Assembly (NCBI RefSeq): GCF_963921235.1
Contig: NC_086097.1
Coordinates: 28,832,001-28,896,000 of the forward strand
Reading direction: 5' to 3'
Length of the DNA stretch: 64,000 nt
From: Mobula hypostoma
Taxonomy: Eukaryota
Shown here: positions 1 to 64,000 of the stretch, one piece after another
How positions within the stretch are numbered: position 1 is the stretch's first letter
Layout: every line of letters starts with the position of its first letter
Program-made: the position numbers and the translations under genes
Notes under the pieces: model-generated
Database searches by the model: none
What the model saw: only the letters and a program-made list of their open reading frames with translations
What the model was told of the DNA's origin: nothing

Positions 1-79
1 GGAGTTATTGAAAGCATCCTTTATTTGTTTCACTACCGATATGGTACTGACATCAATTTGTATACCCTGCCTGCAGATT

Positions 80-340
80 CTAGGAATCCACATCATACGT
101 ACAGCATTGGTATAATTTTTCCAGTGCTTTGAGATGCCCGAGAGTAGTCCAAGTCTCAGAGACAAATAGCAGGGCAGAAGTCACTGCTGCCCAGTAGATC
201 ACAAACCTTGTGCCAGGTTTGGAGGTCTCAGTTACATACTTACATACTTCCTCAGATGACCAAAGAAGGCAATGGTGAAGTTTATCAATGATATTTGGAT
301 TCACTGAAAGACAATTCCTAACACATGAGAAGTGGATCAC
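80..340 (-). mobile_element. Degenerate RTE-clade LINE RT C-terminal remnant
   Basis: IYWAAVTSALLFVSETWTTLGHLKALEKLYQCC resembles the RTE motif YxAxVxxxLLYGSETWT...LExFHQRC. Confidence 0.6.
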
Positions 341-1497
341 ATTTTCCAGGATGAAATATAGACTTGAACTCTGGTATCTCAGATTAGAATTTTAATACCC
401 TATTGACCAAGTTATGAAGGCTCTAAGACCAAGTTTTGGGCAGCTGAAAGCAAGGCCTATAATTAAAAATATAATGTTGTAATATTAAAGTACAAATCAA
501 AACTATTAGAAAACTGCACGAGAATATTAACATTTACTTCACTGAAAACTTAATGAAAATGGCATACATTAATGCACTGAAGTCAATTACATTGTCATCA
601 GCCTAGCCAAAAACATTTTTTTTTTCACATTTGTTGATGGGAAAAGAGTTGACAAGTGCAGAGTACAGACAAAACTGCACAAGTAAGCCCCAAGACTGAG
701 AATGATTGCAACATGTAGTGCATCCTTCCTTTTCTCGTCCCTCTTAAAGCTGAAACTACCTTTTAGAACCCTTCCTCAGCTCTCCCTTCAATGTTACCTC
801 TTCTTTTCCCTCACCAAAGAAAACGTTGTCAGGATAGAAGTATAATCAGTATTTGTTTGTGGGTTGCATCACTGCCAACAGTGGGGCAAAGATGCGACCC
901 AAAAACAAACCAGGAATGTAGAATAGAACACAAGTATTGGAATGCAGGAACTTGACTTTAGAGGACAATACATATGATGTGAACTTAAAACATTATTAGC
1001 TGAATAAGGCACCAAACTTACTATTGGCCCAATCAAGATTTAGAATCAAAGTGTTCTCCTTTTTAACATTAAAAAAAAGATATTCTATTATTTGCTTACT
1101 GTGCAAGTTAAGCTGCAATATGAGATTCTTTTCCCAGTCCGTATTCTTCAAAAATTAATCACTTGCCAGCTCAACTAAAATATACCAGTAGACTTCCTGT
1201 GAGCTAAATAAAAAAGTTTTATATAAGTGTAAATAATGTGCTGGAACATCTTGATTTTAGTACTTATATTAACTCATTTAGTTTTGTTAATAGTACTTGC
1301 TGAAATTTAAAATTTGATATTTAATTTTACTAAATGTCAATTTTTTAAAAAATCAAATATAGGTGAATATTTGCTTGGAAATTCTGATCCTTCTTGAGTA
1401 AAACTGTTTGTGAACCTATGTTGTACCAGTGACACTGGTGGGGTTTGTGCAACACAGCAGACCCAGAAAGAAGATATGATAATATGTTTAAAAACGT

Positions 1498-2519
1498 AAA
1501 CAACAGGAATTCTGCAGATGCTGGAAATTCAAGAACACACATCAAAGTTGCTGGTGAATGCAGCAGGCCAAGCAGCATCTCTCGGAAGAGGTGCAGTCGA
1601 CGTTTCAGGCCGAGACCCTTCGTCAGGACTAACTGAAGGAAGAGTGAGTAAGGGATTTGAAAGTTGGAGGGGGAGGGGGAGATCCAAAATGATAGAAGAC
1701 AGGAGGGGGAGGGATAGAGCCAAGAGCTGGACAGGTGATAGGCAAAAGGGATACGAGAGGATCATGGGACAGGAAGTCCGGGAAGAAAGACGGGGGGGGT
1801 GGGGGGGACCCAGAGGATGGGCAAGGGGTATATTCAGAGGGACAGAAGGAGAAAAAAGACAGTGAGAGAAAGAATGTGTGTATAAAAATAAGTAACAGAT
1901 GGGGTACAAGGGGGAGGTGGGGCATTAGCGGAAGTTAGAGAAGTCAATGTTCATGCCATCAGGTTGGAGGCTACCCAGACGGAATATAAGGTGTTGTTCC
2001 TCCAACCTGAGTGTGGCTTCATCTTTACAGTAGAGGAGGCCGTGGATATACATGTCAGACTGGGAATGGGATGTGGAATTAAAATGTGTGGCCACTGGGA
2101 GATCCTGCTTTCTCTGGCGGACAGAGCGTAGGTGTTCAGCAAAGCGGTCTCCCAGTCTGCGTCAGGTCTCGCCAATATATAAAAGGCCACATCGGGAGCA
2201 CCGGACGCAACATATCACCCCAGCCGACTCACAGGTGAAGTGTTGCCTCACCTGGAAGGACTGTTTGGGGCCTTGAATGGTGGTAAGGGAGGAAGTGTAA
2301 GGGCATGTGTAGCACTTGTTCCGCTTACACAGATAAGTGCCAGGAGGGAGATCAGTGGGGAGGGATGGGGGGGACGAATGGACAAGGGAGTTACGTAGGG
2401 AGCGATCCCTGCGGAATGCGGGGAGGGGGGAGGTCAAGATGTGCTTAGTGGTGGGATCCCGTTGGAGGTGGCGGAAGTTACGGAAGAATAATATGTTGGA
2501 CCCGGAGGCTGGTGGGGTG
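1498..2519 (-). mobile_element. 5'-truncated Penelope-like element (GIY-YIG endonuclease plus 3' pLTR with hammerhead)
   Basis: CKRNKCYTC...VICCVRCSRCGLLYIGET (GIY-YIG), in-frame stop at 2162, 3' terminal repeat shared with other copies in the window. Confidence 0.9.
1595..1630 (-). ncRNA. Minimal type I hammerhead ribozyme (PLE-type), core intact
   Basis: Minus strand AGTC-CTGACGA-AGGGTCTCGGCCT-GAAA-C-GTC^GACT; stem I AGTC/GACT; palindromic ACGT in place of stem III. Confidence 0.75.
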
Positions 2520-3029
2520 ATATGTTTGTTATGGTATATAGTATGTGCAATTTGCTATGTAAAGGAGATAGCAATCTGACGAAAACTGCCTCCAGCTAGC
2601 CACCAGTTGTTTAAAAATACATCAAAACAGCTGTGCAGTCACACTAAGTGCATGACTGTAACCATAGCAACTCCCTCATTACGGCTACCCTCTAAGCAGA
2701 GAGAAAAATATTCACTGCTACTTCACTGCTGACTAACAGTTCAAAATCAGCACCTAAATTAAACTCAAACCTCCTGACCACAATCTCCCGTACCAATAAA
2801 AATTCTGACAGGATGACATTCAGCAATCCAATCTGCAGACCAAAACCATATTTTACTTTCGGTGGGTGAAGGATACAAAGGGAGGGGTGGGGAGAAAAGA
2901 AAGAAGAGGAAACTAACTGTTGCCGTGATGTGCTTCAGTAGAAAATGCACTTCAATGATTTAAAAAAACCAATTAAATCGCTAGACTTCTTCAAAATAGA
3001 ACTAAGAACAAACAATGTTTTTATCTGCA

Positions 3030-3300
3030 TAGCTTTAGAGTGCTGTAAGATTGGGGTTCAATTCCTATTGTTGTGTGTAAGGGGTGTGTACATTCTCCCC
3101 ATGACTGTGGTGCTCTGGTTTCCTCCCACATCCCAAAGATGTATTGGTTAGGGTTAGAGTGAGTAAGTTGAGGGCATGCCATATTAATGCCAGAAGCATG
3201 GCAACACTTACACCCCAGCACACCCTTGGTCGCTGACACAAACAGCACATTTCACTGTGTGCTTGAATGTTTTGATGTACAAATGTCCAATTAAAGCTGA
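3030..3300 (+). mobile_element. V-SINE/HE1-type SINE
   Basis: B-box-like GGGTTCAATTCC followed by V-domain-like CATTCTCCCC...GGTTTCCTCCCACATCCCAAAG. Related copies near 5805-6085(+), 10020-10345(-), 43860-44125(+), 53160-53510(-) and 54340-54460(-). Confidence 0.7.
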
Positions 3301-4699
3301 TCTTTAATCTTTAACAAATTAACAACATTCATTATTAATTTCCTCATGCCAGAATACACAACCAGATTTAACAAATTCATTTTCACAACTTGCCAAAGCA
3401 ATATTTGATCCGTATTCCATTTTACACCATGAATACTAAAAATAATGCATGCTAAAAATCAAATTGTGAAATTCATACTTAATTCATGGCACCAACTTCA
3501 AGCATGATTAATCCTCATAAAATTTGGGATCCCCATATTTCATATGTTCTTGATTATAATCCATAGCAACAAATAACAAAAAATATACAATGTCCACAGT
3601 GTAATGGGAGATCCTATAGAAAATCCAGAATGAATAACTTGAATTTCAGTCAGGTTGTTTGGGCCATTCAACACATGGTGTCCATGCTGGCTTCTTATAA
3701 TCTATACAACCCCATTCCCCCTTCTTTCCTTGCAGTACTATAAATTATTGCAGATACTATCTGTGCTTATTTATAGTCATAGACATAAAAACAGGCCCTT
3801 TTGCTTCAACTACCTCCTCTGGCATCTCATTCCATTTTTTCCACCCTCTGAGTAAAAAAGTCACTCTTCAGTTTCTATTAATTTCTCCCCTCTCATCCTG
3901 ATTCCCCAGCCCTAGGAAACAGACTGCAGATTTACCACTATGCCTGTCATGATTTTATATACTTCAATCAGATCACCTTTCTTTCTCCCATGTCCTACTT
4001 ATGGAAGCCCTAACCTACTCAACTTCTTTCCGTAACTAGTTGCTCAAGTCCTGGCAACATCCTTAAATCTCCTCTGTACTTTGAATTCCTCGTCAACTGT
4101 TTCCATCACCCTTACAAGAAGTGAGTTTTGGATAATTACAACAACATAAAAAAGACTTTCATCACATACTGACCCCTGTCCTTTAAACTATGTCTCCTAA
4201 CTTTTGGGTAATCTGCTGATGTCAATAACTTTATTCTATTCGTCCACTTTTGCACATGGTTAGAAGATTGCTACTGATTAAGTTTCAATTTTGTATGCCT
4301 CAATCAAATCTCAAACTCTGTTCCAAGGAGAGAACCCCCAGGCAGGCAGGACTAACACTTGTTAGAAGATAATAAGCATGAAATTGAAAAACGAATTAAC
4401 AAAAGCAAAGCTGGACTGGAAGCATCATCTTAAGAAAAATAAATTTAAAAAACTTTAGAACAGGGGTTCAGTAGAAAACTGGGACTAAAGAACAGATGTG
4501 GAAAGGGAGGCTTAGCAACTTGCTGATAGTCACAATATGCAGTTTTTTCAGTGCTACAAAACCCACTACAGCAGCTACATGTAAGGCCAGACTCCAGTGC
4601 AAGACATGGGGGTGAATGCTTCAGGGACTGAGAAATATTCAACACCCACTGAAAAGGACACATTGAAGATCTCAAATGTGATGGTCTTTGACATGGCTG

Positions 4700-5790
4700 C
4701 ATTCAGCTCCATTCACAACAGCCAATTGGGACCACCATTCCTACTATTCCTGTCAAGAATTCAAGATGATTACAACTAAAAGAAAATAACAAGGGCTCAT
4801 GAAATCCTATAACGAGATCCAGTCTCAAACCCATTGCTTGTGAAGAGGAAGATATTCCACGGTATCTCAGAGATGTAGTTATCATGACCTTTTTCAAGAA
4901 ACAAGACAGTCAATCTCCGGAAACTACAGAGAGGCCTTCCTGCTCTCCAAGACATGGAATTTCACTACCAGTATCTGCCTTAACTACTTCGTCCAAGTGG
5001 TGGAGGAGCAGCTCCCAAAATCACATTGTGGATTCTGTCCACCAAGAGGTATAGTGGATACTAACTTCGCTGCACAGTAACCCAAAGAAAAATGTAAAGA
5101 ACAGCACCAACCACTATACATGGCTCTTAGAACTTGCCAGAACTTTTGATTGTGGAAGAGCCTCATCAAATATGACTTCCTACAGAAATTTGCCCATTCT
5201 TGCTCTACAATGGCAAGAAAGCTATGATTAACTAATAGCAAGAAACAAGATGCTGGAAGAACTCAGTAGGACCTCCAGCATTTAGTCTGCTGCACCATAT
5301 TTAAGAATCTGCAGTCTCTTGTGTCTCCATATTAACCATTGGGTTTACCACAATTCAGTGTGCACTAGCCTGAAACCCCAATTGCCCCAACACTTTTTCA
5401 ATATTTCTTGCTGCAATGTTTCAGTTTGCTTTTAATGGGAGTGGCGCCATTCTTCAAAACTAATATGTAGCTAGCCAGTTCATGGCAACTACATTCCAGG
5501 AATAAAGTTATCCAAACCTTAGTACTCGAGCTGCAATATTCAGTTGAAGTTCATGTATGCACAACAGGCCAAGTACCAAACAACTGTCAATGTTTTTACT
5601 AATGCCAAGCAGAGGACGGTATTAACAGTTCTGGGCATCTCTGAACCCATGACAACATAAAGTGAAGCAGCATTGATAAACCCAAGGCCGTATACTGAAA
5701 CATACCAGATGCATGGGCCACCTCCCAATCTATTCAATTGCCTGCCCCATCAGGCACCATCTGCCCCTAGATTCATACAGCTGAAAAGAA
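4700..5790 (+). mobile_element. Degenerate RTE-clade LINE RT fragment
   Basis: 5010-5125 reads QLPKSHCGFCPPRGIVDTNFAAQ*PKEKCKEQHQPLYMA, resembling RTE LPESQCGFR..RGT.DMIF..RQLQEKC.EQ..PLY. Boundaries approximate. Confidence 0.7.
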
Positions 5791-6734
5791 TGGAAACAAA
5801 CCACGGTAGCTTACTAGCACAACACTTGACAGTACAAGTGAATGGAAGATCAGGGCTCAATTCCTGCCACTATAAGGAGTTTGATCATTCTCCCTGTGAC
5901 CGCATTGGTTTCCTCCAGGAGCTCTGGTTTCCTTCCACATTCCAAAGACAGACAGTTATGATTAGTGAGTTGTGGGCACACTATGTTGGCACCGGAAGCG
6001 TGGTGACACTTGCTGGCTGTCACAATGACGCAAATAACATATTTCACTTGTATGTTACAGACTTTCAGTGTACATGTGACAAGCTAACAATTTTTGTTGA
6101 TGATTACTGATATGCCTACAAGGCAGGTCTCACTCGAAGGCTGATACTCCTTCAAACTTTCCTAACCCCTTACCTGCCCAAATATTTTTCAAATTTCATA
6201 ATTATTCATGCTTCTACCACCTGCTCTACAGCTCATTTCTTAAATGCACTACCTAGTGCGTGGGAAAAAAATCTTGATCCTCAAGTCCCCTTTAAATCTT
6301 TCCACTCTCACTTTAAATCTAATCCCTCCAGTTTTAACACCCCCACTCTAGGAAAATGATGGTAATTACCTAATACTCTATGTTCTCATAAATTTATAAA
6401 CCATTATAAAGGTTACCCTAAGCTTCCTCCTCTCCAGGGGTAAAGAGCCCCAGCCTATCCAATCTTTCCCTAATCACCAATGGACTCCCAAGTTAAAGAG
6501 ACGGATTTTATGAAGTAGCTTAACCAAGATCTAAACATCCTGATAAGGAATTCAAAAGCTTATGGCCCAAGCAGCTGAAAGTTTCCCCACCAAGAGTGAG
6601 GAAAGGAAAAAAAACTACATAAACAGAAATGAAAGAGCATAGAAAACTTACAAGGTCATAAGACACTAAAGACAAAGGGCTGCCCAAGTCGGATAGATAT
6701 GAACAAAAAAGCAACGATAATTTTCAAGCAACTA

Positions 6735-8108
6735 CAGTGCATTGTAAAAAGTATTCAGCCCCCAGTCCTTTGTTCACATAAATGAGTATTACAACCAGGG
6801 ACTTTTGATCAATTTAACTGAGAATTTTTATTTGTAAATCACACTCCTTTTTCCTCCCTCACAGTAGAGACCCCCCTCCAAAAAAAACCCGGGAGAATTG
6901 CAAAGCATGTAAAACTAAAAATTTTAAAACCAAAATGTCATCAGTTCAAAAGTATTCATTTCCCTTTGCTCAGTACTTGGTTGAACCACCTCTCACAGCT
7001 ATTATAGCCATCAATCTTTTTGGATAAGTCTCTATTGGCTTTGCACAACGAAATGGAACAAGATTTGCCCACTCCTTGAAAAATTGTTCATGCTGCGCCA
7101 GGTTAGTTAGGGGGCAGATGGACAGCAATCTTGAGGTCTTGCTAGAAATGTTCCATTTGGTTAAGGTCAGGACTCTGACTAGGCCACTCAAGGACATCAA
7201 TTTTCTTCATTTGAAGCTACTCCATGGTTGCTCTGACCCATGTGCTTTGGGTCATCCTGCTGAAAGATGAACTACCTCCCCAGATTAAGCTTTCTGGCAG
7301 AGGCTACCAGGTTTTTATCTGGGATCTTTTTGTATTTAGCAGTAATCTTCTTCCCATCAATCCTGACCAGATTTCTAGTCCCTAATGCTGAAAAGCATCC
7401 CCATAGCATGATGCTATCTCCACCATACTTCACATTGGAGATGGTGTCATCTGGCTGATGCGCAGCATTAGGTTTACACCACACATACCATTTAGTATTA
7501 AGGCCAAAAAGCTCCACTTTAGTGTCATCCAACCACAAGTCCTTGCACATCTTTGTAGTATCTTCTAAGTGACAACTTGCAGTCTTTACAGGCGAGGATA
7601 TGCTTTCGTTTTAGCCAGGACATCTTCCTTGCCATTCTTCCATAAATACCCTTTCTGTGAAAGGTCTTAGGAGATTGTGTAGCCATGAACTTCATCTCTA
7701 GTTGCAGCCACCTTCTTCTGCAACTCACAATGGACTACACTGAGCTCCAAGGTATGTTCAGTGCCTTTGAGATGGTCTTGTACCCTTTTCCAGATTTGTG
7801 TTTCTCCATTAACATTTCCCTGCCATCTTGAATGCTCTTTTGAGTAATTTTGGTGTGGTCAGTTGAAAATCTACCATACTGTTGGACTTTATAGAGAGGG
7901 TGTATTCTTTACTTTCTCAGCTTCATAATTTTGGGTTTTAATTTTTATTAAGTTGTTGACAGGTTTTGAAATTTTTCTTTTGATTTATTATGATGCATAA
8001 TGTTTTAGATTAGCTCAAAAATCCTACTTCAATACATTTTAAGGTTAGAAAATGAGACAGCAAAATGCAAAAATAGCAGTGGGGGCAAAATACTTTTTCA
8101 AGGCACTG
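6735..8108 (-). mobile_element. Tc1/mariner DNA transposon with decayed transposase
   Basis: TIRs CAGTGCATTGTAAAAAGTATTCAGCCCC and GGGGCAAAATACTTTTTCAAGGCACTG, left TA; fragments DDTKVELFG, VKYGGDSIMLWGCFSA and YPKRLMAIIAVRGGSTKY. Confidence 0.9.
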
Positions 8109-8198
8109 TCGTTGTTTCCTGAATGGTCCCAACAAAAGTCAGTTTTCTAACGTAGTCCTCATGTCAAACTATAACATACAATTATCTAGGTGCCTTAC

Positions 8199-8254
8199 CT
8201 GTTGTTTTTGATAAGCTGTATTAGGATTTATTTTTGATTCAAGGAGAAGAGAAC
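8199..8254 (-). CDS. PPP4R3A: PPP4R3A exon 2 (56 nt)
   Basis: Polypyrimidine tract and TAG acceptor, then (G)SLLLESKINPNTAYQKQQ, then CAG|GTAAGG donor. Phase matches exon 1 (142+56=198 nt). Too short to appear in the ORF track. Confidence 0.93.
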
Positions 8255-8489
8255 CTAAAAAGAAAAAAAGAAAATTTAATATAGGTGGTCATTTTTGTCT
8301 TGTTATTTGAATAATCAAGATATTTTAAAACTTCTAACATGTTACTTGAAGGTATTAGCTTATGCTGGAAAATAGTTACTAAGACAATCTCTGTTCTTTC
8401 CTCATCTCTGTGACTTTATCAACAGTCTAGACAATGAATTAGATCTAGTAAAGAACATTAACTGAACTTCCAATGTTAAGTCTATTCCT

Positions 8490-8875
8490 AAACACAAGAG
8501 ATTCTGCAGTTGCTGGAACAAACACAAAATATTAGAGAGGTTCAGCATCAGGCAGCATCCATGGAGGGGAATAAACCAGTCAACGTTTTAGGCCGAGACC
8601 CTTCACTAGGACTGGAAAGGAACGGGGCAGAAGCCAGAACAAGGTGAGGGAGGGGAAGATGAAGTAGAAGCCAGCAGGTGATAGGTAGAAAAGGTAAGGG
8701 CTGAAAAAGAAATCCGATGAGAGAGGAGAATGGACCATGAGAGAAAGGGAAGGAGGAAGGGCACCAGAGAGAGACAAGGGGAAAAACTGGGTAAGAGGAG
8801 AGCTAAAATGGAGAATCGATAAAGAAAGAAGGGGAGAGGGAAAATTACCAGAACTTGGAGAATTCTAACTTCCAA
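8490..8875 (-). mobile_element. Older PLE 3' terminal fragment with decayed hammerhead
   Basis: Same layout as the 1498 copy; core mutated (CTAGTGA...TAAAACGTT). Confidence 0.7.
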
Positions 8876-10900
8876 AGATTGAAAAGTCTATTCCAATATT
8901 CTCATAATATATATTTTGCATTTAGCAGCAAGGAAGCAGAAACGATGAATAGGAGGCTTGACTATTCCCCCCCCCCCTTACTTTCCCCAGCACCGATACC
9001 ATCTGCAGTTTCTAAACGGTACTTCAAAAGGCCTTCTACAAACTCAGCAGAATTTGACCCTTTTAGCGAGTATTACAGATACTGTAGCAGAGTTCTTTGA
9101 ACAAAAATGATCAGGCCAAGTCAGCAGAATTATTTTGTGAAAAAGAAATCACTTTTCACCTACTTATTGTGTACTTTGAAGTAGTACTGAGAATAAAAAT
9201 GAATTCTACTTAGATTTCAAAAAGACATTTTGACAAGGTACTATATCAAAGGTGATTGCTGAAAATGAAAGCTCATACTAAAATGGATAGAAGACTGGCT
9301 AGCTAACTGGAATATATAGAAAAAGACATAAATGGGACTTATTTTCTGGTAAAATGTAGTGAATGTTCATACTCCAACTTAATTCAATATAAATTATTTG
9401 ATTAAGGCAGCATGGGTATTATTAAATTTGCTGGAAATTAAGTTGCTCATTAGAGCATATAAGGAGGTTACTAAAAAAGGATATTGACGGGATAAGACAG
9501 GGTGAAAAGATGGGACAAAATAAAAACTATGCAGGAAAGATTTGGGTGTCAGAATACAGTTTGTAAAAGGCAAGTACAGGTGATACCCACATTACCAGGG
9601 GCTGAGGCTGTTTCTATAGAGAATGGGTCTTACTATGATTTTGGTTATGTGAAGCCATGTCATCTATGCATGTACCATGACAGTTGAAGCCAAATTTTGT
9701 AACGGTGCATTTACTTTCTCCCACCCCTGCCACCACACATGAATTTCACGAAATCACTTTTATTCTACATCTCAAAAGTTTAGGTACAGATTTGCAAATT
9801 TTATGTGTGGATTTCAGTAACTTCAAATGGCTGTAATACAGTAGTTAACTGTCTGCAGTTACAATAAGTAATTAGGGAGACTAACAGAATATCAGTATTT
9901 ATTATGAAGAGGAAATTAATACAGAAGCAGGAAGGTCAGTCCACTATAGTAATGGCCTCCTTCTTTAATGATGTACGTGAAATCATGGCCCATTACTTAG
10001 AATAGGTAAAGTTGTTTTAAAGATAAAGATTAGCTTTATTTGTTACATGTATATCAAAACATGCAGTAAAACCGGTTTTGAGTTCAGGACCAACACGGCC
10101 TTAGTATTGCGCCAGGGATAGCCCACAAATGTTGTCATGCTTCCAGCACCAATGTAGCATGTCCTGAACTTACTAACCCTAACTCCTACGTCTTTTGAAT
10201 GTGGGAGGAAACCAGAGCAGTTGGAGGAAACCCACGTGGCCAAGGGTGAAAATACAAGTTCCTTACAGACAGTGGTGGGAACTGAACACTGACAGCCTCC
10301 ACTGTAAAGCCATTACCTAGCCACTGTCCTACTGTGCCACCCTGAGGAACAGTTGGAAAGGTTCAGCTCATTTATGCTGGCAAGCATCTTAACAAAGTGG
10401 ATATAGAGAAACTGTTTCTTTTTGTAGGAAGAATCTAAATGGGGAGTGGGAAGGAAGTCACTGCATAAAAACAAGTTATCACCCATTGAAGCCTTAAGGA
10501 GGTGGATTTTTCCTCTCAGAGTCAAAGGCGTTTAGAACTCTCTACCCAAAATGACAGTGGAAGAAGCATTTGACTATTTAAGGCAAAGGTAGATAATACC
10601 TTGATAAACAAGAGCTTTGAAAGGTTACTGGGGTAGGAAGGAATACAGAGTTGAATGTGATTGTACTGAATTGGAGAGAAAGCTTAAGGGCCCAAGTAGC
10701 CTTCACCTGTTCCCAATTTGTGGGAATGTCTAGCCCATGGCCACCAGAAGTAGAGAGGGGATATTCAGGATGGCCTTAAGAACATCAAAGTTACACATGA
10801 GGAACACACAGATGCATGCACAACCTCAAAAATTCCACTCTCCAACCATCTCAAAACCCACAAAAATCAGAGAGGAAACAAATCATCCTCAATCCTGAGG

Positions 10901-11124
10901 CAAACAACAGGAATTCTGCAGATGCTGGAAATTCAAGCAACACACACCAAAGTTGCTGGTGAATGCAGCAGGCCAGGCAGCATCTCTAGGAAGAGGTGCA
11001 GTCGACGTTTCAGGCCGAGACCCTTCGTCAGGACTAATGGGTCTCGGCCTGAAACTTCGACTGCACCTCTTCCTAGAGATGCTGCCTGGCCTGCTGCGTT
11101 CACCAGCAACTTTGATGTGTGTTG
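10901..11124. mobile_element. PLE pLTR fold-back insertion with 13-bp TSD
   Basis: TSD CTCAATCCTGAGG at 10888-10900 and 11125-11137; 88-bp inverted arms 10936-11023 and 11039-11126; intact hammerhead core at 11000-11035 (minus). Confidence 0.9.
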
Positions 11125-11736
11125 CTCAATCCTGAGGACTGCCTAAGAGAACGACAAATGAACAAAATATATGAACGGGAAAGAAAAGTCCAGGCGACAC
11201 AGATTTACATAGAATAAAAAGAAAATGTGAAGTCATGTCATTCGGCTACTTTATGAATTGATGTATAACAAAGTACAACAATATTTCAGATAGAGAGATA
11301 CATATGAAATTATAGCCTTAAATGACAGGAAAATTAGAGATAAAGATAGTGATGTGGAAAGGTCTTTAAAAGATAACCTGTAGTGAAAATCTTATCAAGG
11401 TAGTTAATAGGATACAAAGACAGATACAGGAAAGAAAGTAAAAGATTTTAGAAATATTCAGATCAGACAGCATAAATGGAGAGAGAAGCAGAAATAATTT
11501 TTCAAGTGGATGAACTTTCTTCGGCAGGTTAATGGGCTATTGAGCTTTATCACAAGTGGTTTCAAGTAAAAATACTGGCAAGCACAAGTATAATTATTGG
11601 TTTCAAGGAGAAAGTGTTACTTAATAATATTCTTACAAAGGGAAAATGATTAGAATATTACAAAATTAAACAAATTAAGGAAGGAAACTATAAAGGTACT
11701 AGGAGTGAGACAGCTGTTGGGAGTTGCTAATCATCA

Positions 11737-14563
11737 CAAGACAAAGGAACAAAAGTAGGCCATTCGGCCCATCGAGTCTGCTCCGCCACTCCACCGAGCT
11801 ATACTTTTCTCCCATCTAGTTCCAATTTCCAGCTTTTTCCCCATATCCCTTGATACCCTGACTAATTAGATACCTATCAATCTCCTCCTTAAACACCCTC
11901 AATGATCGGGCCTCCACAGTTGTACGTGGCAACGAATTCCATAGATTCATGACCCTCTGGCTAAAAAAATTTCTCATCTCTGTTTTAAATGGGTACCCTC
12001 TAATTCTAAGACTGTTGCCTCTTGTCCTGGACTTGCCCACCAAGGGAAACAGCCTTTCCACATCTACTCTGTCCAACCCTTCAACATTCGAAATGTTTCT
12101 ATGAGATCCCCTCTCATTCTTCTATACTCTAATGAATACAGTCCAAGAGCTGACAAATGCTCCTCATATGTTAGCCCCTGCCTTCCAGAAATCATCCTCG
12201 TAAATCTTCTCTGAACTCTCTCCAACATCAATACATCCCTGCTAAGATAAGGGGCCCAAAACTGCACACAGTATTCCAAATGAGGTTTCACCAGTGCCCC
12301 ATGGAGCCTCATCAACACCTCCTTACTCTTATATACTATTCCTCTTGAAATGAATGCCAACATAGCATTCCCTTTCCTTACTGCCGATCCAACCTGGTGG
12401 TTAACCTTTAGGGTATCCTGCCCGAGGACCCCCAAGTCCCTATGCACATCCGAATTTTGAATTTTCTCCCCATCTAAATAATAATCTGCCCGATTATTTC
12501 TTCTTCCAAAATATACAACTGTACATTTCTCAACATTATATCTCATCTACCATTTCTTTACCCACTTCCTGCTCCTCCACCAATCTTGGTGTCATCCGCA
12601 AATTTAGCCACAAAACCATTTAATCCATAATCTAAATCATCGATATACATTGTAAAAAGAAGCGGCCCCAACACCAATCCTTGCTGAACACCACTAGTAA
12701 CCGGCAACCAATCAGAATAGGATCCCTTTATTCCCACCCTTTGCTTTCTGCCTATCAGCCAATGCTCCACCCATTCCAATATCTTTCCTGTAATTCCATG
12801 GGCTCTCATCTTATTAAGCAGCCTCTTATGCGGCACCTTATCAAAGGCCTTTTGAAAATCCAAATACACAACATCTACAGCCTCTCCCTTATCAATCTTA
12901 TTTGAGATTACCTCAAAAAATTCCAATAGGTTTGTGAGGCAGGATATTCCCTTCATGAAACCATGCTGGCTTGGGCCTATCTTGTCACGCACCTCGAAGT
13001 ATTTCATAACCTCGTCCTTGAGGATCGACTCCAATAACCTTCCAACTATCGATGTCAGACTAATAGGTCTGTAATTTTCTTTTTGCTGCCTTCCTCCTTT
13101 CGTAAACAGCGGAACTACATTTCCGATCTTCCAGTCCTCCGGAACCATGCCAGAGCCTATTGATTCCTGGAAGATCATTTCCAATGCCTCCACAATCTCC
13201 AAAGCCACCTCCTTCAGAACCTGTGGATGCACCTCATTGGGTCTGGGAGACTAATCTATTCCTAGCCCATTTAGCTTCCCAAGCACTTTCTCTCTAGTAA
13301 TCTTGACTGTACCTAATTCTATTCCCTGAGACCTCTGGCTATCAGGTATGTTGCTAATGTCTTCCACTGTGAAGACCGATGCAAAATACTCATTTAGTTC
13401 CTCTGCCATCTCTGTTATCCATTATAATTTCTCCAGCATCATTTTCAATCAGTCCTATATCTACCCGTGTCACTCTTTTACTCTTCATATATTTAAAAAA
13501 GGATACTGAGTTTTTATGTTAATTGCCAACTTCCTTTCATAATCCATCTTTTCTTTCCTAATGACTTTCTTAGTTTCCTTCTGTAAGTTTTTAAAAGTCA
13601 TCCAGTCCTCAGTTTTCCCACTAATTTTTGCTTCCTTGTATGCCGTCTCTTTTGCTTTTATTTTAGCCTTAACCTCTCTCGTTAGCCACATTTGTGCCAT
13701 TTTTCCACTCATGATTTTCTTTTTTCTTGGAATATATTTTTCCTGCACTTTCCTTATTTCTTGTAGGAATTTCATCCAATTCTCCTCTACCGTCCCTCCA
13801 TCTAGCTTACTTTTCCAATCTACTTGGGCCAGTTCCTCTCTCATACCACTGTAATTTCCTTTGTTCCACTGAATTATTGATACACCCGATACCAGCTTCT
13901 CCTCTTCAAATTTGAAACTGAACTCAATTATATTATGATCACTACTTCCAAGGGGTTCCATTACCTCCAGCTCCCTAATCACCTCAGGTTCATTACACAG
14001 CACCCAATCCAAAACAGCCGATCCCCTAGTGGGCTTATGGTCAAGCTGCTCCAAAAAGCCATCCCGTAGGCATTCTACAAACTCCCTCTCCTGAGATCCA
14101 GTACCTTCCTGACTTTCCCAATCCACTTTCATATTAAAATCCCCCATAATTATCTTGACGTTTTCCTTCTGACATGCTTCTTCTATTTCTAGCTGTAACT
14201 TGTAGTCCACATCCCGGCTGCTGTTTGGAGGCCTGTATATAACTGCTATTAGTGTCTTTTTACCCTTGCCATTTCTTAATTCTACCCATAAGGATTCTTC
14301 CTCTTCTGATCCTATGTCCCTTCTTTCTATTGATTTGATATAGTTACTTACCATCAGGGCCACGCCACCCCCTTTACCTACCTTCCTATCTTTCCTATAC
14401 ACTGTGTATCCTTGGACATTCAGCTCCCAATCATATCCATCATTTAGCCATGACTCAGTGATGGCCACAATGTCATATCTTTTAACCTGTAGCTGTACAA
14501 CAAGGTCATCCGCTTTACTTCTAATGCTGCGTGCATTTAAGTACAGTACATTTAGATTACCAA
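11737..14563 (-). mobile_element. CR1 LINE, near-complete but disrupted ORF2 (APE + RT)
   Basis: LYLNARSI and AITESWL..IIMGDFN..SDHN (APE, 13485-14468); YLDFQKAFDKVPH, QGLVLGPLLF and KFADDTK (RT); CR1 C-terminus RRMRGDLIE. Confidence 0.95.
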
Positions 14564-15034
14564 TTTTGCTGCATTTCTATCGCACAGCAAATTAACTTGA
14601 AATTATCATTGAAAGTTATGACAATTGTCAAACAAATGCTCCTATTTAAAGAAATAATAGTACAAAATTTTAAGTGTATTGACAGGGCAATGCAGTAGAT
14701 ATTAAAGGGCCTTGTGTTGTTGCTTGTTGAGTTCTAAGTTGTTCTGCTGAGCAGTGTGGGCATGCTATAATCAGTCCTGGAATGTGTGGTGACACTGCAC
14801 CCTGCCCCAACACATCCTTGAATGTGTTGGTTGTAACACAAATGATGCATTTCACTGCATGTTTCGATATGTGATAAATAAATCAGAATCTGATAATGGT
14901 TTATGTTAATGGTTAGGCCTTTGACAAGATCCCACAAAAGAGACTGCTCCACAAGGTTAAGGATCATGGGATCCAGGAATGCTGGCAAACTGAATCTAAG
15001 TTGACTGGGTAATATGAAACAGAGGATAATGGAA

Positions 15035-15188
15035 AAGGTCGACCTTCACTAATCCAACTACCTGTAATCCGGTTCCTTCGATAATCCGGCACTGATTATG
15101 TTTAATGTGACCCTTCTGCAATTCGGCGTTTTCACTAATCCGGCACTCCTCAGGTCCCAATGGTGCTGGATTAGTAAAGGTTGACCTG
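15035..15188. mobile_element. Tigger/pogo-like MITE
   Basis: TIRs AGGTCGACCTTCACTAATCCA and TGGATTAGTAAAGGTTGACCTG followed by TA; internal TAATCCGG repeats. Confidence 0.7.
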
Positions 15189-15459
15189 TATAAGATTTAT
15201 CTGTGATTTAATGCCCTTGACAGTGGCACCACTGGGACCCTTGCAGTTTGTTATATATGCAAATAATTTGGATTTGGATGTTAGTGGATGATCAGTAAAT
15301 TTGCAGATGGTATCAAGATAGATGGCACTATTGGCAATGTGGAAGGCAGTCTTACACTAAGAGTGATACCAGTGTTTTCTGAAATGGGATGAGAAATGGA
15401 AGATGGATTTTAATTCTGATAAATCTGAGGTGATGCATTTTGGGAGTATGAGGGAACAT

Positions 15460-16440
15460 TTCGGGAATCCTGCATGAGGACTCCCAAGTCCCTTTGCACC
15501 TCAGATTTTTGAAATTTATGCACATTTAGAAAATAGTCCACGCTTTTCTTCCTTCTACCAAAGTGCATGACCACACACTTCTTTATACTATATTCCATCT
15601 GGCACTGCTTCGCCCATTCCCATTCTCCCAATCCAATCTGTTTAAATCCTTCCGCAGACTCCCTGCTTCCCCCACACTACCTGCCAATTCACCATCTTTC
15701 TATCGTCTGCAAACTTGGCCACAAAGCCATTAATTCCATGATCTTAATCATTAACATATAACATGAAAAAAAGTGGTCCCAATACAGAACCCTGAAGCAC
15801 ACCACTAGTGGCCAACCTGAAGAGTTCCCCTTTATCCCCACTCTTTGCCTCCTGCCAGTCAGTCAATCTTCATTCCATGCTAGTTTCTTCTCTATAACAC
15901 CATGGGCTCTCATCTTGTTAAGCAGCTTCATGTGCAGCACCTTGTCAAAGGCCTTCTGAAAATCCAAGTAAACAACATCCACTGACTCTCCTTTGTCTAT
16001 CCTGCCCATTATTGCAAAGAATTCCAACAGATTTGTCAGCTAAGATTTCCAGAAAAAGAAACAATGCTGATTTTGGCCTAATTTAACATGTGCCTCCACG
16101 TACCCTGAAAACTCTTCTTTAAAAATGAACTCCAACATCTTCCCAACCACTCGTCAGGTTAAGTGACCTACAATTTTCTTTCTTCTGCCTCCCTCCCTTA
16201 AAGAGGAGTGATGACATTTGCAATTTCCCAATCTTCTGGAATCATTCCACAATTTAGTGATTCTTGAAAGATCATTAATAATGGCTCCACAATCACCTTA
16301 GTCACCTCTTTCAGAACCCTGGGGTGTAGTCCATCTGGTTCAAGTGACTTACTATCTTTAGACCTTTCAGCTTCCCAAGCACCATCTCCTAAGTAAAAAC
16401 CAACTACACTCATTTCTGCCTGCTGGCACTCTCAAATTTC
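15460..16440 (-). mobile_element. Older CR1 RT fragment inserted among plus-strand CR1 remnants
   Basis: PDGLHPRVLKEV..IPEDWEIANVI and WAKQCQMEYSIKKCVVMHFGRR. Confidence 0.8.
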
Positions 16441-17267
16441 TCTATTAACCATCCTGGAAATTCTGGAGAACCAAAGGGTCTATACAGATGAGACAGTAAA
16501 AGAAACTATTATTGTAAAGTAACGCTACTAGAAAAACATCAGAGCATCAAAAACATAAATCCTAAGAGCTTTGAAAGAGGTAGCTACAGAGATCATGATT
16601 CTCCAGATATTTTCCAAAATTCTATAGATTTTACAATAGTTAATGAGATCGGAGGGTGGCAAATGTGACCCTATTGTTTAAACAGGGTGAAGTGAGAAAA
16701 ATGGGAATTATTTGGTAGCTTGACATCAGTATTTAGGAAGACACGAGAATCTTGATGTTTTACCAATAACATAACTGGACAGTGCTAAAATGATTTATGA
16801 AAGGAAACGGAAACTGCCTTCATTGAGGATGTATCCAGTAGAGTAGATGAGGGGGTTAAAACAAGAAAATGTAATGCATTTGGATTTCCCAAACAGGATC
16901 TAGTAAACAAGGTTAGAACAAATGGAATTAGGGGTCAACTTACTAATATTCTTTGACAGTTAATTAATAGAGAACAAGAAAGCACAAATAAGTACTTCCG
17001 AGGTTGGCAGGCTATGCCATCATCATCATATATGACATGGGTGATCAAGACTTTTGACCATGGTAGTTCGTAGCAAATTTTTCTACAGAAATCGCTTGCC
17101 GTTGCCTTTTTCTGGGTAGTGCCTTTGCAAGATGGGTGACTGCAAACATTATCAATACCCTTCAGAGATCGTCTGCCTGCTGTCAGTGGTCACATAACCA
17201 GGACATGATATGCACAGGCTATGAGCAGTGGCATAATACAGAGATCAGTGCTACAACTACTCACACT

Positions 17268-17461
17268 GGGGTGTGTGGGGTGTCAGGGAGGGGTAGCACC
17301 TCTGGTGGGGTAACATGTCGCGTCCTTTTCAAGGCGGTTAGTCCACCTTTGGTCCCCACCTGGCACTCAGCTCTCACCTGTGGCTCCCCGTAGCTGTTTG
17401 CATGCGACAGCGGCCACACCCCAGGCAACGGCTTTGACAAGCCGGCTAAACCAGGCGAGGG
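17268..17461 (+). ncRNA. Candidate HDV-like self-cleaving ribozyme
   Basis: P1 17268-74/17416-22; P2 17371-80/17452-61; P3 17382-84/17413-15; L3 begins TCCCCGT; P4 17429-34/17439-44; J4/2 GCTAAAC. Confidence 0.7.
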
Positions 17462-17831
17462 TAGCCGACGGGTCTCAAACCCTCGGTGAGATAGGGAGTT
17501 GTCTATCCCAGCATGTGAAGACAGACTCCAGCGGATTGAGCGGACGAGACTAATGGAAGGTCCAACGGTCAAGAAGGCAGTCTCTGCAAGCGTCGTGGAA
17601 CGTGTAGAGCAGGACAAGACACAGAAGACTTCCTGGTCATCCACTGCACCTAGTCTCATCTCCAGTCGTCTAGACTCTGTCTTGCCACTGGATCCAGATG
17701 GGAATTGGGAAGAGAGAGTGAGGCTGACTCTGCGCAACTCTCCCTCACTTAAATCCAAGTCACGCGCTAGTCTCAACACCATCATAATGGTTTCGAGGTC
17801 CTCATCAACGTACGATGGACGAACAACAACA
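17268..17831 (+). mobile_element. Non-coding RTE-type retroposon with 5' HDV-like ribozyme, (CAA)n tail and 9-bp TSD
   Basis: TSD ACTCACACT at 17259-17267 and 17832-17840; 3' GAACAACAACAA tail; GC-rich structured head; no recognisable protein. RTE assignment is inference from the tail and 3' sequence. Confidence 0.8.
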
Positions 17832-18117
17832 ACTCACACTCAATATCCAAGTTTAATGAAGACACAACTGGGAATGTGGTAGTGATGAAAATGCAAAGAC
17901 TAAGAGAAAAGGCAAAATTAATTGACATCTGCAGTACATGGAAACATGATGTTATCAAATCAAAACTGGAATGAAAATACTTTTAAAAATAATGATGAAA
18001 GACAGAAAATGCTGAGATTCAAAGAGACCTGGGTATATTGTAAAAGGTAAAGATGAGCTTTATTTGTCACATGTACATCAAAATGTACAGTGAAATGCAT
18101 TTTTGTGTGAAATCAAG

Positions 18118-18460
18118 TGGGCTGCTTTGTACTGGATGGTGTCAAGCTTCTTGAGTATCGATGGAGCTGCACTCATCCAGGCGAGTGACAAGTATTCTAT
18201 TTCACTCCTGACCTGAGCCTTGTCCACCATCTACAAGCTTTAGTGAGTCAGGAGGTGAGTTATACACTGCAGGATTCCTAGCCTTTGACCTGCTCTGGTA
18301 GCCATGGTGTTTATATGGCTAGACCAGTTCAATTTCCTGTTAATGGTAACCCCCAAGATGTTGATAGTAAGGGATTCAGTGATGGTGATGCCACTGAATG
18401 TCAAGGGACAATGGTTAGAGCCTCTCTTGCCTGGCACCTGAGTGACTCGAAGGTTACTTG
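18118..18460 (-). mobile_element. L2/CR1-group LINE RT C-terminal remnant
   Basis: ESLTINILGVTINRKLNWSSHINTMATRAGQRLGIL. Confidence 0.65.
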
Positions 18461-18866
18461 CAAAGGTTGTGAAGGTTCATGGGTTCAGTGAAGGTTTACT
18501 ACAGTGGCTCCGTGGAGTTCAGCTACAATGTCAGTTTAAATGGTTCGGCGTGGACTAGATGGGTCAAAAGGCCTGTTTTGTGCTGTACTTTTCTATGACT
18601 CTAAATACATCCACATAAAGCAGTCACAGAGTTGAAATGCTAATTCTGCTTCTTCTGCTAGAAACATTGCCTCAACTGTTAGTATTTCCATACTTTGTTT
18701 GATATAGAAGAAAATAAGTTTGACAGGACTTCTAGGAGCCAACTGTCTCACTAGGCCCCCTTCCAAATCATAATCATTCTCGTATGTGTCTATGCTCCCA
18801 CAAAGTTGCACATAATTTTCTAAAAGCTTCATATCCCTTGGCATTCCTGATGATTATTTCACTTCT

Positions 18867-19030
18867 GAGCCAGCTGGTGGCGTAGTGGCATCAGTGCCAA
18901 ACTTCGGAGTGAAGGCTCCCGAGTTCGAATCCAGCCTGCTCTCTTGCATGCTTTCCATCCGTGCTGGGTTGAGCATGGAGCTAGCAACTCGGACTCGTAA
19001 AAATAAGGAAGCCTGCTAAAAAAAAAACGC
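18867..19030 (+). mobile_element. tRNA-derived SINE
   Basis: A box TGGCGTAGTGG (18878-18888), B box GAGTTCGAATCC (18921-18932), A-rich end; no complete cloverleaf. Confidence 0.75.
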
Positions 19031-19049
19031 TGTCATATTTTTGTTTAAA

Positions 19050-20200
19050 GATCTCAGTGAATGCTCCAGCCAGTTGATCAACACAGGTCTTTAGTACTTG
19101 GCCAAGTACCCCGTCTGGGCTAGATGCCTTTCATGGGTTCACCGTCCTGAAGGCTGCTCGCACATTGGCCTCAGAGACGGAATTCACAGGATTATTTGAG
19201 GTGGTGAGAGTTGTTAATGGTTCCTCTATGGTTTGATGGTCAAAATGAGCATAGAAGGCATTGAGTTTATCTGGAAGCGAAGCCCTGTTGTCACTTACGT
19301 CGCTTGATTTTACTTTATAAAAGGTGAAAGCATTCAAGCCCTGCCACAACTGTCAAGTATCCTTTATTAATTCAAGTTTTGGCTCGGAATTTCTACTTTG
19401 CCCATGTGATGGCTTTCCAGAGAACATACCTGGCCCTCTTGTAACTTTCTTGGTCACCAGACTTGAATGCCTCTGATCTAGCCTTCAGCAGATTGCGGAT
19501 CTCATGGTTCATCCAGGGGAAGGCTCCAAATGATCTTGTGGGGACACACTTGTCTACAACCACTTTAATAAAGTATAAGACACCCATGGTGTATTCATTC
19601 AAATCCATGAATGAACCCTTGAATACTGCCTAGTCTACCGACTTGAAGCAATTGCGTAACTGTTCCCCTACCTCTGCCTCTATGCAGGTAGAAAGACAGC
19701 CAAGTGATCAGACTTACTGAAATGTGGTCTGGACATGGAACAGTAGGCATTCTTTATCTTAGTATAACAGTAGTCTAGTCTGTTGAGACGTCTGGAGCTA
19801 CTGGTTATATGCTGATGGTAATTGGGCAGGGTTTCTTCATACAAGCCTGGTCGAAGTCCTCAACTGTGATTTGAAATGCACCGGGATGGAATGTTTCATG
19901 TTTGGAGACAGCATCATATAGTATCTCGGGTTTTTGGTTATAGTCAGCTGCTGGTGGTGTATAAACTGTGGTTAGGATTATGGAGAATTTCCAAGGTAAA
20001 CAGAAAGGATGGCATTTGATTGTTCAAAGTCGAGGGAACATGAGTTCGACAAAAATGCCACATGTGAGCATCATCGAGTTTATCATGAAACATACACCTC
20101 CATCTTTTGCCTTTTCCAAATCAGCATTTTGGTCCACCCTGTGAATCGAGAGGCCTTTGGGAGTAAGCCATTTCTTGGTTACACATGAAACAACAATCTC
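19050..20200 (-). mobile_element. Rex1/Babar-type LINE fragment (APE to RT linker)
   Basis: PWMNHEIRNLLKARSEAFKSGD, SLPDKLNAFYAHFD and VSEANVRAAFRTVNP. Confidence 0.8.
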
Positions 20201-21794
20201 TCAGTTCATACAATTGTATTAAGACTCCTTTTCTCTTTCGGAAAAGCTCACATATTAATTTTCTGTCTATCTACTTGCACATTACTTCCTGAGATTTGCA
20301 GGCAGGGATACATACAGGAATATTCAAGTCTCTCACCTTCACCATAAGAAGATTTATTCTCTTCTTCCCAACAAAATGAATCTCATATTACTTTCCACAC
20401 TTTAAATGCAACTCCTCAATCATGGAAGTGGGGTGGTTAAGTGCTGCTTTCCTAAAGAATAGTGCATATCACAATTTTCCATGATGTAAAGCCACATCAT
20501 CTACCTGTGTGTCAAGAAATGCTAATTAAGAAGTAAAACTGCTCTTATTTATTTACTCATCCGCCCATCCACATAAACTCTGTGAGAGCACATTTTTGTT
20601 TGTATATTTTGTATCTCAGACATCCTGTCAGTGACTTATGAATTCCATAGGGCCAAGTTTCAGTTAAGTAGCTGTAATGCTGGGGGTGGGGGTTGCAATT
20701 TTATATGCCATTTTCCTGAGAGGCAAAATTAAGATACCTTTTCATTTCAAATCCATTCCTTATTCCAATATAATTTCTCCCAAAGATTGCAATATACACA
20801 GATGGATCTGGGTATAGGTTCATTCTGGTTCCAGCAGAGCAGTCAGTCGCATTCTCCCATCCATGTAGTCTTGCAACTTATGCTGGCAGATGAATTGGCC
20901 AGCATCTGCCAATTATTTCTCATTGCAGGTGGTGCCAAATGAATCAATGATGAATTGATGTGTATGCAAGATAGAATGAGTTGCAGTCAACTTATTCTAC
21001 CTTGCATACAACTTTACCATCTGAGTAAGAACTGTTGGTATGGGATGCAAGATCTACCTGCAAATTTAACTCAGTTTTCCTATTTCCATCTAAAACGCTC
21101 ACTGTGCCATTACCCAGCTGCACTTCAGCAAGGTCAATCTAGTCCTCAAGTCTCTGCCTATATTATAATCCCAGAATATAAGCAGAGACTGAGGTTCACC
21201 AAAGTTTGGTCAAGGGAAGTGGAGGGACACTTAGAGGACTGCTTTAAATCAAGCAAACTGGACTGTAATTCAGAAATTCATGTTTGGATCTGAATGAATA
21301 TGCTGCAATCGTTACTGACTTTATCAAGACCTACATGGATGTATGTGTGCCTTCAAGAATATACCGAACCAGAAGTCCTAGATAACCAGAAGATTTGCAG
21401 TCTACCAAGGATCAGAAGTTTCAAGACCAGCGATTCAAAACTCCACAAGAAGGTACAACATATGGAAGGCCACTGTGAGAGCAAGAAAGACAATTCCTTG
21501 TGAAGTGAGAGGCAATCAGATGCACGACTGATGATGATATCCCAAAGGTGTCAGGGTTGTGAGGTTAACTGGACACTGCGCTCAGAGTCTGTTTCCACTT
21601 TGTGCCTCTCTATGGCTCTACAAATATTACAACTAATCATTACCCTACAATTTTATATATTATTTTTCGTCCCAATGCTTTACAAATTGTACGATTAAAT
21701 CAAAATTATGGTTTAGTAATAATGTCAGATATTTTTAAAATAGCCAGTTTAAAAATAATTGATGTACCATATTATGTGAGACAACACCAACTGT

Positions 21795-21798
<4 letters not shown>

Positions 21799-21829
<31 letters not shown>
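21799..21829. repeat. (AT)n microsatellite
   Basis: Direct read. Confidence 0.9.
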
Positions 21830-21834
<5 letters not shown>

Positions 21835-22143
21835 TGCATTGATATGTTGGGACCAGGTTAGATCCTCAGAGATCTTAACACCTAGGAACTTGAAACTGCT
21901 CACTCTCTCCACTTCTGATCCCTCTATGAGGATTGGTATGTGTTCCTTCGTCTTACCCTTCCTGAAGTCCACAAACAGCTCTTTCGTCTTACTGAGGCTG
22001 AGTGCCAGGTTGTTGCTGCAACACCACTCCACTAGTTGGTATATCGCACTGCTGTACACCCTCTCATCCCCATCTGAGATTCTGCCAACATTGCATGTAT
22101 CATCAGCAAATTTATAGATGGTATTTGAGCTATGCCTAGCCAC
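21830..22143 (-). mobile_element. Rex1/Babar RT fragment
   Basis: IYKFADDT..KTKELFVDFRK..SFKFLGVKISEDLTWSQH. Confidence 0.85.
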
Positions 22144-22479
22144 ATCCGAGGAGCAACAGTGTTGATCGTCAGCAAGGAGGACAGGTTATCACCAAGCCCT
22201 AACACAACGTCATGGATAAGCTGGAGCTCACATTGGCAACACTCAGTGCCCAGACTGTCTGCCTACCTCACCTGTGCAAATCTGGAAGGTCTTGCTTTAG
22301 CTTCCTTAGTTATTCAAGAGCACATAAAATGAGAGTAGAAGCAACTCATCCAATGCAAGAAGCAGCATAGAAAAATGGAGAGCTATGTTGGAGGGGTAGT
22401 TTAGATTGATCTTAGAGTAGGTTAAGAAGTTGGCACAACATTGTGGGCTGAAGGGCCTATACTGTTCTACATGAGGCTG

Positions 22480-23390
22480 CTAAACAAGACAAGAGTCCAT
22501 GTATTACAGGAAAGATATTAGCATAAATAGAAGACTGGCTGAGTGGCAGGAATAAAAGGGGCCTTTTCTGGTTGACTGCGGGTGATTTGAGGTGTTCCAA
22601 AGGGGTCGGTGTTGGGACCTCATCTTTTCACGTTATATGTCAATGATTTGGATGATGGAATTGATAGCATGGTGGGCAAATTTGCAGATGATATAAAGAG
22701 GGGTGGAGGGGCAGATCGTATTGAGGAAGGGTGTCTACAGAGGACTTGGACATATTAGGAGAATGGGCAAAGAAGTGACAGATGGAGTACAAGAAAAGAA
22801 TACAGTTGACGTTTTAGACTGAGACCCTTCATCAAGACTGGTGAAGGCTCTCAGCCCGAAATATCAACTGCACTCTTTACCATTGAATCTGCCTGGCCTG
22901 CTGAGTTCCTCCAAAATTTTGTGTATGTTGCTTGGATTTCCAGCATCTACAGATCTTCTCTCATTTGGAATAGTGTAGGGAAATGTATGGGTGTGCACTT
23001 TGGCAGGAAGAATAAAGGTGTACACTATTTTCTCAACAAGGAGCAAATTCAGAAATCAGAGGTGCAAAAGGACTTAGGAGTCCTCACACAGAAATTCCTA
23101 ACGATTAATTTGCAAGTTTAATTAGTAGTAAGGAAGAAAAATGTAATGTTCTTTAGCCAGAGATGTGTGAATCCGTGGAATTCATTACCATAGATAGCTT
23201 TGGAGGCCAAGTCAATGGGTACATTTAAAGCAGAGGTTGATAGGTTCTTGTATAGTGTATGGCATCAAAGGTTACCTGGAGAAAGCAGAAGAACCGAGTT
23301 GAGACAGATGATATATCAGCTATGATCGAACGGCAGAGCAGACTCAATGGTATGAATGGTCTAATTCTGTTCCTATGTCTTATGGTGTTA
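22480..23390 (+). mobile_element. Old CR1 3' fragment interrupted by an older PLE fold-back (about 22790-22965)
   Basis: KFADD and VHFGRKNK..VQKDLGVL remnants; insert has inverted CAGTTGACGTTT...AATATCAACTG hammerhead-derived arms. Confidence 0.7.
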
Positions 23391-26300
23391 TGTTCTATCC
23401 TTCAGTCCAGTGAAGGGTCAAAGCAATAGTAATTACTGCCTTAGATAATTCTGTAGACACACTCCAGTCTCAAACACTAGCTTTGATCACAAATCTGGTT
23501 TCTTTCTGCTGCCCAACCTATATTGATTACAAGATTACCTGAATCTTGGCCTACTGAATTGAAAACTTCAAGTTACAATGCAGCATAGAAGACAGAAGGA
23601 TGGATACCATTCTTATGTTTGTCTCAAATGTAACTATAAATGGATTCTGAAAACAGATGAATTAACCATGCCTTTGGCTGCGGAGGAAGAATAATCCCCA
23701 CAAAAGATTCTATAGATGTCCAAGTCTCGTCTTTCCTTCCAATAGTGGGACTGATGTATTTGCATTTTAATCATATTCATTTTCTTTGTTTGACCAGATG
23801 GTTTTTCACACTTCAGTAAGCTATGAATGCAACAGTTTAAAAAGTAAGCTACAACACAATTTATAAATCACTTTTTGCTTGTAATGTAATAATTTTGTCA
23901 CAACTTCAGCTTGCAATTTATTTAAGGTAAAGTAATTAAGGTATTCAGCCGTAGGCTGAGATTCAGTGGAATTGTTGGCTCTTATTGAAAGGTCAGGCTT
24001 AGGTTACATATACATTAAACAAAGGTTCTTTTAATGTAACAGTCATAACTTTTGAAAGAAAAACCTAATTGGCAGGTAACACTAGCTTTAACCATGGCAA
24101 TTAGGACGACATTATGGTGAATTATTTTAAGAAAAATATTCAGTATCGTGAGTCACACAAATACAAGATGCTGAAATCATCTGCAATTTATTATGAATTA
24201 TGGAACAGTGAAGTTTAACACAAATTGTTCTGGAATGCACATCAAACTGAAATGAACAAAAGAACAAAAGAGCCGCTAATGTGGCATGAACATCTCTCTT
24301 GAAACGGGGTTGTTTTCAAGGCCTCTGTAAAGGACAAGGAAGTAAGTCTCTGGGTTTGCTGATGTCAGAAAAAATAGATTTGAAAAATCCTGGCAAAAAT
24401 CCACAATTTACTCCGCAGCGATCCTTGGCTTCCCAGATGCTTGTGAGCTTTGGACAATTACCACAGACATACCAAAGAAATGGAAAAATACCACCAATTC
24501 TGTATCCATAAATTCACTGAAGGGGTATGCAAATCAAGGTCAATGCCATCTCCCAAACCAACATCCACAGCATGAGATCATAAGACAAAGGAGCAGAATT
24601 AGGCAATTTGGCCCATCAAGTCTGAGCACCCATTCAATCGTGGCTTATTTACCATCCCTTCCAACCCCATTCTCCTGTCTTCTCCCCATAACCTTGGACT
24701 CCCTGACTAAACAAGAACTTCTCGGCCTCAGCTTTAAATATACCCAAATGTCTTGGCCTTCACAGCTGTCTGTGGCAATACATTCTACAGATTCAGCACC
24801 ATCTGGCTAAGGAAATTCCTCATCATCTGTTCTAAAGTGACGTCTTTCTATTCTGAGGCTGTGCCCTCTGCTCCTAGACTATCAGAAACGTCCTCTCCAT
24901 GTCCATTCTATCTAGGTCTTTCAATATTCGGTAGGATCAATGAAAGCCCTTTATTCTTCTGAATTCCAGTGAGTACAGGCCCAGAGCTAACATACGCTCC
25001 TCATATGTCAATACCCATCTGATAATACTTCTGCTCCAAGGCAAAGAAGACTACAAGTGTCATTAAACTGGATTAACATAGAAAGGCACTTGATGGTGGG
25101 TATATATTTATCAGTGCACTGAGGTCCTCATCAGGCAGGACACGTTGTTTGTAAGCCCAACAGAAGACTCTGAAACCAGAAATTATTCTGACCTTGTTCA
25201 CGGGAAAAGATTACCAAAGTTTCAAGACTGTATTTTAAGAAATACAAAATCCTTACCAACATGACCACACAGAATGGAAAAATTCCAGGTGTTATTGAGA
25301 ATCTTGCGGCCATACATCAGAACACAGAAGCCCAACAGAAGTGGCAGGAGGAGCACACTACCTCCCAACTACCTATTCTGTTGCCCATCACCTGCCTCAC
25401 CTATGCATCAGCCTGCAGTTCTATATTAGCTATCTTAGAAGCAATAAAACCAAAGTGGGAACAAATCACCCTTGATCCTGAACTGCTAAGAAGTGGTTCG
25501 CTTCCTGTATTTCCCTTGTCGTACGTTGCTGAAACTAAATAAAGAAACCTCTAATTTTTTTTTATTAACCTCTTTACATTTCTTCATAAAGAAGCTTAAG
25601 CAAATGAGAAAAATTTATTGCACAAACAAACACATTGGCTAATACTCCTTTGAGAGCCTGCATCAAACACTGCAATTTGATTGTTGCTTACAAGGAAAAC
25701 GCATCTGCAGAAAATCAGCGCAGACTTTGAGATTACAATCTCAAAAGGCATATGAACATTTGAAAGGGAATAAATCATGATTGCGCAGGTGGGAAATTTA
25801 ATAAGCAGCGTCAAGCACAATGTAGTGATAATTACTTGTCTCAGAGACAAAACACATTTATCCAGCATGCAATGATATTGTTTTTACCAATGGTGCTCAG
25901 GACAGTCAAATAATTTAACTAATTGAGAGACAAACTGAATTTATTGACACAAATCAAAAATGTGTACTTTCATCTCAGATTCTAGGAGGCATGTTTTAAG
26001 CAATTCAATTCAAATATAAACTCATTATACTTCATAAAAGAATTCATTATTCTTTTAGAATCTCTATAATATATACCTGAATCATTTGTTTTTCCAGAAG
26101 CATTTCAAACTGGAATCTGAAAACTGAACGAGAATCCTTCTATGGATAGCATGGGAAAGCATCAGAAGACTTGTCTCAGGGAACTGTACAATATAAATTA
26201 GTGTGGCATTTGGAGTACTGTGAGTAGTGTTAGGCCCTTATCTAAGAAAGGATGTGTTGGCATTGGAAAGGGTCCAGTGGAGATTCATGAAACTAATTCC

Positions 26301-29300
26301 AGGAATGAAAGAGTTAACATATGAAGGGTGTTTGATGCTCTGGGTCTGTACTGGCTGGAGTTTAGAATGAGGGCGGGAATCTCACTAAACCCATGAGATA
26401 CTGAAAGGCCTACACAGAGTAAATGTGAAGAGGATTTTACAACAGTAGGGAAGTCTAGAACCAGAGGGCACAGCCTCAGAATACAAGAACATCCCTTTAG
26501 AACAGAGATGAGAAGGATAAAGCATAGAAAACAGCCCTTCTGCCAAATGAATCTGCAGTGACCATCACTCAATTAACGGCCGAGAGCTAATAATGAAAGG
26601 GTCCTTATACTGATACAAGACTTGTTCTAACATCAGTTGTCATGCTTCATTCTTTGACCATTTCAATCAATCAATCAGAGATGATGACAATATTCACTAG
26701 TCAAGGAGCCAATTATATGTAGAATGCTCAGGAAAGAAACTAGGAAGAAAATATGAACTTATTGTAATGTAATTTATCAGAGGAGATTACAAGTTTTTTT
26801 TAAAAAAGTGTTATTTAGGGCCATAGGTAATTATGCAGAAGTTAAGGTTTCGGCAAATATAAACAAAAGCACAACGTGCTAGAAATACTCAGCAGATTAT
26901 GATATACCTGTGAAGTGAAAACTAGTTAGGGTCAAAGAATATTCATCAGATCGGATTTACCTCACTTGATAATGTTATTTCCTCCTCTACAGTTGCAACC
27001 TCACCAGGCATGTTTTTTTTTATTTCTAGTACCTTTTTTTTGGCTTTTTGTAAATCTAGCAGAGCAAAAGGTTTTAAATTATAGCGCTGATAAGAGGTCA
27101 AGAGTGAGATATATCATCAATTTCTACATCCAGAGCACTGAATATTTTCAGTATTTGCAGCTTTATTTTGGATTTTGCAGTATCTTGCTTTTGTCAAACA
27201 TTTAAGGATTTTATACCTGCCATAAACTTAACCAAATCCTTCAAAGTATGTCAAAAGCAACACTCCAAAAGGGGCAGGGAATCACTGGTGAAAGCTTTTA
27301 GATTTCAGCTACATGTAACTACTCCAGAGGTTGCTGTCGGATTATACCATGCCGACAATCTTATCACAAATCCTTACCAATGTATCAAAAACCACACAGC
27401 GAATAGAATATCTAAGTAGGAACTGGCACATCTATCAACAGGTGACCTTATTTATTCAAGCATCTCACCAAAGAAAGGAACAACATAAAAATCAATCCAA
27501 AAAATATGGAAAAGGAAGATCAGGCATCCTGGATTCATTGCTTTGACTGTTAAAAGTGACTTTCTTCCCTTCTACAATTCCAAGGTTTCTAGTATTTCTA
27601 TTTTGATTTTAGTCTTCCTGCATCTGCACATTTTTATCCATTAGTTTTCATGATAAAGTGTTTTGGAACATTGTGGCATTCATTTCACATCATTGATGAT
27701 CAGCCATTTCAACATTCATGTAACAAGAATTTAAAATTTCACAAGCAACTAAAATGAAAAATGTACAGAATTACAAATATACACCCACATAGACCTACAG
27801 AAAACTAAGAAAAATATTTACCAGTCTGGAGAGTAAATTCTTATGAAAGAAGTCACATTCCTCAGCAAAACTACAAATAATCTATTTAGTCCTTAATTAT
27901 CCTACCAACAAAAATGGCTTGATTTTCAAACTGGTTATACATCATAACATCAGCAGTTCCTGAGAAAGATTCTGCTATTCACCTGGAAGTGCTTCAAACA
28001 AGCCCAAGCTTGTCTTTATTATATAGTGTTCATGAATATCAATTACCTAGTTAACAAATGAGATTAATTTCAATGTTCTATTCATGTCACATAGACGATT
28101 TATATAACATTGGGAAAATAAATAATGTTTCTTCCTCACTTTATAAGCATTTAATCCAACAAGATAGCTTAGGGTCTAATCAACAGGAAAAAAAAAAGTT
28201 CCACAAGTAAACCTGTTATAGTCTGACAAAAATATTGAGGATTTTCTTGGATATATATAAGAAAATGAAACATAAAGTTCCAGTGGCATGTTTTTCCCCA
28301 TACTGTGATCAATAATAGGTTCAAGATGTAATATTATATACTGTACCTGCCTGCATTAAGGAGTAGGAATATCAAGCCTTGCTCAAAGCTATCTTCTGCA
28401 ACAACAGTCCCACATTGAAAACCAGTTCCATATACAAAAGCTCTTATCCAAGACTTTTCTTGTAAATATATGTTTTGAAGGTATCATTGATGTGATATGG
28501 ATTTATTGCCCATCTTAATTATGCTTAATCAGTCTTCTTGATCTGTTCCAATCCTTCTAGTGGAGATACTCAGAAAGCAGGGAATACCGTAACTTAAAAC
28601 CTTGCACTTCCAAATTAAGACTGTGAATGACTTGGAGAGGGAGCTTCAGGGGATGCACTTTCATGTGAGTACAGCCCTTGATGGTGGTAGCAGTGGGTTA
28701 ATGGAGATCTTTTTTAATTAAGTGCAATCGTGAACAATAGCCAGATCAGAAATGCTGATCAAGTCAACTAGTTCCCAAAGAGAACTCTGATAGGCCAATC
28801 AGATGGTTCACTGCTGCTCAGCGATAGAACACAAAACAGGCACAAGGGTCGCTAGCCCCTGTACCCCAGAAACACACCTGAACGGTGCAGAGGAGGTATG
28901 TGCTATGCATGACCTGATCTGAAAGCATCATGTTGACTCATAACAGATCGTGTTCACAGTGGAACAGCTTAGTCAAGGATGGGGTGATCAGCACAGATGG
29001 ACAAATTATACCTCCACTACCCCTTAATTATAACCCTTAATTATATTTTAGTATAAACTTCAAGTAACATCATTGTTAATTATAACAGTGTGTGGTAGTA
29101 GAAAAATGTGAATGCATAGAGTAACTGGTGCTGTGTACATACATCTATTGATGCTTCTGGACAAAAAAGTAGACTATTTTGTTGTCCATGCTGCCAAGCT
29201 TATTGTGTGTTGTTAGAACACTTGTTTAGGTACGTAGGCAGTATTCCAGCGCATTCCTAGCTTGTGCATTATAGATGGTGGAAAGGGTTTGGAATCAGGA

Positions 29301-30059
29301 GTCATAATAATCACTTGAAGGTTAAAATACCTCTAACTTACTTTTGTACTCTGGTTCAATTGAGTTTTGACCAAAGGAGTCCAAGATGTATGGGAGAGGT
29401 CTGTAAACCCCTGAATGTTAGCACCTGCCACAAATGTTACTTGCCAATCCATGCCAAATGAGATCTTTGCATTACTACATGCAGATGTGGACTACTTCAC
29501 ATTGATAAACTCCAAATGCAGTTGAACATCACTTCTGACCACAACAACAGGAAAGTCAGCGACAAAGCATCTGAAGTTTATTGGGCCTTGGGTACTTAGA
29601 GGGGGGCGTTAGCCTCTGGACTTTGTTGTCTGAATAGGGTGAAGGTGGGAGAAGTCTTCACTAGATTTTAAATGATAACTGGATTTGTATTTGAAAAGTC
29701 ATAACCTGTGGTGCTATAGATTGAATGTGAAAAGGTGGGACTGCTCATTACTAACGAACATGGATGTGGACATGTTATCTTGTATACAGCAATTTTTCTA
29801 TTATTCTATGACACAACCTGAGAAATTCTTACAGCAACATCCTGAGCCTGAGATGACTAACTTTCAATCCATTAATTATATGGCTCATGAGGGATCAGAA
29901 GTGGAGAGAGTGAGCAGCTTCAAGTTCCTGGGTGTCAAGATCTCTGAGGATCTAACCTGGTCCCAACATATTGATGTAGCCATAAAGAAGGCAAGACAAC
30001 GGCTATACTTTACTAGGAGTTTGAAGCGACTTGGCATGTCAACAAATACACTCAAAAAC

Positions 30060-31504
30060 ACACCTCCCTCCCCTTTCTAGATCTTTCTGTCTCTATCTCT
30101 GGAGAGAGCTTATCTACTGATGTCTACTATAAGCCTACTGACTCTCACAGCTATCAGGACTATTCCTCTTCTCACCGTCTCTTGCAAAAATGCCAACCCC
30201 TTCTCACAATTCCTACGTCTCCGCCGCATCTGCTCTCAGGATGAGGCTTTTCATTCCAGGACGAGGGAGATGTCCTCCTTTTTTAAAGAAAGGGGCTTCC
30301 CTTCCTCTACCATCAACTCTGCTCTCAAACGCATCTCCCCCATTTCACGCACATCTGCTCTCACTCCATCCTCCCGCCACCCCACTAGGAATAGGGTTCC
30401 CCTGGTCCTCACCTACCACCCCACCAGCCTCCGGGTCCAACATATTATTCTCCGTAACTTCCGCTAAGGATGATGGCATGATGGCTTCATGATGGCATGA
30501 ACATTGACTTCGCAAGGGAACACTGACTTCCGCTAGGGATCCCACCACTAAGCACATCTTTCCCTCCCCCCCTCCGCTTTCCGCAGGGATCGCTCCCTAC
30601 GCGACTCCCTTGTCCATTCGTTCCCCCCCATTCCTCCCCACTGATCTCCCTCCTGGCACTTATCCTTGTAAGCAGAACAAGTGCTACACATGCCCTTACA
30701 CTTCCTCCCTTACCACCATTCAGGGCCCCAGACAGTCCTTCCAGATGAGGCATCACTTCACCTGTGAGTCGACTGGGGTGATATACTGCGTCCGGTGCTC
30801 CCGATGTGGCCTTCTATATATTGGCGAGACCCGACGCAGACTGGGAGATCATTTCGCTGAACACCTACGCTCTGTCCGCCAGAGAAAGCAGGATCTCCCA
30901 GTGGCCACACATTTTAATTCCACATCCCATTCCCATTCTGATATGTCTATCCACGGCCTCCTCTACTGTAGAGATGAAGCCACACTCAGGTTGGAGGAAC
31001 AACACCTTATATTCCGTCTAGGTAACCTCCAACATGATGGCATGAACATTGACTTCGCAAACTTCCGCTAATGCCCTACCTCTCCCTCGTACCCCATTTG
31101 TTATTTATTTACATACACACACATTCTTTTTCTCTCTCTCCTTTTTCTCCCTCTGTCCCTCTCACTATACCCCTTGCCCATCCTCTGGGGTTCCCCCCCG
31201 CCCCCTTTTCTTTCTCCCTAGGCCTCCTGTCCCATGATCCTCTCATATCCCTTTTGCCAATCACCTGTCCAGCTCTTGGCTCCATCCCTCCCCCTCCTGT
31301 CTTCTATCATTTTGGATCTCCCCTCCCCCTCCCACTTTCAAATCTCTTACTAGCTCTTCTTTCAGTTAGTCCTGACAAAGGGTTTCGACCCGAAACGTCG
31401 ACTGTACCTCTTCCTAGAGATGCTGCCTGGCCTGCTATGTTCACCAGCAACTTTGGTGTGTGTTGCTTGAATTTCCAGCATCTTCAGATTTCCTCATGCT
31501 TGCG
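30060..31504 (+). mobile_element. Penelope-like element, 5'-truncated, with 11-bp TSD
   Basis: RT thumb (PFSQFLRLRRICS) and open GIY-YIG frame 30610-31071 (GVIYCVRCSRCGLLYIGETRRRL..PVATHFN..LEEQHLIFRLG); TSD CACTCAAAAAC at 30049-30059 and 31505-31515. Confidence 0.92.
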
Positions 31505-31694
31505 CACTCAAAAACTTCAATAGTTGTACCGTGAAGAGCATTCTGACAGGCTGCTTCACTGTCTGGTATGGTGGGCCCACTGCACAGGACCAAAAGATGC
31601 TGCACAAGGTTGTAAATCTAGTCAGCTCCATCTTGGGCACTAGCCTATAAAGTACCCAGGACATCTTTAGGGAGCGGTGTCTCAGAAAGGCAGC

Positions 31695-31822
31695 TGTTAT
31701 GAACCCACAGGTTTCATTTACTGTGGACTGTCACTTTAAAAGAGCACTTCAGTGAGGCAGGACTATAATGTTGTTCACTGACTGACTCGCAGCTTGTTTA
31801 CCTTTAAAAGAAGGACACAGTC

Positions 31823-31859
<37 letters not shown>

Positions 31860-32500
31860 ACACACAGACAAGCGAACCTGGGAAAGAATAGCAGCTCCAG
31901 CTTGTCGAAGCTGGGGTTTTGGAACTCTGCTATACCCACAAGGGTAGGTTAATTATTGATCCAGTGCACATCGAATGTTTGGCTGTCACTTCGTATAATC
32001 CATGGGAGGAGATTAAGGAATGTCCTGTGGGACCACTCTAAGTTAACCCTCACCTGGTTATGTTATGTGGTAACCCCTTTGAAGACGACATCCCTGTGAC
32101 AGATCACTCTGGTGGTAATTTGTATCTGGATTTGGAACGGCTCGACGGAGGATCTTCGACAACTGATATTTATTAATTACCATTGTGGAATTTGACGTAA
32201 TTGCCTTCTCTCTACGTTTTCACCCTGGATTACAAATATCTCTCTCCCATCATTCCTTCCGTGGATGAACTGAACTTTCCTACTTTACCATCTAAGCTTT
32301 GTTTCCCCAAGCTTAACTTAGTTTGGGAGCTTTATTACACACACATATATATATATAACCAAGATAAACAAATATTAACAGTGTTAAGTTACGATATTAT
32401 AAGTAGATACTAATAAAGATAGTGGTTTTAACATTAAAACCCGACTCAGTGTGAAATCTCTTGCTGTTGGTTTACTTCTAAAACGTTACAGTACGTAACA
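31695..32500 (+). mobile_element. Solo LTR (806 bp)
   Basis: TGTTATG...CGTAACA termini, 4-bp TSD CAGC, AATAAA near 32412, internal (GA)n. Confidence 0.88.
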
Positions 32501-32862
32501 CAGCATCCATTATTAAAGACCTCCAGCATCCAGGGCATGCCCTTTTCTCACTGTTACCACCAGGTAGGAGAGACAGAAGCCTGAAGGCACACACTCAGTG
32601 ATTCAGAACAGCTTCTTCCCCTTTGCCATCCGATTCCTAAATGGACTTTGAAGCTTTGGGCACTACCTCATTTTTTTTAATATACAGTATTTCCATTTTT
32701 GCACATTTTTAATAATCTATTCAATATATGTAATTGATTTACTTGCTTATTAATTATTGTTTTGTTATTTATTTTTTTCTCTCTCTGTTAGGTTATGTAT
32801 TGCAGTGAACTGCTGCTGCTAAGTTAACAAATTTCACGTCACATGCTGGTGATAATAAACCT

Positions 32863-32990
32863 GAACAACAGGAATTCTGCAGATGCTGGAAATTCAAGCA
32901 ACACACATCAAAGTTGCTGGTGAACGCAGCAGGCCAGGCAGCATCTCTAGGAAGAGGTGCAGTCGACGTTTCAGGCCGAGACCCTTCGTC
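32863..32990 (-). mobile_element. PLE pLTR fragment fused to the truncated Gypsy 3' end
   Basis: Near-identical to the pLTR at 1498-1625; breaks inside the hammerhead core. Confidence 0.88.
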
Positions 32991-35915
32991 CGAGACCAAT
33001 GTCCGGCACGAACGTGGACCCGTTGTTCCTGATCACCTTAAACGGCCCCTCGTAGGGCTGCTGTAGCGGTGCCCAGTGTCTGCCACGTCGTACAAAAAGA
33101 AACTTACAGTTCTGCAGGTCTTTGGGTATGCAGGTCGGGCTCTGTCCATGCTGTGAAGTGGGGATGGGGGCCAGGTTACCGAGCCTCTCACGTAGTCTGT
33201 CCAGGACTGCTGTGGGTTCTTCCTCTTGCCCCCTTGGGGCTGGTATGAACTCTCCTGGGACTACCAGGGGTGCGCCGTACACCAACTCAGCCAGCGAGCT
33301 GTGCAGATCCTCCTTGGGCACCGTGCGGATTCCGAGCAGGACCCAGGGAAGCTCGTCCACCCAGTTAGGCCCCTCCAGGCGGGCCATGAGAGCCGATTTC
33401 AGGTGAAGGTGGAAGCGCTCCACTGGTCCGTTTGACTGTGGGTGGTAGGTAGTTGTGTGGTGCAGCTGAGATCCTAAAAGGTTGGCCATAGCCGACCACA
33501 GGCTGGAAGTGAACTGGGCGCCCCTGTCGAAGGTAATGTGGGCCGGTACCCCGAAGCGGGCTACCCAGGTTGCGATCAGTGCTCGGGCACAGGATTCGGA
33601 GGTGGTGTCGCTGAGCGGGACTGCCTCTGGCCATCTGGTGAACCGGTCTATCATAGTTAGGAGGTACCGCGCTCCTCGTGACACTGGCAGGGGCCCCATG
33701 ATATCCACATGGATGTGGTCGAACCTCCGGCGGGTGGGTTCGAACTGCTGCGGTGGAGCCTTGGTGTGCCGCTGCACCTTGGCCATTTGGCACTGCATGC
33801 ACGTTTTGGCCCATTCACTGACCTGCTTACGAAGTCTATGCCACACGAACCTGTTGGCGACCAGCCGGACGGTTGTCCTGATGGAGGGGTGCGCTAAGTT
33901 GTGAATGGATTCGAACACCCGCCGGCGCCAGGCTGCTGGGACGACGGGGCGGGGTTGGCCGGTAGCTACGTCACATAGTAGGGTCCTCTCACCTGGGCCT
34001 ACGGGGAGGTCTTGGAGCTGCAAACTGGAGACTGCAGTCCTGTAACTGGGGATCTCAGCGTCTGCCTGCTGTGCCTCTGCCAGCGCTGCATAGTCCACCC
34101 CCTGGGACAGGGCCTGTATGGTAGGTCTGGAAAGTGTGTCCGCCACGACGTTGTCCTTTCCGGAGACATGCCGGATGTCCGTCGTGTACTCGGAGATGTA
34201 GGACAGATGTCGCTGCTGGCAGGACGACCAGGCGTCAGACACCTTCATGAACGCAAAGGTAAGCGGTTTGTGGTCTGTGAACGCGGTGAAGGGCCTACCT
34301 TCTAAGAAGTACCTGAAATGCCGGATTGCCAGGTATATTGCCAATAGCTCCCGGTCGAAAGCACTGTATTTGAGTTCAGGTGGTCGTAGCTGTTTGCTGA
34401 AGAACACCAGGGGTTGCCAGCGACCCTCGATGAGTTGTTCCAGCACTCCACCGACCGCTGTGTCGGATGCGTCCACCGTGAGGGCAGTAGGAACGTCTGT
34501 TCTGGGGTGCACTAGCATCCCGGCGTTTGCCAAGGCTTCTTTGGTTTTAACGAAAGCGGTTGCGGCCTCTTCGTCCCAGGTAATGTCCTTGCCCTTACCC
34601 GACATTAGAGTGAACAGGGGTCGCATGGTTCAGGCTGCTGAGGGGAGGAAACTGTGGTAGAAATTCACCATACCCACGAATTCCTGCAGGCCTTTGATTG
34701 TGTTGGGTCGGGGGAAGTGGCGGACCACGTCTACTTTGGTGGGCAGCAGGGTTGCCCCGTCTTTAGTAATCCTGTGGCCCAGGAAGTCGATGGTGTCGAG
34801 TCCAAACTGGCATTTGGCTGGGTTGATTGTAAGGCCGAATTCGCTCAGGCGGGAGTAGAGCTGGCGGAGGTGGGACAGATGCTCCTGCCGACTACTGCTG
34901 GCTATGAGGATGTCGTCCAAATAGATGAATGCAAAGTCCAGGTCGCGTCCAACCGCGTCCATTAGCCGCTGGAAAGTCTGTGCGGCATTCTTTAGACCAA
35001 ACGGCATTCGGAGGAATTCGAAAAGTCCGAACGGGGTGATAAGTGCTGTTCTGGGGATGTCGTCCAGATGTACAGGGATTTGATGGTATCCCCGGACGAG
35101 GTCTACCTTGGAAAAGATTCTTGCGCCGTGTAGATTTGCTGCAAAGTCTTGAATGTGCGGCACAGGGTAGCAGTCTGGCGTTGTAGCCTCGTTCAGCCTG
35201 CGGTAGTCACCGCATGGTCTCCAGCCCCCCGTTGCCTTGGGCACCATGTGAAGGGGGGAGGCCCATGGGCTGTCGGACCGTCGTATGATCCCCAATTCCT
35301 CCACCATCTTGAACTCCTCCTTCGCCAGTCGGAGCTTGTCTGGGGGAAGCCTTCGAGCATGGGCGTGGAGGGGTGGTCCCTGGGTCGGGATGTGGTGCTG
35401 TACTCCGTGTCTGGGCATGGCTGCCGTGAACTGCGGTGTCAGTACTGATGGGAAATCTGCCAGGACCCTGGTGAATTCGTCGTCGGACAGCGTGATGGAG
35501 TCCAGGTGTGGGGCTGGCAACTGTGCTTCACCCAGGGAGAACGTCTGAAAAGTCTTGGCGTGGACTAATCACTTCCCTTGCAGGTCGACCAGCAGGCTGT
35601 GGGCTCGTAGAAATTCCGCCCCCAGGAGTGGTTGGGCCACGGCGGCCAGTGTGATGTCCCACTGAACTGGCTGGAGCTGAACTATAGCCGTACCGTGCGG
35701 GTGCTGTAGGTTCGTATTGTGCTGCCATTTGCGGCCCTCAGGGTGGGTCCCGGTTCTCTGTTGCGGGTGTCGTAACTCGTTGGAGGTAAGACGCTGATCT
35801 CCGCTCCGGTGTCGACCAAAAAGTGGCGTCCCGACTGCTTGTCCCAGACGTACAGGAGGCTGTCCTGATGGCCAGCCACCGTAGCCATCAGCGGCGGCTG
35901 GCCCTGGCATTTCCC
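32991..35915 (-). pseudogene. Gypsy pol (protease, RT, RNase H, integrase) with a few frameshifts/stops
   Basis: FLVDTGAEISV; RMPFGLKNAAQTFQR and IYLDDILI; TVDASD..YSAFDRELLA..TDHKPL; HHCC zinc finger, VDIMGP, PQSNGPVER and PYEGPFKV. Confidence 0.93.
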
Positions 35916-36592
35916 GGGAATTTGCAGGGTGGTCCGCAGCGGCGGGCCTCTGTACCCCACAGCTGGTGGTAGAAACACCATTGTTCGTTGGGCTCCTCAC
36001 TCCCGTCGCCAGGTTTTGTAGGCTCTGCTGCCGGGCCTGGTCTGGTCTGTCACTGGGCACGCGGCTTGGTGATCTGTGCGACGGATGCCCCTATCTCTTT
36101 CCTGGCATTCCACAGCACATCTGCTCGGGCCGCTACCTCCCGGGGGTTGCTGAAATCTGCGTCGGACAGCAGCAGGCATATGTCCTCGGGCAGTTGCTCT
36201 AGGAACGCCTGCTCAAACATGAGGCAGGGTTTGTGTCCTTCAGCCAGGGCCAGCATCCCGTTCATTAATGCTGACGGCGGCCTGTCTCCCAAACCATCCA
36301 GGTGCATTAAGCGGCGTGCTCGTTCGCGCCGTGAGAGTCCGAAAGTCCTTATGAGCAGGGCTTTGAATGCTGTGTATTTGCCGTCCTCCGGGGGCGACTG
36401 TATAAACTCCTCAACTTGTGCAGCTGTCTCCTGGTCGAGTGAGCTCAGCACGTAGTAGTAGCGAGTGGACTCCGAGGTTATCTGCCGAATGTGGAATTGT
36501 GCTTCTGCTTGTTCGAAACATAATTGGCGTCGCAGCGTCCAGAAGCTTGGCAGTTTTAATGAAACTGCGTGAACAGATGCAGCGTCGGTCAT
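35888..36592 (-). pseudogene. Gypsy gag (premature stop at 36050)
   Basis: MTDAASVHAVSLKLPSFW..FEQAEAQF; C-terminal WCFYHQLWGTEARRCGPPC (CHCC knuckle), then TGA at 35888-35890. Confidence 0.85.
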
Positions 36593-36616
36593 CTCTGGTC
36601 CAAATATCGTTTGGGC

Positions 36617-36630
36617 CGTCGGGGTCACCA
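36617..36630 (-). promoter_or_regulatory. Primer-binding site, tRNA-Trp
   Basis: TGGTGACCCCGACG lies 2 nt inside the LTR and is complementary to the tRNA-Trp 3' end (CGUCGGGGUCACCA). Confidence 0.88.
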
Positions 36631-37795
36631 ATTGTAGCGGTGTGCTACACATAGCGCTAGAATAACCACACGGAGTGAGTTAGAGTTGCAATGAAAGAGA
36701 TTTATTCAAACTTCGCGGCCTGCTTTAAAGCCTTCCCGTTCCCCGCCCTCCCTGGGGCAGGACTGCTGTTGTGAGCCGGTTCATGGGTGCCAGAAAGTGG
36801 GTCGCCACACTAACCTCATTTCCTGCATTTGGTCCACATCTTTCTAAACCCTTTCCATCCATGTAACCGTCCAAATAACTTTAAAACAGTCCTTGTAATA
36901 TCCTCTACCACCACCTCTGTCTGCTTGCTACTAATGCAAAAAAACTTACCTGTCAGATCCACTTTTTAGCCTTTTACCCTAAACCTATATAGCTCAGAAA
37001 GACTGGGAAGGGTCTAAGACCACATCCTTGCTGTTCATGCAAACAAGAAACTGCCTGAGGAATCAGTAGGAGCCGTATCAGTTGGTGGGGGTAGTCTAGG
37101 ATCAGAGGGCACAACCTCAGAATAGAGGGATGTTCATTTAGAAGAGATGAGGGTGGTAAACATGTGGAATTTGTTGCCACAGGCAGCTGTGGAGACCAAG
37201 TCATTGGGTATATTTAAGGCAGAGGTTGATAGATTCTTGATTAGTCAGGAAATGAAGGGTTACGGGCATAAGGCTGGAGATTGGGGCTGAGAAGGAAATG
37301 GATCAGCCATGAGAAAATGGTGGAGCAGACCCGATGAGGCAAGTGGCAAATATATATATTTTAGTTTAAATAACTAGATGTAAAATTGATTCTTTGGATT
37401 AATCTATTAATAATACAATTATCTATGCAATGTAAACAGACAAGTGAGGAAAACTAACTTCCATTAAGTTAATGAAATAACTACTCTTTATTGCAAGAAA
37501 GAACACTGTACTGGCCAAAAAAAAAATACACCAAGAAACAATTTCACAAGCCACCTTTAGATTATGGTAGGAGTTTGAACTCATCTGTCAATGCAACTGA
37601 AAAATTAATTACACTGGCAATGTGCAAATTTGGTCAATTATTATAGTTATTTGACTATAACTTTCAGATACTATGAACAGCTGAAAAGAAATTAATGTGT
37701 TCTGCTGGAGCTGCTTTAACTACCGCAATGAATAAAGGATCACTACTGTGGTCAAGTCTATTAAATGAAGCCATAAGCATCCCGATTCAGCAAAA

Positions 37796-38012
37796 CACAT
37801 CAAAGTTGCTGATGAACGCAGCAGGCCAAGCAGCATCTATAGGAAGAGGCGCAGTCGACGTTTCAGGCCGAGACCCTTCGTCCTGACGAAGGGTCTCGGC
37901 CTGAAACGTCGACTGCGCCTCTTCCTATAGATGCTGCTTGGCCTGCTGCGTTCACCAGCAACTTTGATGTGTGTTGCTTGAATTTCCAGCATCTGCAGAA
38001 TTCCTGTTGTTT
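37796..38012. mobile_element. PLE pLTR fold-back insertion with 14-bp TSD
   Basis: TSD CCGATTCAGCAAAA at 37782-37795 and 38013-38026; arms 37795-37882 and 37885-37972; hammerhead core intact on plus strand at 37880-37913. Confidence 0.93.
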
Positions 38013-38339
38013 CCGATTCAGCAAAAACTTGGTTTTACAATTGCAATATTAGTCAGTGAGGCAAGCATACTCAAAACATTTCACAGTGTAATTGACACTG
38101 CTTAGGTGAAGGTTACTGAACGTTGTGGGCAAATGAGGTTCACAAAGAAATATTTTATGCACTCCTTGATCACTTATTACCAAATTAACTAAGCTTTCTT
38201 AACAGCTTACATCATCTTACCATCATGAATCTAGTCAAAAAGATAAAATATTTCCCTTAACATAAAGCAAATAAATTAACCCTTTCTAAAGTACAAAGAA
38301 GAAACATTGCTTACATCAACTTCTGAAATTAACATTACG

Positions 38340-39130
38340 TCACTTTTTATTGTCATTTCGACCATAACTGCTGGTACAGTACACAGTAAAAACCAGATGT
38401 TTTTCAGGACCACGGTGCTACGTGAACAATACAAAAACTACACTGAACTATGTTAAAAAAAACAACACAAAACTACACTGGACTACAGACCTACCCAGGA
38501 ATGCCTAAAGTGCACAAAACAGTGCAGGCATTACAATAAATAATAAACAAGATATGCAACAAATATGCATAGTAGAGGGCAGTAGGTTGGTGTCAGTCCA
38601 GACTCTGGGTATTGAGGAGTCTGATGACTTGGGGGAAAAAACTCTTACATAGTCTGGTCGTGAGAGCCTGAATACTTCGGTGCCTTTTGTCAGATGGCAG
38701 GAGGGCGAAGAGTTCTTATGAGGGGTGCGTGGGATCCTTCATAATGCTGTTTGCTTTATGGATGCAGCATGTGGTGTAAATGTCTGCAATGGAGGGAAGA
38801 GAGACCCTGATGATCTTCTCAACTGACCTCACTATCCGCTGCAGGGTCTTGCGATCCAAGATGGTGCAATTTCTGAACCAGGCAGTGATGCAGCTGCTCA
38901 GGATGCTCTCAATACAACCTCTGTAGAATGTGGTGAGGATGGGGGGGTGGGAGATGGACTTTTCTCAGCCTTCACAGAAAGTAGAGACGCTGCTGGGCTT
39001 TCTTTGCTATGGATCTGGTGTTGAGGGACAAGGTGAGATTCTCCACCAGGTGAACACCAAGAAATTTGGTGCTCTTAACGATCTCTACAGAGGAGTCATC
39101 GATGTTCAGCGGAGAGTGGTCTCCATCAAC
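38340..39130 (-). mobile_element. Rex1/Babar LINE 3' fragment
   Basis: VEIVKSTKFLGVHLVENLT..AKKAQQRLYFL; 3' AATAAA tail. Confidence 0.85.
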
Positions 39131-40868
39131 CGTACTATAACTATAACAAATATTCTCTACGAATGCGAACAAATTCTGGGAAGTCACTTATCTCCAAAGT
39201 CACAATTCATCCTTTTAGCTGCATCCTGGTTCTTCAGAAATGTATCTCCATCCTAACTGGAGTAATGCATCACTGATTCTTCATTAACACCAGACAAATT
39301 TCTCCGCATTCGCCAACCAATTCCAAAATGGGGGGAAAACATCACCATCACTACTTAAGGGTCTACAATCACCTTCACCAGAACAACATTTAATCATACT
39401 CAAGAGTACTACTGAACAATGTGATAATTAAAATCTGCAAGCAGAAGGCCATGGATTACATGCTTTGCACTAAATTGTCTCTATTTCATCATGTACAATA
39501 GATTACAATTTAGTGCAAAACTATTTTCAGTCAGTAAAAGGAACATCAACAATGTTAAATAGGCACAAGATCAAAGAGGTGCTGTCAAACAAACTACCTT
39601 GGGAGATCATAAAACGTCAATTTTCTGCTTGAAGTTTAAAAACCAGAATATTCAGTAATGTTTGCTAAATTTGTCTCTAAAGTTTCTCACCCAATCTTTT
39701 CAATCTTGTTGAAAAATGCGTCTGTAAAATGTGTAATAGTAAATCACGCTGCTGATATAGTAAATAAAGCAACCGAGGAAGGCTCTGCGTTTCGTTACGT
39801 CACTTCGAAGAAAATGCTTTTCCAGCTACCAAGACAAAGAGAGTAACTCAGAAGAAGATAACATGATCTTCCCACTCAGTCTATGAACCATCTCTGAATC
39901 ACTGAGTGGGCTGGTTTATTCAGAACCAAATCAACCAGACTGAGGTAAGAACAATTTTAGGCTTTTATGGTACTGCTTTATGGTACTGTTTGGATCATTC
40001 ATGCCCATCAACTTAACCCTTAACCATAAAGCAGAGTACATGCCCTACAGCCCATGTCCCACTGACTTTTTAAATCTACTCCAAGATCAATCTAACCCCC
40101 ACTCCTTTTATCTTTTAAAAAGGTTTTTGCAGAATTTGGATGTTACTAACATGACCAGCCTTTATTGTCAATTCCTAATTCCCTACAAGGTGTTAACAAG
40201 TTGCTACAATTCATTTGGTGAAGGTGTTCCCACAATGCTTGCTGGTGCAATTGGGATACCTTGATATTTATTCATGAGCTTAGTGCTGAAAAAAATGAAT
40301 GTGACAGTGGCCTTTTGGGCCTTAATTCTCATTACAAACTATGCCAGACTCTAGGGCTGAATTTAATCAACTAGAAAAAAAAAATTTTAAATCTGGATAA
40401 AGCTGGGGGGGGGGGGGGAGTGGTACTGGGGCAGGTTTACAAGATACCAATTAGTACTAAGACCTTGAGGTGAATTTGTCCTCCTACTCTAAAAAAATGT
40501 TTTGAGCCTCATTCCTAAATGCCATCTCAGCTGAAAATGGCTAACTCGAATACAAGCTGGATGGTGCCACCTACTCTATGTATAGAAGACCACACATTAA
40601 TCCAACTACCTGTACAAGCTATGGTGACTGACTCTGATTACAGAGAAAAATAGGATTATCAGAAACAAATCCATCAATTGTTTCTTTTAATAAATTACAA
40701 ATACAGATATTCATTCTTTTAATTAGTGCAAGGACAGCAGCACTCAAGCATTACCAAAATGCCTATACTTAGTAAAAACTCAAAGTAAATTTATTGTCAA
40801 AGTACATATATGTCGCCACATACTACCTCGAGATTAATTTTCTTGTAAACCGTTACAGGGAAATAAAG

Positions 40869-41421
40869 TGTAATGTGCTGTAAGGTTTCACTGCTAACGT
40901 AATGGCTTCTCTGTAATGTTCCACTGCTAAGGTAAAGGTTTCTCTGTAGCAGCAATGTTTGGGTAACGACTAGAGATAACGGGGACGTTAGCCAATGAGT
41001 GGGATGTTGTTCTTTCTTGTGTGTCTGGGAGCTGGGAATTCGCGGTCTTTTGCTGGGGAAAGATGAGGAGAGAAGACGCGAATGGAGAGAGTTGGACCGC
41101 CATACGGAGTGGACTTGGAGCGAGGGTCTGACGATCGGAGGAGGTCGATGGTGGACGAACTGCCCTATCAGTGAGCTCCAATGTTGCACATTAGACTATT
41201 TCATGAGGATGGGCCCTTTTTCTTTTTTTAGTTTTCTTTACTAACCATATAGTCAAATTAAGAATTATAAAGCTCAATCGTTTAATCACATATTGTGTAC
41301 TGTTTGTTATTCCGTGGTACCGATTTGTAACAGGGGACATATCGCACAGCATCCACCCAAACAAGATTTCTTAAGTTTGGTCGGGCCAGGGGCTATCATC
41401 CCCTATATTAAGCTGCTAACA
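40869..41421 (+). mobile_element. Possible LTR-like insertion in a Rex1 3' tail
   Basis: TGT...ACA-bounded, CpG-richer block interrupting a tail also seen uninterrupted near 47415; no TSD found. Confidence 0.4.
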
Positions 41422-42150
41422 AACCAAGAATTACAAAAGAAAGAAAAAACTATATACAAAGTCACAAACAACCAATATACAAATAGCACAAATAAAATTG
41501 TACCTCCTTCCCGATGGTAGCATCGAGAAGGGCGCATGGCCTGGATGGTGGGGCTCTTGATAAATGCTGCTTTCTTGCGGCAGTGTTCTTTGTAAATTTG
41601 CTCAATGGGGTGGAATGGGCTGTATCCACCACTTTCTGTAATATTTTCCATTACTACTGAATTACTGAGAGGTATCCAAATTAAATACCTTATATTTTTT
41701 AAATAGAAAATAGCTAAAACAAAATGAAGGACTTTCCTCCCTCCCCCAACGAGGTTGGGCGAGATTAGAACTAGAGGACATATAGGCCAAAGGTGAAATA
41801 TCAAGGGGAACTTGAGGGGAGGGAATGGTGCCAGTGTGGAACGAGTGAAAGTGGTGGATGCAGATTCAAATGCAACATTTAAGGGAGGTTTGGATAGATA
41901 TGCAGATCAGAGGGGTATGGAGGGCTATGGTCTGGTTGCAGGTAGATGGGACTGGACAACAAAACAGTTTGGCATGGACTAGATGGGCCAAAGGGCCTGT
42001 TTACGTGCTCTACGAGTCTATAATATTCAAAACTCCCAGCTGGTGCAAGGGAGAGTTCATTTGTACTGTAGTAGAGCGACACTGATTCAAACAGCGTCAA
42101 TAGCAAAAAAGATCTATTGCTTTTCCAGTGCATATGATGAATAAGTTTTG

Positions 42151-42349
42151 CTAATTGCTATTGATGCTGACTAAACACTTCTCGGGCTTCCAGCCAGGTA
42201 CAGGTATTGATTATAACAGGTGTTTTAATGACAAACTCTGCCTTCCTCTTCAGGGATGGTCGAGTTTGTCACAGAAACGTCAGTTAAAATTGATAGCTGT
42301 ACCCAGCTGGAAGCCAGAGAAGAGTTTAATCAGCATTAATAGCAATTAG
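42151..42349. repeat. Imperfect 199-bp palindrome, probably a fold-back of a second PLE family
   Basis: CTAATTGCTATTGATGCTGACTAAACACTTCTCGGGCTTCCAGC versus GCTGGAAGCCAGAGAAGAGTTTAATCAGCATTAATAGCAATTAG; GAAACGTC near the centre. Confidence 0.8.
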
Positions 42350-45109
42350 TGGAATTTTCAAATGGTAGCATTTTACAAAGCATAAACATATGCATCAGTT
42401 TTTAAAAAAAAACATACCAACTATATAATTACACTCCTCTACACATGAAGAAGCTGAGGCAAAGGTGTAGTTTTGGTACGGAATTAAAAATACATGTGCA
42501 TCAATGTAGCACTTGTGTACAGACAGCAAAGTGTGCAACTGATCAAACTTTATTTGCACAGTCTCAAACTGACCAGCAACATTGGTATCTGATGGAAATA
42601 TCTTGGATAATCGAAGACAGGAAAATAGTCCTCACTGCTAAAAGGATGAAAATCAGGTACTATTGGGTAAGTCAGAAAATAAGGGAAAGGATGGAGAGGG
42701 AATGTAATACAATAGACCTTTTGTGTGATGCCCCATAATTAATTATTTCAAACTGCTTGCATTATTTGGAAAACCTCCAATCAGTACAGCATCATAGAAT
42801 TATACACTCAGGAGCTTTGTAGCAAGTCTAAAAAAAACAAAAACATGGAGTTGTAACACTGAGTGCTTCACACAGTGAGAAGAAATGCATGAAAATTTCC
42901 CATATCTGACATGGTTAATTAGATGACACTTATTAACCATAAATAAAGCAAATTGTAGCTGCAAACTTACATCAAAAAGAGGAATAACCAAAAATTGCTA
43001 CCATACCTATTGCAAAGCTGCACCTGCATCAAAGTACAATCTCAAACCTATACTATATAAACAATAAAGCAATACAAAAGATTAATTAATAAATATTAGT
43101 TTCTTTGTAATATCATTTCCAAGTATAAAGGGGAAAATACTTTCTTTTGTGGCTTTTATTGCTCTACGCATTTACCAATCCTCCATATGCACAATTCTAA
43201 TCATACAAAACAAGTCATTCAATTTATAAAATCAGTGAGATTGCTCACCCCACTAGAATTCAGTGTATGCACTGATGACACAGTAGTTCCTGTGGATTAT
43301 GATATTCAGTTTGCTATCCTAATAGCATTATTCAAGAAATAAGAGGATTTATGTAGAAAAACATTTTCAAGCTTCAACTGCAGTTAACACATTTTTAACA
43401 TTTACATAAAACTGTTGCTTTCTCATAAGACTAATTAAAACAACTTGGGTTTATGTAGCAGTTTTCACATTCTTAGGACAAGCTGCTTCACAGTCAACTG
43501 GTTAAATATAGCTACTGTTATTGAGACAAACTGGGAATGAGATGATAAGAAATTTCTTTACTTGGGAAGGTTGTGAATATTGATATTCTCCATGCCAGGT
43601 GTTTTAGATGCTCAGTCCTTAAGGCTGCGATAGTTTTTTGGACATAAAAGAAAATTAAAGAATCAAAGAAATAAAAAAAAAACAAATTTGAAACAGAGGA
43701 TTGGAACAAGTTTGAGCTTGCACATTGCCAGTCCTGTTCCTAGTTTTTTTATAATTGAGTAAACAATTTGAGCTCAACAGTCTTAAAGTGATACGAATAT
43801 ACATTAATAATGCTAGTTTAAATTAAGCAATCATTTAGTTAGTCAATGGATAGTGCATGGAGTGCAGCAGTCAATGCATTGCTTTACAGTACCAGTCTGA
43901 CCACTCCACCCCCCAAAAATCAGGGTTCAATTCCAGCCACTACCTGTAAGCAGTCTGTACATTCTCCCTGCGAACATGCCGATTTCCTCCCACATTCCAA
44001 GATCTACAGTTTGGGTTAGTGAGTTGTGAGAAACATCTGCGAGTTGCTCAGCACAAGCCTCGCTGATTTGATTTGACGCCATCAACGTACTTCACTACAT
44101 GTTTCAATGTACACATGACAAATAAAGATCTTTTCCAAAATGCAGGTTTTCATCTGTCTGGATACGCTGTTGCCCAGATGAATCTGAAATAACTTCCACA
44201 AAAATGCTTTGGAATAAATTCTCTCGTCCTTTGAACCATGTCGCTACATTCACTTAAAAATACCTGCAAAGCCATTTCTGCCTTACTGCAAAATATGGCA
44301 GCATGGTTAACAAGAAATTTGTGGAAGACAGTGAGATATCAACAGACCAGTCAAAAAAGAGATCAAAAATGGCAATTGAAATTTCATCCATGAACATGAG
44401 ACAATGCATTTGGGGAGAGAAAACAAGCCAGGAGTACACACACTAAATGTTAGGATACTGATACAGAGGAATCTTAGAGCATGTGTTCACAGACCCCTGA
44501 AGGTACCAGGACAGGAATATATGGTGGTTAAGAAAGCACGTGGACGCTTGTCTGTATTAGTCTGTAGCACAGAATACAAGAGCAGAGTTGGAATTGTAAC
44601 TAGGTCATAACAGAGTTATAATGTTTATATCTGGACTCTCACTATAGAAAGGAGGTGACACATCTAGAAAAACTGCAGAGGAAATCCACAATGATACAAC
44701 ACCGACTAGGCTCTGGATGTTTTCTTTCCAACAGAACAGAGCAAGGGGAATTCTACCTGATGCCTGTAAAATTCTGAGGGCACGGACTGTCTCAGTTCCC
44801 TTGATGATAAACTCAATAGAGAATTTAAAGATTCAGAGATAAGATGAGGAAATTCCTTTTCTCTGTGTCTACAAGGTGATGGAAATAGTTAAAAAGTAAT
44901 CAAGGAACAGACTAAGAAACAGGATATGGGAATAATCTAAATTGCTCCATTTTTGCTCGGTTTGGACATAGAGGATCAAAACGCATTTTTCTGTCCTATG
45001 AACAGCTATATTATTTGCTACACCTTAAAAACATTGTGATAACATTTTTAGGCCATATTGTCAATGTTAAACAAACCACAGATACTCAAACAAATCAGTT
45101 ATCTTATTC

Positions 45110-45632
45110 ACATGAAATTTTGCAGATGCTGGAAATCCAGAGTAACACACACACAATGCTGGAGGAAAACAGCAGGCACAGCATCCATGGGCAGGAATAA
45201 ACAGTCAATGTTTTGGGCTAAGACCCTTCATCAGGGTGGGAAAGGAAGGGAACAGAAGCTAGAAGAAGCTGGTAGGGGGACGGGTGGAAAAGGAGCACAA
45301 GTGGGCAGATAAAAGGTGAGAACAGGTGAGGGGGAAGGTGGGTGGGTGGGTGGGGGAGTGGGCTGAAGTGAGAACCTGGGAGGTGATAGATGGAAAAGGT
45401 AAAGGGCTGAACAAGGAATCTGACAGGAGTGGAGAATGGACTATGAGAGAAAGGGATGGAAGGGCACCAAGGAAGATGACAGGCAGGACAGGGGAAGAGA
45501 AAGGGTAAGAGGGGAGCCAGAATGGGGAAAGGAAAAGAGAGAAGGGGGAAAGAGGGAAAAAATTACCAGAAGTTAGACAAATCGATGTTCATGTCATCAG
45601 GTTGGAGGCTACCCAGACAGAATATGAGGTGT
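45110..45632 (-). mobile_element. Older PLE 3' fragment
   Basis: End of GIY-YIG region plus pLTR; hammerhead CTGATGA-A-GGGT-CTTA-GCCC-AAAAC with decayed GAAA. Confidence 0.75.
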
Positions 45633-46319
45633 TCTGTGTGTGTTGCCGTTATCTTATTGTTCTGTTAGATGAAACCAGCGCAGTTCTCAGGAGGTGATTC
45701 GGCCAAGGTGAAGCAGCAGCTCAAAGAAGACAATGAGAGGAGTTAATTTCAAAATGAACAACTAAATAACCATGGTATAAAAATGACCAAATGATGTTTT
45801 CAGTTTATTAATACCACAAGACTCACTGAATAAATATGTAGTGTGCACACTGGTTAGTGAACAAGTTTGGGACAATGGCTGGTATTCCACACACTAACAC
45901 AAGGATTTTCAATCACAGCTGTCTTGAAGAAAGCAACTTTTAAAGCACGGTATGAAGTGTTAAAGTAAACTTGGACTCTATAGATCAAATAAACATACCG
46001 GTTTGGTATTTCTAGCTCAAAGGATCAAAACAAACTTTGTAAAATCAGGTGGTCCTTTACAGCTACAGTAAAGGGTACATTATCTAGCATAAAAGACAAA
46101 ATGTTGGGAACAACAAACAGATTTGGTTACGGCAAGATATTGATCATCTGGTAAATTCAGCAGAGCAACAGCAGATGGAACATCATCCCGGTAAGTGTGA
46201 AGTGATGCATTTTGGGAGCTCAAGTCATGACATGCACAATGAATAATGGAACCCAACATAGTGTTGACTATGTTAAAAGTCTGTCAGTGTTTTGGGTGGG
46301 AGAAAAAGGGTTTACTTTG

Positions 46320-47120
46320 CTTTCCCTTCCACTTTCTCAGGGATCACTCTCTCTGCGATTCCCTTGTCCATTCATCGCTCTCCACTAATCTCCCTCTTGG
46401 CACCTATCGCTGCAAACAGCCCAAATGTTACACCTGCCCACTCACCTCCACTCAGGGCCCCAAACAGTCCTTCCAGGGGAGACAACAATTCACCTGCAGA
46501 TCTGCTGGGGTCATCTATTATGTCTGGTGCTCCTGATGCGGCCTCCACTACATTGGTGAGACACCTCAAACTGGGGGACTGCTTTGTTGAGCACCTCCAC
46601 TCCATCCGGCAAAAGCGGAACTTCCCAGAGGCCAAAGCATTTTAATTCCGATTCCCATTCCTGTTCTGATGTCTGCTCATGGTCTCCTCTTACGCCAAGA
46701 TGAAGTCACCCTCAGGGTGGAGGAGCAACACCTTGTATTCCACCAGGGTAACCTCCAATCTGATGGCATGAATATCGATTTCTCTTTCCGGTAAAAAAAA
46801 GTTTCCCCCCGCACCCTCCCCACTTCTTCTATTCCCCAATCTGGCCTTTTACCTCTTCTCGTCTGCCTATCACTTCCCCCTGGGTCCCCTCTCCTCTCCA
46901 ACCAGTTCCTTCTTCTCCAGCCCTTTACCTTTCCCACCCACCTGGCTTCACTATCACCTTCTGGCTAGTCTCTTTTCCCTCCCCACCACCTTTTTATTCT
47001 AGTGTCCTCCCCCTTCCCTTTTCAGTCCTGAAAAAGAGTCTCAGGCCGAAATGTTGACCATTTACTCACTTCAATAGATGCTGTCTGACCTGCTGAATTC
47101 CCCCAATTTTGTGTGTTGCT
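46320..47120 (+). mobile_element. Older PLE fragment (GIY-YIG + pLTR)
   Basis: GTYRCKQPKCYTCP..QGPKQSFQ..SAGVIYYVWCS. Confidence 0.85.
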
Positions 47121-47414
47121 TCGTTTTGCTATTGTTTTGTTTCATGGTTGTTGTTGTTGTGTTGTGGTTTGTTTTATTCATTCATTTAAGATACTGCACA
47201 GTAACAGATTCTTCCAGACCAACAAGCACACACCAGCCTATTACACCTTCTCTGTTGCTGTTGTAGATACTGTGTATTCACCTGAACATTGTGAGCATGC
47301 TATGTTAGCACCTGAACAAGAAGCAACAGTTGCAGGCTGCTTCCAGCACATCCCGAGATTATATTGGTTGTTAATGCAAAAGATGAATTTTACTGTACAA
47401 TATGTTTCAAAGTT

Positions 47415-48570
47415 CAAAGTAAATTTATTATCAAAGTACATATATGTCATCATATAGAACCCTGAAATCCATTTTCTTGCAGGCAATCACAGTAAATACA
47501 AGAAACACAATAGAATCAATGAAAGACGTGCAAAAAAAAACATTAGAACTATAAATACAAAAAGAAGTTCAAGTTGAAGTTTAATTGTCATTCAACCATA
47601 CATGAATACTCATGAATATAGCCACATGAAACAGCATTACTCCAGGGTAGCACTTCCGGACAAGAGGGAAAAAAGACATAATAATAATATTAATATTAAG
47701 CAATAAATATCGAGAACATGAGATGAAGAGTACTTGAAAGCAGGTCCAGTTCAGTGATGGGCGAGTGAAGTTATCCTCAGCCCCTGAGGCCCCTGTACCT
47801 CCTTCCTGATTGCAGCAACAAGAAAACAGCATAGCCTGCATGGTTTGGGGGGGGGGGGGGGTCCTTGATGATAGGTTGCTGCTTTCCTGTGACAGCACTC
47901 GATGTAGATGTGCTCAATGGTGAGAACCGTGTTATCTTTGATGGGCTGGGCCATATCCATTACCTTTTGCAGCCTTTTCCATACAAGGGCATTTTTGCTT
48001 CCATGCCAGGCTGTGATGCAACCAGTCAATATACTCTCCAGCACACATCTATAGAAGTTTGTTAGTTTTAGATAACGTGCAGAATCTTCGCAAACTTCTA
48101 AGAAGTGCTTTCTTCGTAATGGTATTTATGTGCTGGACCCAGAACGCAAGTATAAAGCAAGCAGAGCAGGGGGCTAAGCACACAGCCTTGTGGCGCACCT
48201 GTGCTGAGGGAGATTGTGGAGAAGATGCAGTTGCCAAACCAAACTGACTGGGGCCTGCAGGTGAAGAAATTGAGGATCCAGTTACACAAGGAGGTATTGA
48301 GGCCTAGAACTTGAAGCTTATTGATGAGTTTTGAGGGGATGATGGTATTGAATGCTGAGCTGTAGTCAATGAAGACTATGTGTTCTAAGCATCTTTGCTG
48401 TCCAGATGTTTCAGGATTGAGTGAAGAGCCAATGAAATGGCATCTGCTGTTGACCTGTTGTGACAGTAGGCAAATTGAAGTGGATCCAAGTCACTTCTCA
48501 TGCAGGAGTTGAAATGTTTCATCGCCAACCTCTCAAAGCACTTCATCACAGTGGATGTAAGTACTAATGG
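47415..48570 (-). mobile_element. Rex1/Babar RT fragments
   Basis: [33 protein letters not shown] and ESILTGCITAWHG. Confidence 0.85.
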
Positions 48571-51039
48571 ACGTGCATGTTTCAATGTACATGTGATAAA
48601 TAAATTAATCTGAATCTATTAAACAGAAGAATCTCTACTCCTGAATGTGACAGCACAGTAGACAGGGTGGTTAAAAAATGTATGTTCTCCTTCATTAACT
48701 GGGACACAGACTCTTAGAACAGAGAAGTTACAGTACAGTTTTACAAAACATTGGGAAGGTCACACTTGCAATATTGTGCAGGTCAGTTACTCCAGTATGG
48801 AAAGGACGTGATTACTTTGGAGATGGCACAGACGAGATTTATCTGGATGTTGGCCGGGATGAGAGGCTGGATTGACTATGTATGATCATCTTGAGGTGGA
48901 GCAGCCAAAGGGGAAACCTCACATTATGAGACATAGGCAGAGTATTAAACATTTTCCCCATTGCAGAAATGTCTATAAACCAGATGGCATCCATTTACAA
49001 TATGGAGTAAAATGTTTAAACATACAAGGAAGAAAGTTTTACACCGACAATTGAAGTTTGGAATGCAGAGTCTGGTGGAACACTTCGGAAGCACCTGAAC
49101 AAGCAGTTAAACTTCCAAGACATAGAAAGCTTCGTACCAAGCGCTGTTTAATGAGATTAGTGTAAATGAATGAAATGGTTTGCATGGATAGGCAGGGCTA
49201 AATGGCCCATTTCGGTGACTTTGACACTTGGTCAGACTGCATCCCTGGCAAGAAAAAGACTCAATTTTTCAAGTGGATAGCCATTCATCAGAACTGAAAT
49301 GCTAATTCTCTTTCCCACAATTTACTGGAGGAACTCAGTGAGTCAAGCAGCGTCTGTGGGAAGAAAGGAATCACAAATGTTTCGGGTTAAAACCCTGGTG
49401 CAGGGCTTTGATGTTTAACATTGACAACTTCTTTCCTCCCACAGATGCTGCCTGACTGCTGAGTTCCTCCAGTCGATTGTTCATTGCCCTACATACAGCA
49501 TCACAGTCTCTTGCCTCTCTATCTCCAGATTTTTGCTGACCAGCTGAGTATTCCAACATTTTCCTTTTAATTTCATTTTCAGATTAATTTATCAAATACA
49601 TATTCAAACATATAGTGAAATGCATCACTTGCATTAACAACCAACACACACCTAGGGATGTGCAGGGCGCAGCCCATAAGTGTAACCACACATTCCGGCA
49701 CCAGCCTCCATGTGCTCCCGTTTCCTCCCATATTCCAAAGGCATATGGGTTAATTGGGTCAAATGTGCACAACTGGGCAGCGTGGGCTTGTTGGGCTGGA
49801 ATGGTCTGTTACAGTGTTGCACCTCTAATTTTTAAAAAAAAATATAGCATAGAATTTTTATGCGTTTGTTTCCGTGTCATATTATAGGAGAAGCCATTCA
49901 GTCCATGCCTACTTGCCATAGACAGAATCCCATCAATCCCATTTGCTGCCTTTTATTTCCACAATTTATTCTTGCCCACATGTCCATTTACCTACACCAA
50001 GGGCTTATTCACAGAAGACACCACAGACAGGTCTTTGGGATGTAGGAGGAAAGGAAAGCACCTTGGGGAAAATCTATATGGCCAAGGGAGAATAATAAAC
50101 TCAAACACGAGGATCAAAAACTCAAAAAACAGCATTTTGTGTGTGTTGCAAAAATAAACTCAATAAGGATAGCATCTGAGGTCAGGATGAGTTCTTGAAG
50201 CTGTAAAACAGCAGCAGTAAATTCTGTGCCACTCTGGCACCCTCGACTTGTAACATCTGAGTAAATGGGAAACAACTAACCAACAACTCGCCTTGGACCA
50301 ATATTTCTAGTGGATCTAGACCATCTCACCCTACTCAAACAGCAACAGAGTATCAATCACTATAAAAAAGTGCTAAAAACAGGTGTTAGATGATGAAGGG
50401 TCTCAGCATAAACATTGACTGTTTAGTTTTATTCCTCATGTGTTTGAAGGATGTAAGTAACAAAGTCAATTCAATTCAATATTCTTCTCCATAGACGGTG
50501 ACTTCCAGCATTTTGTGTGTGTTACTCTAGGGTTACATGATTAGTTTTAAACACATATTTAGACCGAATATTCTCAAAATAGTACCCCTTCTCTAAGTAA
50601 AATTCAACAAATACTGGCAAATAAAAACGTATCAGGGGTTTACAAATTTACATATCATTCCTTTCAAATACCATCACCTTTGAATATAACTTTCAAAGTA
50701 CATCAGAACTCATGTCCCAGTTCACATCTAGCAACTTTTGGAGTGAATAATAAATAACCCTGAAGATTATCACCAACTGAATTATCCTTCATCCACTGAT
50801 CGTTGAGCACCACTATCGAATATGATTAGCAATGTATAGCCAAGACACCTCTTCACAACAAAAACATATATAAATTGATAAATAAGAAGAGGTTCTTAAC
50901 AAGTAACTTCGTTCTAGTTTGGGATGAGGGAGGGCAGGATCTCAAAAGATGAACGTGGGTGAATGAGGTATGTATAAATACTGTAAAAATTGTCTGAGGG
51001 GTACGACAGACTACCTGTAACAGAGCCCAGTATTACTCC

Positions 51040-51770
<731 letters not shown>

Positions 51771-52206
51771 CTACCGACTGACGGTCCGGAGCCGGACCAC
51801 AGGGCCCAAGTTACCGACTGACCGTTGGAGCCGGACCTCAGGGCCCAAGTTACCGACTGACCGTCCGGAGCCGGACCTCAGGGCCCAAGTTACCGACTGA
51901 CCGTCCGGAGCCGGACCTCAGTGTCCGAGTTACCGACTGACCGTCCGGAGCCGGACCTCAGGGCCCAAGTTACCGACTGACCATCCGGAGCCGGACCATA
52001 GGGGCTGAGTTACCGACTGACCGTCCGGAGCTGGACCTCAGGGCCCGAGTTACCGACTGACCGTCCGGAGCTGGACCTCAGGGCCCGAGTTACCGACTGA
52101 CCGTCCGGAGGCGGACCACAGGGGCCGTTACCGACTGACCGTCCGGAGGCGGACTACAGGGGCCGAGTTACCGACTGACCGTCTGGAGTCGGACTACAAG
52201 GCCCGA
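51771..52206. repeat. 40-bp CpG-rich minisatellite, about 11 units
   Basis: Unit TTACCGACTGACCGTCCGGAGCCGGACCTCAGGGCCCAAG starts at 51771, 51811, 51850, 51890, 51930, 51970, 52010, 52050, 52090, 52128 and 52168; degenerate related sequence continues to about 52600. Confidence 0.95.
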
Positions 52207-53223
52207 TTACCCAGTCATATCAGGAGCTGGACCACTGAGTGACCGGAGATCCGGGCTACCGAATGACCTTCCGGAGCTGGTCCGTTGAGTGACCAGAGGA
52301 GCCAATTTGCCGAGTAACCGTCCGAAGATGGATAACCGAATGACCATAGGTGCTGGGCTAACGAGTGACCATACAGTCACCCTCCGGAGCTATCCGGCCT
52401 CATTGGTCATTAAGTCCTGCTCTGTCTGATACAGGATGGAGTGACCAGTGAGGCCAGACCATTGAATAATTACTTGGACCGGATCTCTGTGACCATCTTG
52501 ATCTAGATAAAGAGACAACTGAGTGACGAGCAGGAACGGACTACTGACTAACGGCCAAGAATCTGATAAAATTGCCACTGGGACTAGACCATTGAGATCT
52601 TTCAGATTTAAGTTAACTAGTGAGGTATGTCCAGGGGAGCTTTTGGAATCAGTATGTAGATAAGCCAACTAGGGAAGTGACATTGCTGGACCTTGTCTTA
52701 GGGAATCTAACTGGTCAAGTGGAATGAGTGTCAGTGAGGAAACATTTTGAGGTAGTGACCTAAACTCCTTGTAGATCAAAGCAGTTGTGTAAAAAGATAT
52801 TAATGTACCAGGAATAAAGATCTCAACATTTGTGGTGGAAGGTTAGTTTCAGATTAAAATAAGACAGGACCTGACAAAGGTAGACTTGGTGCTTCTATTT
52901 GAAGGTAAGTCTACGTATTTGCAGCGGGAAGAATTCAAAGGAGAAATAATAATTGTTTACAGATAAGGGTAAAATGTACAGTGAACACTGGATATGTGGG
53001 GAATATTAAGAGAAGTGGTCATCAATGGAGTAAAAATTGTTGGGAGACATAGTTATTTACTTATTTGTTTGTTATTTAGAGATACAGTATGGTAACAGGC
53101 CCTTTTAGCCCAAAGAACCGGCTCTGCCTCGTTACACCCATGTGACTTACTAAACTGTACATCTTTGGAAAATGGGAGGAATCCAGAGCACCCGGAGGAA
53201 ACCCACATGGCCACAGTGGAATG

Positions 53224-53444
53224 TAGAACCATAGAACATTACAGCACAGGAACAGGCCTTTTGGCCCTTCTTGGCTGTGCCGAACCATTTTTCTGCCTCA
53301 TCCCACTGACCTGCACCTGGACCATATCCCTCCATACACCTCTCATCCATGTATCTGTCCAAGTTTTTCTTGAATGTTAAAAGTGAGCCTGCATTTACCA
53401 CTTCATCTGGCAGCTCATTCCACACTCCCACCACTCTCTGTGTG
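53224..53444 (-). mobile_element. CR1 3' end inserted in a V-SINE
   Basis: VGVWNELPDEVVNAGSLLTFKKNLDRYM with TTCTATGGTTCTA tail; SINE resumes on both sides. Confidence 0.75.
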
Positions 53445-56400
53445 CAAACTCCTTACAGGAATTGAACCCCCGTCTCTAGTGCTGTAAAGTGTTACACTAA
53501 CCACTGCACTACCATGATGCCCTAAATTTTAAAAGAATCAGGTTTATTATCATTGATGTATTGCGTGAAATCTGTTGCTTTGGGGCAGTAGTACAATGCA
53601 ATACTATAAATTACAAGAAGAATGTACTGTGTAAAGATAAACAAGTAGAACCAAAAGAGAGGAAAATAGAGAGGTTGTGTTCATGGGTTCTTGGACCATT
53701 CAGAAATCTGATCCTAAAATACATGTGTCTTCAGGCTTCGGAAACTCCTCCCTGGTGGCGTTAATGAGAAGAGGACATATCTTGGGTGGTGAGGCTACTT
53801 AGTGATGGACGCTGCTGCCTTGAGGCATTGCCTTTTGCAGATGTCCTTGATGGTGGGGAGACAAGTGCCGTGATGGAGCTGGCTGAGTCCACAATCTAGT
53901 ACAGCTTTTACTAATCTTCTGCATTGACGCCTCCATGCTGGGGTGCATATTAGAAGAGCAAAGAGGAATAATAATATTATTAGCAGACAGGTAAATCCAA
54001 GATAGAAGTATGTTGAGGTCAAAAGTGTAGGACCCCTAAAGGGGCAATAAGTTTATTGTCAGTTATGTGAGATCCTAAGTGAACACTTCCCTATAATAAA
54101 CATAAGAGATTCTGCAACACACACAAAAAGGCTGGAGGAACTCAGAAGGTCAGACAGCATAAAGTGGAATAAACGGTTAACATTTCAGTCCAACATCCTT
54201 CACCAGAACTGGCCTAATGAAGGGTATCAGCCTGAAACGCCAACTGTTCATAGCTCTCCATTGATGCTGCCTGATCTGCTGACTTCTCAGTAGTATTCAT
54301 GAGGGAACCTGACTTCATCATTGGAGAACTCAGCGAAGAGGCTGTATGTCTTTGGAATGTGGGAGGAATCTGGAGCACCCAGAGGAAACCCATACAGGCA
54401 TGGTGAGACGATATAAACTCTTTGTAGGCAGCGGTAGAATTGAACTTGAGTTGCTGGCACTAACGGCAATGCTCGCTTGCCGCTTAATTAATTAATTAGC
54501 CATTGTTAATCACTCCTAGTCTAGCTGAATGGTAGAATCTGGGGGAAGGAGTTGAAACTGTAGGGAGAATTTTAAAAATGGGATTAATTTCATTTTTGTG
54601 TGAATTGATAGGTGAGCGGTGTGATAGTCAGTTGAAAGGCCTGAGTCTATGTTGTACCTCAATGATTTGTGGTACCAGATCTCTGAGTGACTGTTGAGAG
54701 CTGGATCACTGGGTGATTGCTTTAGAGACAGACCACAGTGTAATCATCTGAATCCAAGCCACTGAATGACTATCCAGAGCCAGATCACAAGTGACTGTAT
54801 AAATTAATGATTCTGTAACTCTTTCAGATGGATTTCGAGATAGACATGTATGTATATAATATGATAGAATTTTACATTATGTTTGAAATGTGTAATTCAA
54901 TCTAAACAAAGGAAACTGTAAAAACACAAGGGGTGAGTTGGCTGTGGTTGATTAAAAGATGTACAATATTACAGAAGGAAGGGAGGGGGCCCTCACCATC
55001 TGGGACATGCTTCTTGCCCTCTGCCTTCAGGTTTCTGGATGGACAATAAACCCAATAACACTACCCCATAATTCATTTTTGCACAATTTATGTATTTTTG
55101 TAACTTAATTTTTGTCTTGCATTGTACTGCTGCTGCAAAGCAACACATTTCACAACATATAAACTTGATACTGATTCAATGGCTGGTATTTAAAGAAATA
55201 ATACAGTTTTCAACAACGAAGACCATAAGACTTAACAGAATTAGGCCATTCAGCCCATCGAGTCTGCTTTGCCATTCAGTCATGGCTGATTTATTTTTTA
55301 ATTTTTTTATGGTGCAGAGATACAGCAGGAACAGTGACCTATCAAACTTACTGATCTAGTTTACCACATTATCATCCAGATCATTGATGTAGGTGACAAA
55401 TAACAGTGGACCTAGCAGCAATCCCTGCGGCACACCACAGGTCACAGGCCTCCAGTCAGAGAGGCAACCATCTATTGTCACTTTGGAGAGGAAATCAGGA
55501 ATGAAAAGTAATCCTGAATCCATTAAGGACCTGTGCACTGAATTTTTCTCACTCAAAGTTATGTAAGTTATTAGCTTTGTGGAAACCGGTTAAATCACTG
55601 TGCAGTTTAGTTTCCACCGGAGAAAGTATTAATAAGGTTTACAAGAATAATATTAGAACTAAATCACAACTATCAAGCTATTTTTCTGTACAATGGTGAA
55701 GCATGAACAGTGACTAATTAGATGCCAAAGGGAGCTTAAATGTGCAAAGTAACACACACAATTATTCTTCTTGTATGTTGTTTGTACTGAACATACACCT
55801 TGACTATGCTGCAAATGGAACCAGGTGGAGGAGGGGTGGGTGGGACAGAGGTTAGGTAGTGGAATCAGATGGGTAGGAGATGCTTGGCCAATGGAACCAG
55901 GTAGGGGTGAGAGATGAACAAGGAAGAAGAATACCAAGTGGACAAGTAATGGTGTGTGGGAAAGAACACCAGGGGTGTGCATTATATGCAATTGGTAAAT
56001 TCACTGTGCATTCCATTGGGTTGTAAACTACTCAAGTGGGATATGAGATGTTGTGTTTGCTTCCCTCCCCTTAACATTGGTGAAGGTCAGACAGGTGGGA
56101 ATGAAAAAGAGAATTAAAATGACATCCACCTTTCCCCACCTGGTTCCATCTGTACATCATTCCCTCCCCATCTGTTCCACCTATCATCTACCAGCCTCTA
56201 TCCCACCTGTCCTTGTACTTCTATATACTGGCAATGTTTCCTCTCAGAGTTGATGCAGTGTCTGAACCCAAAATACCAACTTGCACTTTTTGCCTACACG
56301 GGTACCTCCTGACCCACAGAATATTTCGAGCACTCTGTTTATTGTTCAAAATGTCAGTATCTGTCTTCTATTTTGTCTGCAGGGACCACAGAACTGTTGA

Positions 56401-59149
56401 GGTACAGAGGGATCACGGAGTGCAAGGTGATGACAGAGGTGAATAGGGTGGTGAAGAACTCTTGGCATGCTTGCCATCAGAGGCTGAGGCAGCTGTACAG
56501 ATCATGGGTCAGGCCACACCTGGACTGTTATATTCAGTTCTGGTCACCATGCTACAGGATGGATGTGGCAGCATTGGAGAGAGTGCTGAAGAGATTCATG
56601 GGGATTTGTTTAAAATAAAAGGATTTACTTATAAAAGCAAGATTGGATAAGTTGGGTTTATTCTCACTGGAATGTAGAGGGCTGAGGGGTGACTGTTGTG
56701 TTTGATTTGATTATGGTGGGCATAGACAGGGTAACTAGTCCTTTTCCTCAGGTGGGTTGTCTAAAACCAGAAGGCACAGTTTTAAAGTGGGAGATCCTGA
56801 ATAGCAGGATTTTCATATAGTGGGTTGTAGTTACATAAAATGGGCTGCCAAGTGGAGTGGTAATGGCTGGTATAATTACAGCATTAAAAACATTAGAATT
56901 GGTACTTGGATAGGAAAGAAGCAGAGGGATATGGGTCTAATATGGGCAAATGAAATTTGCACGTGTAGGCATCTTGGTCAGTGTGAATGAGTTAGGCCAA
57001 AGGACCTGTTTCTAAGCTGTACAAGTCTATGGAGACCAAAAAATGCAGGTAATACTTTGGGCATGGTCAATGTTGTATAAAAGCCTTTTACAGTCAATAC
57101 TCCTTGTAATGTGCTAATATTCCATGCACCTAATTAAACTATCAGAATGCTAATATTTTGTGTTCTGTACAGTTGAGACTCCACAGCCTTTGATACTGCT
57201 GTATGTCATAGTCACAATCATTTAAATAATAAGTTGCTGTTCTATTCTTCCTTCCAGAGTAGATATGCTCACATTTTTCTCTCTGTCAACTATTTGGCAA
57301 CTTGCTTAACTTGTAAGGGCTCTTCATGTCTTTCTCACACCTTGCTAAGCCACCTATCTTTGTTTCAGCAAATTTAGCCATGGTATCCTAGCTCCCTTCA
57401 TTCAAGTTACAACACACATAAGAAATAGTTAAGGCCCCATCACTAATGCCTGTGGCTCCAATGACTACCAGTCTAAAAATTCTAACAGTGTGTATTTGTT
57501 TAGGTAGCCAGTCCCTTACCCCTGCAAGTCCCAACTCCATGCACTGTAATCTCATGCAATAGCCATTCAAAGCACATTATCAATTGCCTTTTGGAATTCA
57601 GATGCATTGTATCCAACAATGATCTTATCTGTTACTTCCTCAAGGAACTCTCGCAGAGTTATCAAAAGTGATTTCCTCTTTTACTTAAAATTCTCTAAAT
57701 GTCCTCAATAGCAGATTCCTCCAACATTTTCCCAGTGACAGAAATTAGGCTACAAGCTGATAATTTTCTTTTCTCTGGCTCCCTCCTTTCTTGAATAATG
57801 GCATTGCTTTTGTGTTCATTTTTTACATACCTGTAGACACTCTTACTGCCTGTTTTTATATTATTTACCACATTACTCTCATACTTTGTCCCCTCCCTCT
57901 TTTTGATTTTTTTTTTAACCTGGGTCACTTGACCTATAAGGGCTCTTCCCCGGGCAGAAATGGCTAACACGAGGGCACATAATTTTAAATTGATTGGAGG
58001 AAAGTATAGGGGGGTGTCACAAGTAAGGTTTTTAAACAGAGAGTGGTAGGTGTGAAGAATTCCCTTCCAGGGGTGAAGGTAGAGGCAAATACATTAGAGG
58101 CATTTAAGAAACATGGATGATAGAAAAATGGAGGGCAATGTAGGAAGGAAAGGTTAGATTGATCTTGGAGTAGGTCAGAAGGTCGGCACAACATTGTGGG
58201 CCTGGTCTGTGATGTATTGTTCTATGTTCTTTGACTCACAGTTGCGTCAAAAGAGCATAGAGATCAACCCAGCGTGTGGGAAAAGCACAGAGAGCTCTGG
58301 GGGAGAAGCTCACAAAGGTTTAATAGTCAAGAACATAAGACATAGGAAGAGAATTAGGCTGTTCAGCTCATCAAGTGTGCTCCGCCATTCCATCGTGGCT
58401 GGTCCCGGATCCCACTCAACCCCATACATCTGCCTTCTCGCCATATCCTTTGGTGCCCTGAAGATCAGGAAACTATCAACTCCTGCCTTAAATATACACA
58501 TGAACTTGGCCACCAAACCTTTGGAAGCATGGTCTGTTTTATACATAGTTATTACTGTATTATTGTTCATTTCTGACACCTGAAACATACGTCATCAAAT
58601 ATCCAGACACATCAATAGCAATTTGCACTTAAATTCTATGTGTAATGTACCAAATATCCAAAGCACTTTACATTTGTATTATCAACCAATATCAATATCA
58701 AGCCACAAATGAAGTGGTTTAATATGTTGCTAGATATTTGGTCAAGAAGTTTATGAGAGTACAAATAGCTTTTTACATCATGAGAGATTATTGAACCCAT
58801 TTGGGTTCATGCTTGCTCCCAAGGGAGCCATCCCATCTGCCCCAATCCCCTTTTTATTTTCCCAGTGGGACTGGAATGTGTTCCCTCTTTCATTCTTACC
58901 TTGATCCTTTTCTCCATCTACCTGTATTTAGGGGTATTTACAGGCAACTTCCCAATGGGACAGTCAGTACAAGCATCTAGCCCAAAGGACCTGGATCAAG
59001 TGGCACAAAACTTTAACTACCCACCAATGTTCTGTGTCAATAGTTTTTTTTCTGCAAAGTGTTGTTTCCTTAAGCTGTACCACAGCCTCAGACACTGATC
59101 AATTCAACTCGCCTAAACAGAAACTATCACCATCAGTCAAAACGTATCA

Positions 59150-60620
59150 GAATCTGGTTTAATACCGCTGCCATATGTTGTGAAATTTGTTGTATTGTGT
59201 AGACAGTACATTGCAAGACACAATAATAACATCGAAAACTATACAATTTTTTTAAAAATATAAAAATTAAATAAGTAGTGAAAAAAAAAATAGTGAGGTA
59301 GAGGACATGGGTTTATTGTCCATTCAGAAATCTGATGGTACTGGATAAGAAACTGCTTCTAAAATGTCGAATGTGTATCTTCAGGCTCCCGTCCTTACTC
59401 CTTAATGGTAGTAATGAGAAGAAGGCATGTCCTGGGTGATACATTGCCTTCAGAAGATGACCTTGATGCTGGTGCCCATGATGGAGCTAACTAAGTTTGC
59501 AACATTTGCAGCTTTTTCCGATCCTGTGCAGGGCCCCCTCCATACCAGAGTGATGCAACCAGCTAAAATGCTGTCCACAGTATCTTTGTAGAAATTTACA
59601 AGAGTGTAACATAACAAAGTCTCCTCAAACTCCTCATGAAATATAGCAGCTATTGTGTCTTCCTTGTAATTACATGGATATGTTGTGCTCAGGATAGATC
59701 TTCAGAGATGTTGACATCCAGGAACTGAAACTGCTCAATCTTTCCACTACTGATCTCTCAATGAGGACTGGTGCATGGTCCATCAACTTCCCCTTCCAAA
59801 AGTCTACAATCAATTCCTTGGTCTAATTGATATTGAATGCAAGGTTGTTGTTGATACATCACTCAACCAACTGATCTATATCACTCCTATACACCTCATC
59901 ACCATCTGAAATTCTGCCAACAATAGTTGTATCTTCAGCAAATTTATAGATGTTGTTTGAATTGTGCTTAACCACACAGTTGTGGGTGTAGAGAATAGAG
60001 CAGTGGGCTAAACATGCATCTTTGAGGTGCACGAGTATTGATTATCAGTGCAGAGATGTTATTTCTGATCCACGCTGACTGATCTGACACGGAAGTTAAG
60101 GATCCAGTTGCCGAGGGAGCCACGGAGGCTCAAGTTTTGGAGCTTATCAATAGTGTTGGGGGTATGATAGTGTTGGATGCTGAGCTGTAATCAATAAACA
60201 GCAGCCTCACAGGAATTGCTATAGTCCTGGTGACCCAAGGCCGAGTGGAGAGACAGTGAGATTGCATCTGCTGTAGGCCTATTCTGGTGATTGGCAAATT
60301 GCAGTGGTTCCATGTCCTTGCTTAGACTGGAATTGATTCTGGCCATGACCAGCCTCTCAAAGCACTTCAGCACAGCAGATGTGAGTGCAAATGTGTGATA
60401 GTCTTTAAGGCAGCTCATCCTGCTCCTCTTGGGGACTGGTATGGATATTGCCCTTTTGAAGCAGGTGGAAGCTTCAGACTGCAACAGTGAGAGAGTGAAG
60501 ATATCCTTGAACACTCCTGCCAGTTGGTTGGCATGGGTTTTCACTGCCCTACCATCAGGCCCTGATGCTTTCAAAGGATTCACCATGAAAAATGTTCTGA
60601 CGTTGGCCTCCAAAACATAT
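59150..60620 (-). mobile_element. Rex1/Babar RT and 3' fragment
   Basis: KASGPDG..QLAGVFKDIF..ALTSAVLKCFERLV..TADAIS. Confidence 0.85.
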
Positions 60621-60654
60621 GTAACGTTCATATCCTCCCTCAGAACACCATGTG

Positions 60655-61620
60655 GTGAAGTGAGAAGCTGGGAGAGGATAGGTGGAAGAGGTGAAGGGAT
60701 GAAGATGCAGGAATCTGACGGGAGAGGGCAGTGGACCATAGGAAGAGGGGAACCAGAGTGAGGTGACAACCAGAAGGGGTAAAATGGGGAATGGGAAAAA
60801 AATGAAGGAGGGATTGAGGAGATATTACCAGAAGTTGGAGAAATTGAGGCTAGAGTGGGGAATAGAAGAAGGCGGAGGGGAAAAAATACCTGAAGGAGAA
60901 ATTGATGTTCATGCCCCAGGCTAGAAGCTACCCAAATGTTATATGAAGCATTGCCACCCTCCCCAACCTGAATTTGGACTCATTGTGGCACTAGAGGAGG
61001 TCATGGACAGACATGTCAAAATGGGAATGGGACGTTGAATTGAAATGGGTGGCCACCGGGAAATCTCGCGTTGAGTAGCAGACGGAGCAAAGGTGTTGGA
61101 TGACGTAGTCTGTGGCTGGTCTCTCCGATGTAGAGGAGGCTTCACTGGAAGCACGGGACACAGAAGATGACCTCAACAGAATCGTAGGTGAAGTGTCACC
61201 TCACGTGGAAGGATTGTTTGAGGCGAGGGAGGGTAGCCTCCAGCCTAATGGCATGAATATGAAATTTTCAAATTTCCAGCAATTTTTCCACTTTCCCCCT
61301 TCTTTCTTTCCATTCCCCATTATGACTTTCCTTTCTTCCCCTCTCCTCCTTGGCTGCTCTTCTCCTCCCTCTAGTGCCCCTCCATCTTCCCTTTCTTCCA
61401 TGTGCTTTCCTATTTGATTCCTTCAGCTTTTACCTCTCCCACCCATTCATCCCCCTGACTTGCCCGTTTGTATTCCTTCCCGCCCCCCCCCATCTTATTC
61501 TGGCTTCAGCCCCTTCCTTTCCAGTCCTAACGAAGAGTCTTGGTCCAAAATATTGACTGTTTATTCCCTTCCATAGATGCTGCCTGACTTGCTAAGTCCT
61601 TCTAGCACTATGTATCTGTT
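60655..61620. mobile_element. Old PLE with inverted halves (minus about 60655-61230, plus about 61230-61620)
   Basis: DFPVATHFNSTSHSH on minus, then GSLQPNGMNMKFSNFQ and pLTR on plus. Confidence 0.7.
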
Positions 61621-61899
61621 GCTCAGTGAGTCAGAAGGGAGATAGCAAACACGACCCAGTGAACAACACACAGAGTCAGCACGATGGCAGAATACCAGAT
61701 AGTGGATATTAAATATAATTAGCCAATTTGGGCTCCTCCCTTCATAACAGCCTCCTGGTCCACTAGTACTCACTGTTTAACTGAGCCCTCATGATGATGA
61801 AACAGTGCAGTGTACAGCAAACTACCACGACTCTCAAGGCATGCTTTGCTAAAGATGCAAAGCTTTTCCGGAACTGTTCAGACTGTGGAATAGTTGGAG

Positions 61900-62420
61900 G
61901 AACATGCTAGTAGTCTACTGCACCATGCTTTGTGGAAGCAAGACAATTGTCATGTACGTTGCCCAGGAGTGTGTGAATTTGCAATGGATTCATGAACCAC
62001 ATCAATGAGTAAATCTTACCTCCCAGGTTTATCATGGCAGCTCATGCAGATAGTATAACCTATACCATCAAAAATAAGAGATTTGGGATGAATGTCATTC
62101 TTAATTTAAATGGTGTAAACCTTAATAGGGATTTAGATTTAATCAGGACAATTCACAAGTCAGAATTGTGGACTCAAACCAAGTTACCAAGTGGTAGAAG
62201 TTATCTGCAGCCCCTACAGTAGCTGGCAAATCTCTTCCATTGACTTTATTGAAGATCTTCTGAAATATATTCACTGATTCATCCTCATCTGTTCTGCTAG
62301 CATCAATTTCAAAAAGTTTTGACTGAATTTCAAGCTTTGAATCTCCTTTATAAATCCAATCTCACTGAATTGACATTTATCAAGCATGATGTCAGATGAC
62401 CTCGCAGCCTTGGGGATGTG
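61900..62420 (+). mobile_element. Possible ancient LTR-retrotransposon integrase remnant
   Basis: LQPL followed, after a frameshift, by WQISSIDFIEDL, resembling LQPLP..PW..ISxDFI. Confidence 0.35.
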
Positions 62421-63000
62421 TCATCTGCTATTCCCAGCTACATCTTTCCTCCTCCTTCACTTCAATTTCTCTGTGATAAGGCAGTAAATGCTATTTTATA
62501 ATGTTTCTTGAGACTCCATATGTATTTTATTTAACACTGACTACCATCATTGGGACTCATCCTAATGAAGGGTCTCTGCCTGAAACATCAAATGTTTATT
62601 CCTCTCCATCAATGCTGCCTGACTTGCTGAATTCCTCCAGCATTTTGGGTGCGGATCCAAGCCGAATTCCCAGGTGATAGTAGCTATCTGCGGGCCCAGA
62701 GTAGCTGGCAAATCCATTACAACACACATAAAATGCTGGAGGAACTCTATCAGTTTCCCAAATACTTCATAACCTGGGAAGGGCCTGTTCTAGTAAATGA
62801 GGGAGAAAAATGTGTGTTCCTTTCATTCATCGATCATCTTCTTGTGGAAGACAACAGCACTGAATCTTACAAAGATTGAGTCTGATCAGCACTAAAATAC
62901 TGCTCCCGTATCTAGGAAGCTCTTGTTAGGTCTGCCTTAAAATAGGGTTTCTCTTGCATTTACTGTGATGGCCATTTTTTCTGTGAAGCACCTCGTGCTT

Positions 63001-63915
63001 TAATAATACTTTATTGTCGCCAAACAATTGGTACTAGAACGTACAATCATCACAGTGATATTTGATTCTGCGCTTCACACTCCCTGGATTACAAATATTA
63101 AATATTACAGATATTTAAAATAGTTAAAATTAGTAAATATTAAAATTTTAAATAATAAATCATAAATAGAAAATAGAAAAATGGGAAGTAAGGTAGTGCA
63201 AAAAAACCGAGAGGCAGGTCGGGATATTTGGAGGGTACGGCCCAGATCCGGGTCAGGATCTGTTCAGCAGTCTTATCACAGTTGGAAAGAAGCTGTTCCC
63301 AAATCTGGCCATACGAGTCTTCAAGCTCCTGAGCCTTCTCTCGGAGGGAAGAGGGATGAAAAGTGTGTTGGCTGGGTGGGTCGTGTCCTTGATTATCCTG
63401 GCAGCACTGTTCCGACAGCGTGCAGTGTAAAGTGAGTCCAGGGACGGAAGATTGGTTTGTGTGATGTGCTGCGCCGTGTTCAGGATCTTCTGCAGTTTCT
63501 TTCAGTCTTGGACAGGACAACTTCCATACCAGGTTGTGATGCACCCTAGAAGAATGCTTTCTACAGTGCATCTATAAAAATTAGTGAGGGTTTTAGGGGA
63601 CAGGCCAAATTTCTTTAGTTTTCTCAGGAAGTAAAGGCACTGGTGGGCCTTCTTGGCAGTGAACTCTGCTTGGTTGGACCAAGTCAGGTCATTTGTGATA
63701 TTGACCCCGAGAAACTTAAAGCTTTTGACCTGTTCCACTTGTGCACCACCAATGTAAACTGGGTCGTGCGGTCCGCTACTCCTTCTGAAGTCAACAACCA
63801 ATTCCTTTGTCTTGTTGACGTTGAGGGATAGGTTATTGTCTTCGCACCATGCCACCAGGTTCTTAATTTCCTGACTGTACTCAAAACTCATCATTACCCG
63901 AGATACGGCCTACAA
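63001..63915 (-). mobile_element. Rex1/Babar LINE 3' fragment
   Basis: LNVNKTKELVVDFRR..SFKFLGVNITNDLTWS..FYRCTVESIL; AATAAA/(TAT) tail. Confidence 0.9.
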
Positions 63916-64000
63916 ATAATAAATAAGAATAAGTGCGAAAACAAAAATGAAATACTGATTTGGGAAACATGAAATGAAATAAAGCAAGAAAATGCTGGAA

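Follow-up and report, generated by a model that had tools for sequence, protein, structure and literature searches.

The HDV-like ribozymes of LINEs share a nested double-pseudoknot fold and cleave at, or close to, the start of the element, freeing it from a co-transcript, and they combine long J1/2 insertions with few conserved core bases, namely the catalytic C and the U, CC and G of L3 (PMC6765202, PMC3774820). J1/2 lengths of 216–498 nt are on record, about a quarter of R2 ribozymes have one or two mismatches at the top of P1, and the G and C of L3 are important in HDV-like ribozymes (PMC3774820). The Anopheles ribozyme drz-Agam-2 has a stable J1/2 helix that draws P1 and P2 close at their outer ends, and a J1/2 helix, P1.2, activates the ribozyme (PMC4908430). 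Ribozymes of this kind also lie at the exact 5' end of NARTc (Trypanosoma cruzi) and of the R2 SIDEs (short internally deleted elements), which have a LINE-type 3' end, are moved in trans and are recent deletion derivatives of a known LINE (PMC3383444, PMC3414825). Other short non-coding retroposons whose RNA is self-trimmed, such as the Schistosoma Sm-alpha hammerhead SINEs, the animal retrozymes and the S. mansoni non-LTR twister variants, use another ribozyme class and are often tandem or occur as circular RNA (PMC6765202, PMC8501958).

Here we describe a related arrangement in a 64,000-nt stretch of Mobula hypostoma contig NC_086097.1 (the window), where a non-coding retroposon of roughly 550 nt (17268..17815, + strand, delimited by genome matches and contig depth) begins with a 194-nt segment that a sequence-only reading had proposed to be an HDV-like ribozyme. 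We consider it likely that this head is a real HDV-like self-cleaving ribozyme of a LINE-dependent non-coding retroposon. In contrast to the LINE ribozymes, its carrier is a short non-coding element, its L3 contains a 19-nt hairpin, it is not recognized by Rfam and it has the standing of a candidate. It differs from NARTc and the R2 SIDEs in that at least two successive retroposon families have retained the head, in that no LINE with the head or tail was found among the matches listed, and in its animal host with a 3.48-Gb genome, whereas the hammerhead and twister elements are set apart by their ribozyme class and by the dispersed single copies with target-site duplications seen here.

The genome searched was a 3.48-Gb assembly of 200 contigs. 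A 573-nt query returned 4708 first-look candidates, of which all 40 that were scored matched at 95–96% identity over nearly the full length (nt 1 to ~566), and a search with 29 nt of the ribozyme core, tolerating at most three mismatches, gave 3742 genome matches vs. none for a reversed control. Judged by sequence, this group of copies, family A, is a young family. The copies are dispersed and single, are flanked by target-site duplications of 7–22 nt (detected in 21 of 30 family A copies) and have a defined (CAA)n tail with one to five CAA units among the 30 copies, and a Pfam search of the long frames of the element found no family above threshold. This combination of dispersal, duplications, tail and lack of an ORF of known family is that of a LINE-dependent retroposon. 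The genome holds ~3700 young and several thousand old copies, and related copies were also present in runs from four other organism labels. The antisense of the element is open throughout (17264–17833, minus strand, about 190 aa, 188–190), with a frame of at least 183 aa in 23 of 30 copies; frames of at least 185 aa, in any frame, occurred in 22 of 3000 dinucleotide shuffles. This frame has no Pfam match and is not open in the majority sequence of the older family B described below, and we regard it as a curiosity.

The window copy is flanked by ACAACTACTCACACT (17253..17267, +) and ACAACAACTCACACT (17816..17830, +), a 15-nt target-site duplication with one mismatch whose 5' member directly adjoins G17268, in agreement with the proposal that the head forms the exact 5' end of the element. 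The 3' limit of the element is blurred because the (CAA)n tail overlaps the duplication. Two 3' stem-loops, both decayed in the window copy (17762..17807, +), precede the tail, GACGAAC(AAC)n, which is of variable length (17808..17823, +), and the terminal 3' stem-loop, CATCG-loop-CGATG followed by GGAC(G)AAC, is common to families A and B. Contig depth in four public runs, with four organism labels, was near zero at 17220–17245, rose from 17268 and fell after about 17817, and in one run from another organism heterogeneous flanks meet the element at 17267/17268. Just upstream, at 17168–17219, lies a different high-copy repeat with very high contig depth in all four runs.

The 5' ends of the copies are uniform. 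In the 30 family A copies, 20 begin with the full GGGGT, nine lack 1–3 nt and one lacks 9 nt, consistent with the expectation that full-length copies share the start G; these copies were the best-scoring matches and hence full-length, so truncated copies are under-sampled among them. Where duplications mark the start, it falls between −2 and +2 of the consensus in 15 of 21 copies and between +3 and +5 in the remaining 6, and no copy with a duplication reaches more than 3 nt upstream. Both the duplications and the step in contig depth make P1 begin where the element begins, and the proposed cleavage site would lie immediately 5' of that base. The motif GGGGTGT occurs twice, at 17268–74 and 17277–83, 9 nt apart, and either copy can pair with ACACCCC and satisfies the descriptor used below; only the first fits the observed 5' ends, and one of the 30 copies (L008) begins at the second. 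Competition of the second copy for the 3' strand of P1 counts somewhat against the ribozyme reading.

The head also had been said to lack Pol III character, and this was borne out. ARAGORN found 0 tRNA-like genes in the element, Rfam found no tRNA, 7SL or 5S head, and a TTTT run, which would stop Pol III, lies inside the head at 17326–17329. The small-RNA head with A and B boxes that marks a classical SINE was not seen. These results bear on an alternative explanation, that the head is a conserved structured RNA (for example, a platform bound by the protein of the partner LINE) or a Pol II or Pol III promoter that lies internally and is read as DNA, with the start at G1, no cleavage and an HDV likeness that is coincidental. 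We think this explanation unlikely: the missing tRNA, 7SL or 5S head and the T4 run inside the head count against it, as does a 7-bp P1 that begins at base 1. In its favor, any internal promoter would also give a uniform 5' end, and the first 77 nt of L1Tc are both promoter and ribozyme (PMC3383444).

A search for a LINE that could have supplied the machinery returned no candidate that we retained. No partial matches appeared when the element was compared by blastn with the window and with 29 locus flanks. The 3' anchor of the ribozyme, with family A excluded, gave 28 matches, comprising family B, two deletion variants of family A and an unrelated repeat, and no LINE. The unrelated repeat is abundant, carries TAAACCAGGTGAGGG followed by a G-rich GGAAGGTGGGTGG-like sequence, and accounts for 17 of the 28 matches (L031, L034–L037, L039–L040, L042–L046, L048–L049 and L053–L055, on various contigs). 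The two deletion variants (L057 and L058, both on C96) have the same short deletion after the 3' strand of P2, with GGG TTATTAAAACCC replacing GGG TAGCCGACGGGTCTCAAACCC, and may represent either a small subfamily defined by the deletion or a segmental duplication. In a Pfam RVT_1 search, the best 150 of 332,527 candidates all belonged to one young L1-like LINE (e.g., C40:77476700–77480166, L089), whose open frame reaches 1264 aa and whose 3' end is A-rich; it is not the partner. The terminal-hairpin pattern, with the SINE itself excluded, gave 19 matches vs. 27 in the control; the one recurrent match whose sequence was inspected proved unrelated. Taken over the matches listed (the best 40–150 per search), no LINE sharing the head or the tail was found. 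The partner may be of RTE type, since RTE-dependent elements have similar tails.

All the motifs that had been reported in HDV order are present in the window copy. P1 is formed by GGGGTGT (17268..17274, +) and ACACCCC (17416..17422, +), with the proposed cleavage just 5' of G17268, and P2 by CTCTCACCTG (17371..17380, +) and CAGGCGAGGG (17452..17461, +), with one A.C mismatch (17376/17456) in the window copy and 95.0% of cells paired over 60 copies. P3 pairs GGC (17382..17384, +) with GCC (17413..17415, +), the latter directly before the 3' strand of P1, in 96.7% of cells. The CC at 17386–17387 in L3 forms the 5' strand of P1.1, and its 3' strand is the first two bases of J1/4, AGGCAA in the window copy and GGGCAA in the family (17423..17428, +). 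P4 is a hairpin, CGGCTT/TGAC/AAGCCG (17429..17444, +), in which T17435 is private and the family has C. J4/2 is GCTAAAC (17445..17451, +), with C17446 as the candidate catalytic base; it provides the catalytic C followed by A that is typical of HDV-like ribozymes, and over the 60 copies of both families each of C, T, A, A, A and C is kept in at least 90%, and the preceding G in 60 of 60. In silico, the five pairings P1, P1.1, P2, P3 and P4 thus occur in the nested double-pseudoknot order, with the 3' strand of P3 adjoining that of P1.

Between P1 and P2 lies a 96-nt J1/2 (17275..17370, +), a rod-like hairpin domain of the P1.2 peripheral type that folds alike in families A and B. The earlier description of J1/2 as a structured domain of about 95 nt stands, and the GGTGGGG/CCCCACC helix assigned to it does not, since the minimum free energy fold uses GGGG/CCCC and GGUGGG/UCCACC in its place. 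As in drz-Agam-2, the rod would bring the outer ends of P1 and P2 together; it differs from that helix in being longer, a 96-nt rod with 2–3-nt linkers, and in its unrelated sequence, and a role in activation is proposed by analogy.

The most unusual part of the head is L3. In known HDV-like members L3 is about 7–8 nt and is not known to contain a helix. Here it is 28 nt long (17385..17412, +) and consists of a 5' side, TCCCCGTA, a 6-bp hairpin and a G; it starts TCCCCGT and has the U, CC and G of HDV. The hairpin, GCTGTT/loop TGCATGC/GACAGC (17393..17411, +, 19 nt), is paired in 92.7% of cells, and its placement in the 3' side of L3 and its retention in families A and B uphold the original observation. 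HDV has its last two L3 bases after the L3 G, where the hairpin sits here. We found no precedent for a helix inside L3 in the literature searched, whose coverage of L3 detail in RTE ribozymes is incomplete. The loop (17399–17405) contains the self-complementary GCATGC, in both families if CpG decay is allowed for, and a kissing-loop contact between two RNAs is possible. An L3 of this length and shape, being outside the range known for active members and having no precedent in the literature searched, would also suit a second alternative: that the ribozyme was active in an ancestor (the 5' end of a LINE or an old retroposon) and has since been inactivated by the L3 hairpin or other changes, the present 5' ends arising by another route. 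For reasons given by family B below, we hold this relic to be improbable.

The majority sequence of family A differs from the window copy at four positions of the head: G17275 is A, A17423 is G, T17435 is C and C17456 is T. The G at 17423, found in 24 of 30 copies, restores GGGCAAC as in HDV, and the T at 17456 (28 of 30) makes all 10 bp of P2 pair, one of them as G.U, the A.C mismatch being private to the window copy. The changes at 17423, 17435 and 17456 were likewise present in almost every contig from the four runs with four organism labels, and A17423 is, as had been suggested, a private CpG-decay change of this copy. The L3 residues U, CC and G together with a two-pair P1.1 are found in the majority sequence of family A and, once CpG decay is corrected, in that of family B, and not in the window copy, where A17423 breaks P1.1. 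Together with the A.C mismatch in P2, this break has probably crippled the window copy, and the active form would probably be the family A majority.

Pairing was counted over 60 copies (30 each of families A and B), 48 pairs and 2840 cells. Standard pairs occurred in 92.0% of cells, compared to 37.8–49.9% when the partners were slid by one to three columns, and the covariation score of 0.106 (0.085 in shuffles) was reached by 0 of 500 shuffles; these figures overstate independence, as the copies are related and represent only two lineages. The number of pairs with change on both sides was 10 compared to 7.5 in shuffles, a value that 68 of 500 shuffles reached and that is not significant. The real covariation content is a few family-level compensatory events, all in P4 and P1.2. 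Of P1 to P4, for which covariation had been called for, P4 has compensatory changes between families A and B, and P1, P2 and P3 are invariant. As P1, P2, P3 and P1.1 do not vary between the families, covariation neither supports nor contradicts them. A subfamily with G6A, which turns the sixth P1 pair into an A.C mismatch, has spread uncompensated (143 ACACCCC vs. 4 ATACCCC). This is not fatal to the ribozyme, since about a quarter of R2 ribozymes have one or two mismatches at the top of P1 (PMC3774820).

Rfam returned 0 matches for the whole window at gathering scores, and of the curated HDV-type models (HDV_ribozyme, CPEB3, drz-Agam and HDV-F-prausnitzii) none reached significance. The only Rfam model with any match at relaxed settings was RF02682 of Faecalibacterium prausnitzii, which aligned to J1/4-P4-J4/2 only, with 14.1 bits (E 7.6) for the window copy and 13.2 bits (E 3.7) for a consensus-like copy, i.e., 13–14 bits against a gathering score of 44. 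Over that stretch, (A/G)GGCAACGG..CCGGCUAA is nearly identical to the model consensus, GCUAA included, while P1, P2, P3 and L3 are unaligned, and RF02682 is a bacterial gene-associated ribozyme without a J1/2 rod or L3 hairpin. The minimum free energy of the 194 nt was no better than that of shuffles (z = −1.04), a measure that says little about a pseudoknot. Pseudoknots are also outside the scope of RNAalifold, which recovered P4 and the apical P1.2 only and proposed other long-range pairs.

The lack of a significant Rfam match, the lack of covariation in P1–P3 and the spread of the G6A subfamily with its P1 mismatch speak for a structured RNA or internal promoter with a coincidental HDV likeness. 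Such a coincidence would have to extend to many independent matches to the HDV core in the correct order (UCC..G, the GG of P1.1, GGGCAAC and GCUAA) and to the adjoining 3' strands of P3 and P1, and it would leave unexplained that the differences between families A and B fall at positions known to be free.

We also applied a loose HDV-type descriptor, with J1/2 of up to 150 nt and L3 of up to 35 nt. Of the 30 family A copies, 21 satisfied it, and in 11 of these P1 started at the first base; the window copy failed because of A17423. Among 2000 dinucleotide shuffles of a 200-nt family copy it gave two matches, and 0 at the first two bases, a result that also weighs against the head being a mere structured RNA or promoter; in 126.7 kb of the remaining window, both strands included, it found 13 sites. 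Together these counts mean that the fold alone is uncommon but not rare, and that specificity is added by its position at the first base of the element and by the exact core motifs. The 13 sites in unrelated window sequence are the one result that leans toward a chance resemblance in a GC-rich repeat, an explanation we give very little credence, in that only 2 of 2000 shuffles match, neither of them at the first base, the fold is mended in the family majority, and family B retains it with compensatory changes.

Family B was uncovered with a pattern anchored on the ribozyme end that excluded the bases that follow in family A. It comprises about 5977 first-look candidates, with copies 76–79% identical to the query, and on sequence comparison is an older sister of family A with the same head. 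The first 16 nt, both strands of P1 and of P2, P3 and GCTAAAC are identical between its CpG-corrected majority and family A, and P1.1 and the L3 residues U, CC and G are unchanged. The L3 hairpin, loop included, is identical in the CpG-corrected majorities and hence shows no covariation between the families. The 5' side of L3 is TCCAAGTA in family B, with AA instead of CC at positions 4–5 and the other positions the same, and positions 3–5 of J1/4 differ. The second base pair of P4 reads GC in 30 family A copies and CG in 12, UG in 11 and UA in 4 of family B, a majority change from G-C to C-G, and base pair 5 goes from U-A to U.G (UA:32 vs. UG:27). J1/2 differs in sequence and folds into the same rod, with folding energies of −47.2 (A) and −45.4 kcal/mol (B); the base helix of P1.2 was rebuilt between the families, and the apical P1.2 has compensatory pairs at 60/96 (GC:29 vs. 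AU:27), 63/93 (GC:27 vs. UA:17) and 65/91 (AU:30 vs. GC:27). All A/B differences that fall in helices preserve pairing. Copies at C12:180153727 and C21:182702030 share the first 17 nt and have a J1/2 intermediate between, or different from, those of families A and B; they may be further subfamilies.

Identity between families A and B is 100% over nt 1–10, 88% over the core (104–194), 75% over 195–300, 66% over 301–400 and 55% over 401–500, and this fall along the element makes the head the most constrained part of the source genes. The uncompensated P1-mismatch subfamily would be in line with an inactivated relic, as would the atypical L3; yet a dead sequence would be expected to decay as fast as the remainder of the source gene, and here the core is the best conserved part of families that differ by 25–45% elsewhere, the L3 hairpin has been kept unchanged and the catalytic-core residues are intact in both majorities.

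If the head is a self-cleaving ribozyme, as we favor, the life cycle of the element could proceed as follows. No promoter of its own was found, and the element would be transcribed within longer host transcripts. The ribozyme would fold as a nested double-pseudoknot and cut just 5' of G17268, with the C of GCUAAAC presumably acting as general acid/base, as in HDV, given the known chemistry of the HDV-like family, and the 96-nt J1/2 rod may be the equivalent of the activating P1.2 peripheral domain. HDV-like ribozymes cut themselves with the help of divalent ions and leave 2',3'-cyclic phosphate and 5'-OH ends. Cleavage here would free an RNA that starts exactly where the element does, and a LINE reverse transcriptase, beginning at the 3' stem-loop and (CAA)n tail, would copy it into a new site. 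The terminal 3' stem-loop and tail would serve as the recognition site of the partner reverse transcriptase, and the target-site duplications of 7–22 nt observed in the copies would be made on insertion.

A wider reading, which we put forward tentatively and with rather more doubt than conviction, is that the element represents a distinct retroposon class with an HDV-like ribozyme in place of the Pol III head. The ribozyme would have been kept through at least two families and would belong to a new subtype with a conserved helix in L3 ("P3.1"). Such a class would depend on read-through host transcription and self-cleavage, and the GCAUGC loop could be a site of kissing-loop dimerization or protein binding that links cleavage to packaging. 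The literature listing examined contains no vertebrate SINE with such a ribozyme head.

Should the majority sequence not cleave, the element would be no more than an abundant repeat of ordinary kind whose 5' domain is structured and conserved. Should it cleave, the HDV fold would tolerate a whole helix in L3, a loop that builds the active site, and the descriptors used in genome searches would widen, as the present Rfam models miss this head. The element would then be a clear case of a line of non-coding retroposons that has long been without a Pol III promoter and relies on its ribozyme head, with a bearing on how promoter-less retroposons are expressed. For the host, thousands of such heads, many of them probably within transcription units, could cut host pre-mRNAs.
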